From the NCBI GenBank assembly GCA_963775465.1, contig CAVZIW010000013.1, forward strand, positions 32,001 through 96,000: DNA of 64,000 nucleotides. The letters are read 5' to 3'. The notes below the pieces were generated by a model, which was given only the letters and a program-made list of their open reading frames with translations, made no database searches and was not told where the DNA came from. Origin of the DNA: Candidatus Bathyarchaeota archaeon (GTDB taxonomy: Archaea > Thermoproteota > Bathyarchaeia > Bathyarchaeales > Bathycorpusculaceae). Position numbers and translations under genes: made by a program. Positions within the stretch are counted from its first letter, which is position 1; each line of letters opens with the position of its first letter. Below, one piece after another: positions 1 through 64,000 of this stretch.

Positions 1-4
1 AGAA

Positions 5-898
5 GTGAAACCTATGAGTAAGGAACTAAAAGTCTACATAGATGGAGAATATTACCCTAAATCCCAGGCTAAAATCTCCGTCTACGACCACGGGTTTCTT
101 TACGGAGACGGTGTGTTTGAAGGCATCCGAGAATACAACGGCGTAGTCTTCAAACTTAAAGAGCATATTGACCGTCTGTATCGTTCAGCACACGCCATAC
201 TTCTAAACATCCAAATCTCCAAAGAAGAAATGATGAAAGCCGTAGTTGAAACACTACGCAAAAACAAGATGAAAGACAGTTATATCCGATTAGTGGTTTC
301 AAGAGGAATCGGCGACCTCGGATTAGACCCCCGCAAATGCCCAAAACCTACAATAATAATAATAACTGACACAATTCAAATCCGAGCGGGAAACGCTAAA
401 GAGACAGGAATAACGACCGTTTTCAGCTGGGTCCGACGCAACCCCGTGGACGCAACCACACATGAGATAAAATCGCTTAATTACTTAAACAGCGTCTTGG
501 CAAAGATGGAGGCCAATGCGTGCGGTGTTGACGAAGCTATGTGCTTGGAAAGCAATGGCTACATCGCAGAGGGTGTTGGAGAAAATGTTTTCATCGTTAA
601 AAACGGTGAGGTCTTCACCCCACCAACATCAACAGGTGCATTAGCAGGTATAACCGCTAAGGTTGTGGAGGAAATTTGCGCGAAGCTTGGCATTAAACTC
701 ACCATTACAAACCTGACACCATTCATGCTTTTTACTGCTGATGAAGCCTTTTTCACCGGCACAGCAATGGAAATGGTGCCCATTCGTGAAGTTAACAAAC
801 GCCAAATCGGCAACGGCAAACCTGGACCCATCTCAAAGAAACTGATGCATGAGTTTCAGAAAGTAATCGAAGATCCCGAAAACGGCGTAAGAGTCTAG
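5..898 (+). CDS. ilvE: Branched-chain amino acid aminotransferase (PLP fold IV)
   Basis: DHGFLYGDGVFEG, IKSLNYL (PLP Lys), EGVGENVF, LAGIT and FFTGTAME motifs; ATG at 14 is an alternative start. Confidence 0.93.
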   Translation: MKPMSKELKVYIDGEYYPKSQAKISVYDHGFLYGDGVFEGIREYNGVVFKLKEHIDRLYRSAHAILLNIQISKEEMMKAVVETLRKNKMKDSYIRLVVSRGIGDLGLDPRKCPKPTIIIITDTIQIRAGNAKETGITTVFSWVRRNPVDATTHEIKSLNYLNSVLAKMEANACGVDEAMCLESNGYIAEGVGENVFIVKNGEVFTPPTSTGALAGITAKVVEEICAKLGIKLTITNLTPFMLFTADEAFFTGTAMEMVPIREVNKRQIGNGKPGPISKKLMHEFQKVIEDPENGVRV

Positions 899-905
899 AA
901 TTGTT

Positions 906-2141
906 TTAACCATGACCTACATGGCCGCGACTTATTTTATTTTTCTTGTTCATGAATTGCTCTAGACTATTGAATGCTTCTTCCAGCTCTTCGCAAGGCG
1001 GTAGAAACACTATTCTTGCATGATCTCTACCGTATAACGGGTCAAATCCTGAGCCATTCACTATTAATACACCGGTTTCTTTGAGAAGTTCTATAACAAA
1101 TTCCATGTCAGTTTTCCACCTTTTACCCACTTCGTGGATCTTAGGAAATATGTAGAATGCACCTTCTGGTTTTGTTGCTGTTATACCATGGATTTCGTTT
1201 AAGCGTTTAAACGCATAGTCTCGTCGTTCTTTTAGTCGTTCTACGATATCTTTTACAAAGTCTTGGGAACCATTGAGTGCAGCGGCTCCGGCGATTTGGA
1301 CAGGTGTGTTGGCGCATAGACGGATGCGGCATTGCTTTTCAACACCCAACTTGAGGTCGTCTAAGACTTTGCCTTCACCTTTAAAATATACATAACCCAG
1401 TCTCCACCCCGTCATCTGGTAGACTTTGGAGAATCCGTTGAGCCCAATGACTGGCACATCTTTGGAGAGATTTGCTGTACTAACGAATTCTTTCTCGAAA
1501 GTTAGTTGGTCGTAGATTTCATCGGATAGCACAGGCAGATTATTTTCGCCTGCGATATCAAGCATTTCCTTTAGCATTTTTCGAGTGTAAACTGAGCCTG
1601 TAGGATTATTTGGATTGGTTATGACAATCGCGCGTGTTTTAGTTGAAATTTTGCTCCGCAGGTCATCGATGTTTGGCTGCCACCCTTCCGCCTCGATAGT
1701 TTCGTAGGAGATTGGCGTGCCATCGAAGAATCTCGTATAGGAAATGTATGGTGGATAGGTAGGCCCCGGAAAAAGAATCTCAGCCCCTTTGTCAACTAGC
1801 GCAGCTAAAACCATCTGGATACCTTCCGAAATACCTTGGGTAATCAACACATTGCTAGAGGTGATGTCTACGTTGTTGACTCTCTTTTCTTTGCAAACTA
1901 TTGCTTCTCGAAGTTCAGGTATACCTTCGCTGGGTGAATAATAGTTGTCGTCAGATTCAATTGCTCTACAAAGCGCATCCTTTACATTTTGAGGCGTTGT
2001 GAAATCGAATGCTGCTGGATCGCCGATATTTAGGTAATAGATTTTTTTGCCGCTTTTGATAAGTTCCTGCGTGTGAACTATAACGTCTCGTATAGCATAC
2101 TCAATATCATTTGCCCTATTCGTTACTTTAACTTGCGGCAA
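906..2141 (-). CDS. Class I/II PLP aminotransferase (alanine aminotransferase-like)
   Basis: YAIRD, LNIGDP, NPNNPTG, SDEIYD, GFSKVYQMTGWRLG. Confidence 0.9.
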   Translation of the reverse strand: MPQVKVTNRANDIEYAIRDVIVHTQELIKSGKKIYYLNIGDPAAFDFTTPQNVKDALCRAIESDDNYYSPSEGIPELREAIVCKEKRVNNVDITSSNVLITQGISEGIQMVLAALVDKGAEILFPGPTYPPYISYTRFFDGTPISYETIEAEGWQPNIDDLRSKISTKTRAIVITNPNNPTGSVYTRKMLKEMLDIAGENNLPVLSDEIYDQLTFEKEFVSTANLSKDVPVIGLNGFSKVYQMTGWRLGYVYFKGEGKVLDDLKLGVEKQCRIRLCANTPVQIAGAAALNGSQDFVKDIVERLKERRDYAFKRLNEIHGITATKPEGAFYIFPKIHEVGKRWKTDMEFVIELLKETGVLIVNGSGFDPLYGRDHARIVFLPPCEELEEAFNSLEQFMNKKNKISRGHVGHG

Positions 2142-2357
2142 AGTTCATTTCCCTGTAACCAGAACACTTGCTAAGCCAAAAAATAAAGGTTCCTAACATT
2201 AAACCTACTCACAAGTCACTAAAATACAACGTTCCCGACTAACATTAGATATTTGGATTCAATAACCTCTTTGAAGAAATTACAGAAAACAGAGTATACT
2301 GCCATTTTTATTAAGAAGAACAAATCAAAACATTACTATAACATTTGAGGCAGTACA

Positions 2358-3272
2358 TTACGGGTTTTCCCATTTCTGCTTGGCGTATTCGATAAAACCC
2401 AAGACACAATTTTCCAGCATTGTTTTTGAGTAGATACGATGATTTTTTACAAAATCAACGATTCTACTCATTACTTTATCTTCGAGAATTATTCTGTCAC
2501 GAATTTGCTCTAAACTCTGATTCTTTTTAACACCGTCCTCGGCTATGTTTGCCCATAGTTGAAGCTGAACCTTATAGTCTCTAAGACGTTGAACAGCATC
2601 AGAAGCTTTGCCGAAGTGACTAAAGTAAAGCGCTTTGGGTTTTAGACTTATTAACTTATCCAAAGAGCTTAACGCTACTTCAAGATGAAAAGGTGGAGGA
2701 GTTGTTGGAACAATAACATCAAATTCAGGAAGGTATGTTCCAGCAGCGTCTCCTGGAAATATTCCATCATTAAATGATTCAAGAAAACTTAGGTTATGCG
2801 AGGCATGACCGATTGTTTCAGTCACATTTAATTTACCACCACACCCCAAATCGAACGAACCCTCTGTCATTGGAATCAACCTTTCCTTAGGGATGGATTC
2901 TGGTTTGCCAAAGATATCACTTATGAATCCGAGAACTAATTGAGAAGAGGCCCAAAGCCGCTCGGGGTCAACTAGGTGTGGTAATCCTCTGGGATGAACT
3001 ATAACTTTGGCCTTTGGCAGAGATTTTAACAGAGTACCTGCACCGCCTCCATGGTCTAAATGAACATGGGTTAGAGCAACATAATGGATATCTTCAAAGT
3101 CAATTTTTAACTCCTTCAACCCAGAGAGCAATCGTGGTACAGAAGATGTTGGTCCTGACTCGACCAAGAAAGGTTCTTCACCTGCAATTATGTAGCTGCA
3201 GATTAAGTTTTTAAACCCGCCAGTACACAGTTCAACCATGAACAACTTGTTACCTATTTTTTTAGCGTGCAC
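2358..3272 (-). CDS. Metallo-beta-lactamase-fold hydrolase
   Basis: THVHLDHGGG (HxHxDH), GHASH, FPGDAAG, FSHFG. Confidence 0.9.
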   Translation of the reverse strand: MHAKKIGNKLFMVELCTGGFKNLICSYIIAGEEPFLVESGPTSSVPRLLSGLKELKIDFEDIHYVALTHVHLDHGGGAGTLLKSLPKAKVIVHPRGLPHLVDPERLWASSQLVLGFISDIFGKPESIPKERLIPMTEGSFDLGCGGKLNVTETIGHASHNLSFLESFNDGIFPGDAAGTYLPEFDVIVPTTPPPFHLEVALSSLDKLISLKPKALYFSHFGKASDAVQRLRDYKVQLQLWANIAEDGVKKNQSLEQIRDRIILEDKVMSRIVDFVKNHRIYSKTMLENCVLGFIEYAKQKWENP

Positions 3273-3397
3273 AACCTTCCCTCAAATCAAGTTGTGTAGT
3301 TTTATCACGCCATAAATGTTTCCGTGAACAATGAGCAAACAACAAAACTTAATTACGCATAGTTATCTTAATCAAAGACTAAAAGGAGAAACTTCAC

Positions 3398-4054
3398 ATG
3401 TTGAAAGCAATCATATTCGGCGCGCCTGGTGCAGGAAAAGGAACATACGCCTCAAGACTTCAAGCAAAACTCGGTGTTGACGTTATTTCAATGGGAGATA
3501 TTTTCCGCGAATTAGTTAAAGAAAAATCGGATCTAAGCACCAAAGTTAAAAGCTACATGGAAAAAGGAGCTCTAGTTCCTGACGAAGTCGTTGTTGAAGT
3601 TCTAAAAGCTCATTTAGCAAAAATTTCTAAAGGAAGAGGCTTTATTCTCGACGGTTACCCACGCACACTCGACCAAGCAAAAAAACTTAACAGCATAACA
3701 AAAATTGATGTAATAATGCAGCTAAATGTTCCTGATTGGATAATTATCGAACGCTTATCCGCGCGTAGAGTGTGCAAAAGCTGCGGAACAGTATACAACG
3801 TGAAATATCTAAAATCCAAAGTTGAAGGTGTCTGCGATAAATGTGGGGGCTCGTTATATCAAAGAACAGATGACAACCCGGAAACGATAAAGAAACGACT
3901 AGAAATTTACCAAGAACAAACAAGTCCATTAATAGCTTACTACAAGGAAATGAAAGTTCCCTTCATAGAACTGGAAACAAAAACGCTTGATCAACCTACA
4001 GAGCCCATGGTTGAAAAACTGCTATCGGAACTAAAAAGACTAAAGTTCGCTTAA
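3398..4054 (+). CDS. adk: Adenylate kinase (long, Zn-lid type)
   Basis: GAPGAGKGT P-loop, LDGYPRT, CxxC...CxxC lid, RTDD. Confidence 0.95.
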   Translation: MLKAIIFGAPGAGKGTYASRLQAKLGVDVISMGDIFRELVKEKSDLSTKVKSYMEKGALVPDEVVVEVLKAHLAKISKGRGFILDGYPRTLDQAKKLNSITKIDVIMQLNVPDWIIIERLSARRVCKSCGTVYNVKYLKSKVEGVCDKCGGSLYQRTDDNPETIKKRLEIYQEQTSPLIAYYKEMKVPFIELETKTLDQPTEPMVEKLLSELKRLKFA

Positions 4055-4500
4055 ATATCTAGGATAAACTCCAAAATCACTCTATCGATCTCTTGGATTA
4101 TAAACATGCGATGGTATGTTACCGCTTTAACGGCGACCCTCTGAGGGTGTTTTTCGGAGTTGAATTTTTCGCCCCAAATTTTTGCTTCTATTTTGAAAGT
4201 TTCAGAAGTTTCCTTCAAACTGGTTATTAGGAATTTTGAGTAGAGCATGTTTTCGGTTTCAAACTTTACAAGCAAAGTTTCAAGCCAATTATAAAGCAGA
4301 GCGTAGTGGTCTTCGGCTCCAACTTCAATAGTTTCTTCTTGTAACTGAGCGATCTTATCGGTATCGGTCATCGTTTCAAACATCGATAATGCAGCGTTTT
4401 CGTACGCTTCCTCAATGTTTCTTCCGTGTGCACGAACGTAAACATCTGCAGTGTGTTCCAGAAATTCGAATCGCCCGGCAAATTTGTCAGGTTTACTCAT
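4051..4500 (-). CDS. Archease (RtcB activator)
   Basis: FLEHTADV N-terminal motif, VKAVTYH, C-terminal ILDI. Confidence 0.93.
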   Translation of the reverse strand: MSKPDKFAGRFEFLEHTADVYVRAHGRNIEEAYENAALSMFETMTDTDKIAQLQEETIEVGAEDHYALLYNWLETLLVKFETENMLYSKFLITSLKETSETFKIEAKIWGEKFNSEKHPQRVAVKAVTYHRMFIIQEIDRVILEFILDI

Positions 4501-4614
4501 TTTCTATAACCAATACCAAGTAAACTATAGTGGAATAAAAACAAATTATTAATTTAGAAATAAGGAATTTAGGTAAAGGAGAAAAAATGAAGAAAAAATG
4601 TGCTATCTATCACA

Positions 4615-4767
4615 TTAAAAGAACCATTTTTCTTTTTTAGGGAAATCTTTGCATTTGTAGATACGAAGCTGTCTTTGTGGTTCGATGCGACAACGCTTGC
4701 GTGCGTTCTTTCTTCTAAGAAGAGGGGCGAGTTGAAAGAAAGGGCATTTGGAACAAAGAGTGCTCAT
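4615..4767 (-). CDS. Small basic Cys-rich protein (50 aa), not in the ORF track
   Basis: Manual translation MSTLCSKCPFFQLAPLLRRKNARKRCRIEPQRQLRIYKCKDFPKKEKWFF; GGAG RBS upstream; starts 10 nt after the permease stop. Confidence 0.6.
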   Translation of the reverse strand: MSTLCSKCPFFQLAPLLRRKNARKRCRIEPQRQLRIYKCKDFPKKEKWFF

Positions 4768-4777
4768 GTTTGTTCTC

Positions 4778-5962
4778 CTATCGGGTCATCATCCTTCGGA
4801 ATACCGGTAGTGCAATAGCTATCATTACTATACCGAACACGATCAGTATGATAAGTTCTGTTGAAATTTGCGGTATTCCAGCTCCTAAAACCATGACTTT
4901 CCGTAAGGCATCTGAAGCATATGTTAAAGGCAAAATTTTGCTTATGTCCTGCATATACCATGGCATCTGCTGTATTGGGAAAAACACTCCGCTAAGGAAC
5001 ATCATCGGAAACATCAAAGTCATCATGAGCATCTGTGCGGTTTCTTGGTCTTTTGTGAAGGACGTTATCACTATCCCTAACCCCACGAAGCTAAATACAC
5101 CAAGCAAAAGCAAAGCAAACACCAGCAAGATATTACCTTGTATGGCGACCCCAAAAATTCCAATGGCTAGAGCTAAGATTATTACTCCTTGGATTAAGCC
5201 GCGGCCAGTTTGAGCCATAGTTTTACCCAGCAAAATAGACAATCGATTCACTGGTGCAACCATCATGCCATCCATTGTGCCGATTTCTTTTTCCTGCGAA
5301 ATCGCAACTGGCAAACCAGTCATTACACTCATCATAACCGTCATAGCCATTATGCCTGGTGCAATGAAGTCAAAGTAGCTTGGGTGACCTGAAACGACAC
5401 CTTGAGTCTGAACACTGTAAGGTTGGACAACAGCAAGAGAATTTGTCGCATTCAAGGGTAAAACATTGTTTATCGCAAGCTGTTGGCTCATTGCGTTAAA
5501 TACACCAGTTAGTGCGGCTTGTATTGTCGCGGAGATTTGCGGGTTAGATTCATCACTAACTATGACGAGTGTACCTTGCTGTCCAGTTAGCAGACTCTGG
5601 GAGAAATTGCTGGGAATTAAGATACCCCCTTCAAGTTCTCCTCGTTGAACCATATCTTTAAGTTCAGCCTGACTTGACACATTAGTAATTACCAGCATGT
5701 GAGTTTGATCGTTGATTTGCGTTAAGCCCATCAGGAAAGCTTGACTTGGAGCAGTTGAACTGTTAAAAGGCGAATCCTCATTAACCAACCCAATTTTTAA
5801 ATCAGTAATCGTGCCATTCGATGGGTAAATAAAACCAACCATAACCATCATGAACAATGGCATGACGATTAAAAGCACTAAACCGAGCCTGTTGCGAAAC
5901 AGTTCTGTTAAGTCTTTTTTTGCGATCCTATAACTGTGTTGTAGAATTGTTTTTGCTGTCAT
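4778..5962 (-). CDS. ABC-2 type exporter permease
   Basis: N-terminal TM, large external loop, EKEIGT motif, FLSGVFFP, PLTYASDALR. Confidence 0.92.
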   Translation of the reverse strand: MTAKTILQHSYRIAKKDLTELFRNRLGLVLLIVMPLFMMVMVGFIYPSNGTITDLKIGLVNEDSPFNSSTAPSQAFLMGLTQINDQTHMLVITNVSSQAELKDMVQRGELEGGILIPSNFSQSLLTGQQGTLVIVSDESNPQISATIQAALTGVFNAMSQQLAINNVLPLNATNSLAVVQPYSVQTQGVVSGHPSYFDFIAPGIMAMTVMMSVMTGLPVAISQEKEIGTMDGMMVAPVNRLSILLGKTMAQTGRGLIQGVIILALAIGIFGVAIQGNILLVFALLLLGVFSFVGLGIVITSFTKDQETAQMLMMTLMFPMMFLSGVFFPIQQMPWYMQDISKILPLTYASDALRKVMVLGAGIPQISTELIILIVFGIVMIAIALPVFRRMMTR

Positions 5963-5967
5963 ATCTA

Positions 5968-6987
5968 TTACCTTACCCTCCTTGGTGATGCACCAAATCG
6001 TGGGCCATGTTCCTGCTTGATTTTTTGGTCTGCGCTGTCTCTGACTTCATGACCGGTTATGTGTAGAAATACGTCTTCAAGTGAGGGTTGCAGGTTTTCC
6101 ATGGAAGTTATTTTTCCGTTTCTTTTTCTTACTGCATCGATTATGTTGTCGAAGGCTTCTTCGCCGTGAACGATTAGGTGTAGCTGTCTGGAGTTTTCTT
6201 GGGTGACTGCATCTGCGCATTTGAGGGCTTTTATATCGGTCAACATACCGGGGGTTAGGTTTGCTATTTCTAGTTTAACAATCATGGTATCTGCTCCTGA
6301 AATTATTTTTTTGAGGTTAGTTGATGTGTCAAGAGCTATAATTTTTCCGTGGTCAACGATAGCTATGCGATCGCATAACAAGTCAGCGTCAACCATCATA
6401 TGTGTAGTTATGATAACTGTCGTTCCTTGTTCTTGATTGAGCTTTTTGATGAAATCCCTTATTTCTACTGATGATTGAGGGTCTAAGCCTAAGGTAGGTT
6501 CATCAAGAAACAAAACTTTAGGCATGTTAAGCAGTGCACGGACAACGTTCATTCTTTGGCGCATACCGGTTGAGAACGTGCCAACTTGTGCGTTTTTCCA
6601 TTTTGTTAACTGGACAAGTTCAAGTAATTCATCGATTCTTTTGTTTAATGTGCCTTTTGGTATGTTGAAGAGGCTGCCAAAGAACCAGAGGTTCTCTTTT
6701 GCTGTTAAACGATTGTAAATAATCATTTTTTCTGAAACGATGCCGATTAGTTTGCGTACTTCCATATCATGTTTAACTGTGTCGTATCCTCCGATTGTAG
6801 CTGTTCCCCTTGTAGGTCGTGAGAGCGTAGAGAGCATACGCAGAGTTGTGCTTTTGCCTGCCCCGTTGGGTCCTAGCAAGCCAAATATTTCGCCTTTCTT
6901 GACGCTGAATGATATGTCTTCTACAGCAGTGAACTTTCCAAACATCTTTGTCAGGTTTTGTACTTCAATTATTTTTCCGTTGTCCAT
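5968..6987 (-). CDS. ABC exporter ATP-binding subunit (DrrA-like)
   Basis: GPNGAGKST, FSTGMRQR, LFLDEPTLGLD, TTH; start placed at ATG 6987. Confidence 0.93.
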   Translation of the reverse strand: MDNGKIIEVQNLTKMFGKFTAVEDISFSVKKGEIFGLLGPNGAGKSTTLRMLSTLSRPTRGTATIGGYDTVKHDMEVRKLIGIVSEKMIIYNRLTAKENLWFFGSLFNIPKGTLNKRIDELLELVQLTKWKNAQVGTFSTGMRQRMNVVRALLNMPKVLFLDEPTLGLDPQSSVEIRDFIKKLNQEQGTTVIITTHMMVDADLLCDRIAIVDHGKIIALDTSTNLKKIISGADTMIVKLEIANLTPGMLTDIKALKCADAVTQENSRQLHLIVHGEEAFDNIIDAVRKRNGKITSMENLQPSLEDVFLHITGHEVRDSADQKIKQEHGPRFGASPRRVR

Positions 6988-7075
6988 GGGTAAGATCACT
7001 TTGCAATATTATTCAGTGCAATATATAGCGGCAAAATATAAGTATTCCCTAAAACAAATACCTAATTGAAAGCCA

Positions 7076-7669
7076 ATGACAACTGAAACCGAGGATAAGA
7101 CAACTGCAAGTTGGATGAAAGAAGCCCAAAAAGGCATTATCCGCATGGGAGTACTAATTCTCATCAACAAGAAACCTTCCCACGGCTACGAAATCATGAA
7201 AGAAATCAACAGCCGAACTAAAGGTTTCTGGCAACCTACTGCAGGCGGCGTCTACCCCATCCTTCGCAATCTAGAAAATTCAGGTTACATTAAAGGTAAA
7301 TGGCAAACCCAAAAGAATCGGCGTCTAAGAGTTTACCAAATCACCGAATCAGGAGAACAAATCCTAAGAAAAGCAATATTGAAGCAAACAGAAATCACAA
7401 ACAACATCGGGAACCTTTTCCGAGAATTCGCTCGAGATGTCCTAAACATCGAATTGGAAAATTGGTCTGCGCCCAACATACCGTCACCGTTGTCAGCATT
7501 CCTTGAAGAAAAAATCGGTTCTGAATGTAACCTCAAACAGTTAGAGTATGAACGCAAACACATCTATGAAGCGATAAAAAGCATACGGGATAGACTGAAA
7601 CTTCTCGATAAAAGAATTGCCGAAATCAAAAAAGAAGAAAAAACCGATCCTTCACCAGTGAATTCTTAG
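7076..7669 (+). CDS. PadR-family transcriptional regulator
   Basis: HGYEIMKEI, GGVYPILRNLE, RRLRVYQITESG; divergent from the ABC operon. Confidence 0.9.
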   Translation: MTTETEDKTTASWMKEAQKGIIRMGVLILINKKPSHGYEIMKEINSRTKGFWQPTAGGVYPILRNLENSGYIKGKWQTQKNRRLRVYQITESGEQILRKAILKQTEITNNIGNLFREFARDVLNIELENWSAPNIPSPLSAFLEEKIGSECNLKQLEYERKHIYEAIKSIRDRLKLLDKRIAEIKKEEKTDPSPVNS

Positions 7670-7870
7670 GGAATTGCGAAACTGTTATTTCAAACACCCC
7701 AATTAATGAGTCAGATTGGCAGTGCACCTCGATTTTAATCTTTTAAGAATTTCAGGTTTAAAGCGGAGTCGCAAAAATCCTATGTCTCTAGATATGTGCA
7801 TTAGAAAGCAAATTTCCCTGCAGTCTGTGTAAACAATTTAAATCTGAGATTCACTATCCATAAGGAGAGT

Positions 7871-8203
7871 GTGAAATATTTGTTCCGCGTTAGAGTCAAC
7901 AAAATCGAATCTACCCGTGACTTAGACGGCAACCTTGGAAAGAGAATAGAGTTACTTGAAGAAAGGGAAGTAAACCCCTACATACTCCGACCACAATCAG
8001 ATGAAGCCAAGATGGCTCAAGATATAATGCAAGCACTTCAGACGCAAATGCCATTTCTACCTCAAAAAAATCAAATGGCAACTCCTAAGATTATCTTGTT
8101 CCTAACTGAGCATGAATACGACAGTTTAGAGATAAGTTTTGACGTAAACCAAGTCTACGAGGTAGTTTTGGAGAACCAGTCAATTAGGTTTAAGAAAGTT
8201 TGA
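7871..8203 (+). CDS. Arcadin-1-like protein
   Basis: Pattern D.DGNLGKRIELLEERE...PKIILFLTEHEYD.L..FDV.QVYEV resembles Pyrobaculum arcadin-1 as recalled; GGAG RBS before GTG. Confidence 0.7.
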   Translation: MKYLFRVRVNKIESTRDLDGNLGKRIELLEEREVNPYILRPQSDEAKMAQDIMQALQTQMPFLPQKNQMATPKIILFLTEHEYDSLEISFDVNQVYEVVLENQSIRFKKV

Positions 8204-8537
8204 TTAGTTGGTTTCTAATTTCCTTTAGCGCAGAGTGCTTTGGGTGGAAAGAAAGGACAAACATCATTTTTCTCAATGCACAGCTGATTTCATCCAAGTT
8301 TGATATTTTTCCTTCATCACAATAGAGCGGTATTGGCTCTTTGTCGTCGTTTTCTTCGTAGTAAACATAGATTGGTGAGGCTGCTTTGTCAAAGTGGACC
8401 ATTTCAAAATCCAAATTCAACCGTTTTGCTGTCATTTTAGCAGCATATTTAACTGAATCTAATCGGTTTTTGCTTGGAGGACTATTTGAAGCGAAAACCA
8501 TCAATTTTCCACAGTTTCCCTTAAACATGTTCGCCAC
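8190..8537 (-). CDS. Hypothetical protein
   Basis: 115-aa ORF with protein-like composition; 3' end overlaps the arcadin-1 gene. Confidence 0.7.
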   Translation of the reverse strand: MANMFKGNCGKLMVFASNSPPSKNRLDSVKYAAKMTAKRLNLDFEMVHFDKAASPIYVYYEENDDKEPIPLYCDEGKISNLDEISCALRKMMFVLSFHPKHSALKEIRNQLIKLS

Positions 8538-8707
8538 AAGTTAGTTTTTATTAGAAATTCTTTTAAAACAAATCCTCAGGCGACATTTTAGAGCACTAGA
8601 GAGATAATTGAAAGTGAATCGCAGAGGAAGAATGTTTTGTTGCTGTATTGTGTCAATCACAACGGCTTAAATTATAAACTAAAGCTTGATTATAGCGGGT
8701 TGATTTA

Positions 8708-9160
8708 TTGCAAGACGAGCATTGGCAAATGCCTGAATGGTGGTATCGAGAAAAACGTCCTTCAAGTGATGAATGTTATTTTGAGAATATGTCTCGAGTA
8801 ATATTTCAAGCAGGCTTAAACTGGCAAGTTATAGATAAAAAATGGTCAACTATTAGAAGGGCTTTTGAAAATTTTAACATTAGCAAAGTGGCAACTTATA
8901 CTGCTTCAGATGTTGAAATCCTCATGAGGGATCAAGGAATCGTCAGAAACAGAGGTAAAATAAAGGCAATAATCCAAAATGCACAAAATTTTGTTGCGAT
9001 AGAGAAGCAGTTTGGCTCATTTCAAAAATATCTCGATAGCTTAGATAAGTCAAGCAATTACGAAGATGTGGTCAAAGATTTAGTAAACAAATTCAAGTGG
9101 TTAGGATCACCCTCGGCGAGCCTATTTTTATACACGGTTGGCGAAAAAATAGAACCGTAG
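8708..9160 (+). CDS. tag: DNA-3-methyladenine glycosylase I family
   Basis: FQAGLNW, AFENF, GIVRNRGKIKAIIQNA. Confidence 0.85.
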   Translation: MQDEHWQMPEWWYREKRPSSDECYFENMSRVIFQAGLNWQVIDKKWSTIRRAFENFNISKVATYTASDVEILMRDQGIVRNRGKIKAIIQNAQNFVAIEKQFGSFQKYLDSLDKSSNYEDVVKDLVNKFKWLGSPSASLFLYTVGEKIEP

Positions 9161-9215
9161 TTAAGTTTTGTAACCTAAGTTTTTAAATTCAACAGTTAAT
9201 TTATCATCGAAATCT

Positions 9216-9494
9216 ATGAGATCAAAAGTAAGAGTTCACGTTCTGATAAGTGGCAGAGTTCAAGGTGTTTTCTTTAGACAAAATACTAAACTTCGTGCTG
9301 AAATCTTAGGAGTAAAGGGGTGGGTACGCAATTTGGCTGATGGTAGGGTGGAAGCGGTTTTTGAGGGAGAAGAATCAGCTGTAAAGAATGCTGTTGAGTA
9401 CTGCCGCCATGGTCCCAACAATGCCAAAGTTGAAAACGTTGAAGTACGCCACGAGAATTATAGTGGTGATTTTTTCGATTTCCAAATCAGATAA
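9216..9494 (+). CDS. acyP: Acylphosphatase
   Basis: GRVQGVFFR, GWVRNLADGRVE. Confidence 0.95.
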   Translation: MRSKVRVHVLISGRVQGVFFRQNTKLRAEILGVKGWVRNLADGRVEAVFEGEESAVKNAVEYCRHGPNNAKVENVEVRHENYSGDFFDFQIR

Positions 9495-9500
9495 GAAAAA

Positions 9501-9920
9501 TCAGGTTTTTTTCTTGGGCACCCTAAAATGAGAGTCTTTCCCAGCGCTGATGTATTCTCCGCCCATGCCTCGAACTGCGGAGGCTATCTTGGCAAAGTTC
9601 TCTGAGCCTAAGAACATCTTGGGCTGAATTATAATGTAGTCGTCTTTTTCGTCAAAACTCAATCTAGACTCAAGTTCCTCAGGAAAAGACATACGGATGT
9701 CATCTACAGACCTCTGCCTAGATGTGTCAGGTGGAACAACAGATGCGGGAGGAATTATTGATGTATTGATTTGACCAGTAGGTTGCGTTAATTGGCCAAC
9801 TGCAAGTGATTTCAATGACGCAGAAATTGTCCGTAGTTCGGCTGAAATCTTGTTCAATTCTGAGGTAACCGTGTCTACTTTTTGCAACAGTTGAGTTAAT
9901 TTTTCTCTATCACTGTTCAC
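9501..9920 (-). CDS. Hypothetical protein (N-terminal coiled coil, Pro linker, C-terminal globular domain)
   Basis: Heptad-like N-terminus; GAGGGAG RBS before GTG. Confidence 0.75.
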   Translation of the reverse strand: MNSDREKLTQLLQKVDTVTSELNKISAELRTISASLKSLAVGQLTQPTGQINTSIIPPASVVPPDTSRQRSVDDIRMSFPEELESRLSFDEKDDYIIIQPKMFLGSENFAKIASAVRGMGGEYISAGKDSHFRVPKKKT

Positions 9921-9999
9921 GTAAACTCCCTCTCAAACCCCTAAATAATCGATGAGGCTTATTAAATTGTTTGCAAACTACCCAAAGTGAAAAAACTGA

Positions 10000-11037
10000 A
10001 TGATTGAAATCGATGGAAGCAAAAAAAGCGGAAGCGGTACAATTTTACGTTTATCTATTGCGTTGTCAGCCATCAAACTGCAACCTCTTCATATATTCAA
10101 CATCCGACAGAGTCGCCCCCAACCTGGTTTAAAGCACCAACACCTGGAAACAGTATTAACAGCAGCTAGAATCTGCAGTGCCAAAGTAGAGGGAGCAAAA
10201 TTGGGTTCAAGAGAACTTTGGTTTGTACCAAACAAGATTAATGGTGGTGAGTTCGAAGCTGTGATTGAAACCGCAGGAAGCATCCCTATGCTGCTGATGG
10301 CTGTTTTGCCGATCTGCTTGTTTGCTAACAAACCAGTGCATTTGCATGTGGCAAAAGGCGGAACAGACACTATTCATGCCCCAACAATCAATTACCTAAG
10401 AAACGTTCTTTTGCCAACACTTAAATTGATGGGGGTCAGAGCCGAAATTAATGTTCAAAAATATGGTTATTATCCCAAAGGGGCAGGTGAAGCAACAATG
10501 ACCGTCGAACCTAACAACAACTTAAGACCAATCATACTAGATAGGTTTGGCGAGGTTAAGAGCATAAAGGGTATTTCTATTTGCACTTTTTTAGCTGAAA
10601 GGCAAGTGGCATCGAGGCAAGCTAAGGCAGCACGAGATTACCTCTTTGAAAGAGGGTACACCACCGAAATTCAAGTCGAAAATGATCATTCAAACCTCAT
10701 TCAAAAAGGAAGTTCAATTGTGCTTTGGGCTCAAACCGACACAGGTGCAATCGTTGGCTCTGACGCTATCGGCGAACGACATAAAATAGCCGAGGATGTC
10801 GGCAAAGAAGCCGCCCAAAAACTTTTCACTGAAATTTTATCGCAACCTACTATTGACATTCACTTGGCTGACATGCTCATTCTGTATATGGCTCTAGCAT
10901 CAGGCAATTCGGTGATTCTCTCAAGAACCATCTCTGAGCATATTGAATCCAACGTATGGCTTATTGAAAAAATATTAAATGTCAAATTTATGGTTAAAAA
11001 AACAGATAACCTCTTCAGGATTGAGAAAAACAGTTGA
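10000..11037 (+). CDS. rtcA: RNA 3'-terminal phosphate cyclase
   Basis: IEIDGS, R..PGL..QHL, TAGSI, GGTD, GYYPKG, HLAD (catalytic His). Confidence 0.92.
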   Translation: MIEIDGSKKSGSGTILRLSIALSAIKLQPLHIFNIRQSRPQPGLKHQHLETVLTAARICSAKVEGAKLGSRELWFVPNKINGGEFEAVIETAGSIPMLLMAVLPICLFANKPVHLHVAKGGTDTIHAPTINYLRNVLLPTLKLMGVRAEINVQKYGYYPKGAGEATMTVEPNNNLRPIILDRFGEVKSIKGISICTFLAERQVASRQAKAARDYLFERGYTTEIQVENDHSNLIQKGSSIVLWAQTDTGAIVGSDAIGERHKIAEDVGKEAAQKLFTEILSQPTIDIHLADMLILYMALASGNSVILSRTISEHIESNVWLIEKILNVKFMVKKTDNLFRIEKNS

Positions 11038-12113
11038 GCAGCAGGTCTGAACAAATTACTTGCATAAAAGTCCCAAAAAACCAAGGGGAAAAGGCTATTG
11101 CACTGGCTAACAAGCTAAGGGCTTTGGACAAAACGTTCTCAATCCAGAGGGATGAACAAAATTTGTGTATTCCTCTATCCAGAGAGTTGCTAGAAACCGA
11201 ATTATCAAAGCTTAAAAAACAAATACCCGAATTAGAATTGATAAAGAATGTTTTTGCAGAGAAAAAACGAGCTCCCGAAAATCTCTTGCAAGCTCTCAAA
11301 TACAAGTTACCTTCGAACTTACGCTTAAAAGTTCCTAAATCATTTGACACAATTGGTGATATCGTAGTCATCGACATCCCACATGAACTTACACCATACC
11401 GAGCATTCATTGGAGATGCTATCCTAAAAACTAATAAAAAAATCCGAACGGTACTTGCAAAGGAAGGTGATATTAGCGGAACCTACCGCGTTCGCCACTA
11501 TTCTTTCATCGCAGGCGAAAGCAAAACTCAAACCAGCCACAGAGAATTTGGCTGCCAATACTATGTTGATATTGCCAAAGCATACTTTTCCCCTAGACTG
11601 TCCCATGAGCATGACCGTGTAGCATCGCTTGTTCAATCAGGTGAAGTTATAGCGGATTTGTTCGCAGGTGTAGGTCCATTTTCGATATTAATTGGTAAGA
11701 GAAACCCAAGGGCGAAAGTCTATGCTGTTGACATTAATCCGAAGGCTGTAGAATTGCTTAAAGCCAATGTTAGAGTTAACAACGTTGACACCCGAGTTTT
11801 GCCAATTTTAGGGGATGCAAGGGATATTGCCCGAATTAAACTTGAAGGTGTAGCCGATCGCGTCATAATGAATCTGCCTGAAACCGCAATAACCTTTACT
11901 GAAGCAGCCTGCAAAGTAATAAAAAAAGAGGGGGGAGTAGTGCATTTTTATGGTTTCATCCGTTCACCTGACTCGATAAATAATCTCAAAGAACGCTTTA
12001 CCGAATTGATTGAGAAAAACGGGCGAAAAGTGGGAGATATTCTTTACGCAAAAAGAATCCGTGAAACTGCGCCATTTGAGTCGCAGGTAGTTTTGGACGC
12101 AAAAATCCTCTAG
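11034..12113 (+). CDS. trm5: Trm5/Taw22-family tRNA (m1G37) methyltransferase
   Basis: FDTIGDI, YFSPRL, DLFAGVGPF, DINP, VIMNLP. Confidence 0.88.
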   Translation: MSSRSEQITCIKVPKNQGEKAIALANKLRALDKTFSIQRDEQNLCIPLSRELLETELSKLKKQIPELELIKNVFAEKKRAPENLLQALKYKLPSNLRLKVPKSFDTIGDIVVIDIPHELTPYRAFIGDAILKTNKKIRTVLAKEGDISGTYRVRHYSFIAGESKTQTSHREFGCQYYVDIAKAYFSPRLSHEHDRVASLVQSGEVIADLFAGVGPFSILIGKRNPRAKVYAVDINPKAVELLKANVRVNNVDTRVLPILGDARDIARIKLEGVADRVIMNLPETAITFTEAACKVIKKEGGVVHFYGFIRSPDSINNLKERFTELIEKNGRKVGDILYAKRIRETAPFESQVVLDAKIL

Positions 12114-12541
12114 GATTCAACAATCAGAGTAATTTTGATTTTTTGTGTTGGATCTTTTAGTTTTTCTACAAAAATTCTTTGTAAATCTTTTGATGCTTTG
12201 TCAGCCTTTATTGCAATTGTTCGGTTGCAGATGTAGTCACTTTTGCGAATAACCATGTCTGTTGGGTGGGTTAAAATTAGATTTGGAGAACCACATGCGG
12301 TGATTCTCTCGGTCAAGTTGTCTGCCTCGATTACGATTGTAAGTTTAGCGTTTAATTTTCGCAACTCACTTTTAAATTTTGAACCTAACTTGTTTAGCGG
12401 CTTGTCGACAGCAACCGTCACAATGCAATCCCCAGTTTTGGATAGATGCTCATCTTTTGTTATCATCAACGTTGTTGGGTGAATAGATAGTATGTTTTCA
12501 TGCCCATGCCCCAAAATGAGTTCTCTTGCTTTACTAGTCAT
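12110..12541 (-). CDS. DUF371-family protein
   Basis: GHENI..HPTT..ITKDEHLSKTGDCI, VIRKSDY, ADKAS. Confidence 0.85.
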   Translation of the reverse strand: MTSKARELILGHGHENILSIHPTTLMITKDEHLSKTGDCIVTVAVDKPLNKLGSKFKSELRKLNAKLTIVIEADNLTERITACGSPNLILTHPTDMVIRKSDYICNRTIAIKADKASKDLQRIFVEKLKDPTQKIKITLIVES

Positions 12542-13507
12542 TTACTCGCGAACCTCAATAGAATCAACTTTGCCATCCCCATCTAAATCAAAACCTTGAA
12601 TTACAACCGCAAAAGTGTCTTCACTGAGATATTTCTGAAGTGTAGTTCTCCAAAAATTTGTCAAAGCAATGACACATGCTTTTGTACCCACAGCTTTGTT
12701 GCCTGCTAAAACAATTATCCTCTTGGTTCTATCCCAGGGATTTTCGATTTTGGCGATTAAACCCGTCATATCTGAAGTGTAAACCTGCATAGTTTTTTTG
12801 GAAGATAAACCTCCAAGTAAGAAACCTTGGTCGTTTGATTGCATGATAAAGTTGATAGGCAGATATTCGTTGATTTCCTGGGTTAGCAGGTTTGTTCCTG
12901 GACCGCCCACAAGTATGAGGTTGTTTTTCTCTTCTTTTTCTACCTTCATATCAACGTCCAATTTCACGACGAACTCTGTTGGAATTTTCAAGAACTGCCC
13001 TAAAAAGAATGCTAAATGTGCAGCATAGTGACCATCGCGAGAGCTAGTTTTGAAGGGCCCATGTGGTTGTGGGCTGCCAACAACGATTTTTCCGTCAAAA
13101 ACCCCGTCGTCAAGGAATTCTTTGAAAAACGCTTGCAATTTTTCTTCTGTGCCTAATAAGCATAGGTTTTGAATTACTTTGTAGCCTTTTGGAAACTCTA
13201 TTCCAAATGCAGGTGAAGTGGTTTTGTAGTATTTTGCGGTTGCGCCTTTCTTTTTTTCTTCTTTTGTAACTGCTATTGCACCTGATTCAGCTAGTTTCCG
13301 GATATGATAGTAAACTTTTTGCTCGTGAAGATCTAGTTGCCGAGCGATTTCAAGAGGGTACATTTCCTTCTCTGAGAGAAGGGTTAAGATTTTCCAGCTG
13401 AGCTTGCCTAGCATTGATTTTAGTTTTTGGGAATCTTCTAGGATTTTGATTTCTTTTACTTCTTGGTTGTTATCATGGTCCCGCAGAAGTAACTTCTTTT
13501 TGTCCAT
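12542..13507 (-). CDS. ArsR-like wHTH regulator with C-terminal alpha/beta domain
   Basis: MYPLEIARQL..EQKVYYHIRKL; C-terminal NLILVGGPGTN and terminal DLDGDGKVDSIE. Confidence 0.8.
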   Translation of the reverse strand: MDKKKLLLRDHDNNQEVKEIKILEDSQKLKSMLGKLSWKILTLLSEKEMYPLEIARQLDLHEQKVYYHIRKLAESGAIAVTKEEKKKGATAKYYKTTSPAFGIEFPKGYKVIQNLCLLGTEEKLQAFFKEFLDDGVFDGKIVVGSPQPHGPFKTSSRDGHYAAHLAFFLGQFLKIPTEFVVKLDVDMKVEKEEKNNLILVGGPGTNLLTQEINEYLPINFIMQSNDQGFLLGGLSSKKTMQVYTSDMTGLIAKIENPWDRTKRIIVLAGNKAVGTKACVIALTNFWRTTLQKYLSEDTFAVVIQGFDLDGDGKVDSIEVRE

Positions 13508-13530
13508 TGTTACCGGTATGCAGTAACAAT
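13506..13530. promoter_or_regulatory. Palindromic operator candidate ATTGTTAC-N9-GTAACAAT
   Basis: Perfect 8-bp inverted repeat overlapping the regulator start codon; related TGTTA-N10-TAACA at 13657-13676. Confidence 0.5.
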
Positions 13531-13724
13531 AAACGCACTATAAAAAATTTAGTTATAATGGTTCTAAAACTGCATGCTCAAAAGACGCAAAATTATTGTT
13601 TTTATGGCAAAAAAAGCTGAACGCCTAGAAAAAAAGTTTTAGCGGTGCTACTCTTATGTTAAAATACTTTATAACAAACTTAGCTATCCATAGTTGTCAA
13701 ACATGTCTAAATGAAGGTCTGAAA

Positions 13725-15554
13725 ATGTGTGGAATATTCGGCTGCATTTTAAAGGAAGGTAACGCTGCACCCCTGATACACTCATCTCTTAAACGCCTCG
13801 AATATCGAGGATACGACTCCGTGGGAATCGCAACAATCTCGTGTGGAAAAATATTCATGAAAAAAGACCAGGGTAAAATTGACGAAGTCCACAAAATCGT
13901 TGACCTTGATGATTTACCCGGCAATGTAGGAATCGGTCACACAAGATGGGCAACTCATGGAGCACCCCTCAAAATCAACTCTCATCCTCACGCCGACTGC
14001 ACCGGCGATATTGTGGTTGTCCACAACGGAATAATTGAAAATTTCCTTGAACTCAGAACTGAACTGCAAAACGTAGGTCATACATTTGTTTCAAAAACAG
14101 ATACAGAAGTTATGCCTCACTTAATCGAGGAGACGCTGAAACAAAACCCAAAAATGAGCTTGACTCAAGCGGTTTTAGAAAGCCTTAAACGTATCGAAGG
14201 TTCGTACGCTTTTGCAATCATTTCCACAAGAGAACCGGACAAGATTATTTGTGCTCGCAACGAGAGCCCCTTAGTTTTAGGAATTAACGGAAAAGGCGTT
14301 TTCTGTGCCAGTGACATCCCAGCTTTTTTGCCCATAACTAACAAGGCTGTCATGATTAACAACGGCGAACTCGTCATTTTAAAAGCCGAGGGTTACGAAA
14401 TCCGCAACATCTCAGACAACAGTTCCATCACACGTGAACCCACAACCATTGAATGGACAGCTGAAATGGCGGTCAAACAGGGTTATCCACATTTTATGAT
14501 TAAAGAAATCCATGAACAACCCGAAACCTTGCGCAACACTCTACGTATCCAAGACCATTATTTAGATTTGCTCTCAACTTTTCTTGACAGGGCAAACGAA
14601 GTGTTTTTGGTTGCCTGCGGAACAAGCTATCACGCCTGCTTAGCAGCATCCTACATGTTTTCCAAGCTGGCTTTTCTTCCAACTTACCCAGTTTATGGCT
14701 CAGAATTTGTCGAACAACACGGCAAATCTGTAAATATCGATAGCACTATTCTTGCAGTAAGCCAATCAGGTGAAACTGCAGACACTTTAGCGGCAGTTAC
14801 CTGCGCTCAACAGCGAGCAGCAACAGTTTTAGGCTTAACTAACGTCATCGGATCCACTTTAACACGAATTTCCCGTGTATATATTGGCACGCAGGCTGGT
14901 CCAGAAATCGGTGTTGCAGCCACTAAAACCTTCACTTCTCAACTTTCTGTCTTAGCACAATTGGCACTTAAACTAGCCAAGAAACGTGGCAAGATTTCTC
15001 AAGATGAAATCGATTGTCTAGAAGAGAAATTGCAAAACCTGCCTGAAGTTGTTAACACCGTAGTGCAAACTCAGGAAGAGAAAGCTAAGCTGCTGGCTAA
15101 GAAATATCGCGATTCAAAAATATTCTTTTACTTAGGAAGAGGTATAAGCACAGCAACTGCGTTTGAAGGAAGACTCAAACTCATGGAAATAGCGTATATT
15201 CCGTCAATTGCATTTCCGGCTGGCGAGAGCAAACATGGTCCAATTAGTCTAATCGAGAACGGGTTCCCTGTTGTCTTTGTCTGTCCTAGAGACGACTCCC
15301 ATAGAATAGTCATAGGGAATATAATGGAGATGAAAGCTCGAGGTGCCCAAATCATTGCTATCATTGAAGAGGGAGACCAAGAAATTAGAGACTTAGCTGA
15401 TGACTATCTTGAGGTACCAAAAGGTATTCCAGGAGTGCTTTCTCCAATTCCATTTGCAGTACCGCTTCAGCTCTTAGCGTACTACATGTCTTTAGAGAAA
15501 AAGCTCAATCCCGACATGCCTAGAAACTTGGCCAAGTCAGTTACTGTAAAATGA
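13725..15554 (+). CDS. glmS: Glutamine--fructose-6-phosphate aminotransferase
   Basis: N-terminal MCGIFG (Ntn Cys fixes start at 13725), LEYRGYDS, GHTRWATHG, SQSGET, PRNLAKSVTV. Confidence 0.97.
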   Translation: MCGIFGCILKEGNAAPLIHSSLKRLEYRGYDSVGIATISCGKIFMKKDQGKIDEVHKIVDLDDLPGNVGIGHTRWATHGAPLKINSHPHADCTGDIVVVHNGIIENFLELRTELQNVGHTFVSKTDTEVMPHLIEETLKQNPKMSLTQAVLESLKRIEGSYAFAIISTREPDKIICARNESPLVLGINGKGVFCASDIPAFLPITNKAVMINNGELVILKAEGYEIRNISDNSSITREPTTIEWTAEMAVKQGYPHFMIKEIHEQPETLRNTLRIQDHYLDLLSTFLDRANEVFLVACGTSYHACLAASYMFSKLAFLPTYPVYGSEFVEQHGKSVNIDSTILAVSQSGETADTLAAVTCAQQRAATVLGLTNVIGSTLTRISRVYIGTQAGPEIGVAATKTFTSQLSVLAQLALKLAKKRGKISQDEIDCLEEKLQNLPEVVNTVVQTQEEKAKLLAKKYRDSKIFFYLGRGISTATAFEGRLKLMEIAYIPSIAFPAGESKHGPISLIENGFPVVFVCPRDDSHRIVIGNIMEMKARGAQIIAIIEEGDQEIRDLADDYLEVPKGIPGVLSPIPFAVPLQLLAYYMSLEKKLNPDMPRNLAKSVTVK

Positions 15555-15620
15555 TTTCGTAATTTCACTATCCCAACACCAATAAAAGCTGTACAAATCC
15601 AAAATGAAATTGTTATTAAT

Positions 15621-16649
15621 CTAACTAAACCATTTTTCCAGCGAAACTTTCCCTTTCTGCTTTTTACTGCTGGCAGTCATTCGCTCTATAGCTTTTTTGA
15701 TTCGTTCTTCACCAAAGTCTTTTTGGCCGCAGAGAAAGTCAAGTAAGCTTTGCTCGTTGGGTTCTTTCCATTCTATTTTATAATCGTCGGTTACTTTTGG
15801 ATGGAGAAATATTTCTCGAATTTCAGGTATTTTGTCTACAAAGGATACTTTTTCTATGTGTGGAAGCGCTTTATCTAGGGTGCTGTATCGTTTTATGAGT
15901 TTCAGAGCTTTTTTTGGTCCTATCCCTTTTACACCATCTGGATTGAAGTCCGTCCCGATTATTATTCCGACATCAATTAGCTGTTCATAGGTTATTTGGC
16001 ATTGGGTAAGTGTCTTTTGCAACTCTACAATTTCAGGCTGTACTTCAATTATTGCTTTTCCGCGTCTTCGTCTACCGGAGATTGTGACGTTTCTGAGCAG
16101 TTTATTTGCTCCAAATAGGAGACTGTCGTAGTCTTGGCTTGCACAGTAATCAGCATCGCCTTTTCTGTTCATGTGGGCTGCTTGGGCTTCTCCTTCGCCG
16201 GGGGCTTGAATCCAAGGCAATCCCATTAAATCCAAGATTGTTTTGCTGTCATTTAACATGTAATCTTTCATTCTTGTTGCCACTTGAGCGTACATTCGCA
16301 TTTTTTCTTTGTCGCCAGTTGCTGCGGCTTTGGCATAGCTGGCAACTGCTTCAACTTTTACTTGCTTTCGGCGTTCAATCTCGGCTGCCTTTAATGCGGG
16401 AGATGTGCCATCAAAAACGTAGATGGGTTTAATCGCCATTTCAGTTAGGTTGATTGTGCGGTAGAAGAGCCCGCTTATGTGGCTTGTGATTTTGCCTGTG
16501 CTGTCTTTAAGTGGAGTACCATCGGGTTGACGAATGATACTGAGGAATTGGTAGATTGCGTTGTATGCGTCTATTGCTATGATTTTGCCCGAGAGGTCTT
16601 CAAGTTTTATTTGGGTTTTTGGAATGAGGTCTTTGAAGTTTACGCCCAA
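15621..16649 (-). CDS. fen: Flap endonuclease 1
   Basis: DAYNAIYQFL, EGEAQAA, SQDYD, GTDFN..GIGPK, C-terminal PIP-like SLEKWF. Confidence 0.96.
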   Translation of the reverse strand: MGVNFKDLIPKTQIKLEDLSGKIIAIDAYNAIYQFLSIIRQPDGTPLKDSTGKITSHISGLFYRTINLTEMAIKPIYVFDGTSPALKAAEIERRKQVKVEAVASYAKAAATGDKEKMRMYAQVATRMKDYMLNDSKTILDLMGLPWIQAPGEGEAQAAHMNRKGDADYCASQDYDSLLFGANKLLRNVTISGRRRRGKAIIEVQPEIVELQKTLTQCQITYEQLIDVGIIIGTDFNPDGVKGIGPKKALKLIKRYSTLDKALPHIEKVSFVDKIPEIREIFLHPKVTDDYKIEWKEPNEQSLLDFLCGQKDFGEERIKKAIERMTASSKKQKGKVSLEKWFS

Positions 16650-16796
16650 AACGATTCACAAAATATGATAGGCAAGAAACCGTCTTAAGAGGTTTACTAA
16701 AATATCTTATTCGCAGAAGACATTTTTTGATTAATTGGAAAACTGGATTCAGTCCAGTGAGGGTGCTGAGCGAGGAAAAGATGGCTAAACTATCTA

Positions 16797-17024
16797 TTAT
16801 GATAGTTCGATTCGTCGTTTTCCCCTTGCCATAGAGGATGTGCGAATTTTTCCACTTACTTCTAGTTTTAGAAGCAAATCGTTGAAGTCTTTGAAGCCTA
16901 AATCTTCATATTCGCCTTTTAGTTGTCCAAATAATTCATCGTCTGTCATGTCGCCTTTTTTGCTTAGAATTTCTATTAGCACATAGTAGGCTGGTCGGGT
17001 TTTCCAAGTCTTTAGTTGTGGCAT
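16797..17024 (-). CDS. Small winged-helix-like protein downstream of cdc48
   Basis: 75 aa, helix pattern ending LLKLEVSGKIRT plus wing; 13 nt after the cdc48 stop. Confidence 0.7.
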   Translation of the reverse strand: MPQLKTWKTRPAYYVLIEILSKKGDMTDDELFGQLKGEYEDLGFKDFNDLLLKLEVSGKIRTSSMARGKRRIELS

Positions 17025-17037
17025 TATTTGTATCCTT

Positions 17038-19209
17038 CTATGAAACTGGGGTTGCTGGCTTTTGTACTTGTCGGATTTGCTGCATAAAGCTCTTGTACCA
17101 TTTCTCGATGTCCGGAGATGTTGATGGTCCCATTTCTTTCAGTGCATCTTGGAAGTCCTTCATGGTTACTTCCTGAGTTGTTACGTCTCGACGTAGTGAG
17201 TGCATTGCTGCTTCGCGGCATAGTGATTCAATGTCAGCACCTGAGTAGTATTTAGTCATCGTTGCTAGTTGGTTTATGTCGACATCTTGGGTGATTGGCA
17301 TACCTTTGGTGTATATCTTAAAGATTTGTAAGCGGCTCTTTTCGTCGGGTTCAGGGACGTAGATTAGTCGGTCAAATCGTCCTGGTCTTAGAACTGCTGA
17401 GTCAACCATATCTGGGCGGTTGGTAGCGGCTACTACAACTATGTCCTGTAATGAAGTAATGCCGTCCATTTCAGTTAGCAATTGGCTGATGACTCGTTCA
17501 GAAACGCCGCTATCTGACATACCCATTCCGCGTCGTGGAGTGAGTGAATCAATTTCATCTAGAAATACGACGGCTGGAGCTGCCATTCTGGCTTTCCGGA
17601 ATACTTCGCGTATTGCTTTTTCTGATTCTCCAACCCATTTGCTGAAGACTTCTGGACCTTTAATGGAGATAAAATTTGCCTCGCTTTCTGTTGCCACCGC
17701 ACGTGCGAGCAGGGTTTTTCCACAGCCCGGAGGACCGTAAAGCAGGATGCCTTTTGGTGCTCTTATCCCTAGACGAGTGAACATCTCAGGGTTTTTAATT
17801 GGCCATTCAACTGCTTCTTTGAGATGTTGTTTGACATCGTCAAGTCCGCCTGCATCGTCCCAATGGACAGTGGAGACTTCGATGTAGACTTCACGCATTG
17901 CGGTTGGTGTTACTTCTTTGTAAGCACCTGAGAAATCTTCCATAGTTACTTCCATCTTTTCAAGCACTGCAGGTGGAATTCGTTCTTCTTCTAAGTTGAT
18001 TTGTGGTAGGTATCTTCGGAGTGCTTTCATCGCGGTTTCTCGACCAAGCGCGGAAAGGTCTGCACCAGTATATCCATGTGTCATGGCTGAGAGTTTCTGT
18101 AAGTCTACGTCTTCTGCAAGTGGCATTCCGCGTGTGTGAATTTGCAGGACTTCGTAGCGTCCTTTCTTGTCGGGTACGCTGATTTCGATTTCGCGGTCAA
18201 ATCGTCCTGGTCTGCGTAATGCTGGGTCGAGAGCGCCTGGTCTGTTGGTTGCGCCAATTACTATGACGTTTCCTCTGCCTGAAAGACCATCCATTAGAGC
18301 TAATAATTGAGCAACGACGCGTCTTTCAACTTCGCCTGTGACTTCTTCACGTTTTGGTGCAATGGCGTCAAGTTCGTCAACAAAGATTATGCTTGGTGCG
18401 TTTTGTTGGGCTTGTTGGAATATTTCGCGTAGTCGTGCTTCGGATTCGCCGTAGAATTTGCTCATGATTTCGGGGCCGTTAATTGAATAGAAGTTTGCTT
18501 CGGATTCGTTAGCTACGGCTCTTGCAAGTAGGGTTTTGCCGCAGCCGGGTGGACCGTGAAGTAGGACGCCTTTTGGGGGTTCAATACCTAATCGTTGGAA
18601 TAGTTCGGGGTGGCGTAGTGGCAATTCAACCATTTCTCGGACACGTTGGATTTCTTCGTGTAATCCTCCTATGTCTTCGTAGGTTGTGCGGGGTAGGCCT
18701 TTGCCTTCTGGGGCGGGTTCGTTTAATATGGTTAAGCGTGTTTCGGTAGTGACTTTTATGATGCCGTGAGGACGGGTTTTTGATACTGTGAAAGGTATAG
18801 CGTGGCCTAGCATCATAACTAGTGTTGTGTCGCCTTCGACCAAAGTGCGTTCCATTAGGCGGTTTTTAACAAAGTTTGTGAAGTCTTCATCTACGTTTAG
18901 ACGCATATCTACTGGCGCTAATGTTAATGAAAGGGCAGTTTTGACTTTGGCTGGTCTAACAACTACATATTCGTTTATTGCTACGCCGCAGTTTTTTCGG
19001 GTAAATCCGTCAATGCGGATAATGTCGCGGTTTTGGTCTTCGCTGTATGCTGGCCATGCTATGGCGCTTGTAGTGCGTTTGTTTACGATCTCAATTACGT
19101 CTCCAGCGCTTATTCCAAGTTTTTGCATGGTACGTTGGTCAATTCGGGCGATTCCTCTGCCCACATCTCTTTGTCGTGCGTCTCCGACGCGTAGTTGTAC
19201 TTCACTCAT
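17038..19209 (-). CDS. cdc48: CDC48/VCP AAA+ ATPase
   Basis: [12 protein letters not shown]-domain, two GPPGCGKT Walker A motifs, two RPGRFDR; start MSEVQ. Confidence 0.97.
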
Positions 19210-19359
19210 AACTAACTTCTCCAAATAATTGTGATTTAAATGGTTGAAGGGTGTGTTTGAAAAAGAAGTTTATTGTATATAAACTTTAAAGAATGTCTTT
19301 TCGATCTTTCAGGGGCTTTTTAGAAAATGATTAAGGGTTGTTTTGTAGAATTTGATGGT

Positions 19360-19635
19360 TTAGCGGCTTGTTCGGCGTACTTGGAAGGCTTGTGCTTGGC
19401 TTACACCTTGTATTTTTGCGAGTGCTGTTTCGAATTCGTCGACTAGACCATGTTGGTCTTCTGGAAATTGAATTTGAACAAGGAGTGCTACGAGTCCGAA
19501 GGCAATTGGTTCTTCGCCCCATCCTTCGATTTGACTATCTTGTGGTAGAATGGCTTTAATTTGGGCTTTAAGTGGTTCAAAGTTTTTCACTATGTCTTCG
19601 GGAAAGACCTTGTAGGTTACAAGGATATGACCCAT
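19360..19635 (-). CDS. ef1b: Elongation factor 1-beta
   Basis: KVFPED, EEPIAFGLVAL. Confidence 0.92.
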   Translation of the reverse strand: MGHILVTYKVFPEDIVKNFEPLKAQIKAILPQDSQIEGWGEEPIAFGLVALLVQIQFPEDQHGLVDEFETALAKIQGVSQAQAFQVRRTSR

Positions 19636-19648
19636 TGTTTTTCACCTT

Positions 19649-19834
19649 TTATGGTCCTTGGAAGCCGCATTTGGGGCATTTGTATAGGCGTCCGAATTTG
19701 CGGCATTTACCGTCGCGTTTGATTTGAATTTCACCGCAGCTGGGGCAGAGGAACTTTGTAGATTCGCTACCTGGCGGAATTGGTTTACCGCAACTGGTGC
19801 ATGTAACCAATGATAGTGCATTTCTTTCTGTCAT
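19649..19834 (-). CDS. Zn-ribbon protein (DUF1610/HVO_2753-like)
   Basis: CTSCG...FLCPSCGE...KCRK..YKCPKCGFQGP; usual position upstream of EF-1beta; start MTERN. Confidence 0.88.
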   Translation of the reverse strand: MTERNALSLVTCTSCGKPIPPGSESTKFLCPSCGEIQIKRDGKCRKFGRLYKCPKCGFQGP

Positions 19835-20066
19835 AACTTGACCTTCTGTTCCGTGAATATTGTAAGACCTCCTTATATCTGCTGTGCTCAAGTTGGGATA
19901 GTCCGTAGTTTCCAAAGGTCTAATATTAAACAAGTTAGATCGTAAGTGAACATTTCTCATTTAATTGGTCAGAATTAAAAATTGCAGCAATCAAACGGCT
20001 TTTCTCAAAATAAGTCCGTTACTGTTTTATATTCAGCCCGCGTAAACCTGCAAAGAAGAGATTTAC

Positions 20067-21509
20067 ATGTCTGATACTGGAGTTACCGTCAAGAAGAATC
20101 AAGATTTTAGTGAGTGGTATGTTGAAGTTATCCTAAAAGCTGAACTTGCAGATTACGCCCCTGTCAAAGGATGCATGATTATTCGCCCAGATGCATATGC
20201 CGTTTGGGAGAAAATCCAAGAAGTTGTAAACCAAAAAATCAAAGCTACTGGACATCGTAACACCTATTTCCCGATGTTTATCCCTGAAGCGTTCCTCAAA
20301 AAAGAGGCTGAGCATTTTGAAGGCTTTACTCCAGAAGTGGCATGGATAACTCAGGGCGGAGACACTCCCCTAGAGGAGAAATTGGCGGTTCGCCCTACCA
20401 GCGAAACTATAATGTATGCTATGTTTAGCAAGTGGATTCGTAGTTGGCGTGATTTGCCTCTTAAGATTAACCAGTGGTGTAATATTGTGAGATGGGAAAC
20501 TAAAGCTACTAAATTGTTTTTGCGCACAAGAGAGTTCCTTTGGCAGGAAGGTCACACCGCGCATGCTACAAGTGAAGAAGCTAAAACTGAAGTCATGTGG
20601 GCTCTTAATATGTACAAGGAGGTTGTTGAGAATTATTTAGCAATCCCTGTTATAATTGGCACTAAAAGTGATAGTGAAAAGTTCGCTGGTGCGCTGTATA
20701 CGACGGCTCTTGAATCTATGATGCCGGATGGTAAAGCCTTGCAGATGGGGACTAGCCATAATTTGGGTCAACATTTTGCAAAGGTTTTTGATGTGAAATT
20801 CGTGGGTGAAGACGAGCAGGACCATTTTGTTTGGCAAACCAGTTGGGGGATTACGACAAGGCTTATTGGAGCTATGATTATGGTTCACGGGGATGACAAG
20901 GGTTTGATGATGCCTCCTAAAGTCGCTCCTGTTCAGGTTGTCATCGTTCCTATTCTCTTCAAGGGGGTAGAGGCAGAAGCAATTGCAGCTAAGACAAAAG
21001 AAATTGCTCAAACTCTAAGAGCAGATGGTTTAAGCGTGATTTTGGATGATCGAAATGAGTATACACCTGGTTGGAAGTTTAATCAATGGGAACTCAAGGG
21101 TGTTCCGATCAGGATTGAGCTTGGACCTCGTGATCTCAAACAAGGACAGGTCGTAATTGTTAGACGTGATACTTGCCAGAAAAGCCCTGTTAAAGAAGCA
21201 GACATTTCCGCTAAGGTTGCAGGTTTATTGCAAGAAATACAAGGCAATATGCTTGCTAAAGCCAGAGCAGTTCTGCAAGAAAAAATCACCGTTGTAGATT
21301 CGTACGAGGAATTCAAAAAGGTGCTTTTGGAGAAGGGGGGTTTCTTGAAGGCAGCTTGGTGCGGCAGCTCAGAGTGTGAAGCAAAAGTGAAGGATCAAAC
21401 AGGTGCTACTATCCGAGTGCGACCTTTTGAAGTTGAGGAGCCTACCTCAAGTTGTGTCGTTTGTGGAGTGAAAGCTAAAGAAACTGTGTACTTTGCTAGG
21501 TCGTATTAG
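20067..21509 (+). CDS. proS: Proline--tRNA ligase (archaeal/eukaryal type)
   Basis: RPTSET, FLRTREFLWQEGHT, QMGTSHNLG, C-terminal FARSY. Confidence 0.97.
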   Translation: MSDTGVTVKKNQDFSEWYVEVILKAELADYAPVKGCMIIRPDAYAVWEKIQEVVNQKIKATGHRNTYFPMFIPEAFLKKEAEHFEGFTPEVAWITQGGDTPLEEKLAVRPTSETIMYAMFSKWIRSWRDLPLKINQWCNIVRWETKATKLFLRTREFLWQEGHTAHATSEEAKTEVMWALNMYKEVVENYLAIPVIIGTKSDSEKFAGALYTTALESMMPDGKALQMGTSHNLGQHFAKVFDVKFVGEDEQDHFVWQTSWGITTRLIGAMIMVHGDDKGLMMPPKVAPVQVVIVPILFKGVEAEAIAAKTKEIAQTLRADGLSVILDDRNEYTPGWKFNQWELKGVPIRIELGPRDLKQGQVVIVRRDTCQKSPVKEADISAKVAGLLQEIQGNMLAKARAVLQEKITVVDSYEEFKKVLLEKGGFLKAAWCGSSECEAKVKDQTGATIRVRPFEVEEPTSSCVVCGVKAKETVYFARSY

Positions 21510-21511
21510 AC

Positions 21512-23344
21512 TTATTCTTCCATTTTTACATATTTTTCTAGCTGAATAGCTTCATCTTGCAAGCCTAGCTTTTTGAGGGTGGATTTTTTGGGAACCCCGT
21601 TTTCATCCCATCCTTTTATGGCGTAATAGTTGCTTAGCATTGTTTGATATTTGTCTAAGTCAAGTTTGGAGCCTTTCTGGTTTCCGTCAGTTAATGGTTC
21701 ATTAAACCATCGCAGGGGCGGAACATCTAGGTCGCGGTTCCATCTGTTGCCGTATTCGCGTATCCAGTATGCGCGGATTAAAGTAAGTATACGGTCGCTG
21801 ATTTGATTTATTCTATCTATCGAGAAGTCTTGTCCTGTTGACGCTTTCAGGTATTTTGGGTACCATTCAAGTTGGAGCCCTAGTGGGGTGTAAGGAAAAC
21901 GGCAGACGGTAAATGCTTCAAAAGCTCCGCCGCGGATAAGCTGGTTTTTGATCAGGTATTCTGCTTTTGCTTGGTTGTAGCTGTCTTTTCCTGTTTGGAT
22001 TTCCCACGTTATTATCCAGGCGTCTTTGTGGTGGGCTCCAATTGAGCTTGTTCCATAAGCTAATGCCATGCCGGGAGCAGTGTGGCAGTCGTATGCGCTG
22101 ACTTCTAAGCCCTTAACGTGCATAGCCCAATTGTTTGAGTCTTTGCCGAAAGTTTTGGCTGCAGTTCGTACGCCTTCAGCTAAAGGTACTCCTAAACCTC
22201 GTTTGTATGCAATGTCAGTAATCAAGGTTTTAATTGCTTCAAAATCGCCCCAATCGATTTTCTCAGAGATTACTCCTTTTTGTGAGGATTCCATTGCAAA
22301 TGCTATTACGCTTCCTAATGAGATTGTGTCAAAGCCGTATTCGTCTGCCATTCGGTTTAAGGTGGCAATTTGCTTGAGGTTGCCTAAGCCGATGTTGGAG
22401 CCAAGCATAACTACGTTCTCGTAATCTAACTCTGAGTCTTTGTCTTCGCTGTCTTTGACGATGTTGCCGCAGGTCATGTTGCATTGGGGACAGCCGCGGT
22501 TGGATACTTTAATTTTTTCCATAGTGAAGCCGTTTATGTCTTCTGCTTTGTCGAATACTCCTTCTTTGAAGTTACGGGTGGGAAGGCAACTGTTTTCTTG
22601 ACACCAATCGACTGTGTTCATGGTGCCTTGGCGTTTCCAGAAAGAGTAGTTCGGTTTAGTTAGGATTTCTTTGTAGCCTTCAATTGCTAGTTGTTTCATT
22701 TCTTGCGGGTATGTAAGGGTGATTGGCTGTGTACCTTCAATTACGAGGGCTTTTAGGTTTTTGCTTCCCATGACTGCGCCCATTCCGGGGCGACCACCTG
22801 CTCGACCTTCTTGAGAAACCACTGTCGCGAATCGGACCAGGTTCTCTCCTGCTTGGCCTATCGAGATTATTCCAGCTAACTTGGAGGATTTCATTCTGAG
22901 TTTTTCTTCTGTTTCAAAGGAGTTCTTTCCCCACAGATCCTTTGCATCTAAGAATTCGCAGGTTTTGTTTTTTATTTGGATTATTACTGGAGTGGGTGCT
23001 TTGCCTTCGATTATGAGTGCGTCGTAACCTGCTTTGCGTATGTTCACTGCTGCCCATGAACCTGTGTTTCCGTCGCCGTAGCCGCCTGTTAGAGGGCTTT
23101 TTGATGCAATTACGAGTTTTCCGCTGTTGGGTAACCCTATGCCTGTCAAGGGACCTGTTGCGAAAATTAGTAGGTTTTCAGGAGTTAATGGGTCGGTTCC
23201 GGCTTTGAGTCTGTCCCATAGGATTTTTGCTGCGAATCCTCTGCCGCCTAAAAAATTTGAAGCTAAGCGTTCTTCGTAGTGTTCGATGGTTGATTTGCTG
23301 TTAGTTAGATCTATTTTTAGAAAAGAACCTGTCCAGCCTTTCAT
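21512..23344 (-). CDS. aor: Tungsten aldehyde:ferredoxin oxidoreductase family
   Basis: KSPLTGGYG, GRPGMGAVMGSKNLKA, CPQCNMTC, DEYGFDTIS, HVKGLE. Confidence 0.92.
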   Translation of the reverse strand: MKGWTGSFLKIDLTNSKSTIEHYEERLASNFLGGRGFAAKILWDRLKAGTDPLTPENLLIFATGPLTGIGLPNSGKLVIASKSPLTGGYGDGNTGSWAAVNIRKAGYDALIIEGKAPTPVIIQIKNKTCEFLDAKDLWGKNSFETEEKLRMKSSKLAGIISIGQAGENLVRFATVVSQEGRAGGRPGMGAVMGSKNLKALVIEGTQPITLTYPQEMKQLAIEGYKEILTKPNYSFWKRQGTMNTVDWCQENSCLPTRNFKEGVFDKAEDINGFTMEKIKVSNRGCPQCNMTCGNIVKDSEDKDSELDYENVVMLGSNIGLGNLKQIATLNRMADEYGFDTISLGSVIAFAMESSQKGVISEKIDWGDFEAIKTLITDIAYKRGLGVPLAEGVRTAAKTFGKDSNNWAMHVKGLEVSAYDCHTAPGMALAYGTSSIGAHHKDAWIITWEIQTGKDSYNQAKAEYLIKNQLIRGGAFEAFTVCRFPYTPLGLQLEWYPKYLKASTGQDFSIDRINQISDRILTLIRAYWIREYGNRWNRDLDVPPLRWFNEPLTDGNQKGSKLDLDKYQTMLSNYYAIKGWDENGVPKKSTLKKLGLQDEAIQLEKYVKMEE

Positions 23345-23573
23345 GGGACTAAAAAATACATCGGGAAGATAAAAATGTGCTTAGAATAGCAGTAAGGGTT
23401 TGTTAGTAGATTGTGTCTTGATGTTTGTTTTGAACTGTTTTTGGTGTTGGACCAGCTATTGATGAATATTACTTTGTTAAATTGGTAGTGTTGTTAACTG
23501 GTTGAGTGAAAATGAAGAATTTTTGTAAACATTTTATAGTCTGTCCATCTTTTGTTTGGGTCGGTGAAAGGTT

Positions 23574-25052
23574 TTGGGTGAAAATGATCGTCGTGCTACG
23601 CCTGAGCGGGTTCCGTTAGAGAGAGTTAACGATTACATGTGGGAGATTCCAAAGTACAAGTCGCAGATGAAAGTTCCTGGCATGATTTTTGCCAATCAGG
23701 CGTTGCTTGAGAAGATGCAGACGGATCGAACACTTTGGCAATGTTCTAATGTGGCGCAGCTTCCGGGGATATACAAGTATGCTGTGACTTTGCCTGATGG
23801 TCATGAGGGTTATGGGTTTCCAATCGGTGGTGTAGCAGCAACTGATTACGAAAATGGAGTGATCAGTCCCGGTGGAGTTGGATATGACATAAACTGTGGG
23901 GTTCGTCTTTTGTCGACAAGATTGGTTGAAAAAGATGTTCGTGCCAAATTGTCGGCGTTGGCGGAGAAAATTTTTCGGAATGTTCCTTCTGGGTTGGGAA
24001 GTCGGAGAAAGGACTTCACTATCTCTTCTCACGATTTGGAAACATTGGTTGTTGAGGGTGTGCAGTGGCTTATTGATCGAGGTCTTGGCTGGCAGGGTGA
24101 TGATGAACATTGTGAAGAGAGTGGCCAAATGGCGAATGCTAACCCTGATAAAGTCTCAAATACTGCAAAGAAGAGAGGTTTAACTCAAATTGGGACCTTG
24201 GGTTCAGGGAACCATTTTTTGGAAATTCAAAAAGTTGACAAGATTTTTAATCCGAAAACTGCGAAAGCCTTTGGAATTGAGGAGGAGGGGCAAGTTATGG
24301 TTATGATTCATTGTGGTTCCAGAGGGTATGGACATCAAGTCTGCTCAGATTATTTGCGGGTTATGGAGCATGCTGTTCAGAAATACAAGATATCTTTGCC
24401 TGATCGTGAGTTAGCCTGTGCGCCTGGCAGTAGTGGTGAAGCTAGAGATTACATTGAGGCCATGGCGTGTGCTGTGAATTATGCGTTTTGTAACCGGCAA
24501 GCGATTATGCATTGGGTGCGTCAGAGTTTTCAGCAAGTTTACGGTGAAGACTCGGAAAAATTCGGTTTAAAGCTTGTTTATGATGTGGCGCATAACATTG
24601 CCAAGACTGAAGAGCATGACATTGATGGGGTAACTAGGAAGGTTTGGGTTCACCGCAAAGGAGCTACCCGGGCTTTTCCTGCTGGGCATCCTGACGTTCC
24701 AGATGATTACCGCAGTGAGGGGCAACCAGTCTTGATTCCGGGCAGCATGGGTACGAGTTCTTGGGTTTTGGTTGGTTCTCAGAAAGCTATGGATTTGACT
24801 TTTGGTTCAACGGCTCATGGTGCTGGGAGAATGATGAGTCGTTCAGCTGCTAAGAGGAAATATTGGGGAGGTGACATAAAGGCTGGTTTGGAGAAACGTG
24901 GCATTGTAGTTCGTGCAGCGAGTGCTTCGGTGTTGGCTGAAGAGGCTGATTCTGCTTACAAGAATGTGGATGTCGTTGCTGATGTTAGCGACAAGGTGGG
25001 GATTGCAACTAAGGTTGCTAGGTTGGTTCCGTTGGCCGTTGTGAAGGGCTAG
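23574..25052 (+). CDS. rtcB: RtcB RNA/tRNA-splicing ligase
   Basis: PDGHEGYGFPIGG, DINCGVR, GSGNHF, HCGSRG, HNIAK, HRKGAT, HGAGR. Confidence 0.97.
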   Translation: MGENDRRATPERVPLERVNDYMWEIPKYKSQMKVPGMIFANQALLEKMQTDRTLWQCSNVAQLPGIYKYAVTLPDGHEGYGFPIGGVAATDYENGVISPGGVGYDINCGVRLLSTRLVEKDVRAKLSALAEKIFRNVPSGLGSRRKDFTISSHDLETLVVEGVQWLIDRGLGWQGDDEHCEESGQMANANPDKVSNTAKKRGLTQIGTLGSGNHFLEIQKVDKIFNPKTAKAFGIEEEGQVMVMIHCGSRGYGHQVCSDYLRVMEHAVQKYKISLPDRELACAPGSSGEARDYIEAMACAVNYAFCNRQAIMHWVRQSFQQVYGEDSEKFGLKLVYDVAHNIAKTEEHDIDGVTRKVWVHRKGATRAFPAGHPDVPDDYRSEGQPVLIPGSMGTSSWVLVGSQKAMDLTFGSTAHGAGRMMSRSAAKRKYWGGDIKAGLEKRGIVVRAASASVLAEEADSAYKNVDVVADVSDKVGIATKVARLVPLAVVKG

Positions 25053-25082
25053 CGGAACGTTTGTTTGTTAGTGGGTCGCTAG

Positions 25083-25131
25083 TTTTTTTCTTCTTTTTTT
25101 TGGGTTTTTGTTTTGGTTGTTGTGGAATGCT
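25083..25131 (+). terminator. Oligo-T terminator region after rtcB
   Basis: Multiple T-runs (TTTTTTTCTTCTTTTTTTT...) directly downstream of the stop. Confidence 0.5.
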
Positions 25132-25394
25132 ATTGTGTTGCATTTTTTTTGGTTTGTTTTAAGTTTGGTTTTTGGGTTTAGGTTTTTATTCAGTTGCGGT
25201 TTGGTTGTAGTTGTTGAACATTTTCCGGGTATTATTTTTTTTAAGATGGTTTTTGGAAGAGGAATTGGCTAGTAGAGGCGGTGATATTTCTAAGCGTTAG
25301 TTCTCTTTTGTTAGTAACAAGTCTGTGGGTAAAGCAAAGATTAACCTTAATATCCTCAGAAATCGCATGGTAAGTTAAGGCATTTTTCAGTTGG

Positions 25395-26060
25395 GTGTTT
25401 GCGTTGAAGGATGAATGCGGCATCTGCGGCAGAGTCATGCGGACAACGTATATGCGGCAGTGTCAACGTTGCAGGAAAATGTTTTGTCGAGACTGCATGA
25501 CACCCGACATTGCTACTGGCGATCCAAATGTGATGCTTTGTTTGCACTGTGCTAGGCGGATTGTGGCGCCGAGAACTTTCTCGAAGTATGCTGGGCTTGA
25601 AAGACACCTAAAGTTTAGAGCTGCCTTCACAAACGTCGTGAAGCTTTCCTTTGCACGCATCGATGGACTAATCGGAAGCAACCTTCCAATGGGTGCTTAT
25701 CGTGATTCGTTTTGGTGGAGTAACGTTTCTTCGAGTGCACATGCAAAAGCTTGGCTAAATGCGGGTTGGGAGGTTCAGGAAGTAAACCTGAAAGAAGGGG
25801 TCGTTGTTTTTCATAAAGTCAGAGAAGTAGCCCGCAAAAAAATTAGAAGAAAAAACCTTGAGATCACACAGCCCTTTACGCCTGTGCCGGTTCATGTTCC
25901 GCGTTCTAAGGTGCCTTCGAAAACCAAGGTTTCAAAGCTTTATGCGCGAATCAAGAATCTTGAGCGGCAACGTAATATGGGTCGTCAACCTATCAGGGGT
26001 TTTAAGCCTAAATCGAATTATCAGAAGCGACTTTTTAAGAACAATGAAAAACCAAAATAA
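25395..26060 (+). CDS. Zn-finger (4x CxxC) + DUF7662-like domain + basic tail
   Basis: CGIC/CQRC/CRDC/CLHC followed by SKY..L..L...LSF..I..LIG..LP..A....WWSN...HAKAWLNAGW. Confidence 0.75.
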   Translation: MFALKDECGICGRVMRTTYMRQCQRCRKMFCRDCMTPDIATGDPNVMLCLHCARRIVAPRTFSKYAGLERHLKFRAAFTNVVKLSFARIDGLIGSNLPMGAYRDSFWWSNVSSSAHAKAWLNAGWEVQEVNLKEGVVVFHKVREVARKKIRRKNLEITQPFTPVPVHVPRSKVPSKTKVSKLYARIKNLERQRNMGRQPIRGFKPKSNYQKRLFKNNEKPK

Positions 26061-26092
26061 CATCAAATAACTAATTGGTTTAGGGTGTCCTG

Positions 26093-26620
26093 TTGCTTGA
26101 GCAAATCGTTAACTTAACAGTCCAAGAAGCATATGATAAAATAAGGACAGCCTTGTCTGAGGAAAATTGTAGATTTCTTTCTGAGAAATCTCTTAGGCAG
26201 ATCATCGTTAAGCAAGGGTCACTGTGGGGAATCTCACCCAAGACCGCAAAGAAAACTATTCAGATAGATTTAGAGCCAACTGACAATGGAACCAAAGTTA
26301 ATTGCATATCCAAATTGTCTTCGGATTGGAAAAATATCACTCTAATCGGCTGCGTGTTGGCAGCTATTCTTGTGGGGCTATGTATATGGATGGTTATTGA
26401 TCTTACCGCTTTTATGTCAACAAATGTTCAGAGTGTTTGGAGTTGGCTGGTTACTGAGGGTGGAAATGTAAATGTTTTGGGGGGAAAAGCCTTCATTAAT
26501 TTGGCGTGGGAATTAGCGGTTTTTCTTACAATTGTTATTGTGTTAGAAGCAGTGATTGTGGTTTATGTTAGATCTAAAATCGATTTATTTGCCTCTAAAA
26601 TCCTCAGGGCGTTAAGTTAA
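26093..26620 (+). CDS. Membrane protein (soluble N-domain + 2 TM)
   Basis: Two hydrophobic segments in the C-terminal half. Confidence 0.75.
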   Translation: MLEQIVNLTVQEAYDKIRTALSEENCRFLSEKSLRQIIVKQGSLWGISPKTAKKTIQIDLEPTDNGTKVNCISKLSSDWKNITLIGCVLAAILVGLCIWMVIDLTAFMSTNVQSVWSWLVTEGGNVNVLGGKAFINLAWELAVFLTIVIVLEAVIVVYVRSKIDLFASKILRALS

Positions 26621-26641
26621 GGCGTTGTATGGTTGGGTTTC

Positions 26642-27781
26642 TTAACCTGTTTTCTTCCCACATTGTTGGCAAAAAACTGCGTAGTTTTTGTTGTTTGCCC
26701 CACAAAATACGCAGAATTTGCTTTCCTCAGAATTTGAGTTTGTCGTTTGAGTTGAAGTTTCTTTGGGTGAAGGTTCCGTTTTTAGTAGAATTGGCTTTTG
26801 TTTTGGTCGTCTAACTGACCAAACGGCAAGCGCAATCGATGTAACTATTGCAAATGCTAAAAGTATAAACAATGGGAGATTTTCGGAAATTAAGTTAACT
26901 GATAGACGTAAAACGGGCTGGATTGTTGGTTTTGTGACGTTGGGGGATGTAGTTTCGTTTGGGTTAGGGTTAACTGTTGGTGTTGGTACGGTAGAGACGC
27001 TTCGACCATTGGTCGGTGAAGGTTCATTATCTGGATTTATTATAACATTTGGCACAAACTGTTTGGTCTCATCTATGCTGTAGATGTATGCGCTTTGACC
27101 TTGGAATTCGGTTGGTATCTGCCCAATCTTGAAGCCATCCCCGGTCGTTTCACAGTAATAGTATGTGTTGTTGGAGCCTTCAGGGTAGGTCCAGTAGGTT
27201 CCCTTAAGGTTTTCTCCTAATATGCCGACGGCGTAATGGTTGGGCGGGTTTAGGTAAACAGTGCCATAGCCCATTATGAGCGTTAACGTTGCAAAGAGAA
27301 TGGATGTGTCTTCGCAGTCTCCACCATCATCCACTAAAGTTTCAATGGGAAATCGAGGGTATTCGTCGGAGCCTGTTGTTACTTTGTCAGATGTATAGGG
27401 CAAGCTTTGAACGAAAGCTAAGACGAAACTGACTTGGTCATATGAGTTGTATTCTAGCTGTGTAGTTGTTTCGTTTAATTTCTGGGCTAAAACACGCATG
27501 TAATAATCATCGGTGGTTGTCATAAATCCATAGCCTGCGGGTCCGTTGCGTGTTCGGGTGGAATCTGGTACTGCCCTGTAAGCGGCGTAAAGATCGACAG
27601 GAATGCTTAGGTTCCATGTCCAGTGGTTGCCGTCATAATCCCAAGCAAATGATTTTTCGTAGTATTGCGTAGTCTGTGCTGCCACTGGGCGGAAAAGAAT
27701 TATGGGCAGCGATATGATGAGCACTAAGCCAATTATTGCCAGAAATCTGATTGGAGGTTGCTTTAAAGAGAGTTTTTTCAT
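26642..27781 (-). CDS. Secreted transglutaminase-like (Cys-His-acid) protein with TM anchor and C-terminal Zn ribbon
   Basis: Signal peptide, GDCED, NHYAVG, YYCETT, P/T linker, TM, CVFCG...CQQCG. Confidence 0.8.
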   Translation of the reverse strand: MKKLSLKQPPIRFLAIIGLVLIISLPIILFRPVAAQTTQYYEKSFAWDYDGNHWTWNLSIPVDLYAAYRAVPDSTRTRNGPAGYGFMTTTDDYYMRVLAQKLNETTTQLEYNSYDQVSFVLAFVQSLPYTSDKVTTGSDEYPRFPIETLVDDGGDCEDTSILFATLTLIMGYGTVYLNPPNHYAVGILGENLKGTYWTYPEGSNNTYYYCETTGDGFKIGQIPTEFQGQSAYIYSIDETKQFVPNVIINPDNEPSPTNGRSVSTVPTPTVNPNPNETTSPNVTKPTIQPVLRLSVNLISENLPLFILLAFAIVTSIALAVWSVRRPKQKPILLKTEPSPKETSTQTTNSNSEESKFCVFCGANNKNYAVFCQQCGKKTG

Positions 27782-27837
27782 TTTGACCGTCGATGCTTGT
27801 AACTTTTGGAGTTCCAGTGTTTAAAAGTTCTCCCAAA

Positions 27838-28314
27838 TCATGCCTTGACAGGTTTTGTTGAACTGTTAGACGAGGAGAGAAAACTGTATGCAGTGACCAG
27901 AAAAAGGCAAATCATTACCAAAACTCCCGTGTAGGAAAAGTTGCTGAAAAGTGACAAAATCAAAGTCACAAGAGGCAATGGAAATAATAGAGCATAAATG
28001 AATATGATAAAGGCAAGCTTGTTACCTACACTTTCTTTTTTTATGTAGCTTTTTCCGAAAAATACTCCAGCTAATCTCCCAAAGCCGCTAGTGCAGGTTT
28101 TGCATTTGTAGCAGTTGCTGCAGCTGATTCGGCGTAAAACCAAGTAGATGAGGAAAGCTAATATAAGCAAGTAAATCCAGCCGGCTATTTGATTGTAAAG
28201 GAGAACACTTAAGAAAGCAAGAAACACCCATGCGAGAAGTCCAAGGTTGCCTCCGATGAGGAATTTTCGGTTGAATCTAAGTTTTTCTTCAGTCAACACT
28301 TTCCCTTCAATCAA
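27838..28314 (-). CDS. 4-TM membrane protein with CxxCxxCxxC loop
   Basis: Hydrophobic helices flanking CSNCYKCKTC. Confidence 0.75.
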   Translation of the reverse strand: MIEGKVLTEEKLRFNRKFLIGGNLGLLAWVFLAFLSVLLYNQIAGWIYLLILAFLIYLVLRRISCSNCYKCKTCTSGFGRLAGVFFGKSYIKKESVGNKLAFIIFIYALLFPLPLVTLILSLFSNFSYTGVLVMICLFLVTAYSFLSSSNSSTKPVKA

Positions 28315-28383
28315 AAAACCAACGATTCAATTATAGATTATTTGTTTAGGCAATAGTTTAGGACAGATTTATTTTAGGTTTGT

Positions 28384-28665
28384 TTATTTTTGTTTGATTA
28401 TTCCATAGCTTTGTTTTTTCCAGGCATCACGGAACTTATTATAGTAGTCTATTGGTTGAAAAACTGGTGCGTATATTAATGACCATTCAAGTCCGCATTT
28501 GCATAAGGCATATACTTTTTTATTTTTAACATCCGCCAAAATCTGAAGAAGCTCTTTTCGGCATTTAGGACAGTAGTAGGGTCCATTCACCATTTGTTTA
28601 GCATCTTTGGTTAGGATTTTCATTCGGCTGCCTGGAAGTTTTTGTTTGCCTTTATCTGAACTCAT
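28384..28665 (-). CDS. Elf1-like Zn-ribbon transcription elongation factor homolog
   Basis: Basic N-terminus, YYCPKC..LLQI.D.K.K...ALCKCGL...PVFQPIDYYNKFRD fits the Elf1 pattern; start placed at MSSDK. Confidence 0.65.
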   Translation of the reverse strand: MSSDKGKQKLPGSRMKILTKDAKQMVNGPYYCPKCRKELLQILADVKNKKVYALCKCGLEWSLIYAPVFQPIDYYNKFRDAWKKQSYGIIKQK

Positions 28666-28876
28666 CTTTGAATCCACTAGTGCATAGTCTCTGGGCAAGA
28701 TATACCATTCCATTCTAAAACTAAAATTAGCAATTTTTAACAAAAGATGTTAACAAGACTTTCAATCTAAATTACTAGATATCGTTTGGAAACGGGTGTT
28801 ACTGGCAGATAAGGGGATAACTTACTGATTAGAAGTTCATAAAGCAATTAAGTAGAAAAAATCTGAATATGTACAG

Positions 28877-29503
28877 TTGGAAGAGCCCCAAATGAGCAAA
28901 AAACAAGTAGGTAATATTGCTGAATATCTAAACTGCCAGAGCATCTTAGAGAGTCAAACTAGTCTGCTGTACAAGACTTTATCGGATAAGGTTGAATTTC
29001 CGCTCATAAAGACCCTTTTAAAAGAAATTGAGTTGGATAGCAAGAAACACTCCTTCCTCCTCAAGGGAGTAAGCGAGAGCATTAATCAGGCGAGAAGCAC
29101 ACAAAAAGAATGCGCAAAATCAAATCAAACTCTGCAAACAATAAGCAATATTCTTAAAGAATTGGCCAACATAGAAAAAGTTGACTCTGGGGATTTGAAT
29201 AAACTTAGTGAAATATTTGTAACTTTGGAAACAGAGATGGGTGAAGAATACTACATGCTGGTTCAAATGAAAACACTGGAAAGAATGACGAAGATAATAA
29301 ACGAAGAATACACTATTGATTTAACTAAAGTAAAAAGCATTTTCTTAAAAATCATTGAGGATGAAGAACGTCACATAGAGATACTTGAGACGATTAAGCA
29401 GCTGACAACTAAAAAAGAACAGGCAAGCAATGCTCCCTTTGTGAAGTTTCGAAATCCAGATGCGTGGTTCAAACCTAAGCCATCTTCTGTATACGAGTAT
29501 TAG
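28877..29503 (+). CDS. Ferritin-like (rubrerythrin-type helical bundle) protein
   Basis: EIELDSKKH and EDEERH motifs in helical repeats. Confidence 0.7.
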   Translation: MEEPQMSKKQVGNIAEYLNCQSILESQTSLLYKTLSDKVEFPLIKTLLKEIELDSKKHSFLLKGVSESINQARSTQKECAKSNQTLQTISNILKELANIEKVDSGDLNKLSEIFVTLETEMGEEYYMLVQMKTLERMTKIINEEYTIDLTKVKSIFLKIIEDEERHIEILETIKQLTTKKEQASNAPFVKFRNPDAWFKPKPSSVYEY

Positions 29504-29738
29504 AAAGCAGTAACTTAATACATGATCTACTTCAAAAAAGTTGTTTAATAATTTTTAACCAATTTACTAGATTTCTGATTGAATTTCTATTGACTTTGTA
29601 GGAAAATAGAGGTTGTCATAAGTGTTAGTTAGATAAATTACTTTTATCATAACTATTGAATAAGCATTGGTGTGAATTACTATGTTTATTAAACTAGTCT
29701 TAAAATAGTATGATTAACATGTATTTAGTGTGAATTAT

Positions 29739-30041
29739 ATGGCAGATTTGAATAAACCAAAAAGGGTCAGATTAGATGTTAAAGCTACTCCAGTGAAAGA
29801 AGTACCGGAAGGCAAAAAGATAGCGAGGAGACCAGAATATGATGAGGCATTCAATAAGATCATGGACAGCCCAGAGAAGATTTTCAAGGTTGAAGTAGAA
29901 GGCAGAACAGTAAAGACAATGTATGCTCCATTTGCTTCCAGAGTAAAAGCATACAATAGAAAACCAGACAGAAAATTCAATGCACAACTCAAAATAAGAA
30001 GCAAAGAAATCTACATTGTTAAAGTAGCTAAGTCAAACTAG
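29739..30041 (+). CDS. Small basic hypothetical protein
   Basis: Lys/Arg-rich 100-aa ORF followed by T-runs. Confidence 0.7.
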   Translation: MADLNKPKRVRLDVKATPVKEVPEGKKIARRPEYDEAFNKIMDSPEKIFKVEVEGRTVKTMYAPFASRVKAYNRKPDRKFNAQLKIRSKEIYIVKVAKSN

Positions 30042-30232
30042 AATAATCTTTTTTCTACTTTTTTAGGCAACTTCTTTTTGAGTAAATTTCCTTTATTCTC
30101 CAAAACTATTCTTTAATAAAAAATAACTCACAACAAAATCAAGATACTCATTTTTTCAATACTTATAGCATTTTTATGTTGGTTGAAGTCTTATCCTTGT
30201 TAACTAATGAAGAGAATTTTAATGGAGAATAA

Positions 30233-30388
30233 TTATTTGATCTTCTTTTTTATAAAGATTGGAGCATCCTTTATCAATTTGCGGCAGTCATTACATACAA
30301 TGGGCTTATGAACATAGTCTTTCAATATATGATAACTTGTTGTTTTCTTCGTTTCTGAAATTTTCTTTCCACACCAATCGCAAATCAT
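30233..30388 (-). CDS. Zn-finger microprotein (51 aa), not in the ORF track
   Basis: MICDWCGKKISETKKTTSYHILKDYVHKPIVCNDCRKLIKDAPIFIKKKIK; AGGTG RBS. Confidence 0.75.
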   Translation of the reverse strand: MICDWCGKKISETKKTTSYHILKDYVHKPIVCNDCRKLIKDAPIFIKKKIK

Positions 30389-30584
30389 TAAGACACCTTA
30401 TGGAAACTTATGGATTTTGAAGTTCTTCTTTTGCCCACCATGAGCATTAGATTTAAGGTTTAAAAGGTATATTTCTAAAAACAGCATATTTCAGAAAAAA
30501 TCAAGCAAATGTTTTGGGTCAGATTCCATAAGCTCCGAGAATAGTTATTCGGGGTTTTTAGCTGCGTTGGAAATTTATAGCGTT

Positions 30585-30968
30585 CTAGACTTTTGGATTA
30601 GAGTTATTTTTACTCAAGTTTTCCTTGACCCTGAACCTAACAATTTCTTTAACTAAATCAAAAGGGATAGGTTCATCTAATGGAAATCTAATTGTGCCCT
30701 TGCTGGTTTTGTAGGAATTTAGTTTTTCTTTGAAGGCTTCGACACCTGATGAGGTGGGAAAAAAGCTTATATGATCTTTAAAAGCTGCAAAATGAACCAA
30801 GTTGCCATTTAGCTTGTAAGTTGGAATCTGATAGCTGATAGCCTCTTCAGCTTGAGGCGCAACATCTTTAACGGCTTTCCTTAGTGCCTTTAAAATATTC
30901 TGGACATCTTTAGGGAATAGATTGACGTATTCATCTATCGTTTTGAAGATTTTCTTGGACATTGACAA
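30585..30968 (-). CDS. DUF1801 / YdhG-like protein
   Basis: TIDEY, EEAISYQIPTY, VHFAAFKDHISFFP, SKGTIRFPLDEPIP. Confidence 0.88.
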   Translation of the reverse strand: MSMSKKIFKTIDEYVNLFPKDVQNILKALRKAVKDVAPQAEEAISYQIPTYKLNGNLVHFAAFKDHISFFPTSSGVEAFKEKLNSYKTSKGTIRFPLDEPIPFDLVKEIVRFRVKENLSKNNSNPKV

Positions 30969-31172
30969 TTGAATCCCCTAAAAATAATATTCTTTGGTAA
31001 TTTATTTCCTTATTTCCCTTCTCTCCAAAAGTAGTGCTTAATGGTCAATATGTTGTTGCTTTCTTTTCTTAGGTGAGTCCAATATCGCATGCCCAAGGGA
31101 TTGGAATGGATATGGCAAACAAAAAACAGATTGATTCTTGAATCTTTCCTAAACAAGTTAGTGATCAAAGAA

Positions 31173-31305
31173 GGGGGTTTGTGAGTTCAGGGTTGTTAAC
31201 TTCACGCAGATAAAAAACCCTGTACAAAGGAGAATACGGGGAAAATGGCATCTGCTTTTGGTTAATACCTGACTCACAACCGCATGAGGTATTTGCATTT
31301 TCTCC
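31173..31305 (+). ncRNA. Putative structured RNA (nested stems, alternative fold)
   Basis: Three nested helices plus a competing pair of helices; G-U pairs favour the + strand. Confidence 0.45.
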
Positions 31306-31612
31306 ATTTAATATTTGAATCTGAAAAGGATTAATAACAATATGTGATTGCGCTCATACAGCAACAAATGGAGTACAACTCTAACTTCTGTATTAACCAG
31401 TTTAATCTGTGTCATCTAATTTTTGATTCTAACTCTGCAAGGCAAGCAATTTTTTGTCAAATACGGAAGAGTGCCATAATCAGGGATTGAAACATAAAGG
31501 CCTACCTGCTAACAAAACATCAATTCTGAATCATTTGTAATTTAATAATAGAGTTTGATAAAATCTTATATGTAAGTTGGATTAAAAATAGTTATCAATT
31601 TAAGGTGATGCT

Positions 31613-31900
31613 ATGCCAACTGAAAAAGAAATCACAGTATACGGAGAAAAAGCATTAGAAGTGGTTGATGTACTTAATTCTACAACCCTTAAAATCCTTA
31701 AATCCGCAAGGAAAACGCCCATAAATATCACAACACTATCTAAAGACCTGAACCTAAGTGAACCCTACATAAGTGAACAGGTAAGAGCCCTGGAAGATCT
31801 GGGACTAGTAAGCATAACATATGAACAAGGCAAGAGAGGAATAAGCAAAATCAGTGCTTCTGCCCTTGAGAAAATCACAATAATCCTAAAAGATGAATAA
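31613..31900 (+). CDS. ArsR-like HTH regulator
   Basis: INITTLSKDLNLSEPYISEQVRALEDLGLV; AGGTGA RBS. Confidence 0.85.
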   Translation: MPTEKEITVYGEKALEVVDVLNSTTLKILKSARKTPINITTLSKDLNLSEPYISEQVRALEDLGLVSITYEQGKRGISKISASALEKITIILKDE

Positions 31901-32118
31901 CCTCTATCTTTAAAATAAACCAAATAAAGTATGCAGACAGATGTTAAGACGAAGATCAGAGTCATGGAAAGCAATTTTTATGGAAATTTATTCTTAATAT
32001 GCTCACTATGCAACTGACTGGTCAAAAAAAACTTAAGCAACAAGTACATTATAGTAATTGCAGATAGTTTGATGATAACTTTATCTTTCTAGTTTTGCGC
32101 TTACCATGCATCTAGATT

Positions 32119-32388
32119 TTGAGAGGTGATGTAATATTGAAGGTGTTTGATGCGATGATATTAAAAAGAGAAATGCAGACTAATTGCAGATTAGACGTAA
32201 AGATTCTTGATACTTCGAAAGATGGTCTTATCTTGAGAATTATGGAAAACATAGTTGATAAGGATTCTCTCGAGCTTATAAGAGATTTTGTTAACCGACA
32301 TAAACTTAATATTTTATTAGATAATGGGGTTTACTTCATTTCTAAGGAAAGCCTTTCCCCATATGAGCCTACCTATTTATCAGAATAG
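32119..32388 (+). CDS. Hypothetical protein
   Basis: 89-aa ORF; internal GAGGTGA RBS suggests a start a few codons later. Confidence 0.6.
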   Translation: MRGDVILKVFDAMILKREMQTNCRLDVKILDTSKDGLILRIMENIVDKDSLELIRDFVNRHKLNILLDNGVYFISKESLSPYEPTYLSE

Positions 32389-32760
32389 CGTGATCCAAGT
32401 TTATAAACGGGCAATGAACCGTAAAATTCCAATTTGAGAAAGGCAATTTGGATTGTTGTCTTTTTTTGAAGTCACATATACTCTTTTTGTTAATTTGAAT
32501 ATTTTTAAGAAGGTAGTTGCAGTTGGCTGAATGTCCTTGCTGTGGCAAATAAAATGAGAAACCAGAAAGGACACTTAATAATCATTTTTTTACCCTTGAA
32601 GCATATGTTTGCAATTGTTGTGGTAGACATTTTCACATTCAAAAATAGAAATACAAAACTAATTCGGGACAGAATAACTAAGCGCTCCCTAAGTGTAGTA
32701 TCAAAATGTAGCCACAAACTCTTTAATTATTTTTTACAAATAATTGTTTCTAGTGATTTT

Positions 32761-32946
32761 ATGGCAGAGCCAGTTTTTGAATGGTATTGCGATAAGGCAG
32801 GAAAGTTCAGGTTCAGACTAAAAGCTGCCAACGGAGAAATAATTGCAGTCAGCGAAGCCTACCAATCCAAAGAAGGATGCGTAAACGGAATAGAATCAAT
32901 CAAAAAGAATGCTCCAATCGCAAAAATAGTAGAAGCCAAAGAATAA
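32761..32946 (+). CDS. YegP/DUF1508-family protein
   Basis: FEWY.DKAGKFRFRLKAANGEIIA.SEAY.SK..C.NGIESIKKNA; start at ATG 32761. Confidence 0.9.
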   Translation: MAEPVFEWYCDKAGKFRFRLKAANGEIIAVSEAYQSKEGCVNGIESIKKNAPIAKIVEAKE

Positions 32947-32999
32947 GAAAACAAAATGTTTAATCCACCTTCTTCTCTTTTTTGCTTCAAAACATTAGT

Positions 33000-33317
33000 T
33001 CAGAATTTAATTTGTCTTAATTCTTGCTCCAAACAGTCAAATAGAGGGGCATCTTGTTTTACAAGTATAATAAATGTCTCCTTGAACTGGAAAATACGTG
33101 CTTCAACATTTTTATTATTAAAACCAAGTCCATACTCTTCTCTAGTGCTTATCATGCCAGGAGTTGTCTGCAACAAATTCACCATACGCAAAAAGTCCCT
33201 ATCATCAAAGGTAAAAGCATAAACTTCAGGAATTGGCTTATCTGAAAGTTTTTTCCAAACATTGATAAGAATTCTATCAGAAACTTGATCAGTAGACGGA
33301 AGTTGAGGCAACTGCAA
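33000..33317 (-). CDS. Hypothetical protein (possible degenerate zincin)
   Basis: 105-aa ORF with GAGG RBS; FIILV...CLEQELRQI. Confidence 0.55.
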   Translation of the reverse strand: MQLPQLPSTDQVSDRILINVWKKLSDKPIPEVYAFTFDDRDFLRMVNLLQTTPGMISTREEYGLGFNNKNVEARIFQFKETFIILVKQDAPLFDCLEQELRQIKF

Positions 33318-33520
33318 AACGATATCCTCACATTGATTGATATAATATTCGTGTAAAGCAATTGTTTAAAATGTTACTGTAATTTGACGGATTTATCTCA
33401 TCAGTTTACTAATATTTTTCTCATAACTTTAAAGCTTAAGCCAAAATTTGGGAAAATAGTTTTTGAAATATTTCTATTTCTGAAATATGCCTTTTAAGCT
33501 TTAGAATCAATTTCATTATA

Positions 33521-33590
33521 TGAGGAGAAAGGAAACCTTCATCAAAGAAGGAAACCCTCGCCTAAAGAGAGGAAGCACCTCTCTTTATTA
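33521..33590 (+). ncRNA. Putative small RNA / hairpin cluster
   Basis: TTTTAAG TATA-like box about 28 nt upstream; GAGG/CCTC, CCTTC/GAAGG and a perfect 10-bp TAAAGAGAGG/CCTCTCTTTA stem. Confidence 0.35.
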
Positions 33591-33688
33591 TTTAATACTT
33601 GCCGGCATTCATAAATGAAAAAAAGATTTGTTGTCTCCTTTTGCAATCACATATGCTCTTATTCTACTTTGAGTTGAATCTTTTGGAG

Positions 33689-33841
33689 ATGTTGTTGGTT
33701 CACTGTCATAGTTGTGGGAAGGAAGTTGAAAAACCTTCAAGAATACTGAAGAACTATAGCTTTACTATTCACGCCTATAACTGTGAAAAATGTCACCATA
33801 ACTTCAAAGTCAAAATAAACCAATCAGAATATATTGTTTGA
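33689..33841 (+). CDS. Small Zn-ribbon protein (Cren7-like pattern)
   Basis: VHCHSCGKEVEKPSR...FTIHAYNCEKCHHNFKV; paralog at 36999. Confidence 0.75.
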   Translation: MLLVHCHSCGKEVEKPSRILKNYSFTIHAYNCEKCHHNFKVKINQSEYIV

Positions 33842-34011
33842 GCTAATGTGATGCTCCATAACTAATTTTTAAGGTTTCAGTTGATTTGTATATTTGCTGT
33901 ATTTTAAATCAAAATATTAATGGTCAAATTATTGTTCTTATCTGTTCCTCCTTTGGAACGGTTTGTTCCATAATGAGAGTAATAAGATACAATCTGTCTA
34001 GATAGTATTGT

Positions 34012-34542
34012 ATGCAAATCAAAAAACCTAAGAGACTAAGCCTAATTACTGTAATGATGATTTCCCTAAGTGTTGCATTAATCTACACAGCAACAAATAA
34101 CAATCTAGCTTTTGCACCAGCTCCCATATCATCTTCAACACCCTCAGCATACTCAAAATCGGATCCCAAACCAGTAAATATAGAAGTAAAGGTTACACCT
34201 TGGGGAAATATGTATAGAGAAGAACCTGACACCAAAGCAGATTTCGATGTTGAATTGGTATATCCCAACCAAAATGAAAACTTTACAACTAACTCTTTTA
34301 CCGTAGTTGTAAACGCAGGTGCATACTTCTGGATTGTTGAAAAAGCCCACTATACCAGTGACTTATTCTCTGGCGAAAGATGGATAAACATCAGCAAAAC
34401 ACAATACTCAGTAGACCTGCAGAAAACTTTCACATTTAACCTGACAAATGTACCAGAGGGTAATCATTATTTGACATTAACGGTAATATTTCATGAGGGA
34501 ACCTGGAACAACGCTACAGCATTTTTTAATGTTTTAAAATAA
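34012..34542 (+). CDS. Secreted/membrane-anchored beta-rich hypothetical
   Basis: Signal peptide, S/P linker, LTNVPEGNHYLTL Ig-like end. Confidence 0.8.
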   Translation: MQIKKPKRLSLITVMMISLSVALIYTATNNNLAFAPAPISSSTPSAYSKSDPKPVNIEVKVTPWGNMYREEPDTKADFDVELVYPNQNENFTTNSFTVVVNAGAYFWIVEKAHYTSDLFSGERWINISKTQYSVDLQKTFTFNLTNVPEGNHYLTLTVIFHEGTWNNATAFFNVLK

Positions 34543-34986
34543 GATGAATCTGGTTAGCCCTCATAGTGAAAATCCTATTTTCTTTTTTGTTGTTTATTCA
34601 AGTGGTATTTTATTCGTATTTAATGTAAAGTCTCTCCATTTATCATGGAAGTAGCTGAAGAGGCTCAAAAACTTGATCAGTATAGAAATACATGTTTCTA
34701 GGCATTTCAAAGCCTATTTTCATATTTTACTATAGATTTTCATGTTGAGTTGGCACCCTGATTAGAAGAAATATACTCTGGCAGGAAAGAGAATACTTGA
34801 AATGCAAGAAAGAAACATACACATAGGAAGATACAGAAAGATAAAAGAGACAGTTATCAAAAGCTATCTGTAAAATAGTTTATAGAGTGTTTTTCGTTGA
34901 TTTTCTAGGGAAATAAGATGTTTTATGATGTATCACAGATTAGGGCGCATATTTAGAGCATATTCTTTGATTTAGACTTCTGTGTT

Positions 34987-35823
34987 CTAAACTGTGGAGT
35001 TATCAGGCTTAGTTACGCTTCTCTTCAGATGCCTCACATACAGCACCAGAGAGATAACAATTATCACCAAGATGGCAATAGTTGCCAAGGCTAACGATGT
35101 TATCTGTGAAGTAGTGCTATTGTCTACTGGGATAGTATTTGTTGGTGTTGGAGTTGTTGTTGGATTAGACGATGGATTTGGAGTAGAGGTGGAAACAGAG
35201 CCTTCAGGAATAATAATTGTTTGTGTGTTACTCCAATCGCTTGTTTCACCTGTATAGACGTAATAGTCATACGTTCTTGGGTCAAATTCAGTGGGGGTAG
35301 TTTTGAGGATTGTTTGATATCCTATGAATGCTTGAACTTGAAAATCTACTTGGCCAGCAATGGGGAAACCCTCTATTTTCCAAGCATAATAATCGCTTCC
35401 ATTATTTGAACTGAAACCGAAATCAATAATATCGTATTCATGTCTTGTTGCTTCAAAATAATATCCTACAGGATAATAGCGCCAGTAGTCTCCATAATGA
35501 CCCTTCGAGCTGACATTATACCATAAATTGATGTAGTTACCATTCGTATCTTTGAATGTGGTGAAAGGCGAATTCTTAATAATGAATTCTATCGATATAT
35601 TTTGTACATAGTAACCCGCTTGGATTATAATAGTTCTTCCGGTATAGGCGTCTGTACCATAAGTTGGCGGTACATCATATGAATTATCCACGTATTTTAA
35701 AGTGAATTCTGGAACAGAAGGTTTAGGTATTGCCTGAGCAGAAACAAATTCAACCATTATCAGACCTGAGAGTGTTAAGAGGGTTACAAGCAAAATAGAG
35801 AGAACTCTACCCAAACAGCTCAT
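34987..35823 (-). CDS. Secreted protein with C-terminal TM anchor
   Basis: Signal peptide, IPKPSVPEFTLK, ETSDWSNTQTI, P/T/S linker, TM. Confidence 0.85.
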   Translation of the reverse strand: MSCLGRVLSILLVTLLTLSGLIMVEFVSAQAIPKPSVPEFTLKYVDNSYDVPPTYGTDAYTGRTIIIQAGYYVQNISIEFIIKNSPFTTFKDTNGNYINLWYNVSSKGHYGDYWRYYPVGYYFEATRHEYDIIDFGFSSNNGSDYYAWKIEGFPIAGQVDFQVQAFIGYQTILKTTPTEFDPRTYDYYVYTGETSDWSNTQTIIIPEGSVSTSTPNPSSNPTTTPTPTNTIPVDNSTTSQITSLALATIAILVIIVISLVLYVRHLKRSVTKPDNSTV

Positions 35824-35966
35824 AGATGCAATATGGAAACTTTGATAATTAAAGCCTTATCGTAAAGGATCCTTGACCATCCTTAGTCAAAGTTTCTTTA
35901 CTAAAAAGTAGAAGCAAACCTAATTCTCCCAAATAATTCTTTAAATGATTAGCTGAATTGCTTATT

Positions 35967-36242
35967 TCAGTTTACAGAGATGTGATTTTTTTGCAGTTTA
36001 ATTTTACCGTGAAAAACAAGGTATGAAAAAATTGCAATTGCTGACCCCACAACACTAATCAAAATACCAACATGGAATCTTGGATAAGTAGTGATTACTT
36101 GATTGTTTAAAGTTATTATTTCAGTAGTTGAAGAGGCATTTAAGATGCCACTTACAATAAGAATAACACCTAATAACAGAAGTAAGGGTGCAATTATTCT
36201 TCTAAATACCCCAATCAAGTCAATTGAAGAGTTATTTAACAT
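35967..36242 (-). CDS. Small 2-TM membrane protein
   Basis: Two hydrophobic helices. Confidence 0.65.
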   Translation of the reverse strand: MLNNSSIDLIGVFRRIIAPLLLLLGVILIVSGILNASSTTEIITLNNQVITTYPRFHVGILISVVGSAIAIFSYLVFHGKIKLQKNHISVN

Positions 36243-36386
36243 ATTTAGCCCTTCAACAACACTACATTCAAACTATCTCTTAACTTTTATTGTACACGAA
36301 TACAACGTTCCAAAATTGTTCTTTAATGGTCATTAAATAGCTCCTCTAGCACCCAGGTCAGCTCCAAGTAAAGGAATTGATTTAGA

Positions 36387-36596
36387 ATGAGAATTATATG
36401 TGAAGTATGTAAGTTGGAAGGTTACCTTCAGCAACTAGGCAACTACAGTAGAGTACGCCACTACAGAGGCAAAGGCAAATTCTACTATCACCAGCAAACC
36501 AGAGATTGGGTTCAAACTCAACTACGTAACATTGAACAATTGAACACCACAACAGATCAAAATACAGAGTTAACTGTTCAAACCACTCCCAGTTGA
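36387..36596 (+). CDS. Small CxxC/His protein upstream of tRNA (possible integrase N-fragment)
   Basis: CEVC..EGYLQ...RVRHY...FYYH; AAGGA RBS. Confidence 0.65.
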   Translation: MRIICEVCKLEGYLQQLGNYSRVRHYRGKGKFYYHQQTRDWVQTQLRNIEQLNTTTDQNTELTVQTTPS

Positions 36597-36652
36597 AGGT
36601 TGCAATAAACTTAAATCAAGCTTAGATAATCCAAATACAAGCAAAACCAAGA

Positions 36653-36731
36653 GCGGCCGTCGTCTAGTCTGGTTTAGGACTTTAGCCTTCCAAGCTAATG
36701 ATCCCGGGTTCAAATCCCGGCGACCGCACCA
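36653..36731 (+). tRNA. tRNA-Gly(TCC), CCA encoded
   Basis: Acceptor GCGGCCG/CGACCGC, anticodon stem TTAGC/GCTAA with TCC at 36689-36691, T arm CCGGG-TTCAAAT-CCCGG. Confidence 0.96.
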
Positions 36732-36998
36732 ACTATTTACAATAATTAGGACTCATTTGAGCTTATTTGGCTCAGGCTCTGACCTTATTATTTTTCGTTA
36801 AGAAACTTGGGTTCTTTGAAGCCTTTATCGTCTAAAGATTAACTCCTTCTCACATAGCGTGGACTTTTCGCCATAATATTGGTAGACAACAGAAGGTTAT
36901 TGTAAATACTTCACAACCTAATTTGTAAGTAAAAATTGAAACAAATAGTGCATAATCCTTTTATCGCACGTTAAAACCATGCATAAAAGTGGATCAAA

Positions 36999-37157
36999 AT
37001 GGTAAAGTGCCCTCGATGCAGAGCGGACTTTTGCAAACTCCAAAGCAAAATGGAAAACTCTTACTTCGCCGTAAACATTCATAGTTGCGATAAATGTCAT
37101 CACGTCTTCAAAGTATTTCGCGTCAAATACCCAACAACTAATCCTCGTTTAAGCTGA
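36999..37157 (+). CDS. Small Zn-ribbon protein (52 aa), not in the ORF track
   Basis: MVKCPRCRADFCKLQSKMENSYFAVNIHSCDKCHHVFKVFRVKYPTTNPRLS; aligns with the 33689 ORF. Confidence 0.75.
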   Translation: MVKCPRCRADFCKLQSKMENSYFAVNIHSCDKCHHVFKVFRVKYPTTNPRLS

Positions 37158-37575
37158 CAGATGTTTCTAGCCCGTTCTATCCCATCCCCGAAACAACTAT
37201 TGCCCAGCGCAACGTATGTTGTTTAAAGGATACATAAAATCTTTCTAAAAAAGCGCAATAGCTATTTTTGTTACCCAATCTTACGTACTAACCGAATTGA
37301 ACTTGTAGATCACAAAGACTTTTTGAGAATAATTTGAATTGGCAAGCATCTTCAACTTTGGCTGAACAACAAAGAAGTAGCCACTTTACCCAATTATTCA
37401 GCAAATAAACAGGTCCAAGTTCCGGGTAAACGCGAAAATTCAATAATTCTGGCTTATATAGATCAGTCAATTTTCGTGCTAACTTTTGACTTCAATTTGA
37501 TAAGAACAGAAGAGCGATCGAAAAAGTGAAAAGCAACGCTTTACTGATTAGAGGTAATTGATGGTGACTTTAAAA

Positions 37576-37779
37576 ATGAGTGATATTGTAAATATGGCAG
37601 CTATTCAGTTAAACGGCGATAAACAAAATTTCATCCTAGACAAGAAAGACTTCAAAACAGGAAGTCGGGGATATTATGGAACCGGTAAGATGGTTGCAGC
37701 GGGCAAAAAATATCAAATAAGTATTCAAGCAGTAGAAATCGGTTCTAAACCTAAACCTGAAGAAGAGAAGAAAAAGTAG
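37576..37779 (+). CDS. Small basic beta-strand protein
   Basis: KDFKTGSRGYYGTGK...KYQI...IGSKP; GGTGA RBS. Confidence 0.8.
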   Translation: MSDIVNMAAIQLNGDKQNFILDKKDFKTGSRGYYGTGKMVAAGKKYQISIQAVEIGSKPKPEEEKKK

Positions 37780-37806
37780 AGTTTATTCTTTCTAATTTTT
37801 GTTTTT

Positions 37807-38310
37807 CTAAGGCAAGACTGTTGCGTTAAGAATCGAGACAACTTTGCGTGGTTTATCTCTTGCGTCAGTAGCTACTCTACCGATTGCGTCAACAACATCC
37901 ATTCCATCAATGACTTTGCCAAACTGCGGATGCTTGCTGTCTAAGTAGTTGTTATTCACCAAGTTGATGAAGAATTGGCTGCTCCCTGTGTCTGGTCCTG
38001 CATTTGCCATAGCGATGGTGCCTCTATCATTGCGGTTTTTTCTTGTAAATTCGTCTTTAATATCCGGTATCGATTGATCGCCACATCCGGTCCCTGTTGG
38101 ATCTCCGCCTTGAATCATAAATCCATCAATAACGCGGTGGAAGATTGTTCCGTTGTATGTTCCGCTTTGGACCAGATTCTTGAAGTTATCTGTCGTAATG
38201 GGCATGTCGTTGCGCAGTTGAATTGTTACGTCGCCCATGCTTGTGTGAAGTAAGATTCTTGGCCCATTTGCGTATTCATCTAGGGATTGGTTTGCTTTTT
38301 GTCCTGACAT
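37807..38310 (-). CDS. Cyclophilin-type peptidyl-prolyl isomerase
   Basis: FHRVIDGFMIQGGDP, AMANAGP..GSSQFFIN, FGKV..GMDVV. Confidence 0.95.
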   Translation of the reverse strand: MSGQKANQSLDEYANGPRILLHTSMGDVTIQLRNDMPITTDNFKNLVQSGTYNGTIFHRVIDGFMIQGGDPTGTGCGDQSIPDIKDEFTRKNRNDRGTIAMANAGPDTGSSQFFINLVNNNYLDSKHPQFGKVIDGMDVVDAIGRVATDARDKPRKVVSILNATVLP

Positions 38311-38448
38311 AATTCTTCTCTATACCAATTAGAATTAAAGCTATTATTCCTATTGCAAGCAAAAAGAGTTATTTCCACTTTAGTATGTCTTAATTGCTGT
38401 AAAAGGAAATTAAGTAAGTGATTGAGTATCTTCAATTGTGCTTTGCTG

Positions 38449-39063
38449 TTAAGGTACAATAGTTGCTGTAATGATTGTGACAGAATTGACTGGACTGCTC
38501 ATTTCGCCTGGCATGTTGGGGTTCTCAGTTACCGGAGCGTTAGCGATTGCGTCAACAACATCCATTCCGGCGATTACGTTCCCAAATACAGTGTAGGTTG
38601 AATCAAAGTTAGCATATTGTCCGTTGTCTGCAACATTTATGAAGAATTCACTGGTTGCGGAATTAGGTTGATTAGTTTTTGCCATTGCTATTGTGTATGG
38701 TAAGTTGCGGTTGTTGCTGCCTATCTCATCGTTTATAGTGGGTATGCTACCGCTGACTTGTCCGCCTTGAATCATGAATCCTGTCATGGTTCGATAGAAT
38801 GTTGTGCCGTCATATTTTCCTTCTTTAACTAGATTGATAAAGTTTTCAGAAGTGATGGGTTTATCGGTTCTTAAATCTATAGTTATGTCTCCTGCCGTAG
38901 TTTGAAGCAAAACTTTGGTAGGGGGAATTGTTGTTGGCACTTGATTGGCTAAAGAGAAGTAAACTCCGACGCTGATAACTAGGATAGCTATAACAGCTAT
39001 TGCAAGCCATACCCTGTTTTGCGACTTATGAGCTGTTACCTTGCGGTTCTTTTTGGGCGCCAT
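38449..39063 (-). CDS. Membrane-anchored cyclophilin paralog
   Basis: N-terminal TM, FYRTMTGFMIQGG, AMAKT..PNSATSEFFIN, YTVFG.V..GMDVV. Confidence 0.92.
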   Translation of the reverse strand: MAPKKNRKVTAHKSQNRVWLAIAVIAILVISVGVYFSLANQVPTTIPPTKVLLQTTAGDITIDLRTDKPITSENFINLVKEGKYDGTTFYRTMTGFMIQGGQVSGSIPTINDEIGSNNRNLPYTIAMAKTNQPNSATSEFFINVADNGQYANFDSTYTVFGNVIAGMDVVDAIANAPVTENPNMPGEMSSPVNSVTIITATIVP

Positions 39064-39193
39064 GTCTTGGTAGTCAACAACTCTTCATATAAATTTTCCC
39101 CATTGAGAGCTCAAAATAATCTTTTGCGAAGTCAAATATTAAAAACCAATCTTGAGAACACACGAGTTTGTATGTTAAGTAAAAATTGAAGGG

Positions 39194-40468
39194 TTAACTG
39201 TTTTGGGTTTTTATTTGGGCTATGCTACCATTGTCTGCCCAAACTTCAACCATAATAGCGTCTATTCCACCTGGATAAACCTTGTCAAGAGCAAATGTCA
39301 CAGTATATTGAGGATACAGTTCTAAAGAATTTTTAGTGTTGGGATGAAAAATCACGGTTGGCTGCCCGACCACTTGAAAGTCCGAGACTGTGGTACCTTC
39401 TGCTGTCCAACTGTAGCTGTTAAGGGCGTTTCTTGCCAACGTAACCACACGGTCACTTGAAATGTTGACTTCGGTGCTTCCAACGGAGAAGAGGAAATAA
39501 CCGTCAATCATGTCCACCAAGTCGCCGTCTCTAAAAACTAAGCTTAGACTTTTGGGCGAAAAATCAACGTTGTTCTCCGTGTACATTATTACTATTTTTG
39601 GAGATTCGCCCTGTGATGCAGTTAATTTCAAGTTGCCCTCCTTGATTTCGATATCTTGAGTTGAACTGCTAACCAGCGACAAAAGACTACTCATGTTCCC
39701 CAGATAGACAGTGCTCTCGTAAGCTGCAAGCCTCTCCAGCAGCCCTTTGGAACTGTCCACAGCGCTGGAAGGTTGTGGCTGGGAATATACTGGTGCTCCT
39801 TCCTGAATTAAGATTTGATATCTTGAGAATTGATTGTTACGGAATCTTAGGCTAACGTATAACTTGCTATCGCTGCTTGAAAGATCATAAGTCATAATCT
39901 GTTGAAGGGTTCCACCTAAATCGGTGCGCTGCTCAAAGTTATTGCTTAGCAAAGTGGCTTGGTAGTGGCTAGTGTCGATTTGGACGACGTTTTGCAAGAA
40001 ATTAATGGCATTATTAGTAGAACTGCTCCAAGACAACAGTTGATTGTACTTCGAAAGCAGGCTATCACGCTCACCTGACGTTTGGTTAAGTAGACTGCCT
40101 TGCAAGACAGCAACGCTTGCCGTGACAACCAACCCAATTAGCAGGACGCCCAGCAACGTTTTCCACTTCAATGTCAAGCCAATCCTCCTCCGCGGCTGCA
40201 CTTCCGGAGCTTCCTCCACGACCCTCATGGTATTCACAGAAGCAAAACCAAATGTAGAAAGCTTGTATAAACCATTATCATCTTTAGTAACCAGCTCGCC
40301 GAGGCTGTCAAGGTGGTAAGTCAAGTTAGAGCTTGAAACACCCAAGATCTCAAGCATCTCCGAGAAAGTTAGAGGTTTTTCGGATAGGATACGAAGGATT
40401 TTGCGGCGGGCAGGGTGCTTAAGTGAACTAAACATGACTGAGTAGATTTCTTCCCTGCTTTCTGGCAT
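39194..40468 (-). CDS. ArsR wHTH - TM - extracytoplasmic domain regulator
   Basis: LKHPARRKIL..L...LTFSE...VSSSNLTYHL, single TM, about 290-aa outer domain. Confidence 0.85.
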   Translation of the reverse strand: MPESREEIYSVMFSSLKHPARRKILRILSEKPLTFSEMLEILGVSSSNLTYHLDSLGELVTKDDNGLYKLSTFGFASVNTMRVVEEAPEVQPRRRIGLTLKWKTLLGVLLIGLVVTASVAVLQGSLLNQTSGERDSLLSKYNQLLSWSSSTNNAINFLQNVVQIDTSHYQATLLSNNFEQRTDLGGTLQQIMTYDLSSSDSKLYVSLRFRNNQFSRYQILIQEGAPVYSQPQPSSAVDSSKGLLERLAAYESTVYLGNMSSLLSLVSSSTQDIEIKEGNLKLTASQGESPKIVIMYTENNVDFSPKSLSLVFRDGDLVDMIDGYFLFSVGSTEVNISSDRVVTLARNALNSYSWTAEGTTVSDFQVVGQPTVIFHPNTKNSLELYPQYTVTFALDKVYPGGIDAIMVEVWADNGSIAQIKTQNS

Positions 40469-40891
40469 GCTTTCCCGCTGCTAAACGACCTATTTCTTCT
40501 TTGAGCCATTAAAACTTTGCCAAAAAACCAGCTAAATTACAGCAATCACGATTTTGAAGAATCGGAAATTAGAGGCAAAATCTGTGGATGACCGCAACTA
40601 CGTAATGGATGTTCTCTCGTTTCTCTTCATAGTCTACATTTCATAGCTGTATTTCTAGGTCAAATAGCCCAATGCTTTTGCAAACAGACGGCCGAAGCTT
40701 ATGCTTTTGCAATCCACTTCATTATTATAAAAAAAGAGAGCAAATTTGCATTTAGTCAACAAAAATAGACTAAAAATTCCAGTTTTGTTCACAAATCCTT
40801 ACAAAAAACCTTTTCAACCCAAAAAATTAAGGAAAATATCAGTTTAAGGAGAGGAAGAATAACGAATCTTCGACTAAAAAATCATAGAAAC

Positions 40892-41854
40892 TTGGGGTTT
40901 GGAACTCTGCGTTCTTGGCAAACTAAGTTGTTTAGCGCAGCATTGTTAGCGGCATTACTTTTAGCATTAGCCTCCGTCACGTCTGGGCGATCTGAAACAT
41001 ACAAGTTCATTGACAAATGGGGAATCCAAGGCAACGGTGAAGGTCAATTCGACCACCCCTATGACGTTGCACTCGACAACTCTGAGTGCATCCTATATAT
41101 CACCGACACATACAACCACCGCGTCGAGAAATTCACGACCGACGGCAAATATCTCTCGTCATGGGGCAGCTACGGTACCGGCAATGGGCAATTCAATTAC
41201 AGCATGGGCTTAACCATCGACACTCAAGACAACGTCTACGTAGCTGACACCTGCAATAACCGAATACAGAAATTCACCTCAGAAGGAGAATTCCTTGACA
41301 CCTTTGGCAGCACCGGCGCGGAAGAAGGACAGTTTCTCTGGCCCTACGACGTAGCAATTGACAGTGAAGGAAACATCTATGTTGCAGACTCAGGAAATTG
41401 CCGCATACAAAAGTTTACAAGTGCAGGCGTTTTCATCTGCAGTTGGGGTAGCAAGGGCAACCTTGAAGGAGAGCTAATGTATCCGCATGGAATAGACCTC
41501 GACGCAGCAGGCAACGTTTACGTCGGCGACTACCTTAACCACCGAATCGTCAAGTTCACTGACGACGGAACCTTCATTACGCAGTGGGGCAGCTGCGGAA
41601 CAGGTAACGGGCAACTCAGCACCACTAAAGGCGTCTTTGTCGACAGCGAAGGCAACGTATATGTGGCTGACTATTGGAACTGCCGCATACAAAAATTTAG
41701 TGGGGATGGCGCCTTCATCGGAACTTGGGGGACAAGGGGCAACGGAGACGGCCAGTTCAACACGCCTAAAGGTGTAGTAGTGGACGACGAAGGCTATATC
41801 TACATAGCTGACACTTCGAATAGCCGATTGCAGAAGTTCCAAGTACAATCTTAG
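40892..41854 (+). CDS. Secreted NHL-repeat six-bladed beta-propeller
   Basis: Six repeats of G.F..P..VA.D..G.IYVAD..N.RIQKF; signal peptide. Confidence 0.92.
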   Translation: MGFGTLRSWQTKLFSAALLAALLLALASVTSGRSETYKFIDKWGIQGNGEGQFDHPYDVALDNSECILYITDTYNHRVEKFTTDGKYLSSWGSYGTGNGQFNYSMGLTIDTQDNVYVADTCNNRIQKFTSEGEFLDTFGSTGAEEGQFLWPYDVAIDSEGNIYVADSGNCRIQKFTSAGVFICSWGSKGNLEGELMYPHGIDLDAAGNVYVGDYLNHRIVKFTDDGTFITQWGSCGTGNGQLSTTKGVFVDSEGNVYVADYWNCRIQKFSGDGAFIGTWGTRGNGDGQFNTPKGVVVDDEGYIYIADTSNSRLQKFQVQS

Positions 41855-41913
41855 AGTTAAAGAAATCGAATCCCAAAACTGCTTCCCCTTTTTTAGTCTA
41901 AACAGAAAAATCG

Positions 41914-42558
41914 GTGAAAAACGTGAAGATAAAAATCCAAGTCGTCATCAGTTTTATACTGGTTCTGTCCTTGCTTGCTAGTCCAAGCGCCATATCCATG
42001 CAAACCTGGACTGCTGGAGTAAGAAGTGGTGACTACTTCACCTACGAAATGTATGGAGTCTATACATCTAACCGTCAAAACATAGAAATAGCCATCCCCG
42101 AATTGGAAAAAAACACTACTCTTTGGACGAAAATTAAAATAACCGCCGCTTTAGGATCAACCATCCACCAAGTCTATACATTATGCTATTCCGTTGGAGG
42201 TGAATTCTCTTTTGAGTTCCAAACTGATGTTAATCCACAAAATCAAAACACTTTCAAAATCGCTGATAAAGGCGTTCCGATATGCGCAGCTAACTTAAAA
42301 AGCGGTGACAAAGTTCCAACAGCAGAACTACTACTGAACGAAACCATAAACAGAGCTTACTATAGTGGGGTGAGGGAGACTAACCAAGCATCTTGGAACG
42401 TAAGCGACGATTGGGGATGCATCTACTTTGATCGCGAAACAGGTATGTTGGTGGAGCTTCAGAGAACACATGTTTTTGCCAACCCAGATTCAGGTGACGT
42501 TATCGAAAAGACCGATATTATAAAATTAATAGATACTAATCGCTGGCAAATCGTTTGA
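41914..42558 (+). CDS. Secreted hypothetical protein
   Basis: Signal peptide, GVRSGDYFTY, YFDRETGMLVE. Confidence 0.8.
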   Translation: MKNVKIKIQVVISFILVLSLLASPSAISMQTWTAGVRSGDYFTYEMYGVYTSNRQNIEIAIPELEKNTTLWTKIKITAALGSTIHQVYTLCYSVGGEFSFEFQTDVNPQNQNTFKIADKGVPICAANLKSGDKVPTAELLLNETINRAYYSGVRETNQASWNVSDDWGCIYFDRETGMLVELQRTHVFANPDSGDVIEKTDIIKLIDTNRWQIV

Positions 42559-42635
42559 ATCTTTGTGAAGTGATTCGTTTGAGAGCAAATCAGAAATAAA
42601 CGCGATCTCAATTATGTACTGGTAGGTTAAAGTTT

Positions 42636-44183
42636 ATGACTGACGTTGTGTTCGTGTTTGAGGTTCACCAGCCACATCGGCTAAGGCGAAGTCTATTTTG
42701 GGAAGGCAAAGTCTTCCGAAGATTAACTAAAAATGACTTATTCAATTATTACTTTAACAACGAAATAGATCGAGAAATCTTCAAACGAGCAGCACGAAAA
42801 TGCTACTTTCCTTCAAACCAAATAATCCTCGACGTCATCGACCGCCACAAACATGAACGAAAAAAGCCAAAATTCTCCTTTAGCCTATCAGGGGTTTTTC
42901 TTGAACAATGCGAAATGTTCGAAAAAGACTTAATTGAAAGTTTCCGGCAACTCGCGGATTCCGGATGCACCGAATTCTTAAATCAAACTTATTATCACTC
43001 CATAGCTAGCCTCTATGCTGAAAAAGAAGAATTTATAGCACAAGTAAAGATGCACAAACAAATCATCAAAGACCTTTTGGATTACACTCCACGCGTTTTC
43101 GAAAACACCGAACTTCTCTACAACAACACAATTGCCAAAACGGTCGAAAGCATAGGATACAAGGGTATCTATACAGAGGGCGTGGAGAAAATTCTAGGTG
43201 AAAAATCACCAAACTACATCTACACCCCCAAGGACGCAGAAAAAATTCGAGTTTTGCTGAGAAACTACAAGTTAACTGATGACATCGGTTTCCGCTTTTC
43301 TGCACGATGGTGGCCTGAGTGGCCTCTAACTGCAAGCAAATACGCGAAATGGCTTGCCGAAACCAAAGGAGAAGTAATCAATATCTTCCCAGACTATGAA
43401 ACATTTGGTGAACATCATTGGCCTGAAACAGGGATTCATAGTTTTCTACAGCATCTACCTAATGAGATTTTAAGGTTTAACAATCTTCAGATGGCTACAC
43501 CTTCTGAAGTAGTCGACAAACATGCATCGGGAGGAGAAATTGATGTGCCTGAAGCAGAAGGCACAGTTTCTTGGGCTGATATTCAACGCGATCAATCTGG
43601 TTGGCTTGGCAATGTGATGCAGTGGGCATATTACACAACTCTGCGGCGACTGGAACCGTTAATCAAAGAAGCAGAAGATGAGGAGTTTTTGAGGCTGTGG
43701 CGTGACTTCCAGACCAGCGACCACCTCTATTACATGTTCACGGCAGGCGGTGGACCGGGAGAAGTTCACTCCTATTTTAGCCCCTTCGAATCACCCATGG
43801 ACGCCTTTGTGGCAGCGCAGACACTTCTTAATGATTTTGAAGCCAGACTACGCATTTCAATCTTAACTGCTAATGAGCCTTTTTTGTTCTATACTGGTGT
43901 TGGAAAAGAGTGCTATACAGGTCAGATGGCTTGGAGTCTAAAAGGGTTCGCCAAAACACTAGAAAAGATAGACTTGAAGGCTGTGGAGTTCCATTTAGGC
44001 AACGGTGATTTTGAAAGCTGGGCAAAATGTTCCCTAAAAGACACGAAATTAGCGTTAAAGCTCGGAAAAATTAAGGCATCGATAGAAAAAGGCGAAAAAA
44101 TTCGAACTACAATAATTGATACTGCAAATAAACGGTATAATGAATTAAGAAAACAAACACTGGAGGCAACTCAACTTTTCTGA
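42636..44183 (+). CDS. GH57 alpha-amylase family with C-terminal DUF5752-like domain
   Basis: FEVHQP, NTEL, DYETFGEH, QTSDHLYYM; C-terminal EPFLFY...FH...GDFESW. Confidence 0.9.
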   Translation: MTDVVFVFEVHQPHRLRRSLFWEGKVFRRLTKNDLFNYYFNNEIDREIFKRAARKCYFPSNQIILDVIDRHKHERKKPKFSFSLSGVFLEQCEMFEKDLIESFRQLADSGCTEFLNQTYYHSIASLYAEKEEFIAQVKMHKQIIKDLLDYTPRVFENTELLYNNTIAKTVESIGYKGIYTEGVEKILGEKSPNYIYTPKDAEKIRVLLRNYKLTDDIGFRFSARWWPEWPLTASKYAKWLAETKGEVINIFPDYETFGEHHWPETGIHSFLQHLPNEILRFNNLQMATPSEVVDKHASGGEIDVPEAEGTVSWADIQRDQSGWLGNVMQWAYYTTLRRLEPLIKEAEDEEFLRLWRDFQTSDHLYYMFTAGGGPGEVHSYFSPFESPMDAFVAAQTLLNDFEARLRISILTANEPFLFYTGVGKECYTGQMAWSLKGFAKTLEKIDLKAVEFHLGNGDFESWAKCSLKDTKLALKLGKIKASIEKGEKIRTTIIDTANKRYNELRKQTLEATQLF

Positions 44184-44248
44184 GTTTTTAGCCACGTATG
44201 CGTTTATAAGATTAGTTGAGGTACTCCTTGGTGATATGGTGGGTTGTT

Positions 44249-44500
44249 ATGAGAGAAGAGCTACCGTTTCCAGATAAAGTTTTGCAAACATTGCATAACT
44301 TGTGCGCTACAGCCCCCGATTTAGCAAGAAAAGGGGAGGAAGTGGCGAGGCTTTTGCAGAAAGACCCAAACGAAATCGAAGGCATATTAGACAAGTATAA
44401 AAATGAAGGGTTCGCTGAAGGCTTCTTTGACAATGAAGGAAAGAAACGATACTATCTTAACGGTAGAGGCATAATTAAGGTCTGCTCGCTCTTCACGTAG
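44249..44500 (+). CDS. Small winged-helix-like protein
   Basis: 83 aa, ends GKKRYYLNGRGI; lies inside the GH57-GT4 gene string. Confidence 0.7.
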   Translation: MREELPFPDKVLQTLHNLCATAPDLARKGEEVARLLQKDPNEIEGILDKYKNEGFAEGFFDNEGKKRYYLNGRGIIKVCSLFT

Positions 44501-44507
44501 TGGAAAT

Positions 44508-45137
44508 ATGCATGTCATAATTTTTTCTTGGGAATACCCGCCTAGAGTGGTTGGGCAACTCTCCATTTATGTGAGTAAACTATCAGCTCAACTTGTAAGC
44601 AACAAATTAGACGTTGACGTTGTAACATACGATGATACAATCAAGGGGCAATCTAAAGAACCCACAGGCGTTAAGACCTTCAGAGTAACCAACCCGGTAA
44701 AAACCCACATCGGAGTTTTAACATGGGTACTTACATTAAATCAAGAAGTTGAACGCGCCGCAGCAAGCATTTATTACGATTCACAGAAACAAATCGATCT
44801 GATTGATGTTTTCGACTGGCATTTTATCCCTGCTGCTGTTACACTCAAAAATGGTTTGAAGCTACCTTTTGTTTATTCTGTTGAGAGCATTGAAGATCAT
44901 CGTTCTCCGAATTCAAATACTTCTTACAACATGGCCATCAAAAGTATCGAATGGCTGGGTTTCTACGAAGCAAGCAAAGTCAATGTCAAATCAGAATGGA
45001 TGAAAGATGAAGTCATTCGGATCTACAATGTCCCCGAAGAAAAAATAACTGTCGTATCTCCAAACTCTAACTACTGGATAAAAGGGATTCTTAAGATTTA
45101 CAGGGAAATGGCGGATGAAAAGCAAAATGAAAGATAA
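44508..45137 (+). CDS. GT4 N-terminal-domain-only protein
   Basis: WEYPPRVVG; collinear with the N-half of the next gene; lacks the donor-binding domain. Confidence 0.8.
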   Translation: MHVIIFSWEYPPRVVGQLSIYVSKLSAQLVSNKLDVDVVTYDDTIKGQSKEPTGVKTFRVTNPVKTHIGVLTWVLTLNQEVERAAASIYYDSQKQIDLIDVFDWHFIPAAVTLKNGLKLPFVYSVESIEDHRSPNSNTSYNMAIKSIEWLGFYEASKVNVKSEWMKDEVIRIYNVPEEKITVVSPNSNYWIKGILKIYREMADEKQNER

Positions 45138-46329
45138 ACTAAGTGTAATGATGCTAACTTGGGAGTATCCGCCAAGAGTGATCGGGGGAATCTCACCTCA
45201 CATTTACTTTTTGTCTAAACATTTAGTTAAACAAGATGTCAAGGTCTATGTTGTAACCTGCGATTTCCCTGGAGCTCCAACCCACGAAGTCATTGACGGC
45301 GTAGAGGTCTATCGAATAGATTCCTACAAGAATCCATCACCCGATTTTGCCACATGGGTCTACTTAATGAATATGAACATGCAAAAAGAAACTGCAGCGA
45401 TTACCAGAAAACTATCTGATGAAATTGACGTTTTCCATGCACATGATTGGCTCGTCGCAAATGCAGGCATAGGGCTAAAGCATATTTTTAGAAAACCGCT
45501 TTTGGTTACTATGCATTCAACCGAAATGGGTAGACGAGACGGCTTACACACTACCACAGAAAAAATGATTCATGAAACCGAAGCGTGGCTAACATACGAG
45601 GCGTGGAAAGTTATCTGCTGCAGCGACTATATGATTGGACACGTTAGGTACGCTTTCGGTTTACCCAACGACAAACTGGTCATGGTTCCAAATGGCGTAA
45701 ACATACACAATTACGAAGTGCCATTCGACTTCAGGGATTTCCGAAAAAAGTTTGCTTTGCCTGAAGAAAAAATCGTGCTTTTTGTCGGGCGTTTAGTCTA
45801 CGAGAAAGGCATTCACGTCTTAATCAACGCTGTCCCGAAAATTCTAAGCAAAGTAAACGCTAAATTCATAATCGTCGGCAGCGGCTATATGAAAGAACAA
45901 CTCTTAAACATCGTTCGAAGCATGGGTTTAGAACACAAAGTGCTATTCCAAGGTTTCCTAGATGAAGCATCTTTGCTTAAGTTACAAAGAATCGCAGACG
46001 TATCAGTAGTGCCTTCACTCTTTGAACCCTTCGGCATCGTTGCGTTGGAAGCCATGGCAGCTCAAAGCCCAGTTGTCGCATCTGACACAGGTGGCTTATC
46101 AGAGATTATCGAACATGATGCAACAGGAATCAAAGTGTACCCAAATAACCCTGATTCACTTGCTTGGGGCATAACCAAGGTATTATTGGATGAAAACTTC
46201 GCAAAGCAGTTAAGAGATAATGCATACAAGCGGGTTCAAGAGAAGTACGATTGGGCAACGATTGCTCAACAAACAAAACGAATATATCAAGACGTCATAA
46301 AAGAGTATTCTAAGAGCTTCTGGGCCTAA
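45115..46329 (+). CDS. GT4 glycosyltransferase (glucan/glycogen synthase-like)
   Basis: WEYPPRVIGG, HAHDW, FVGRLVYEKG, EPFGIVALEA. Confidence 0.92.
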   Translation: MKSKMKDKLSVMMLTWEYPPRVIGGISPHIYFLSKHLVKQDVKVYVVTCDFPGAPTHEVIDGVEVYRIDSYKNPSPDFATWVYLMNMNMQKETAAITRKLSDEIDVFHAHDWLVANAGIGLKHIFRKPLLVTMHSTEMGRRDGLHTTTEKMIHETEAWLTYEAWKVICCSDYMIGHVRYAFGLPNDKLVMVPNGVNIHNYEVPFDFRDFRKKFALPEEKIVLFVGRLVYEKGIHVLINAVPKILSKVNAKFIIVGSGYMKEQLLNIVRSMGLEHKVLFQGFLDEASLLKLQRIADVSVVPSLFEPFGIVALEAMAAQSPVVASDTGGLSEIIEHDATGIKVYPNNPDSLAWGITKVLLDENFAKQLRDNAYKRVQEKYDWATIAQQTKRIYQDVIKEYSKSFWA

Positions 46330-46498
46330 AAGATGCGTCAGTCAATCTGCAATTCAAAAAAAATTGGTAATGCTTCAATAACCAATCAGTCCATAACTTT
46401 TTGATGCTTACTCAACACAGCAGATGTAACCAGCCCAAGCGTTATACAAAAATGCTTTAGCAACCGGATATTTTCAATAAAATGAGAAAAAAGAGAAC

Positions 46499-47869
46499 TT
46501 ATTTTCCAACAATCCGAACATTTTCAACCATAATCCAAGGTGCAATCAAAGAACCCATCTGCCGCTCATTACACCCAACGACATTAACGTTTTTTAGTAA
46601 TTCAAAAACGTTGCCAGCTAACATCACACCGCGTAAACAATGAGTTATTTCGCCCTTCTCTATTTTCCAAGCGGGAGTAGCGACAACCGAGAAGTCTCCA
46701 CTAACAGGATTACTACTATGAGCGCCCTGGAGAAAATAGACAATTAAACCATCATCCACTTCCCGAAGCATTTCATCAGAAGTTTTGTTACCAGGTATGA
46801 CGTGAAAATTAGTCGTATCTGTACTAGGAGTTGAAAGGTATCCTGCTCTCGAAGCGTTTCCAGTGCTTTCTTTGCTATCCTTTTTCGCAGAATAATTATC
46901 GTACAAAAAGTTGCGTAACACACCCTTCTCTATTACAGGTGTCTTCTGATGTGGAACCCCTTCGCCGTCAAAAATTGAAGTGCGCAATCCACTTTCGAAT
47001 AAACCATCGTCATAAATAGTAAGGTTCTCTGAGGCGACTTTTTCTCCGATTTTATCCTTGAAAGGTGATTGCCCTCTCTGCACATTATCTGCTTTTATAG
47101 CGTTAATTAACGTGTAACCTAAAAGTTCCTGCAGCGCAAACTGAGTAAAAATAACCTTAGCAGACTTGGTTTCAACCGACTTGGTTTTTATGGCTGAAGC
47201 AGCCAATTTTGCAGCTTCCCTTCCAACCCATTCTGGATCCAAGGTGTACTCTCTTGAAGCATTAAACTCGAAACAAACTGGCGTCACTGAGCGGTTCTCT
47301 TTGCCTAAAGTTGCAACACTGCATTCAATGATTGTGCCTTTATCGAAACCTGAGATACCACTTGAGTTAGCGATGGCACCTGAAATATAACCACCACCTA
47401 CTCCGCCTTCGACTGGAAAAACCCGCTTATCAACTTCTCCGGCAGCATCTAGCATAGCTGAAGCAATGTTGACTATGTCCTCAGAGTTGAGGTCAACAAT
47501 TTTTTGGTCAAAGGTTCGCTTGGTTTCGGGATATAATTTCTCTTGAGGAAGCCCTCTCCAGTCATCGTCAGGTTTACTGGCACGTGCTGCGCTTAAAGCC
47601 TTCTCTGCGACCTTTTCCACAGCTAGTGGATCGTCTATAATGTTGGTGTATGCAAACCCAATTGTCTTGTTTACAATCACTCTTATGCCTAAGCCACGAT
47701 CAATTATCCGGTTTGTTTTGCTTATTTGCCCAAGTTCGATTCCTACGTTGGTTGCTTGCCCCTCGTATACATAAGCTTCCGCTTCTTGTGCACCCTTCTT
47801 CAATGCAGCTTTAACGGCGTTTTCCGCCAGTTGCATCATAATGTTATCTTCAAGCACTGCCACCAACAA
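46499..47869 (-). CDS. pmbA: TldE/PmbA protein
   Basis: GLGIRV, FDGEGVP, STGNA.R, SGDFS; no HExxH. Confidence 0.88.
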
Positions 47870-49235
47870 CCACCTCGTTAACTCTTATGTGCGGTCCGCC
47901 ATCACAAATAAATGCTATCTGGCCTTTTCCGCATCGTCCTGGATCTAGCATGAAATCTTTGCCCACGGCATCTACTTTATGCAATGTTTCCAGAGCATTA
48001 CCGCTAATTGAAGCATTACGCACAGGAACACCGATTTCGCCGTTATGGATTTCGTAACCTTCTTGGATACCAACTTGGAAGGTCCCATCAAGGTTCGCTT
48101 GACCACCCCTAAAACTTTTAAAAAAGTATCCAGTCTTCACATCTTCAATTAATTCTTCAAAGGTTTGGTCTCGAGGCGCCATGTACGTGCATCTCATTCT
48201 AATGATAGGTTCCACACGAAAATCCTCTGCCCTTGCGTTACCTGTTGGCTCTACTTCAAACTTATGTGCTGTCTCACGGCTATGCATAAGCCCTGAAACA
48301 ACACCGTCTTTAATAAGCTGGGTTTTTTGGCTTGGAACTCCTTCATCGTCATACTTGAATGCGCCAAATGTACCCTTGATTGTGCCATCATCATAAAACG
48401 TTACTAAATCCGAGCCGATTTTTCTTCCAAGGTTACTTGCTAATACCCCTCCTGAAAGCGCTAAATCGGCCTCCGCTAAATGCCCGAATGCTTCATGGAC
48501 AAATACGCCGACCACATTGGGTCCCAGCACCACTGGAAATTTGCCACCCCTGGGGGATACAGCACTCAATTGTTGAATGGCACGTTTTGCTACTTTCTTC
48601 CCTAACATTTCAGGAAGCTGGTTGTCAAAAAGCTCGTAACCTGCTGTGGAACCGATTTCTTCTCGGCTGAAAGTGAAGGTGCCATTTGCCACAGCAGAGG
48701 CGGTGATTCTCGCCCAAACACACAATTTATCCTGCTCGATACAGGTGCCTTCACTGTTCATAAAAAAGGACGTGCCAGTCAAATCATAATAATCAATTGA
48801 ACAACTCTTGATTCGGGAATCAAAATGTAAAGCGTTCTCATTTACTGTCAGCGCTGTTTTTACTTTCTCTTCCATCTGAACATTAGCAGGATTCTTTTTA
48901 GATTTAGACACTACTTTGTCTTCAATAGCATTAGTTGCCGCCAACTTGATGGGTTTTTTTAGCCGTACACTCGCCGTCTTTGCCATCTTACAAGCGTCGG
49001 AAACTGCAGCTGCCAAAATCGCGATATCAAAGGAGCCGACTGACGCAAAACCCCATGCACCATTAACCAGAACTCGAATAGCCACGCCATTCTCTATACC
49101 TTGTTTCGCTGCTTCTACGCGTTCCTCTTTTAAAGCAAGCATTGTCTTGTTAAGTTTTTGTGCTCGAGCTTCAGCGTAATGAGCTCCATATTTCTGTGTA
49201 GCTAAGTTGTTGATCTTTGTCAAAAGGTCTTTCAA
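47850..49235 (-). CDS. tldD: TldD metalloprotease
   Basis: [30 protein letters not shown]. Confidence 0.92.
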
Positions 49236-49319
49236 AGCGAAATCTATCCTTTAAAGAGTTAGACTTGTTTGGGATAATTAAAACAATTTGTTTTCTACAG
49301 ATGGAAAATCTACATTTTT

Positions 49320-50645
49320 CTAAAAGAAATCCACCATGTTTTTCTGCTCAACCTTTATCTGAGTTGGCTTGCGCTTAATTGTTGGCACTTCTAAACCTAG
49401 CGTTATTTGCCCATAAACGCCATCGTATCCCGGAGTAACTTTTGCGGTGCCATCTCTGACTTTAATGATTGCTTGAGCAATAGAAAAATCTACAATAGAA
49501 GATAGTTCCTCCAATGGAGTGCTAATCAACACAGTGTACTCGTCGCCGAATTTTTCAACCAACAGATTATAGTTTTTCCAAACCACTCGATTTGAAGGCG
49601 ATTCAGTTCCTAAAGCCGCTGAAATTATCTCTGAAAGAGGAAGCAAACGCATAAATCCCGGCGCATCTTGGCGTTCATATTCAGCAGGTCGGTCAGCCAG
49701 CTCTTCAACACGTTGCTCCACGCCTTTGGTCAGTTTCTTGCGACATACCGGACAAATGTTTCCGAATTTTATTGCATCTTGAGGCGAAAAGGAAATTTTG
49801 CAGTATCGATGTCCAGTCCAATGATATTTGCCGTAAGCAGGATCTGTTTCAATTGTAAACTTGAAATGTGCCGGGTTATTACTTCTTACAGCATCTATAA
49901 CATCTTTGTAAGTAAAGCGATCAAGTTCTAGTACATTGGCTTCCCTTCCGATGCGCCATGGCCAAAAACTATGACAGTCACTGTTCGAAACCAAAGTAAA
50001 ATGGTCTAGTTTGCTTAGGCGCCAGTTCATTGGCGGGTCAGATGATAATCCCGTTTCTATTGCGTGGATGTGTTTGGTCATGTCTTGATAACACTCTTCA
50101 ACTGTATCAAAGCCGCTGAACGCTCCAAAAATACTAAACCAGGGCGTCCAAGCATGAGCTGGAAAAACCATGTTCTCATCCGAGACAGCCATCACCTCTT
50201 CCACAAGTTGTGGAGCCGACACGTTAAGGATTGGTCTACCGTCTGAAGATAAATTTCCAAAATGAGTAATTCTCTCGGTAATTTGGAGAGCTGATTCAAC
50301 AGTTGGTGTTAGGATAACGTGATGAATTTTTTTGGATTCACCCTTGAAGTTAAAAATTGTACAGACTTCGGTCTGGAGTATGAAGCGAACAGGTGACTCT
50401 TCGTTGGATAGCTTGAGAAGGTTGCTTTCACCATCAGGGATTAATGATTGCTTGATTTCGTTTAGCCAAAGAGGATGGGTGAAATCGCCAGTGCCCACCA
50501 AGTTTAACCCTTTAACTTTTGCGAACCTTGCAATTGAAGGTAAACTCATTTGTTCACTAGTTGCTCGACTGTATTTACCGTGGATGTGCATATCAGCTAT
50601 GACTTTCAAATCGTTTTCGCCAATGATTAACGTGGTTTTGGGCAA
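49320..50645 (-). CDS. Endonuclease Q (PHP domain + Zn finger)
   Basis: DMHIHGKYSRATS, GTGDFTHP, PAHAWTPW, ETGLSSD, SNSDCHS, GKYH, CPVC, PGYDGVYG. Confidence 0.88.
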   Translation of the reverse strand: MPKTTLIIGENDLKVIADMHIHGKYSRATSEQMSLPSIARFAKVKGLNLVGTGDFTHPLWLNEIKQSLIPDGESNLLKLSNEESPVRFILQTEVCTIFNFKGESKKIHHVILTPTVESALQITERITHFGNLSSDGRPILNVSAPQLVEEVMAVSDENMVFPAHAWTPWFSIFGAFSGFDTVEECYQDMTKHIHAIETGLSSDPPMNWRLSKLDHFTLVSNSDCHSFWPWRIGREANVLELDRFTYKDVIDAVRSNNPAHFKFTIETDPAYGKYHWTGHRYCKISFSPQDAIKFGNICPVCRKKLTKGVEQRVEELADRPAEYERQDAPGFMRLLPLSEIISAALGTESPSNRVVWKNYNLLVEKFGDEYTVLISTPLEELSSIVDFSIAQAIIKVRDGTAKVTPGYDGVYGQITLGLEVPTIKRKPTQIKVEQKNMVDFF

Positions 50646-50677
50646 ATTTTAAGGCTTTGCAAAACATAAGTGATTAC

Positions 50678-51253
50678 TTATTGGGATTTTTCTTTGAGTT
50701 TTAGAGTCCAAGCAGCTAAAGCTTCAACTAATTTCTGAACCAGTTTCCTTGTCTTCTCATTAGTCAATCTACCTTCCGAATCAATGTTGTGAGAAGCATC
50801 AGACAGCATAACTTCAGGTTTATTCACAGGGTGCATGTTGAGATAAATAAAAGATTGCCGCAAATGGTATTGAGCTCTAGAACCGCCGAATCTGCCGATT
50901 GAGGCGCTCATGACAGCCACTGGCTTACTTTCGAGTGGCGAATCAGTTCGGGGTCTTGAGGCCCAATCAATTGCATTTTTTAGAACACCTGAAACTGAAT
51001 AATTGTATTCTGGAGTTGCAATCAACAGGGCGTCTGCATTTTTTATTTTCTCCTTGAACTCTTTGACTATTTGCGGTGGACTCGTTTCAAAGTCTTGGTT
51101 AAAGGGTGGAATGCCTTCTAAATCAAAGTAATTGATTTCCACATTTTCAGGTGCAACTTCTGTTGCTGCGCGGATCAGTGCTCTATTGTATGAACTTTTT
51201 CTTAGGCTGCCGGCAAAAGCTAAAATTGTTATTTTTTCCAAGCCAGAATACAC
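50678..51253 (-). CDS. NADPH-dependent FMN reductase (ChrR-like)
   Basis: GSLRKSSYN, TPEYNYS, LKNAIDWASR. Confidence 0.92.
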   Translation of the reverse strand: MYSGLEKITILAFAGSLRKSSYNRALIRAATEVAPENVEINYFDLEGIPPFNQDFETSPPQIVKEFKEKIKNADALLIATPEYNYSVSGVLKNAIDWASRPRTDSPLESKPVAVMSASIGRFGGSRAQYHLRQSFIYLNMHPVNKPEVMLSDASHNIDSEGRLTNEKTRKLVQKLVEALAAWTLKLKEKSQ

Positions 51254-51380
51254 CTTCTTTGTTGATAAAAGATAAATTACATAAACAAATAAGTTGATTT
51301 AAGTCTACTGTCACCCAAAAAATAAATTTGCTTATTCTTTCTCAATATTCTTTTAAAGCCGCATAGAGAAGGATTAAACT

Positions 51381-51779
51381 ATGCACGAATGGGCACTAGC
51401 TGAAGCGATTCTGACATCCGCCAAACAAATTGCAGAAAAAGAACACGTAACCACGGTTACGGAAGTTACAATTAGAGTTGGAGAACTCCAGCAGGTTGAG
51501 CCTCCAATTCTGAGATTTGCACTTTCACAAATGAAACAAGGAATTTTTGGCAAATCCAAGTTCCGCATACTCAAGGCTAAATCTACGCTTAAATGTAGAG
51601 TCTGCAATACTACATGGCGATATAACACAAAGAAAGTCGATAAAGCAATTTCCGAAGCTATTCATTTTGTCCCTGAGGTGGCCCACACTTACATTAAATG
51701 TCCTAAATGCGGCAGTCCCGACTTTGAAATTGTCACTGGACGTGGCGTCTGGCTTGAGGACTTAAAAGGAGTCAAATAG
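51381..51779 (+). CDS. hypA: Hydrogenase nickel chaperone HypA
   Basis: MHE N-terminus, CRVC...CPKCGS. Confidence 0.92.
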   Translation: MHEWALAEAILTSAKQIAEKEHVTTVTEVTIRVGELQQVEPPILRFALSQMKQGIFGKSKFRILKAKSTLKCRVCNTTWRYNTKKVDKAISEAIHFVPEVAHTYIKCPKCGSPDFEIVTGRGVWLEDLKGVK

Positions 51780-51780
51780 G

Positions 51781-52527
51781 ATGATTGACCCGCGGACAAG
51801 TGTAATTGGCGAACGATTAAGCAAAATAAGTCGAATTATTGCTGTCTCAAGCGGGAAAGGCGGCGTCGGCAAAAGCATGATAGCAACCACAATAGCATTG
51901 TCTCTCGCAAAATACGGTTGCAAAGTTGGCTTATTTGACCTTGACTTTACCAGCCCCTCAACTCACGTTATTCTCGGAGCCCATAACCTGCAACCTACAG
52001 AAGAAAAGGGCCTAATCCCACCTACAATCCATGGATTAGAATACATGTCACTGATCTATTTTGTAGGCGACAACCCAGCTCCGTTGCGTGGAGCAGATAT
52101 CTCAAACGCACTCATTGAGCTGTTGGCCGTTACACAATGGGGGCCACTTGATTTTCTAATTATTGATATGCCACCTGGAATTGGAGATGCAATTCTAGAT
52201 CTTGTCAGGCTTATCGGGCGCATAGAGTTTTTGATTGTAACTACGCCTTCATTGTTAGCTTTTGAAACTGTCAAAAAACAAGTTGCACTCCTCTACGACC
52301 AAAAAATGCATATTATCGGCGTTGTGGAGAACATGAAACAAGACAGGAAACGGGGTGTCGAGAGTGAAACGGGAAATTTAGGGCTAAAATTTCTAGGAGA
52401 GATTCCATTTGATAGTCACATTGAAACCGCCATCGGTAACACGTCGCAGCTGCTTAAAACGGAGGTTGGCAAAAAAATCATTCAAATAGTCAAAACCAAC
52501 ATTCTATCAGAAAAAAAGAAGGCTTAG
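51781..52527 (+). CDS. Mrp/MinD-family ATPase (HypA partner)
   Basis: SGKGGVGKS, DLD, DMPPG, VENM; no C-terminal CPxC. Confidence 0.88.
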   Translation: MIDPRTSVIGERLSKISRIIAVSSGKGGVGKSMIATTIALSLAKYGCKVGLFDLDFTSPSTHVILGAHNLQPTEEKGLIPPTIHGLEYMSLIYFVGDNPAPLRGADISNALIELLAVTQWGPLDFLIIDMPPGIGDAILDLVRLIGRIEFLIVTTPSLLAFETVKKQVALLYDQKMHIIGVVENMKQDRKRGVESETGNLGLKFLGEIPFDSHIETAIGNTSQLLKTEVGKKIIQIVKTNILSEKKKA

Positions 52528-52528
52528 C

Positions 52529-53263
52529 ATGGTTTGTCGAGCATTGATTTTCGATTATGTGGGCACCTTAGTTAACTGCAAAGGCTATACAATGGATGCC
52601 TCACGAGAAAAACTCCACAAGGCATTGATCGCCGAAGGTTTTGCAACAGACAAAGACAAGTTCTTGGAAGCTTACATTTACTCACACGAAAAATACCGCA
52701 AAATCCGCTACGAACAACACCGTGAAGTGACTAATGCTATATGGGTTTCTGAAGCGCTTTGCAGTTTGGGCTTTAGAGTTTCGCCAGATAACTTGAAAAT
52801 TAAAGCCGCTTTAAACGTTTTTTTCAAGGATTTTATTGATGCCCTTGAATTGAGGGTAGGAGCAAAGAGACTACTTTTACAAGCGCGAACACTCGGGAAA
52901 GTGGGACTAATCTCAAACTTCACTTATGCACCCGTCATTTACAGAAGCCTAAGAAAAGTCGGTATAAACCATTTTTTCAATGTAGTTGTTGTATCTGAGG
53001 AAAATGGGCACAGAAAACCTAGCCCCGAAATTTTTCAAAACGCCCTAGACAAACTCGATATAATGCCATGTGAAGCAGTTTACTTCGGAGACAGCCCTAT
53101 CGAAGATATCAAAGGAGCCAAACAAGTGGGACTCAAAACAGTTTTCGTTCCTTCACAGTTTAACAGTCTGAAAGACCTGAAGGAAAAAAAACAAGAGCCA
53201 GATTATATTGCGGCAAACTTATCGGCGATTTCGAAGAAACTCGATGAAATCAGTTCTTTCTGA
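52529..53263 (+). CDS. HAD-superfamily hydrolase
   Basis: FDYVGTL, ISN, RKP, GDSPIED. Confidence 0.88.
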   Translation: MVCRALIFDYVGTLVNCKGYTMDASREKLHKALIAEGFATDKDKFLEAYIYSHEKYRKIRYEQHREVTNAIWVSEALCSLGFRVSPDNLKIKAALNVFFKDFIDALELRVGAKRLLLQARTLGKVGLISNFTYAPVIYRSLRKVGINHFFNVVVVSEENGHRKPSPEIFQNALDKLDIMPCEAVYFGDSPIEDIKGAKQVGLKTVFVPSQFNSLKDLKEKKQEPDYIAANLSAISKKLDEISSF

Positions 53264-53478
53264 AACATGAAATTTAGACTTACCAGCACATCTTAGAATG
53301 GACTAAAAGCAACAGGGATAGAAACTTTTTTGGAAAAATATTTAGGCAAAGTCCCTCAACCCTCAAAAGTACAATATGCACAGAAAAATTAGCGTCTCGA
53401 TTCGCAAAGCAACCAAGTGCTCACAAATTTTTTATACATCTTCAACCGAAAGAATAACGAGTTAAGGAAGAAACGGAA

Positions 53479-54003
53479 TTGTATCCACAAAATCAACCCA
53501 CTGCCGCATATTGGCTATCAATAATTGGTGGCATACTCGGTATATTGGGATCAATAGCATTATTCGCATTTGGAGTAATAGTATATTCTGCGTACAACAA
53601 CGTCTTAGGTTACTACGGCAACTACTATTATGACGGCATATTTTTCGGTTGGGGTTGGTCAATATTTATTGGATTAGGCATATGGACCTTAATCTCATCC
53701 ATAATGATTATTATATTTGCAATCAAACTCAAAGCTAATCCGATCGAACATACAAAATGGGGTATACTCATTCTGGTATTTTCCATAATAGGTCTCGGCG
53801 GAGGAATTCTAGCATTGATCGGCGGTATATTAGCATTAGTCTACAACCCTACACCCCCAGGAACAGCGCAACAATACAATCCACCACCACAAACATACGC
53901 TCCTCCACCACAAAAAACTGCCACAATAGCTTGTCCACAATGCGGAAGAATCGTCGATTCCAATCAAAAGTTCTGCCCAAATTGTGGCAAACAATTGAAC
54001 TAA
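53479..54003 (+). CDS. Membrane protein with C-terminal Zn ribbon
   Basis: TM helices, Pro/Gln linker, CPQCG...FCPNCG. Confidence 0.82.
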   Translation: MYPQNQPTAAYWLSIIGGILGILGSIALFAFGVIVYSAYNNVLGYYGNYYYDGIFFGWGWSIFIGLGIWTLISSIMIIIFAIKLKANPIEHTKWGILILVFSIIGLGGGILALIGGILALVYNPTPPGTAQQYNPPPQTYAPPPQKTATIACPQCGRIVDSNQKFCPNCGKQLN

Positions 54004-54149
54004 ACCAGAAAGCCAATTGTTTTTTGGAAACCAATTTTTCTACTCAAGTCTTACAGAAGGAAATAGACTAACAAAAACTAAATCAAAGGCAGTTTTTTCC
54101 ACTTTCTTATTTTAGATACCCAAAATGGAAAAAACAAAAAAGAAAGAAG

Positions 54150-55382
54150 TTAGATCTTCTTTGTTTGAACAGCGTTTTCCAAAGCTAAAACGCCCGGAAG
54201 TTTTTTGCCCATCAAAAATTCGATAAGCGCACCACCTGCGGTACTAATATAGCCGATTTTCTTGGTTAATCCGTATTCATTGATGGCTGCAATAGTATTT
54301 CCTCCTCCTGCAAGTGAGAAAGCTTGACTATCTGCTATTGCTTCGAAGACTTTTTTTGTACCATAATTGAATTCTTTGTTCTCGTAAACGCCCATTGGAC
54401 CGCTAACAACGATAGATTTTGCCGATAGAATTTTTTTCGAATATGCTTCGACAGTTTTAGTTCCAATATCCAAAAGCGAGTTTTCAGCGGGCAAACTGCT
54501 AACTTCGATTTCTTTGCGAATGCCATCAGCATCCATTGCCACGTCAACAGGAATCATAACTTTGTCACCGAATTGCTCTTCAAGTGCTCTGATTCCTGGA
54601 ATTAAACCTGTCAACTCTTTTTTTTCTAAAAATGCCATGTTTGCTTTGCCAATGTCAACTCCTTTTGCCGCCAAGAATAGCTGACCAGTTACGCCGCCTG
54701 TAAGCACATAATCAGCAATTCCATTTCCCAAGACATACTTACTAATCTCAAGGGAGTCATCAGCTTTTGCGCCTCCCATAACATATACACAAGGTTTTTC
54801 AGGTTTTTCCAATGCTTTGCTAAGCGATTTAAGCTCGCGCTCCATAATTCTGCCCGCTGCAGAAGGCAACACCGCAGTAAATCCAACCATGCTTACGTGA
54901 CCCCGGTGCGCTGCAGCAAACGCATCATTAACAAACAAATCTGCCAAGGGCGCAAGGTTCTGGACGAGATCGGTTTTACTAGCCTCCTCAATGGTCATGC
55001 TTTTAGTTTCTTTATCCCAGCTACGTACGTTTTCTAAAACAAGGATTTCACCGCCTTGCAAACTCTTTATGGCTGCCTTGGCTTTGTCGCCAAACAAATC
55101 ATCAACATACTTCACGGGGCAATTAAGGATTTTTCCAAGAATTTCAGCGTGTTCTTTTAACGGAGTGTAATCAGCGTCGCCTTTGCGGCCTTGATGTGCA
55201 AGTACAACGGTTTTAGCACCTTTCTCAGCCAATTCTTTAAGAGTTGATTCCGCATGCGCTCTGATCCTCACATCACTGTTAACTTTTTTTGTTTGAGGAT
55301 CTATTTCTGAGTTAAAATCTACTCTGACAAGAACAACTTTGTTCTTAACTTGAAAATCATCCAAAGTCTTGTACTTTGCCAT
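54150..55382 (-). CDS. pgk: Phosphoglycerate kinase
   Basis: RVDFN, AHQGR, LENVR, NDAF.AAHR, GGAK, STAGGA. Confidence 0.97.
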   Translation of the reverse strand: MAKYKTLDDFQVKNKVVLVRVDFNSEIDPQTKKVNSDVRIRAHAESTLKELAEKGAKTVVLAHQGRKGDADYTPLKEHAEILGKILNCPVKYVDDLFGDKAKAAIKSLQGGEILVLENVRSWDKETKSMTIEEASKTDLVQNLAPLADLFVNDAFAAAHRGHVSMVGFTAVLPSAAGRIMERELKSLSKALEKPEKPCVYVMGGAKADDSLEISKYVLGNGIADYVLTGGVTGQLFLAAKGVDIGKANMAFLEKKELTGLIPGIRALEEQFGDKVMIPVDVAMDADGIRKEIEVSSLPAENSLLDIGTKTVEAYSKKILSAKSIVVSGPMGVYENKEFNYGTKKVFEAIADSQAFSLAGGGNTIAAINEYGLTKKIGYISTAGGALIEFLMGKKLPGVLALENAVQTKKI

Positions 55383-55451
55383 ATATAATACACCTAAGAG
55401 TTAATACTAAAAAAGAAAGAAAGGATGGATTTAAGTTTGTTTACACTTGGC

Positions 55452-56471
55452 CTAGAGGTTAGCTTTTTTTCCTACCATTTCGATGAATTCTATCATTCGG
55501 TTGCTAAAGCCCCATTCATTATCGTACCATGCGAAGACCTTCACGAAGTTGCCCTTCTCGCCTAAAACCATGGTTAAGCCTGCATCGAAAACGCTGCTAT
55601 AGTTGTTGTGAAGGACATCAGTGCTAACAATTGGATCTTCAGTATACTGCAAAATTCCTTTTAGCTCTCCTTCTGCTGCTTCTTTCATCGCTGCATTGAT
55701 TTCTGCTTTAGTTACATCTTTGCCTAAGATTGCGGTGAGGTCAACAATGGATACGTCTGGAGTTGGCACACGCAAGGAGTAACCATTCATTTTGCCGGCG
55801 CAACTTGGCAGAACTAAACCGATTGCTTTTGCTGCTCCGGTACTGGTTGGGATAATGTTGATTGCTGCGGCTCGTGCACGTCTGGGGTCTTTGTGCACAA
55901 TGTCTTGGATTTTCTGGTCATTAGTATAGCTGTGACAAGTTGTCATGAGTGCCTTTTCCAAGCCAAAGCTATCTGATAACACTTTGCTTATTGGAGCCAA
56001 GGCGTTGGTTGTGCAACTGGCATTCGAAAGAATGTTGTGTTTTTCTGGATCGTATGTATTATCGTTTACGCCCAAAACAAATGTTGCGTCCGGGTCAGTT
56101 GCTGGAGCTGAAATTAGGACTTTTTTTGCTCCTGCAGCAAGATGTTTGCTTGCACCTTCACGATTCGTGAATAAACCTGTGGATTCTATAGCAAGGTAAA
56201 CTCCCAAGTCTTTCCAGGGGAGTTGCGCGGGGTCTCTAATGCTCAGACATTTGAGGTCTTTTCCGTTAACTAAGAGGTCGCTTCCTTTTACTTCAATAGT
56301 TCCAGGAAAGCGCCCATGAACGGAGTCGTATTTGAGCAAATTGCCATTAGTTTTCGCGTCTGCAAGATCGTTGATGGCTACAAAATCAATGTCTGCATTC
56401 TTTTCAATCGCTGCTCTATAGAGAAGACGTCCAATTCTTCCAAAACCATTAATTCCAACTTTTATCGCCAT
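55452..56471 (-). CDS. gap: Glyceraldehyde-3-phosphate dehydrogenase, class I
   Basis: [36 protein letters not shown]. Confidence 0.97.
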
Positions 56472-56732
56472 AACAATTCACCTAACAATAAAACTGTAAA
56501 AAGCCACTCTAACAATATTAATTTTCCGACAAAACAGGCTTCATCAAACTATAAAGCCCTCAACAAGAGTAAAAATCATTATTTATGTTTAGAGAAAAAA
56601 CTCCTTTGCATGATTGAAGACAAAGAAATCAGATCTTGACTAAACAAATGTTTTCTTAAACATCTTTGAAGAAGATAGCAAAAATTAAAAGGAGACATAT
56701 CACACATTAAGTAAACAATCGGTGATCAAGTT

Positions 56733-57101
56733 ATGAGTGATTGTGACGTCGCTATCTCTTATGAACCCTTTAAAGAAATTGTGATTATGGAAAAAACCCA
56801 TTTTAACAGCCCTGACGAAATCGCACGCTTCACCTCCATCATTGCAGGGGGTAAATTAGCTGGGCTCTACTGGGTGGACGGCATAGTGTTTTTGTATTTT
56901 CCTCTTACAGCTTCAACGACCGCAGTCGCTAAAGAACTACTTGAAAAACACAAAGTCTATTGGACCTACGTTGGCTATTCAGATATGCCAAAATACACAC
57001 CTACTATTGAAACAAAAGAAAAAATGATCGTGCCCGTTATCGACATATCAGCTGACCCTGTATTGAAGTCAGTTGCGAAGTGGCTGAAAGAACAAAAATA
57101 G
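56733..57101 (+). CDS. Conserved-looking archaeal hypothetical protein
   Basis: 122 aa with GGTGA RBS; YEPFKEIVI, LYW.DG, VPVID. Confidence 0.8.
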   Translation: MSDCDVAISYEPFKEIVIMEKTHFNSPDEIARFTSIIAGGKLAGLYWVDGIVFLYFPLTASTTAVAKELLEKHKVYWTYVGYSDMPKYTPTIETKEKMIVPVIDISADPVLKSVAKWLKEQK

Positions 57102-57116
57102 TTCGAAGGCCAAGGT

Positions 57117-57503
57117 TTGCCAGAAATAGTATTACGAGGCAAGGTGTTTTCAGGCACAGGAAAAGGGAAATGCTTCGTTGACTTGCCATGGGTTCGTCAC
57201 CAACTTGAAAAAGCACTTGACTCTTCTCCTTATTCTGGAACCTTGAATGTTCGTTTGAAAGGAAAAGATATAGAAAACAAATCAATTCTTGAAAACTCCG
57301 AAGGAACAATTGTTGTTCCCCAAATAGGGTACTATCCAGGAATGCTCTTTAAAGCCAAAATCGGTTCTTTACAGTGCGCCGTCGTAATTCCTTTAGTTCC
57401 CAATTACCCAAAAGACCTCTTAGAGGTTATAGCGCCCGTCTACTTGCGCGGCATCCTCAATTTAGTGGACGGAAACGAAGTTGCTATCACGGTGAAGATT
57501 TAG
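57117..57503 (+). CDS. ribK: CTP-dependent riboflavin kinase
   Basis: GKVFSGTGKG, PYSGTLNV, LEVIAPVYLR..L.L.DG. Confidence 0.88.
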   Translation: MPEIVLRGKVFSGTGKGKCFVDLPWVRHQLEKALDSSPYSGTLNVRLKGKDIENKSILENSEGTIVVPQIGYYPGMLFKAKIGSLQCAVVIPLVPNYPKDLLEVIAPVYLRGILNLVDGNEVAITVKI

Positions 57504-58992
57504 TGATTTTTGTTTTCTTTAATGCCGCCATATACTCATCAAAACAGCCGACTTTTTGAAGGTAAGAACCATAAGTTACCAACGCTTTCATGGCTCTTGC
57601 TGCATCCTCAGGCGACTCAAAAGATGGAACACCAAGCTTATCGAAACGGGACCTGGTATATAGCGCCATTTCTGTCTCACCGATATCGCACATAACTATA
57701 GGCTTGGTATAACTTTCAGCGACTTTCACTAGTCCGTCTATGTAAACCTCTCTGAGTCCCGGCATGTGATGTAGCCCAAGAAGAATTATACCACAGATGT
57801 TAGGTTCCTGAAACATCAGATCAGCGGCCATAACAAACATATCATCAGTAACTGAACCAGTGAGGTCAACCGGGTTTGATGTAGCAGCGATCTTTAGGAT
57901 GATATTTTGATCTTTAAGCTCTTGGAATTTTTTCAAAGTCGCGTCAGAGAAACGGTCCACCGTTAGACCCAAAGCTTCACATTCATCAACAGTCATAACT
58001 CCCGGTCCGCCCGCATCAGTCAAGATGCCGATATTTTTGCCCATGGCTGGGGGTTGCATCGCTAAGGCTTTACCGATATCAAAGAATTCTTCCATATCTC
58101 GAGCACGAATTATTCCTCCTTGTTCGAACGCGGCGTCGTAGATCTTGTCTGACCCTGCAATGGCCCCAGTGTGTGAAGCAGCAGCTCTCGCACCAGCAGC
58201 ACTTCGTCCTGATTTGATGACTACAATAGGTTTTTTGGCTGTAACCTTCTTTGATATATTCAGAAATTCCCGTCCATCTTTGACATCTTCAAGATAAACA
58301 AGGATGACTTTGGTTTCTTTGTCATGCAGTAGATAATGGAGTATGTCAGATTCAGTGACATCGCATTTGTTGCCAAAACTAACAAATTTACTGACACCCA
58401 TCTGTCGCCCGGTTAGGTAGTCGAGCGCAGCTACACCAAAGGCTCCACTCTGAGTAATCATAGCTATGTTGCCTGGAAGCGGTCTTGGCGTCGCGACTAC
58501 GTCTTCACCTGTGGTTAAAACCTTGGTTTCGGGCAGAAATAGAGTATCAATACCTGTTTTAGAGTAATAAACTCCAAGGCAGTTGGGTCCTAAGACACGA
58601 ATACCTGCCTTCTTGGCGACCGCGACCACTTGGTCTTCAAGTTCTTTGTTTCCGACCTCCTTAAAGCCCGAACTAATGATTATAGCAGTCTTAACTTTCT
58701 TAACAGCTGCTTCTTCCATCACTGTTAAAACTACCCGAGCAGGAACAATTATTACGACTAATTCTATTTCACCAGGAATTTTAGACAACGATTTAAAGCA
58801 TTTGAAGCCAAGAATCGAGTCTTCATTTGGGTTAACAGGATAAAGAGCCCCTTTGAAAATACCATGTTCCTTGTTAGTGGCAAAGTTCTTAAAAATAACA
58901 TGACCTGCCTTATCGACTTTCTTAGTGGCGCCGATAACTGCAACTGAACGCGGATTAAAAAATGCATCCATTTTTCGAAGCGTATCTACCAT
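57487..58992 (-). CDS. acdA: Acetate/acyl-CoA ligase (ADP-forming) alpha subunit
   Basis: PRSVAVIGA, GPNCLG, TQSGA, AASHTGA (phospho-His), NPVDL. Confidence 0.92.
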   Translation of the reverse strand: MVDTLRKMDAFFNPRSVAVIGATKKVDKAGHVIFKNFATNKEHGIFKGALYPVNPNEDSILGFKCFKSLSKIPGEIELVVIIVPARVVLTVMEEAAVKKVKTAIIISSGFKEVGNKELEDQVVAVAKKAGIRVLGPNCLGVYYSKTGIDTLFLPETKVLTTGEDVVATPRPLPGNIAMITQSGAFGVAALDYLTGRQMGVSKFVSFGNKCDVTESDILHYLLHDKETKVILVYLEDVKDGREFLNISKKVTAKKPIVVIKSGRSAAGARAAASHTGAIAGSDKIYDAAFEQGGIIRARDMEEFFDIGKALAMQPPAMGKNIGILTDAGGPGVMTVDECEALGLTVDRFSDATLKKFQELKDQNIILKIAATSNPVDLTGSVTDDMFVMAADLMFQEPNICGIILLGLHHMPGLREVYIDGLVKVAESYTKPIVMCDIGETEMALYTRSRFDKLGVPSFESPEDAARAMKALVTYGSYLQKVGCFDEYMAALKKTKITKSSP

Positions 58993-59065
58993 ATTCTATC
59001 CCGTCACTGCGCTAAGTCTTACAATCCATGTTTTATGTGTTACTCTAAAGAAAAGTTCTTTTCGG

Positions 59066-59932
59066 TTAAACAATCAACGAAGAGCCTTTCTGCCGCGTTC
59101 TTCTTATTATTACTATGGGCTTATGTCGGATTGCGCTAAGCATTTCCCATGTTACAGCATCAACCTTTACATGGAACCTTGCGGCCATATCCCAAACGGT
59201 GGCACCTGATCCTGCTCCACGAGTTTTGTCGGCAATATTAGTAATTTTCAATGCTTCAGCAGCCTTCAGATTGCAACCAACAGCCGACAATGGCGTTGAA
59301 CTTTTCTTTAATTCTAAAACCCTGCCCGCGACATACGTGAATACCCCTCCAAATGAATGGATCCCCCTTAGAGGTCTCGGTCGCGGAGTGAAGAAAAAAT
59401 TTCGAAACTTGTAGGTCTTGTCTGTATCGGCTATTAGTAAGCAAACGTTTTTCTGCAGTCTCTGTCGGATTTGCTCTCGGATTTTCCATGCTACAGCATC
59501 TGCGTTTTCCAATGGCAAACTCACATAAGAGTAGGCTAGGTTTGAACCATCAATGCCTCCTTCTGAACCAAACAAGAGTGCCTGCCAAATCCCCGCGTAT
59601 TGAAGAGCAACCTGTTTGTGGTAACTGCCAGATTCAAGCGGGTATTCACGGAGCCTTATTAACAGTCGCTGCCCAAAACCACACATTATCCCAAGCGGGT
59701 AACCCCAAAAAAGACGCATCCATAAACTGGCCAAAACCTTGGCCATCAAACCTGATTTTACTCTACTCTCATCAACCATATTGCCAAGCGCCGTCGAAAT
59801 TGCCTTCTCAGACACTACAACAAAATCACCGTCTTCAACTTTGCCTTGGATAGCGGCTATGATTTTCTCTGTGTAGTCGCTATTAGGTTTCCAGTAGCTG
59901 GTCGAAATCGCCAATGAACGATACCGGGTCAT
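59066..59932 (-). CDS. CofE-like (F420-0:gamma-glutamyl ligase family) protein
   Basis: GDFVVVSEKAIS, GGIDGSN, LIADTD; start placed at MTRYR. Confidence 0.78.
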   Translation of the reverse strand: MTRYRSLAISTSYWKPNSDYTEKIIAAIQGKVEDGDFVVVSEKAISTALGNMVDESRVKSGLMAKVLASLWMRLFWGYPLGIMCGFGQRLLIRLREYPLESGSYHKQVALQYAGIWQALLFGSEGGIDGSNLAYSYVSLPLENADAVAWKIREQIRQRLQKNVCLLIADTDKTYKFRNFFFTPRPRPLRGIHSFGGVFTYVAGRVLELKKSSTPLSAVGCNLKAAEALKITNIADKTRGAGSGATVWDMAARFHVKVDAVTWEMLSAIRHKPIVIIRRTRQKGSSLIV

Positions 59933-59985
59933 CTGCTTTGGCACGAATTCAAAGTCAGGTTTTAGCCTAATAAGAGTTGGTTTGC

Positions 59986-61041
59986 CTAAAACAGTGCATA
60001 GGGGAAACGTTGGCTGTTTTGGTACAGTTTTCCTTTTATTGGAATTTGGTGTCCGCAGACATGGCATTTCATGTCTTTAGTGAGGTTCCATGCAGTAATG
60101 TCAAAGGCTTCGCGTTTGATGACTGCTGTATCACAGTTGGGGCAGTAGGTGTTCTCGCCTGGATGACCGGGAACATTGCCGACATAGACATAGTGCAAGC
60201 CTTGGTTTTTAGCAGTCAACAATGCTCTCTCCATTTCTTTCACGCTTGTTGCAGGAATTGTAGTCATCTTATATTCTGGATGAAAACGCAGAAGATGTAA
60301 AGGTGTGTCCGCTCCAAGATAGTTTTTAACCCATTTGGCGAGTTCGCGGATGTGATCCATCGAATCGCCTGATTTGGGGACTACAAGATTTGTTAGTTCA
60401 ATATGAACTCTTTGGAGTTTGAACTCCTTTAAGCTCTCGAAGATTGGCTCAACGTTTGGCACCGACATGTTGGATTTGTAAAAGTTGGGATCACCGCCAC
60501 CTTTGAAATCAACCGTAACAGCATCTAAATACGGAGCGATAGTCTTGACCGCCTCTGTAGTCATATATCCGTTTGTTACAAAAGTGTTAAACAAACCTGC
60601 ATCTTTGGCGAGTTTAGCAGTATCGTAAGCATATTCCATAAATATTGTTGGTTCAGTGTAGGTGTAGCTAATGCCTTGACAACCCGATTTCAACGCTGCT
60701 TTAACTACCTCTTCAGGCGGGAAAGTTTTCCCAGCAATTTCTCGGTCTTGGCTTATCATCCAGTTGTCGCAGAATTGGCAGCGGAAATTGCAACCAGCGG
60801 CAGCAATTGACAAGACCAACGCTCCAGGATTGAAATGTGACAACGGTTTTTTACTGATGGGGTCAACACCTGCAGACACGGCTTTACCGTAGTTTAATGA
60901 ATAGAGGGTTCCACCTTCGTTTTTACGAACCAAACAAAAACCTGTAGAATCAACGCTAATCAAACAGCGACGAGCACAGAGGCAACATTTTACTTTGCCC
61001 TCGCCTTGGCGCTCGTAGAGCATAGCTTCATGCAACGACAT
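59986..61041 (-). CDS. AmmeMemoRadiSam-type radical SAM enzyme
   Basis: N-terminal CxxCxxxC..GFC.VR, GCNFRCQFC.NW.ISQ, YTYTEP, FHP.Y, YVGNV, TYCPNC. Confidence 0.88.
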   Translation of the reverse strand: MSLHEAMLYERQGEGKVKCCLCARRCLISVDSTGFCLVRKNEGGTLYSLNYGKAVSAGVDPISKKPLSHFNPGALVLSIAAAGCNFRCQFCDNWMISQDREIAGKTFPPEEVVKAALKSGCQGISYTYTEPTIFMEYAYDTAKLAKDAGLFNTFVTNGYMTTEAVKTIAPYLDAVTVDFKGGGDPNFYKSNMSVPNVEPIFESLKEFKLQRVHIELTNLVVPKSGDSMDHIRELAKWVKNYLGADTPLHLLRFHPEYKMTTIPATSVKEMERALLTAKNQGLHYVYVGNVPGHPGENTYCPNCDTAVIKREAFDITAWNLTKDMKCHVCGHQIPIKGKLYQNSQRFPYALF

Positions 61042-61151
61042 GATTATACCACAAGAGAAGAAGGAGAATTGCATTTAAAAGCATTAACTTCACAAGCCTG
61101 TTTATTCTAAAATTAAAAAGAACATGTTGAGTTCTATGACCAGAATTGGGT

Positions 61152-61484
61152 TTAGAGCATCTTATTGAAGAAGCAGGTTTTTTCTCCAGTATGGCACACA
61201 GCACCAGTCTGATCAACAATGTAAAGCAAAGCATCGTAGTCACAGTCTGTTGAGACAGAGATGATTTTTTGGGTGTGACCTGAGGTTTCGCCTTTAACCC
61301 AAAGTTCATTTCGAGAACGACTCCAATAAGTGCCTTTCTTAGTCTTAAGAGTTAATTCCACAGCTTCTCTGTTCGCATAAGCAAGCATCAACATCTCCTT
61401 AGTTTTAGCATCTTGAACAACCACGGGAATAAGCCCGTTGCCTTTTTTGAAGTCTAATTTTTCAAGCAGTTCTTCATATGTCAT
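61152..61484 (-). CDS. hisI: Phosphoribosyl-AMP cyclohydrolase
   Basis: [29 protein letters not shown]. Confidence 0.95.
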
Positions 61485-62284
61485 ATTCGAATAGTCACCC
61501 CCATCATACGCAAATAATCTTTCACAACAGGAACAGGATAACTCTTATAGTGAAAAATCGAAGCCGCCAAAGCAGCATCAGCCTTACCATCGGTTAACAC
61601 ATCAAAGAGGTGTTTTGGAATTCCTGCGCCTCCACTTGCAATGATGGGCACATTTACTCGTTCGGAAATCGCACGAGTTAGCTCTATATCGTAACCATCT
61701 TTTGTGCCATCCTTATCCATCGAAGTTACCAAGAACTCACCCGCCCCAAGCTTCTCAGCCTCCATAGCCCAGGCAACCGCATCCATCCCTGTAGGTTTCC
61801 TGCCGCCATATGTGACAACTTCAAACCATAATTTGCCTTCGCCTGTTTCAACCATAATCTTGTTCTCGCTTGATATCTTGTTGCGCCTAGCGTCAATGGC
61901 TACGACTACGCATTGTCTGCCGAAAACATCCGCCAGTTCTGTGATTAATTTGGGATTTTCAACTGCTGCAGTATTAACTGAAACTTTGTCAGCACCACTG
62001 CACAAAATTAGTCTTGCATCCCCCACATTGCGAATCCCCCCGCCTACAGTAAAAGGGATACTTATTGCTTTGGCTACACCTTCAACAACCCCACGCAAGA
62101 TGTCCCTTTTCTCAGAAGATGCCGTTATGTCAAGAAAAACCAGTTCATCAGCACCTTCGTCAGAATAACGCTTTGCCATCTCAACGGGGTCGCCCGCACA
62201 TTTCGGGTTAAGAAAGTTTATGCATTTGACAACTTTACCATGATCTACATCCAGACACGGCACTATACGCTTTGCTAAAGGCAT
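61481..62284 (-). CDS. hisF: Imidazole glycerol phosphate synthase, cyclase subunit
   Basis: [36 protein letters not shown]. Confidence 0.96.
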
Positions 62285-62287
62285 AAT

Positions 62288-63013
62288 TTAAGCTCCTATC
62301 TTTTGAATAGCTTCCTTTAATGTGAATCGACCTTCATAGAGAGCTTTACCAATGACTGAACCGTCCATACCGATTTCTTTAAGAGCAGCCAAATCGCCGA
62401 TACTTCCGATTCCTCCTGCTGCGATAATTTTCGCGCCTGGATAAAGAGCAGCTGTACTGAGCGTTTGAAGGTCTGGACCACTTAGCATGCCATCTTGTGC
62501 AATAGAAGTAATCAAGAATTGGTGAACACCAAGAGCAGAGTATTTTTCTAGTGCGTTATCCACAGTCATTGTAGTTGAGGTTTGCCAACCTTCAACCATA
62601 ATATATCCTTCCTTGTTATCTAAAGCAACAATGACAGAGTCTAAACCGAATTTCTGTTGAATTTTTTTAATCACTTCAGGATCGCTGAAAGCCAAGGCGC
62701 CAAGAATAACTTGCGTTATACCTGATTGGAAAAGTTTCTCAGCTATTTCAAAGCTGCGAATTCCGCCTCCGACTTGAATTGGCAAGGAAACATTCTTTGC
62801 AACTTCAGCTATGGTAACTTGGTTTTGGCCGATTCCAAAAGCTGCATCCAAATCGATAATGTGCAACTTGCCTGCACCTTCATCGTGCCACCGCTTTGCT
62901 GCTTCAAGTGGGGTACCAAATTGTTTTTCATAGCTTTTTACGGTTTTGGCCTCTCCACGAGTTAAGCGGACGATTTTGCCGTTCATTAAATCTATTGCTG
63001 GAATTAACTGCAT
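62288..63013 (-). CDS. hisA: ProFAR isomerase
   Basis: IPAIDL..GK.VRL, HIIDLD, QVGGGIRS, DGMLSG, GKALYEG. Confidence 0.95.
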   Translation of the reverse strand: MQLIPAIDLMNGKIVRLTRGEAKTVKSYEKQFGTPLEAAKRWHDEGAGKLHIIDLDAAFGIGQNQVTIAEVAKNVSLPIQVGGGIRSFEIAEKLFQSGITQVILGALAFSDPEVIKKIQQKFGLDSVIVALDNKEGYIMVEGWQTSTTMTVDNALEKYSALGVHQFLITSIAQDGMLSGPDLQTLSTAALYPGAKIIAAGGIGSIGDLAALKEIGMDGSVIGKALYEGRFTLKEAIQKIGA

Positions 63014-63017
63014 AAAC

Positions 63018-63626
63018 TCACTTCACTATGATTTTTGCAAAGTTACTTAGAATTTTAAGACCCACGTCACCGGATTTTTCTGGGTGAAACTGGGTTCCGT
63101 AAATGTTTTTATTGGCAACCGCAGAGGTGAATCTTGTTCCGTACTGAGTTGTTGTGCAAACTATTTCTTTTTCCTTGGGCTCTGGATAGAGGGAGTGAAC
63201 GAAATAAACGTAAGTACAATCTGCTATACCGTCGAAAAGTTCGGTTGATTTGACGATTTCTAAAGTATTCCAACCCATGTGTGGTACCTTAACCGTTTTA
63301 GGCAACTGCATATTTCTGCCCTCAAACAGAGCTAAACCTATTCCGGGTCCTTCCTCGCTAGATTCAAAGAAAAGCTGCAAGCCCAAGCAGATGCCAAGTA
63401 ATGGTATACCCTCACTGATTTTTGTTTGGAGCACTTCCTTGACTAAATCCAGCTTTGAAGCGGCTGCGGTAAAGCTTCCAACTCCTGGTAGGGCAATGGC
63501 ATCAGCTTTTGCGAGGTCTCGCCATGTAGTTCCAATTGACGCCGCTAAACCAGCTTTTTCCAACGCGGTTTTAAGGCTAAGGAGGTTTCCCACACCATAA
63601 TCAAAAATGACTACTTCGGGCATCAA
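63018..63626 (-). CDS. hisH: IGP synthase glutaminase subunit
   Basis: DYGVGN, LPGVG, GICLGLQ, PHMGWN, QFHPEKS. Confidence 0.96.
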   Translation of the reverse strand: MMPEVVIFDYGVGNLLSLKTALEKAGLAASIGTTWRDLAKADAIALPGVGSFTAAASKLDLVKEVLQTKISEGIPLLGICLGLQLFFESSEEGPGIGLALFEGRNMQLPKTVKVPHMGWNTLEIVKSTELFDGIADCTYVYFVHSLYPEPKEKEIVCTTTQYGTRFTSAVANKNIYGTQFHPEKSGDVGLKILSNFAKIIVK

Positions 63627-64000
63627 ATAACTCCTTTGGAACTGGGGACACCTTTACGCCTAGAATCAACAGCTATAGCCTGACGAAGTGACAGCGCAAA
63701 AGCTTTAGTGGCAGCTTCCGCTTTGTGGTGATCATTGCTTCCGTACTCAACAAAAACATGCACGTTCGCCTGCAACGACTGCGACAGGGATTCAAAGAAG
63801 TGCACGATATCTTCAGTCGGCATGTCTTCTACTTTTTTCCCGCGGAGTTTAAGGTCAATTTTGAAGTATGGACGTTTAACAAGGTCAACTGCTCCAAAAG
63901 CAAGTGAACAATCCATTGGTGCAGCGGCGTTGCCAAAACGCATAATTCCTTCACGGGTGCCCAACGCTTTATTAAGCGCCTCACCTAAACCAATTGCGAG
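63623..64000 (-). CDS. hisB: Imidazoleglycerol-phosphate dehydratase (5' part outside window)
   Basis: GIMRFG, PMD, G.NDHHKAEA.TKA, VPSSKGVI. Confidence 0.93.
   Translation of the reverse strand, partial: LAIGLGEALNKALGTREGIMRFGNAAAPMDCSLAFGAVDLVKRPYFKIDLKLRGKKVEDMPTEDIVHFFESLSQSLQANVHVFVEYGSNDHHKAEAATKAFALSLRQAIAVDSRRKGVPSSKGVI

Follow-up and report, generated by a model that had tools for sequence, protein, structure and literature searches.

Few archaeal regulatory RNAs have, to our knowledge, been worked out, and we know of none described for the Bathyarchaeia, which are abundant uncultured archaea of sediments and wetlands. A literature search for non-coding RNA of the Bathyarchaeota found no relevant report among the papers listed. 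Among the better described systems, 6S RNA is a rod-like RNA that binds RNA polymerase, of which we know no archaeal example, and the ROSE and fourU elements are leaders of bacterial small-heat-shock genes in which the Shine-Dalgarno (SD) sequence lies inside a hairpin that melts. For the archaeal sRNA41 of Methanosarcina mazei we know of no Rfam model. A review reports that sRNA41 masks ribosome-binding sites (PMC5867862), and the Bathyarchaeia RNA would resemble it as a small structured archaeal RNA with a pyrimidine-rich loop set against SD tracts, for which repression of translation initiation is the proposed outcome.

The locus departs from each of these systems. No sequence or structural homology to sRNA41 was detected and the host of sRNA41 belongs to a different phylum; unlike sRNA41, the Bathyarchaeia RNA is tied to a conserved regulated promoter, is represented by several ancient paralogues in each genome and at some loci clearly forms a 5′ leader. 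The likeness to ROSE and fourU is that a structured leader stands ahead of Hsp20 in several relatives and carries a pyrimidine tract capable of pairing with an SD, but here the SD sits at least 20 nt outside a very stable rod (about −40 kcal/mol), most copies are not beside Hsp20 and no Rfam thermometer model matches. With 6S RNA the resemblance is one of overall shape only, a rod-like hairpin of ~140–190 nt with internal loops, and a further parallel is that the commonest locus type adjoins the gene for the RNA-polymerase factor TFS; unlike 6S RNA, the family hairpin has no large central bubble, and the Rfam 6S models are unmatched. Judged from covariance-model matches, the element found in the window (the whole 64,000-nt stretch of DNA that was analysed) is one divergent and rare paralogue of a lineage-specific structured-RNA family that occurs in two genera of one Bathyarchaeia family. 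We read this family, tentatively and with somewhat less than even confidence, as promoter-coupled riboregulators encoded on the minus strand, for which an SD-pairing loop is proposed.

The window comes from a 2.4 Mb assembly in 15 contigs (G000). The intergenic gap that holds the element, put at ~640 nt in a preliminary description of this DNA, measures 644 nt between the start of the DUF1801 gene (30968) and that of the ArsR-type gene (31613), and every segment of the two folds proposed there, A and B, is present where it had been placed (Table 1). By eye, the DUF1801 gene has a TATA-like box of its own. The long imperfect hairpin of fold A (hairpin 1) pairs 31176–31200 with 31261–31281. In plus-strand letters, its helix P1 is GUGAGU/ACUCAC, followed by the GUUAA(C) box pair, P4 is GCAGAU/AUCUGC (31206–11/31250–55) and the apical stem is CCCUGUA/UACGGGG (31218–24/31235–41); the apical loop at 31225–34 reads CAAAGGAGAA on the plus strand and UUCUCCUUUG on the minus.

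Table 1. Positions of the element, its putative signals and the neighbouring genes within the window
Feature	Position	Strand	Basis or remark
DUF1801 gene	30585–30968	minus	ORF; Pfam DUF1801, E 2.9e-19
U6 run, candidate archaeal oligo-U terminator/attenuator	31121–31126	minus	sequence; 50 nt past the hairpin base
Hairpin 1, long imperfect hairpin	31176–31281	minus (predicted from promoter direction)	folding, covariance models, covariation
Predicted RNA 5′ end (start ~31305–31309) and weak 4-bp local hairpin	31282–31310	minus	TATA spacing
Promoter module	31330–31367	minus	predicted to fire leftwards, towards the hairpin
TATA-like box ATTAATAA	31330–37		plus-strand letters
Proximal box ATGTGATTG	31342–50		plus-strand letters
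Distal box ACAGCAACAA	31358–67		plus-strand letters
ArsR-type gene	31613–31900	plus	ORF, Pfam

On the plus strand, fold A is the one of minimum free energy (MFE; −44.2 kcal/mol, z −3.22), and none of 200 dinucleotide shuffles folded as well; its mirror on the minus strand reaches −39.6 kcal/mol (z −3.98), a value equalled by none of 200 shuffles. The z-scores against dinucleotide shuffles, a check that the preliminary description had suggested, are thus significant on both strands (about −3.2 for plus and −4.0 for minus). The hairpin in the window is beyond chance, and folding alone selects neither strand. The segment had also been called richer in GC than its flanks, which is true locally (0.41–0.42 vs 0.31–0.38), but the segment merely equals the genome mean of 0.41; the unusual feature is the low-GC stretch around the element, at roughly 28–38 kb of the window (GC 0.33–0.37). 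Four metagenome DNA runs from wetland and soil confirm the sequence of the locus, with the variants G31173A and T31256G.

The second proposed fold fared differently. Fold B joins 31238–47 to 31296–305 and 31264–70 to 31287–93 and all 17 of its pairs are standard, but when enforced it reaches −30.6 kcal/mol against −44.2 for fold A, which makes it weaker by 13.6 kcal/mol, and its pairs have an equilibrium probability of ~0. In the sister species 4 of the 17 pairs are broken with no compensation (alignment by eye). The other family members examined have a separate small local hairpin at the position of fold B, and no complement to the apical strand was seen in them (both by eye and unscored). 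No conserved competing fold of the kind expected of a riboswitch or attenuator was found, whether by energy, in the sister species or by eye in the other members. The earlier picture of a switch with two mutually exclusive folds is therefore without any support, being energetically weak, unpopulated at equilibrium and unconserved, and a sensor of other design may exist.

As the preliminary description had supposed in recognising no known family, no Rfam 15 family (4227 models) reaches its gathering threshold at the element, and only a tRNA passes in the whole window. Between 30900 and 31700 at E ≤ 10, CRISPR-DR9 (14.6 bits, E = 5) and anti-hemB (13.8 bits) lie far below their gathering scores and are chance-level, and Rfam searches of seven related loci at E ≤ 0.1 gave no match. 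By these comparisons the RNA family is previously undescribed and matches no Rfam family. At the level of BLAST, the element was found in 1 of 119 other genomes of the genus, that of a sister species (G022), with ~88% identity, no higher than the 86–91% of the flanks between the two species. An exact-pattern scan located it in 5 metagenome contigs, 1 genome contig and no viral contigs, as two haplotypes only. Because relatives at this level are so few, covariation required a covariance model.

A first model (R1), built from window-type sequences, found diverged full-length matches in other species and was rebuilt as R2, with a cut-off of E ≤ 0.01; hairpin 1 of the window is a full-length match to both. 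R2 matches 61 of the 120 genus genomes, with more than 100 matches in all and at most 5 per genome, and, in a second genus of the same family (g21), 2 of 6 genomes. It matched none of 115 sampled genomes from the order's other families and none of 135 sampled genomes outside the family across the class; since these were genome samples searched under Infernal's stricter filters, this means that the family was not found in those searched. As far as the search extended, the distribution appears confined to one Bathyarchaeia family.

At least three subfamilies can be distinguished: canonical, group 3 and group 1, to which the window copy belongs. The canonical subfamily is syntenic in many species and adjoins MobA-like nucleotidyltransferase and MinD/ParA-like genes. 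The window genome also holds a canonical copy (contig C1, ~27.8 kb; 22.7 bits, E 0.0018), which was missed by the filtered model search and located via the promoter motif described below. With filters off, no second copy was found near the MobA-like or TFS paralogues of this genome.

In the sister-species copy one pair has changed in a compensatory way (C-G to A-U), P4 has shifted register, and two A-C mismatches of the plus strand correspond to G-U on the minus. To the right of its hairpin, about 75 nt are deleted (window ~31312–31386), promoter module included, and this promoter-less copy is also without the loop CUCC. An extra 148-aa membrane-protein gene lies to the left of the sister locus and the ArsR gene is frameshifted. 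Such a state would suit a rather improbable alternative in which the copy in the window has no RNA-level function of its own, being either a relic in decay or the leaderless mRNA of a 49-aa antisense ORF (31307 to 31158): a promoter-less counterpart beside a broken ArsR gene, a copy type that BLAST found in a single other genome of the genus and an element no better conserved than its flanks all fit decay, and the predicted start site falls on the ATG of this ORF. For the relic, the difficulty is that no helix has been lost from the window copy, that its loop motif, U run and promoter boxes are retained, and that T31256G, read in 4 of 4 metagenome runs, lengthens P4. With its promoter boxes, loop motif and U run kept, the window copy may be functional; being divergent, and with boxes that agree only in part with the consensus, it may also be decaying, the course that its sister counterpart seems to be taking.

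Coding explanations fared no better. The antisense ORF was rejected as coding on account of three 1-nt indels in the sister species, which break its frame. Across 39 loci, the spacing of the GUUAAC boxes modulo 3 (0:1:2) is evenly spread at 14:13:12, and the longest ORFs of 50 loci are unrelated, with no shared peptide and a median length of 30 aa. With its frame unconserved, the antisense ORF does not explain the conservation of the element, a possibility that the preliminary description had itself raised. Plus-strand small ORFs of 10 and 6 aa and a minus-strand leader peptide of 16–19 aa were likewise set aside, their starts and frames being unconserved (by eye and by box spacing).

The conserved structure is carried by covariation. 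For 32 non-redundant best-strand matches and 37 pairs, standard pairs fill 85.0% of cells vs 73.6 ± 0.7% in 500 shuffles, 30 of the 37 pairs are changed on both sides (20.0 ± 1.8 in shuffles) and double-change cells number 150 (57.9 ± 6.0 in shuffles), in an alignment that was fitted to the model, which inflates pairing, and among sequences whose kinship inflates counts too. None of the 500 shuffles reached any of the five covariation measures, and the covariation score of 0.365 falls to at most 0.151 when the partner column is slid by 1–3 positions. Among the members, P1 occurs as GGCAAAU/AUUUGCC, GCGGGU/ACCCGC and GGCGAAUC/GGUUCGCC, compared with GUGAGU/ACUCAC in the window; P4 switches from A-U to G-C at three consecutive pairs, and the GUUAAC box pair is nearly invariant. 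Given the slide control and several distinct helix versions, a conserved hairpin is hard to doubt. The search for homologues and covariation that had been proposed for this element thus returned relatives whose helices covary strongly under both controls, and the suggestion of a novel archaeal ncRNA holds in that the element is a conserved, non-coding, structured member of an undescribed family, with compensatory changes among its homologues. A second hairpin in the relatives (helix 5, AACGC..GGAU..AUCC..GCGUU) is well-formed and shows some covariation; the weak 4-bp local hairpin of the window occupies its position. A candidate RNA hairpin beside GAYTG (module 3) pairs without covariation (by eye), and none of the K-turn, H/ACA, C/D box, T-box or TPP-like motifs fits, as compared by eye with their known features and through the Rfam models.

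Next to the hairpin lies a block of conserved boxes, laid out as an AT-rich TATA-like box, ATGTGAYTG, 6–8 variable bases and (C)ACNACAAC. This motif is recognisable at the matching position in nearly all copies read, including six of a genome of the other genus (G248), at a distance of 64–71 nt from hairpin 1 (copies counted by hand); the proximal box has diverged in locus L083 and in some group-3 copies, and the boxes of the window copy match the consensus only partially. Each of 5 genomes contains 2–6 occurrences of the pattern, which is also found without the hairpin, whereas the reversed control pattern has none. One of 15 distinct copies in these 5 genomes lies inside a long ORF and the other 14 are intergenic. 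An ORF reading away on the TATA side, with its start 9–119 nt from ATGTGA, accompanies 10 of the 14 intergenic copies, compared with 3 of 14 on the other side. Because the genes of the standalone motif read away on its TATA side, the block beside the hairpin is best read as a promoter with upstream boxes that points at the hairpin and fires into it, on the minus strand.

Hairpin-free examples in the window genome precede an ABC-transporter ATPase and a family-2 glycosyltransferase. The second motif copy of the window itself stands before a 50-aa zinc-ribbon ORF with its ATG at 33689, 26–27 nt from the TATA centre, which is the layout of a leaderless archaeal mRNA. The usual archaeal spacing places the start ~26 nt from the centre of the TATA box, and we infer both the strand and the start site of the RNA from the direction and spacing of its promoter. 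A scan for bacterial-type promoters and terminators gave nothing informative.

The roughly constant distance between hairpin and promoter can also be read at the level of DNA, with the inverted repeat acting as a cruciform or as a protein-bound upstream element of the promoter or a divergent gene and no functional RNA being made. The palindromic and nearly invariant GUUAAC boxes, the lack of a clear preference of folding for either strand and the position of the hairpin DNA at TFS loci, where it abuts the gene start, would agree with this. The hairpin nevertheless lies downstream of the TATA box in the firing direction, so it would be transcribed anyway. Arms ~100 nt apart co-change between paralogues (A-U to G-C at five or more pairs), as expected of base pairing and not of a single protein that recognises the two arms; further, in the asymmetric internal loops one side is conserved while the other varies, and G-U and A-C intermediates are tolerated. 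We consider a purely DNA-level role correspondingly improbable.

The preliminary description had taken the RNA to be on the plus strand, whereas the geometry of the promoter and the order of the genes favour the minus strand. It had noted wobbles that are G-U only on the plus strand, which is the case in the window copy (3 G-U pairs) but not in the sister species, where the two A-C mismatches become G-U on the minus. A plus-strand alternative can be formulated as a stand-alone small RNA with a purine-rich apical loop (GGAG / GGAAGAGAGAGGGGG) and a weak TATA of its own ~25 nt before P1, ending before the neighbouring promoter, which would then be merely the next transcription unit. At 35 of 50 loci the plus strand indeed has the lower raw MFE (mean difference 4.4 kcal/mol), and in the model-fitted alignment G-U pairs exceed A-C pairs by 103 to 57 on plus, which leans the same way, with G-U hot spots at columns 24, 25 and 40 that would mismatch on the minus. 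TATA-like boxes occur 20–35 nt upstream of P1 in many copies, for instance CCTAAACA at 31148–55 of the window (by eye), and T runs follow hairpin 1 or 2 in several copies.

These points weaken on inspection. The plus strand is G+U-rich, so that its shuffles fold well too, and after correction for composition it is the minus strand that has the lower z at 41 of 50 loci (mean −4.7 vs −3.4). Inside the helices there is a single wobble hot spot, and there the plus strand has A-C where the minus strand has G-U (13 of 32 sequences; GC 10 / GU 10 in the minus-strand alignment). AT-rich spacers yield chance TATA-like boxes and T runs, the near-constant spacing to a promoter facing the hairpin would go unexplained, and at TFS loci the region that would have to serve as the plus-strand 'promoter' is the coding start of TFS. 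The plus-strand RNA is thus an unlikely reading, and with promoter and gene order weighed above folding energy the RNA is probably read from the minus strand. As a caution of method, the strand suggested by counting G-U pairs in one sequence is probably not the right one.

Oligo-U terminates archaeal transcription, and on the minus strand the U6 run of the window is retained as U7 in the sister species. A run of at least five U on the element's minus-type strand follows within 200 nt at 30 of 50 loci, and within ~60 nt at roughly a third of the 50 (own tally). The next gene on the strand of the RNA is DUF1801, 202 nt past the element, which could be co-transcribed with the RNA or regulated in cis. 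Across the family, an ORF of at least 100 aa lies on the RNA strand within 270 nt at 21 of 50 hairpin loci; 7 of these 21 are TFS homologues (Pfam) that start ~20 nt past the element, which leaves no room for a separate promoter. Only a convergent ORF lies downstream at 12 of the 50 loci and neither kind is in range at 17, so the RNA cannot be solely a leader. Upstream same-strand ORFs (MobA-like, MinD-like) run in the direction of the RNA.

The genes after the RNA encode TFS, Hsp20, CorA, DUF1801, a P-type ATPase and a Y-family DNA polymerase. Where the promoter occurs without a hairpin, the genes behind it encode, among others, small regulators of the HTH_45 and Lrp types, small zinc-ribbon proteins, a glycosyltransferase and an ABC ATPase. 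Together they look like a stress- or defence-flavoured regulon. The genes after the RNA do not form the single functional class that a riboswitch or attenuator would be expected to control. A ligand- or temperature-sensing switch (riboswitch, attenuator or thermosensor), in which fold A and another fold would gate the downstream gene, might still be argued from the conserved internal loops, from the U run that separates the hairpin from the following gene at the Hsp20 loci as well as in the window and the sister species, and from the stress- and metal-flavoured character of Hsp20, CorA, the P-type ATPase and the Y-family polymerase. The same genes are too diverse for a single ligand, however, a co-directional gene is absent from at least 12 of 50 loci, the SD of the TFS gene sits outside the hairpin, no Rfam riboswitch or thermometer model matches, and the one competing fold that was proposed is neither stable nor conserved. 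A switch of this kind is very unlikely.

The 11-nt canonical loop tract CUCUCUCUUCC is near-invariant in 22 members, with 9 of 11 columns identical in 22 of 22, and a UUCUCCU loop is common to the window and its group-1 relatives L060 and L061. The minus-strand loops are pyrimidine-rich and complementary to SD-type purine runs. This organism uses such sites, with GGTGA ahead of the start of the ArsR gene and AGGGGAT ahead of that of the DUF1801 gene; GGAGATGA precedes the TFS start. The window loop is complementary to AGGGGAU before the DUF1801 start with one wobble (by eye), while pairing between GGAG and the canonical loop also needs a wobble; an exposed loop complementary to the SD, as expected of an RNA that masks a ribosome-binding site, is thus present. 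Genome-wide, complements of the loop tract gave 12 matches vs 8 for the reversed control, which is no enrichment.

Starting from the observed hairpin, family, covariation, link to the motif and gene-facing direction of that motif, a unit can be proposed that would consist of a regulated promoter, a small 5′ hairpin and a ~105-nt rod-like hairpin in which the GUUAAC boxes are fixed and the apical loop is rich in pyrimidines. The minus-strand order in the window would be promoter (31367–31330), start (~31307), hairpin (31281–31176), U6 (31126–31121) and DUF1801. The riboregulator, as a leader or a small RNA, would be switched on with the regulon, and its exposed CU-rich loop (UUCUCCU, or CUCUCUCUUCC in the main subfamily) would pair with SD-type purine tracts and hold back translation, either of the following gene in cis or of other mRNAs of the stress-flavoured regulon. 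This anti-SD mechanism is speculative.

A more far-reaching reading, which we regard as quite unlikely, is that of a new archaeal riboregulator class, in which promoter-coupled paralogous rod RNAs form the RNA arm of a Bathyarchaeia stress regulon. Were it true, each genome would hold at least three ancient subfamilies, and a single transcription factor would activate the protein genes and the RNAs together; a candidate for it is the small HTH_45 winged-helix protein, since the motif is found at its own genes (loci L096 and L101). The RNAs would then gate the translation of TFS, Hsp20, metal transporters and the translesion polymerase, through the invariant CU loop or through the sensing of a signal by the conserved internal loops. 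For metagenome-assembled genomes the comparative support is unusually clean, comprising covariation, subfamilies, an attached promoter and a near-invariant loop tract, and the candidate promoter, RNA, regulator and regulon make up a testable unit in a lineage that has so far been uncultivable.

Several other identities were considered for the element. RNase P and SRP RNA are both located elsewhere in the window genome. A CRISPR repeat or CreTA-like mini-array had a possible trace in GGATTGAAAC at 31484–93, but a k-mer scan found no array and the 39-mer has no second copy; the sequence is an isolated chance match. A TnpB omega-RNA was rejected as no TnpB passes the cut-off in the window genome, and an origin from IS200 was rejected as the IS200 at locus L057 has its own separate end hairpins. 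The mobile-element RNA put forward in the preliminary description, including a MITE or other IS-derived element, finds no footing, with a single BLAST copy in the genome, paralogues that differ in helix sequence wherever they were read, no terminal repeats seen and no TnpB; the unit ends (AT-rich on the 5′ side, ...ACAACAA on the 3′ side) are not inverted repeats. The one exception among the paralogues is an identical pair in G248, in which the flank is identical as well.

The promoter motif that accompanies the hairpin copies, with its TATA-like, proximal and distal boxes, also lies with a canonical copy of the RNA family in the same genome and with two kinds of small gene (Table). The canonical copy, which scored 22.7 bits with the model-search filters off and was missed by the filtered search, has genes for a ParB-like protein and for a MinD/ParA-like ATPase on either side. 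A further copy of the motif within the window precedes a zinc-ribbon ORF whose ATG, by its position relative to the TATA-like box, gives a leaderless geometry. In genome G087 the motif stands before HTH_45 genes, and the encoded proteins are candidates for an autoregulated factor binding the ATGTGAYTG...ACNACAAC boxes.

Table. Coordinates of the promoter-motif copy, genes and RNA copy discussed here (G000, the window's own genome, with contigs C1, C3 and C4; G022, the sister species; L-numbers, loci with local coordinates).
Feature	Position	Strand	Remarks
Second promoter-motif copy, no hairpin, with the ORF behind it	window 33628-33841	plus	reads TTGTTGTCTCC...CAATCACAT
TATA-like box	window ~33657-33668	plus	after the TTGTTGTCTCC...CAATCACAT boxes
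CxxC...CxxC zinc-ribbon ORF, 50 aa	window 33689-33841		ATG at 33689; behind second motif copy
HTH_45 winged-helix genes (two, small)	L096 1533-1805; L101 1567-1800		G087; immediately behind promoter motif
Canonical RNA copy	G000:C1:27770-28015; locus L097 1321-1524		outside window
ArsR-type gene, 95 aa	window 31613-31900		
ArsR-type paralogues	G000:C3:13702-13966; G000:C4:139031-139309		same genome
Predicted membrane-protein gene, 148 aa	L012 1795-2241		G022; between DUF1801 and element
tRNA-Gly	window 36653-36728/31		close to end of low-GC stretch

The hairpin element lies inside a stretch (window 28000-38000) of low GC content (0.33-0.37 vs the genome mean of 0.41) that is rich in short ORFs without a Pfam match and that may be an acquired island. 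Because the membrane-protein gene present in the sister species is missing from the window, the long gap around the element is partly the result of gene loss or gain. Within the low-GC stretch, the 3' end of window 31455-31493 resembles a CRISPR repeat (...CAGGGATTGAAAC; Rfam CRISPR-DR9, E=5) and is kept in the sister species as ...ATTGAAGC; a scan of the assembly found neither a second copy of this sequence nor a CRISPR array. The neighboring ArsR-type gene is frameshifted in the sister species and occurs as tandem copies in genome G114; one of its paralogues in the window's own genome is 91-94% identical yet broken into two frames.

At 31173 all four metagenome runs compared, plus two metagenome contigs, carry A, and at 31256 they carry G. 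Since this G gives helix P4 of the hairpin two more pairs, the window's T at 31256 may represent a minority allele or a choice made during assembly.
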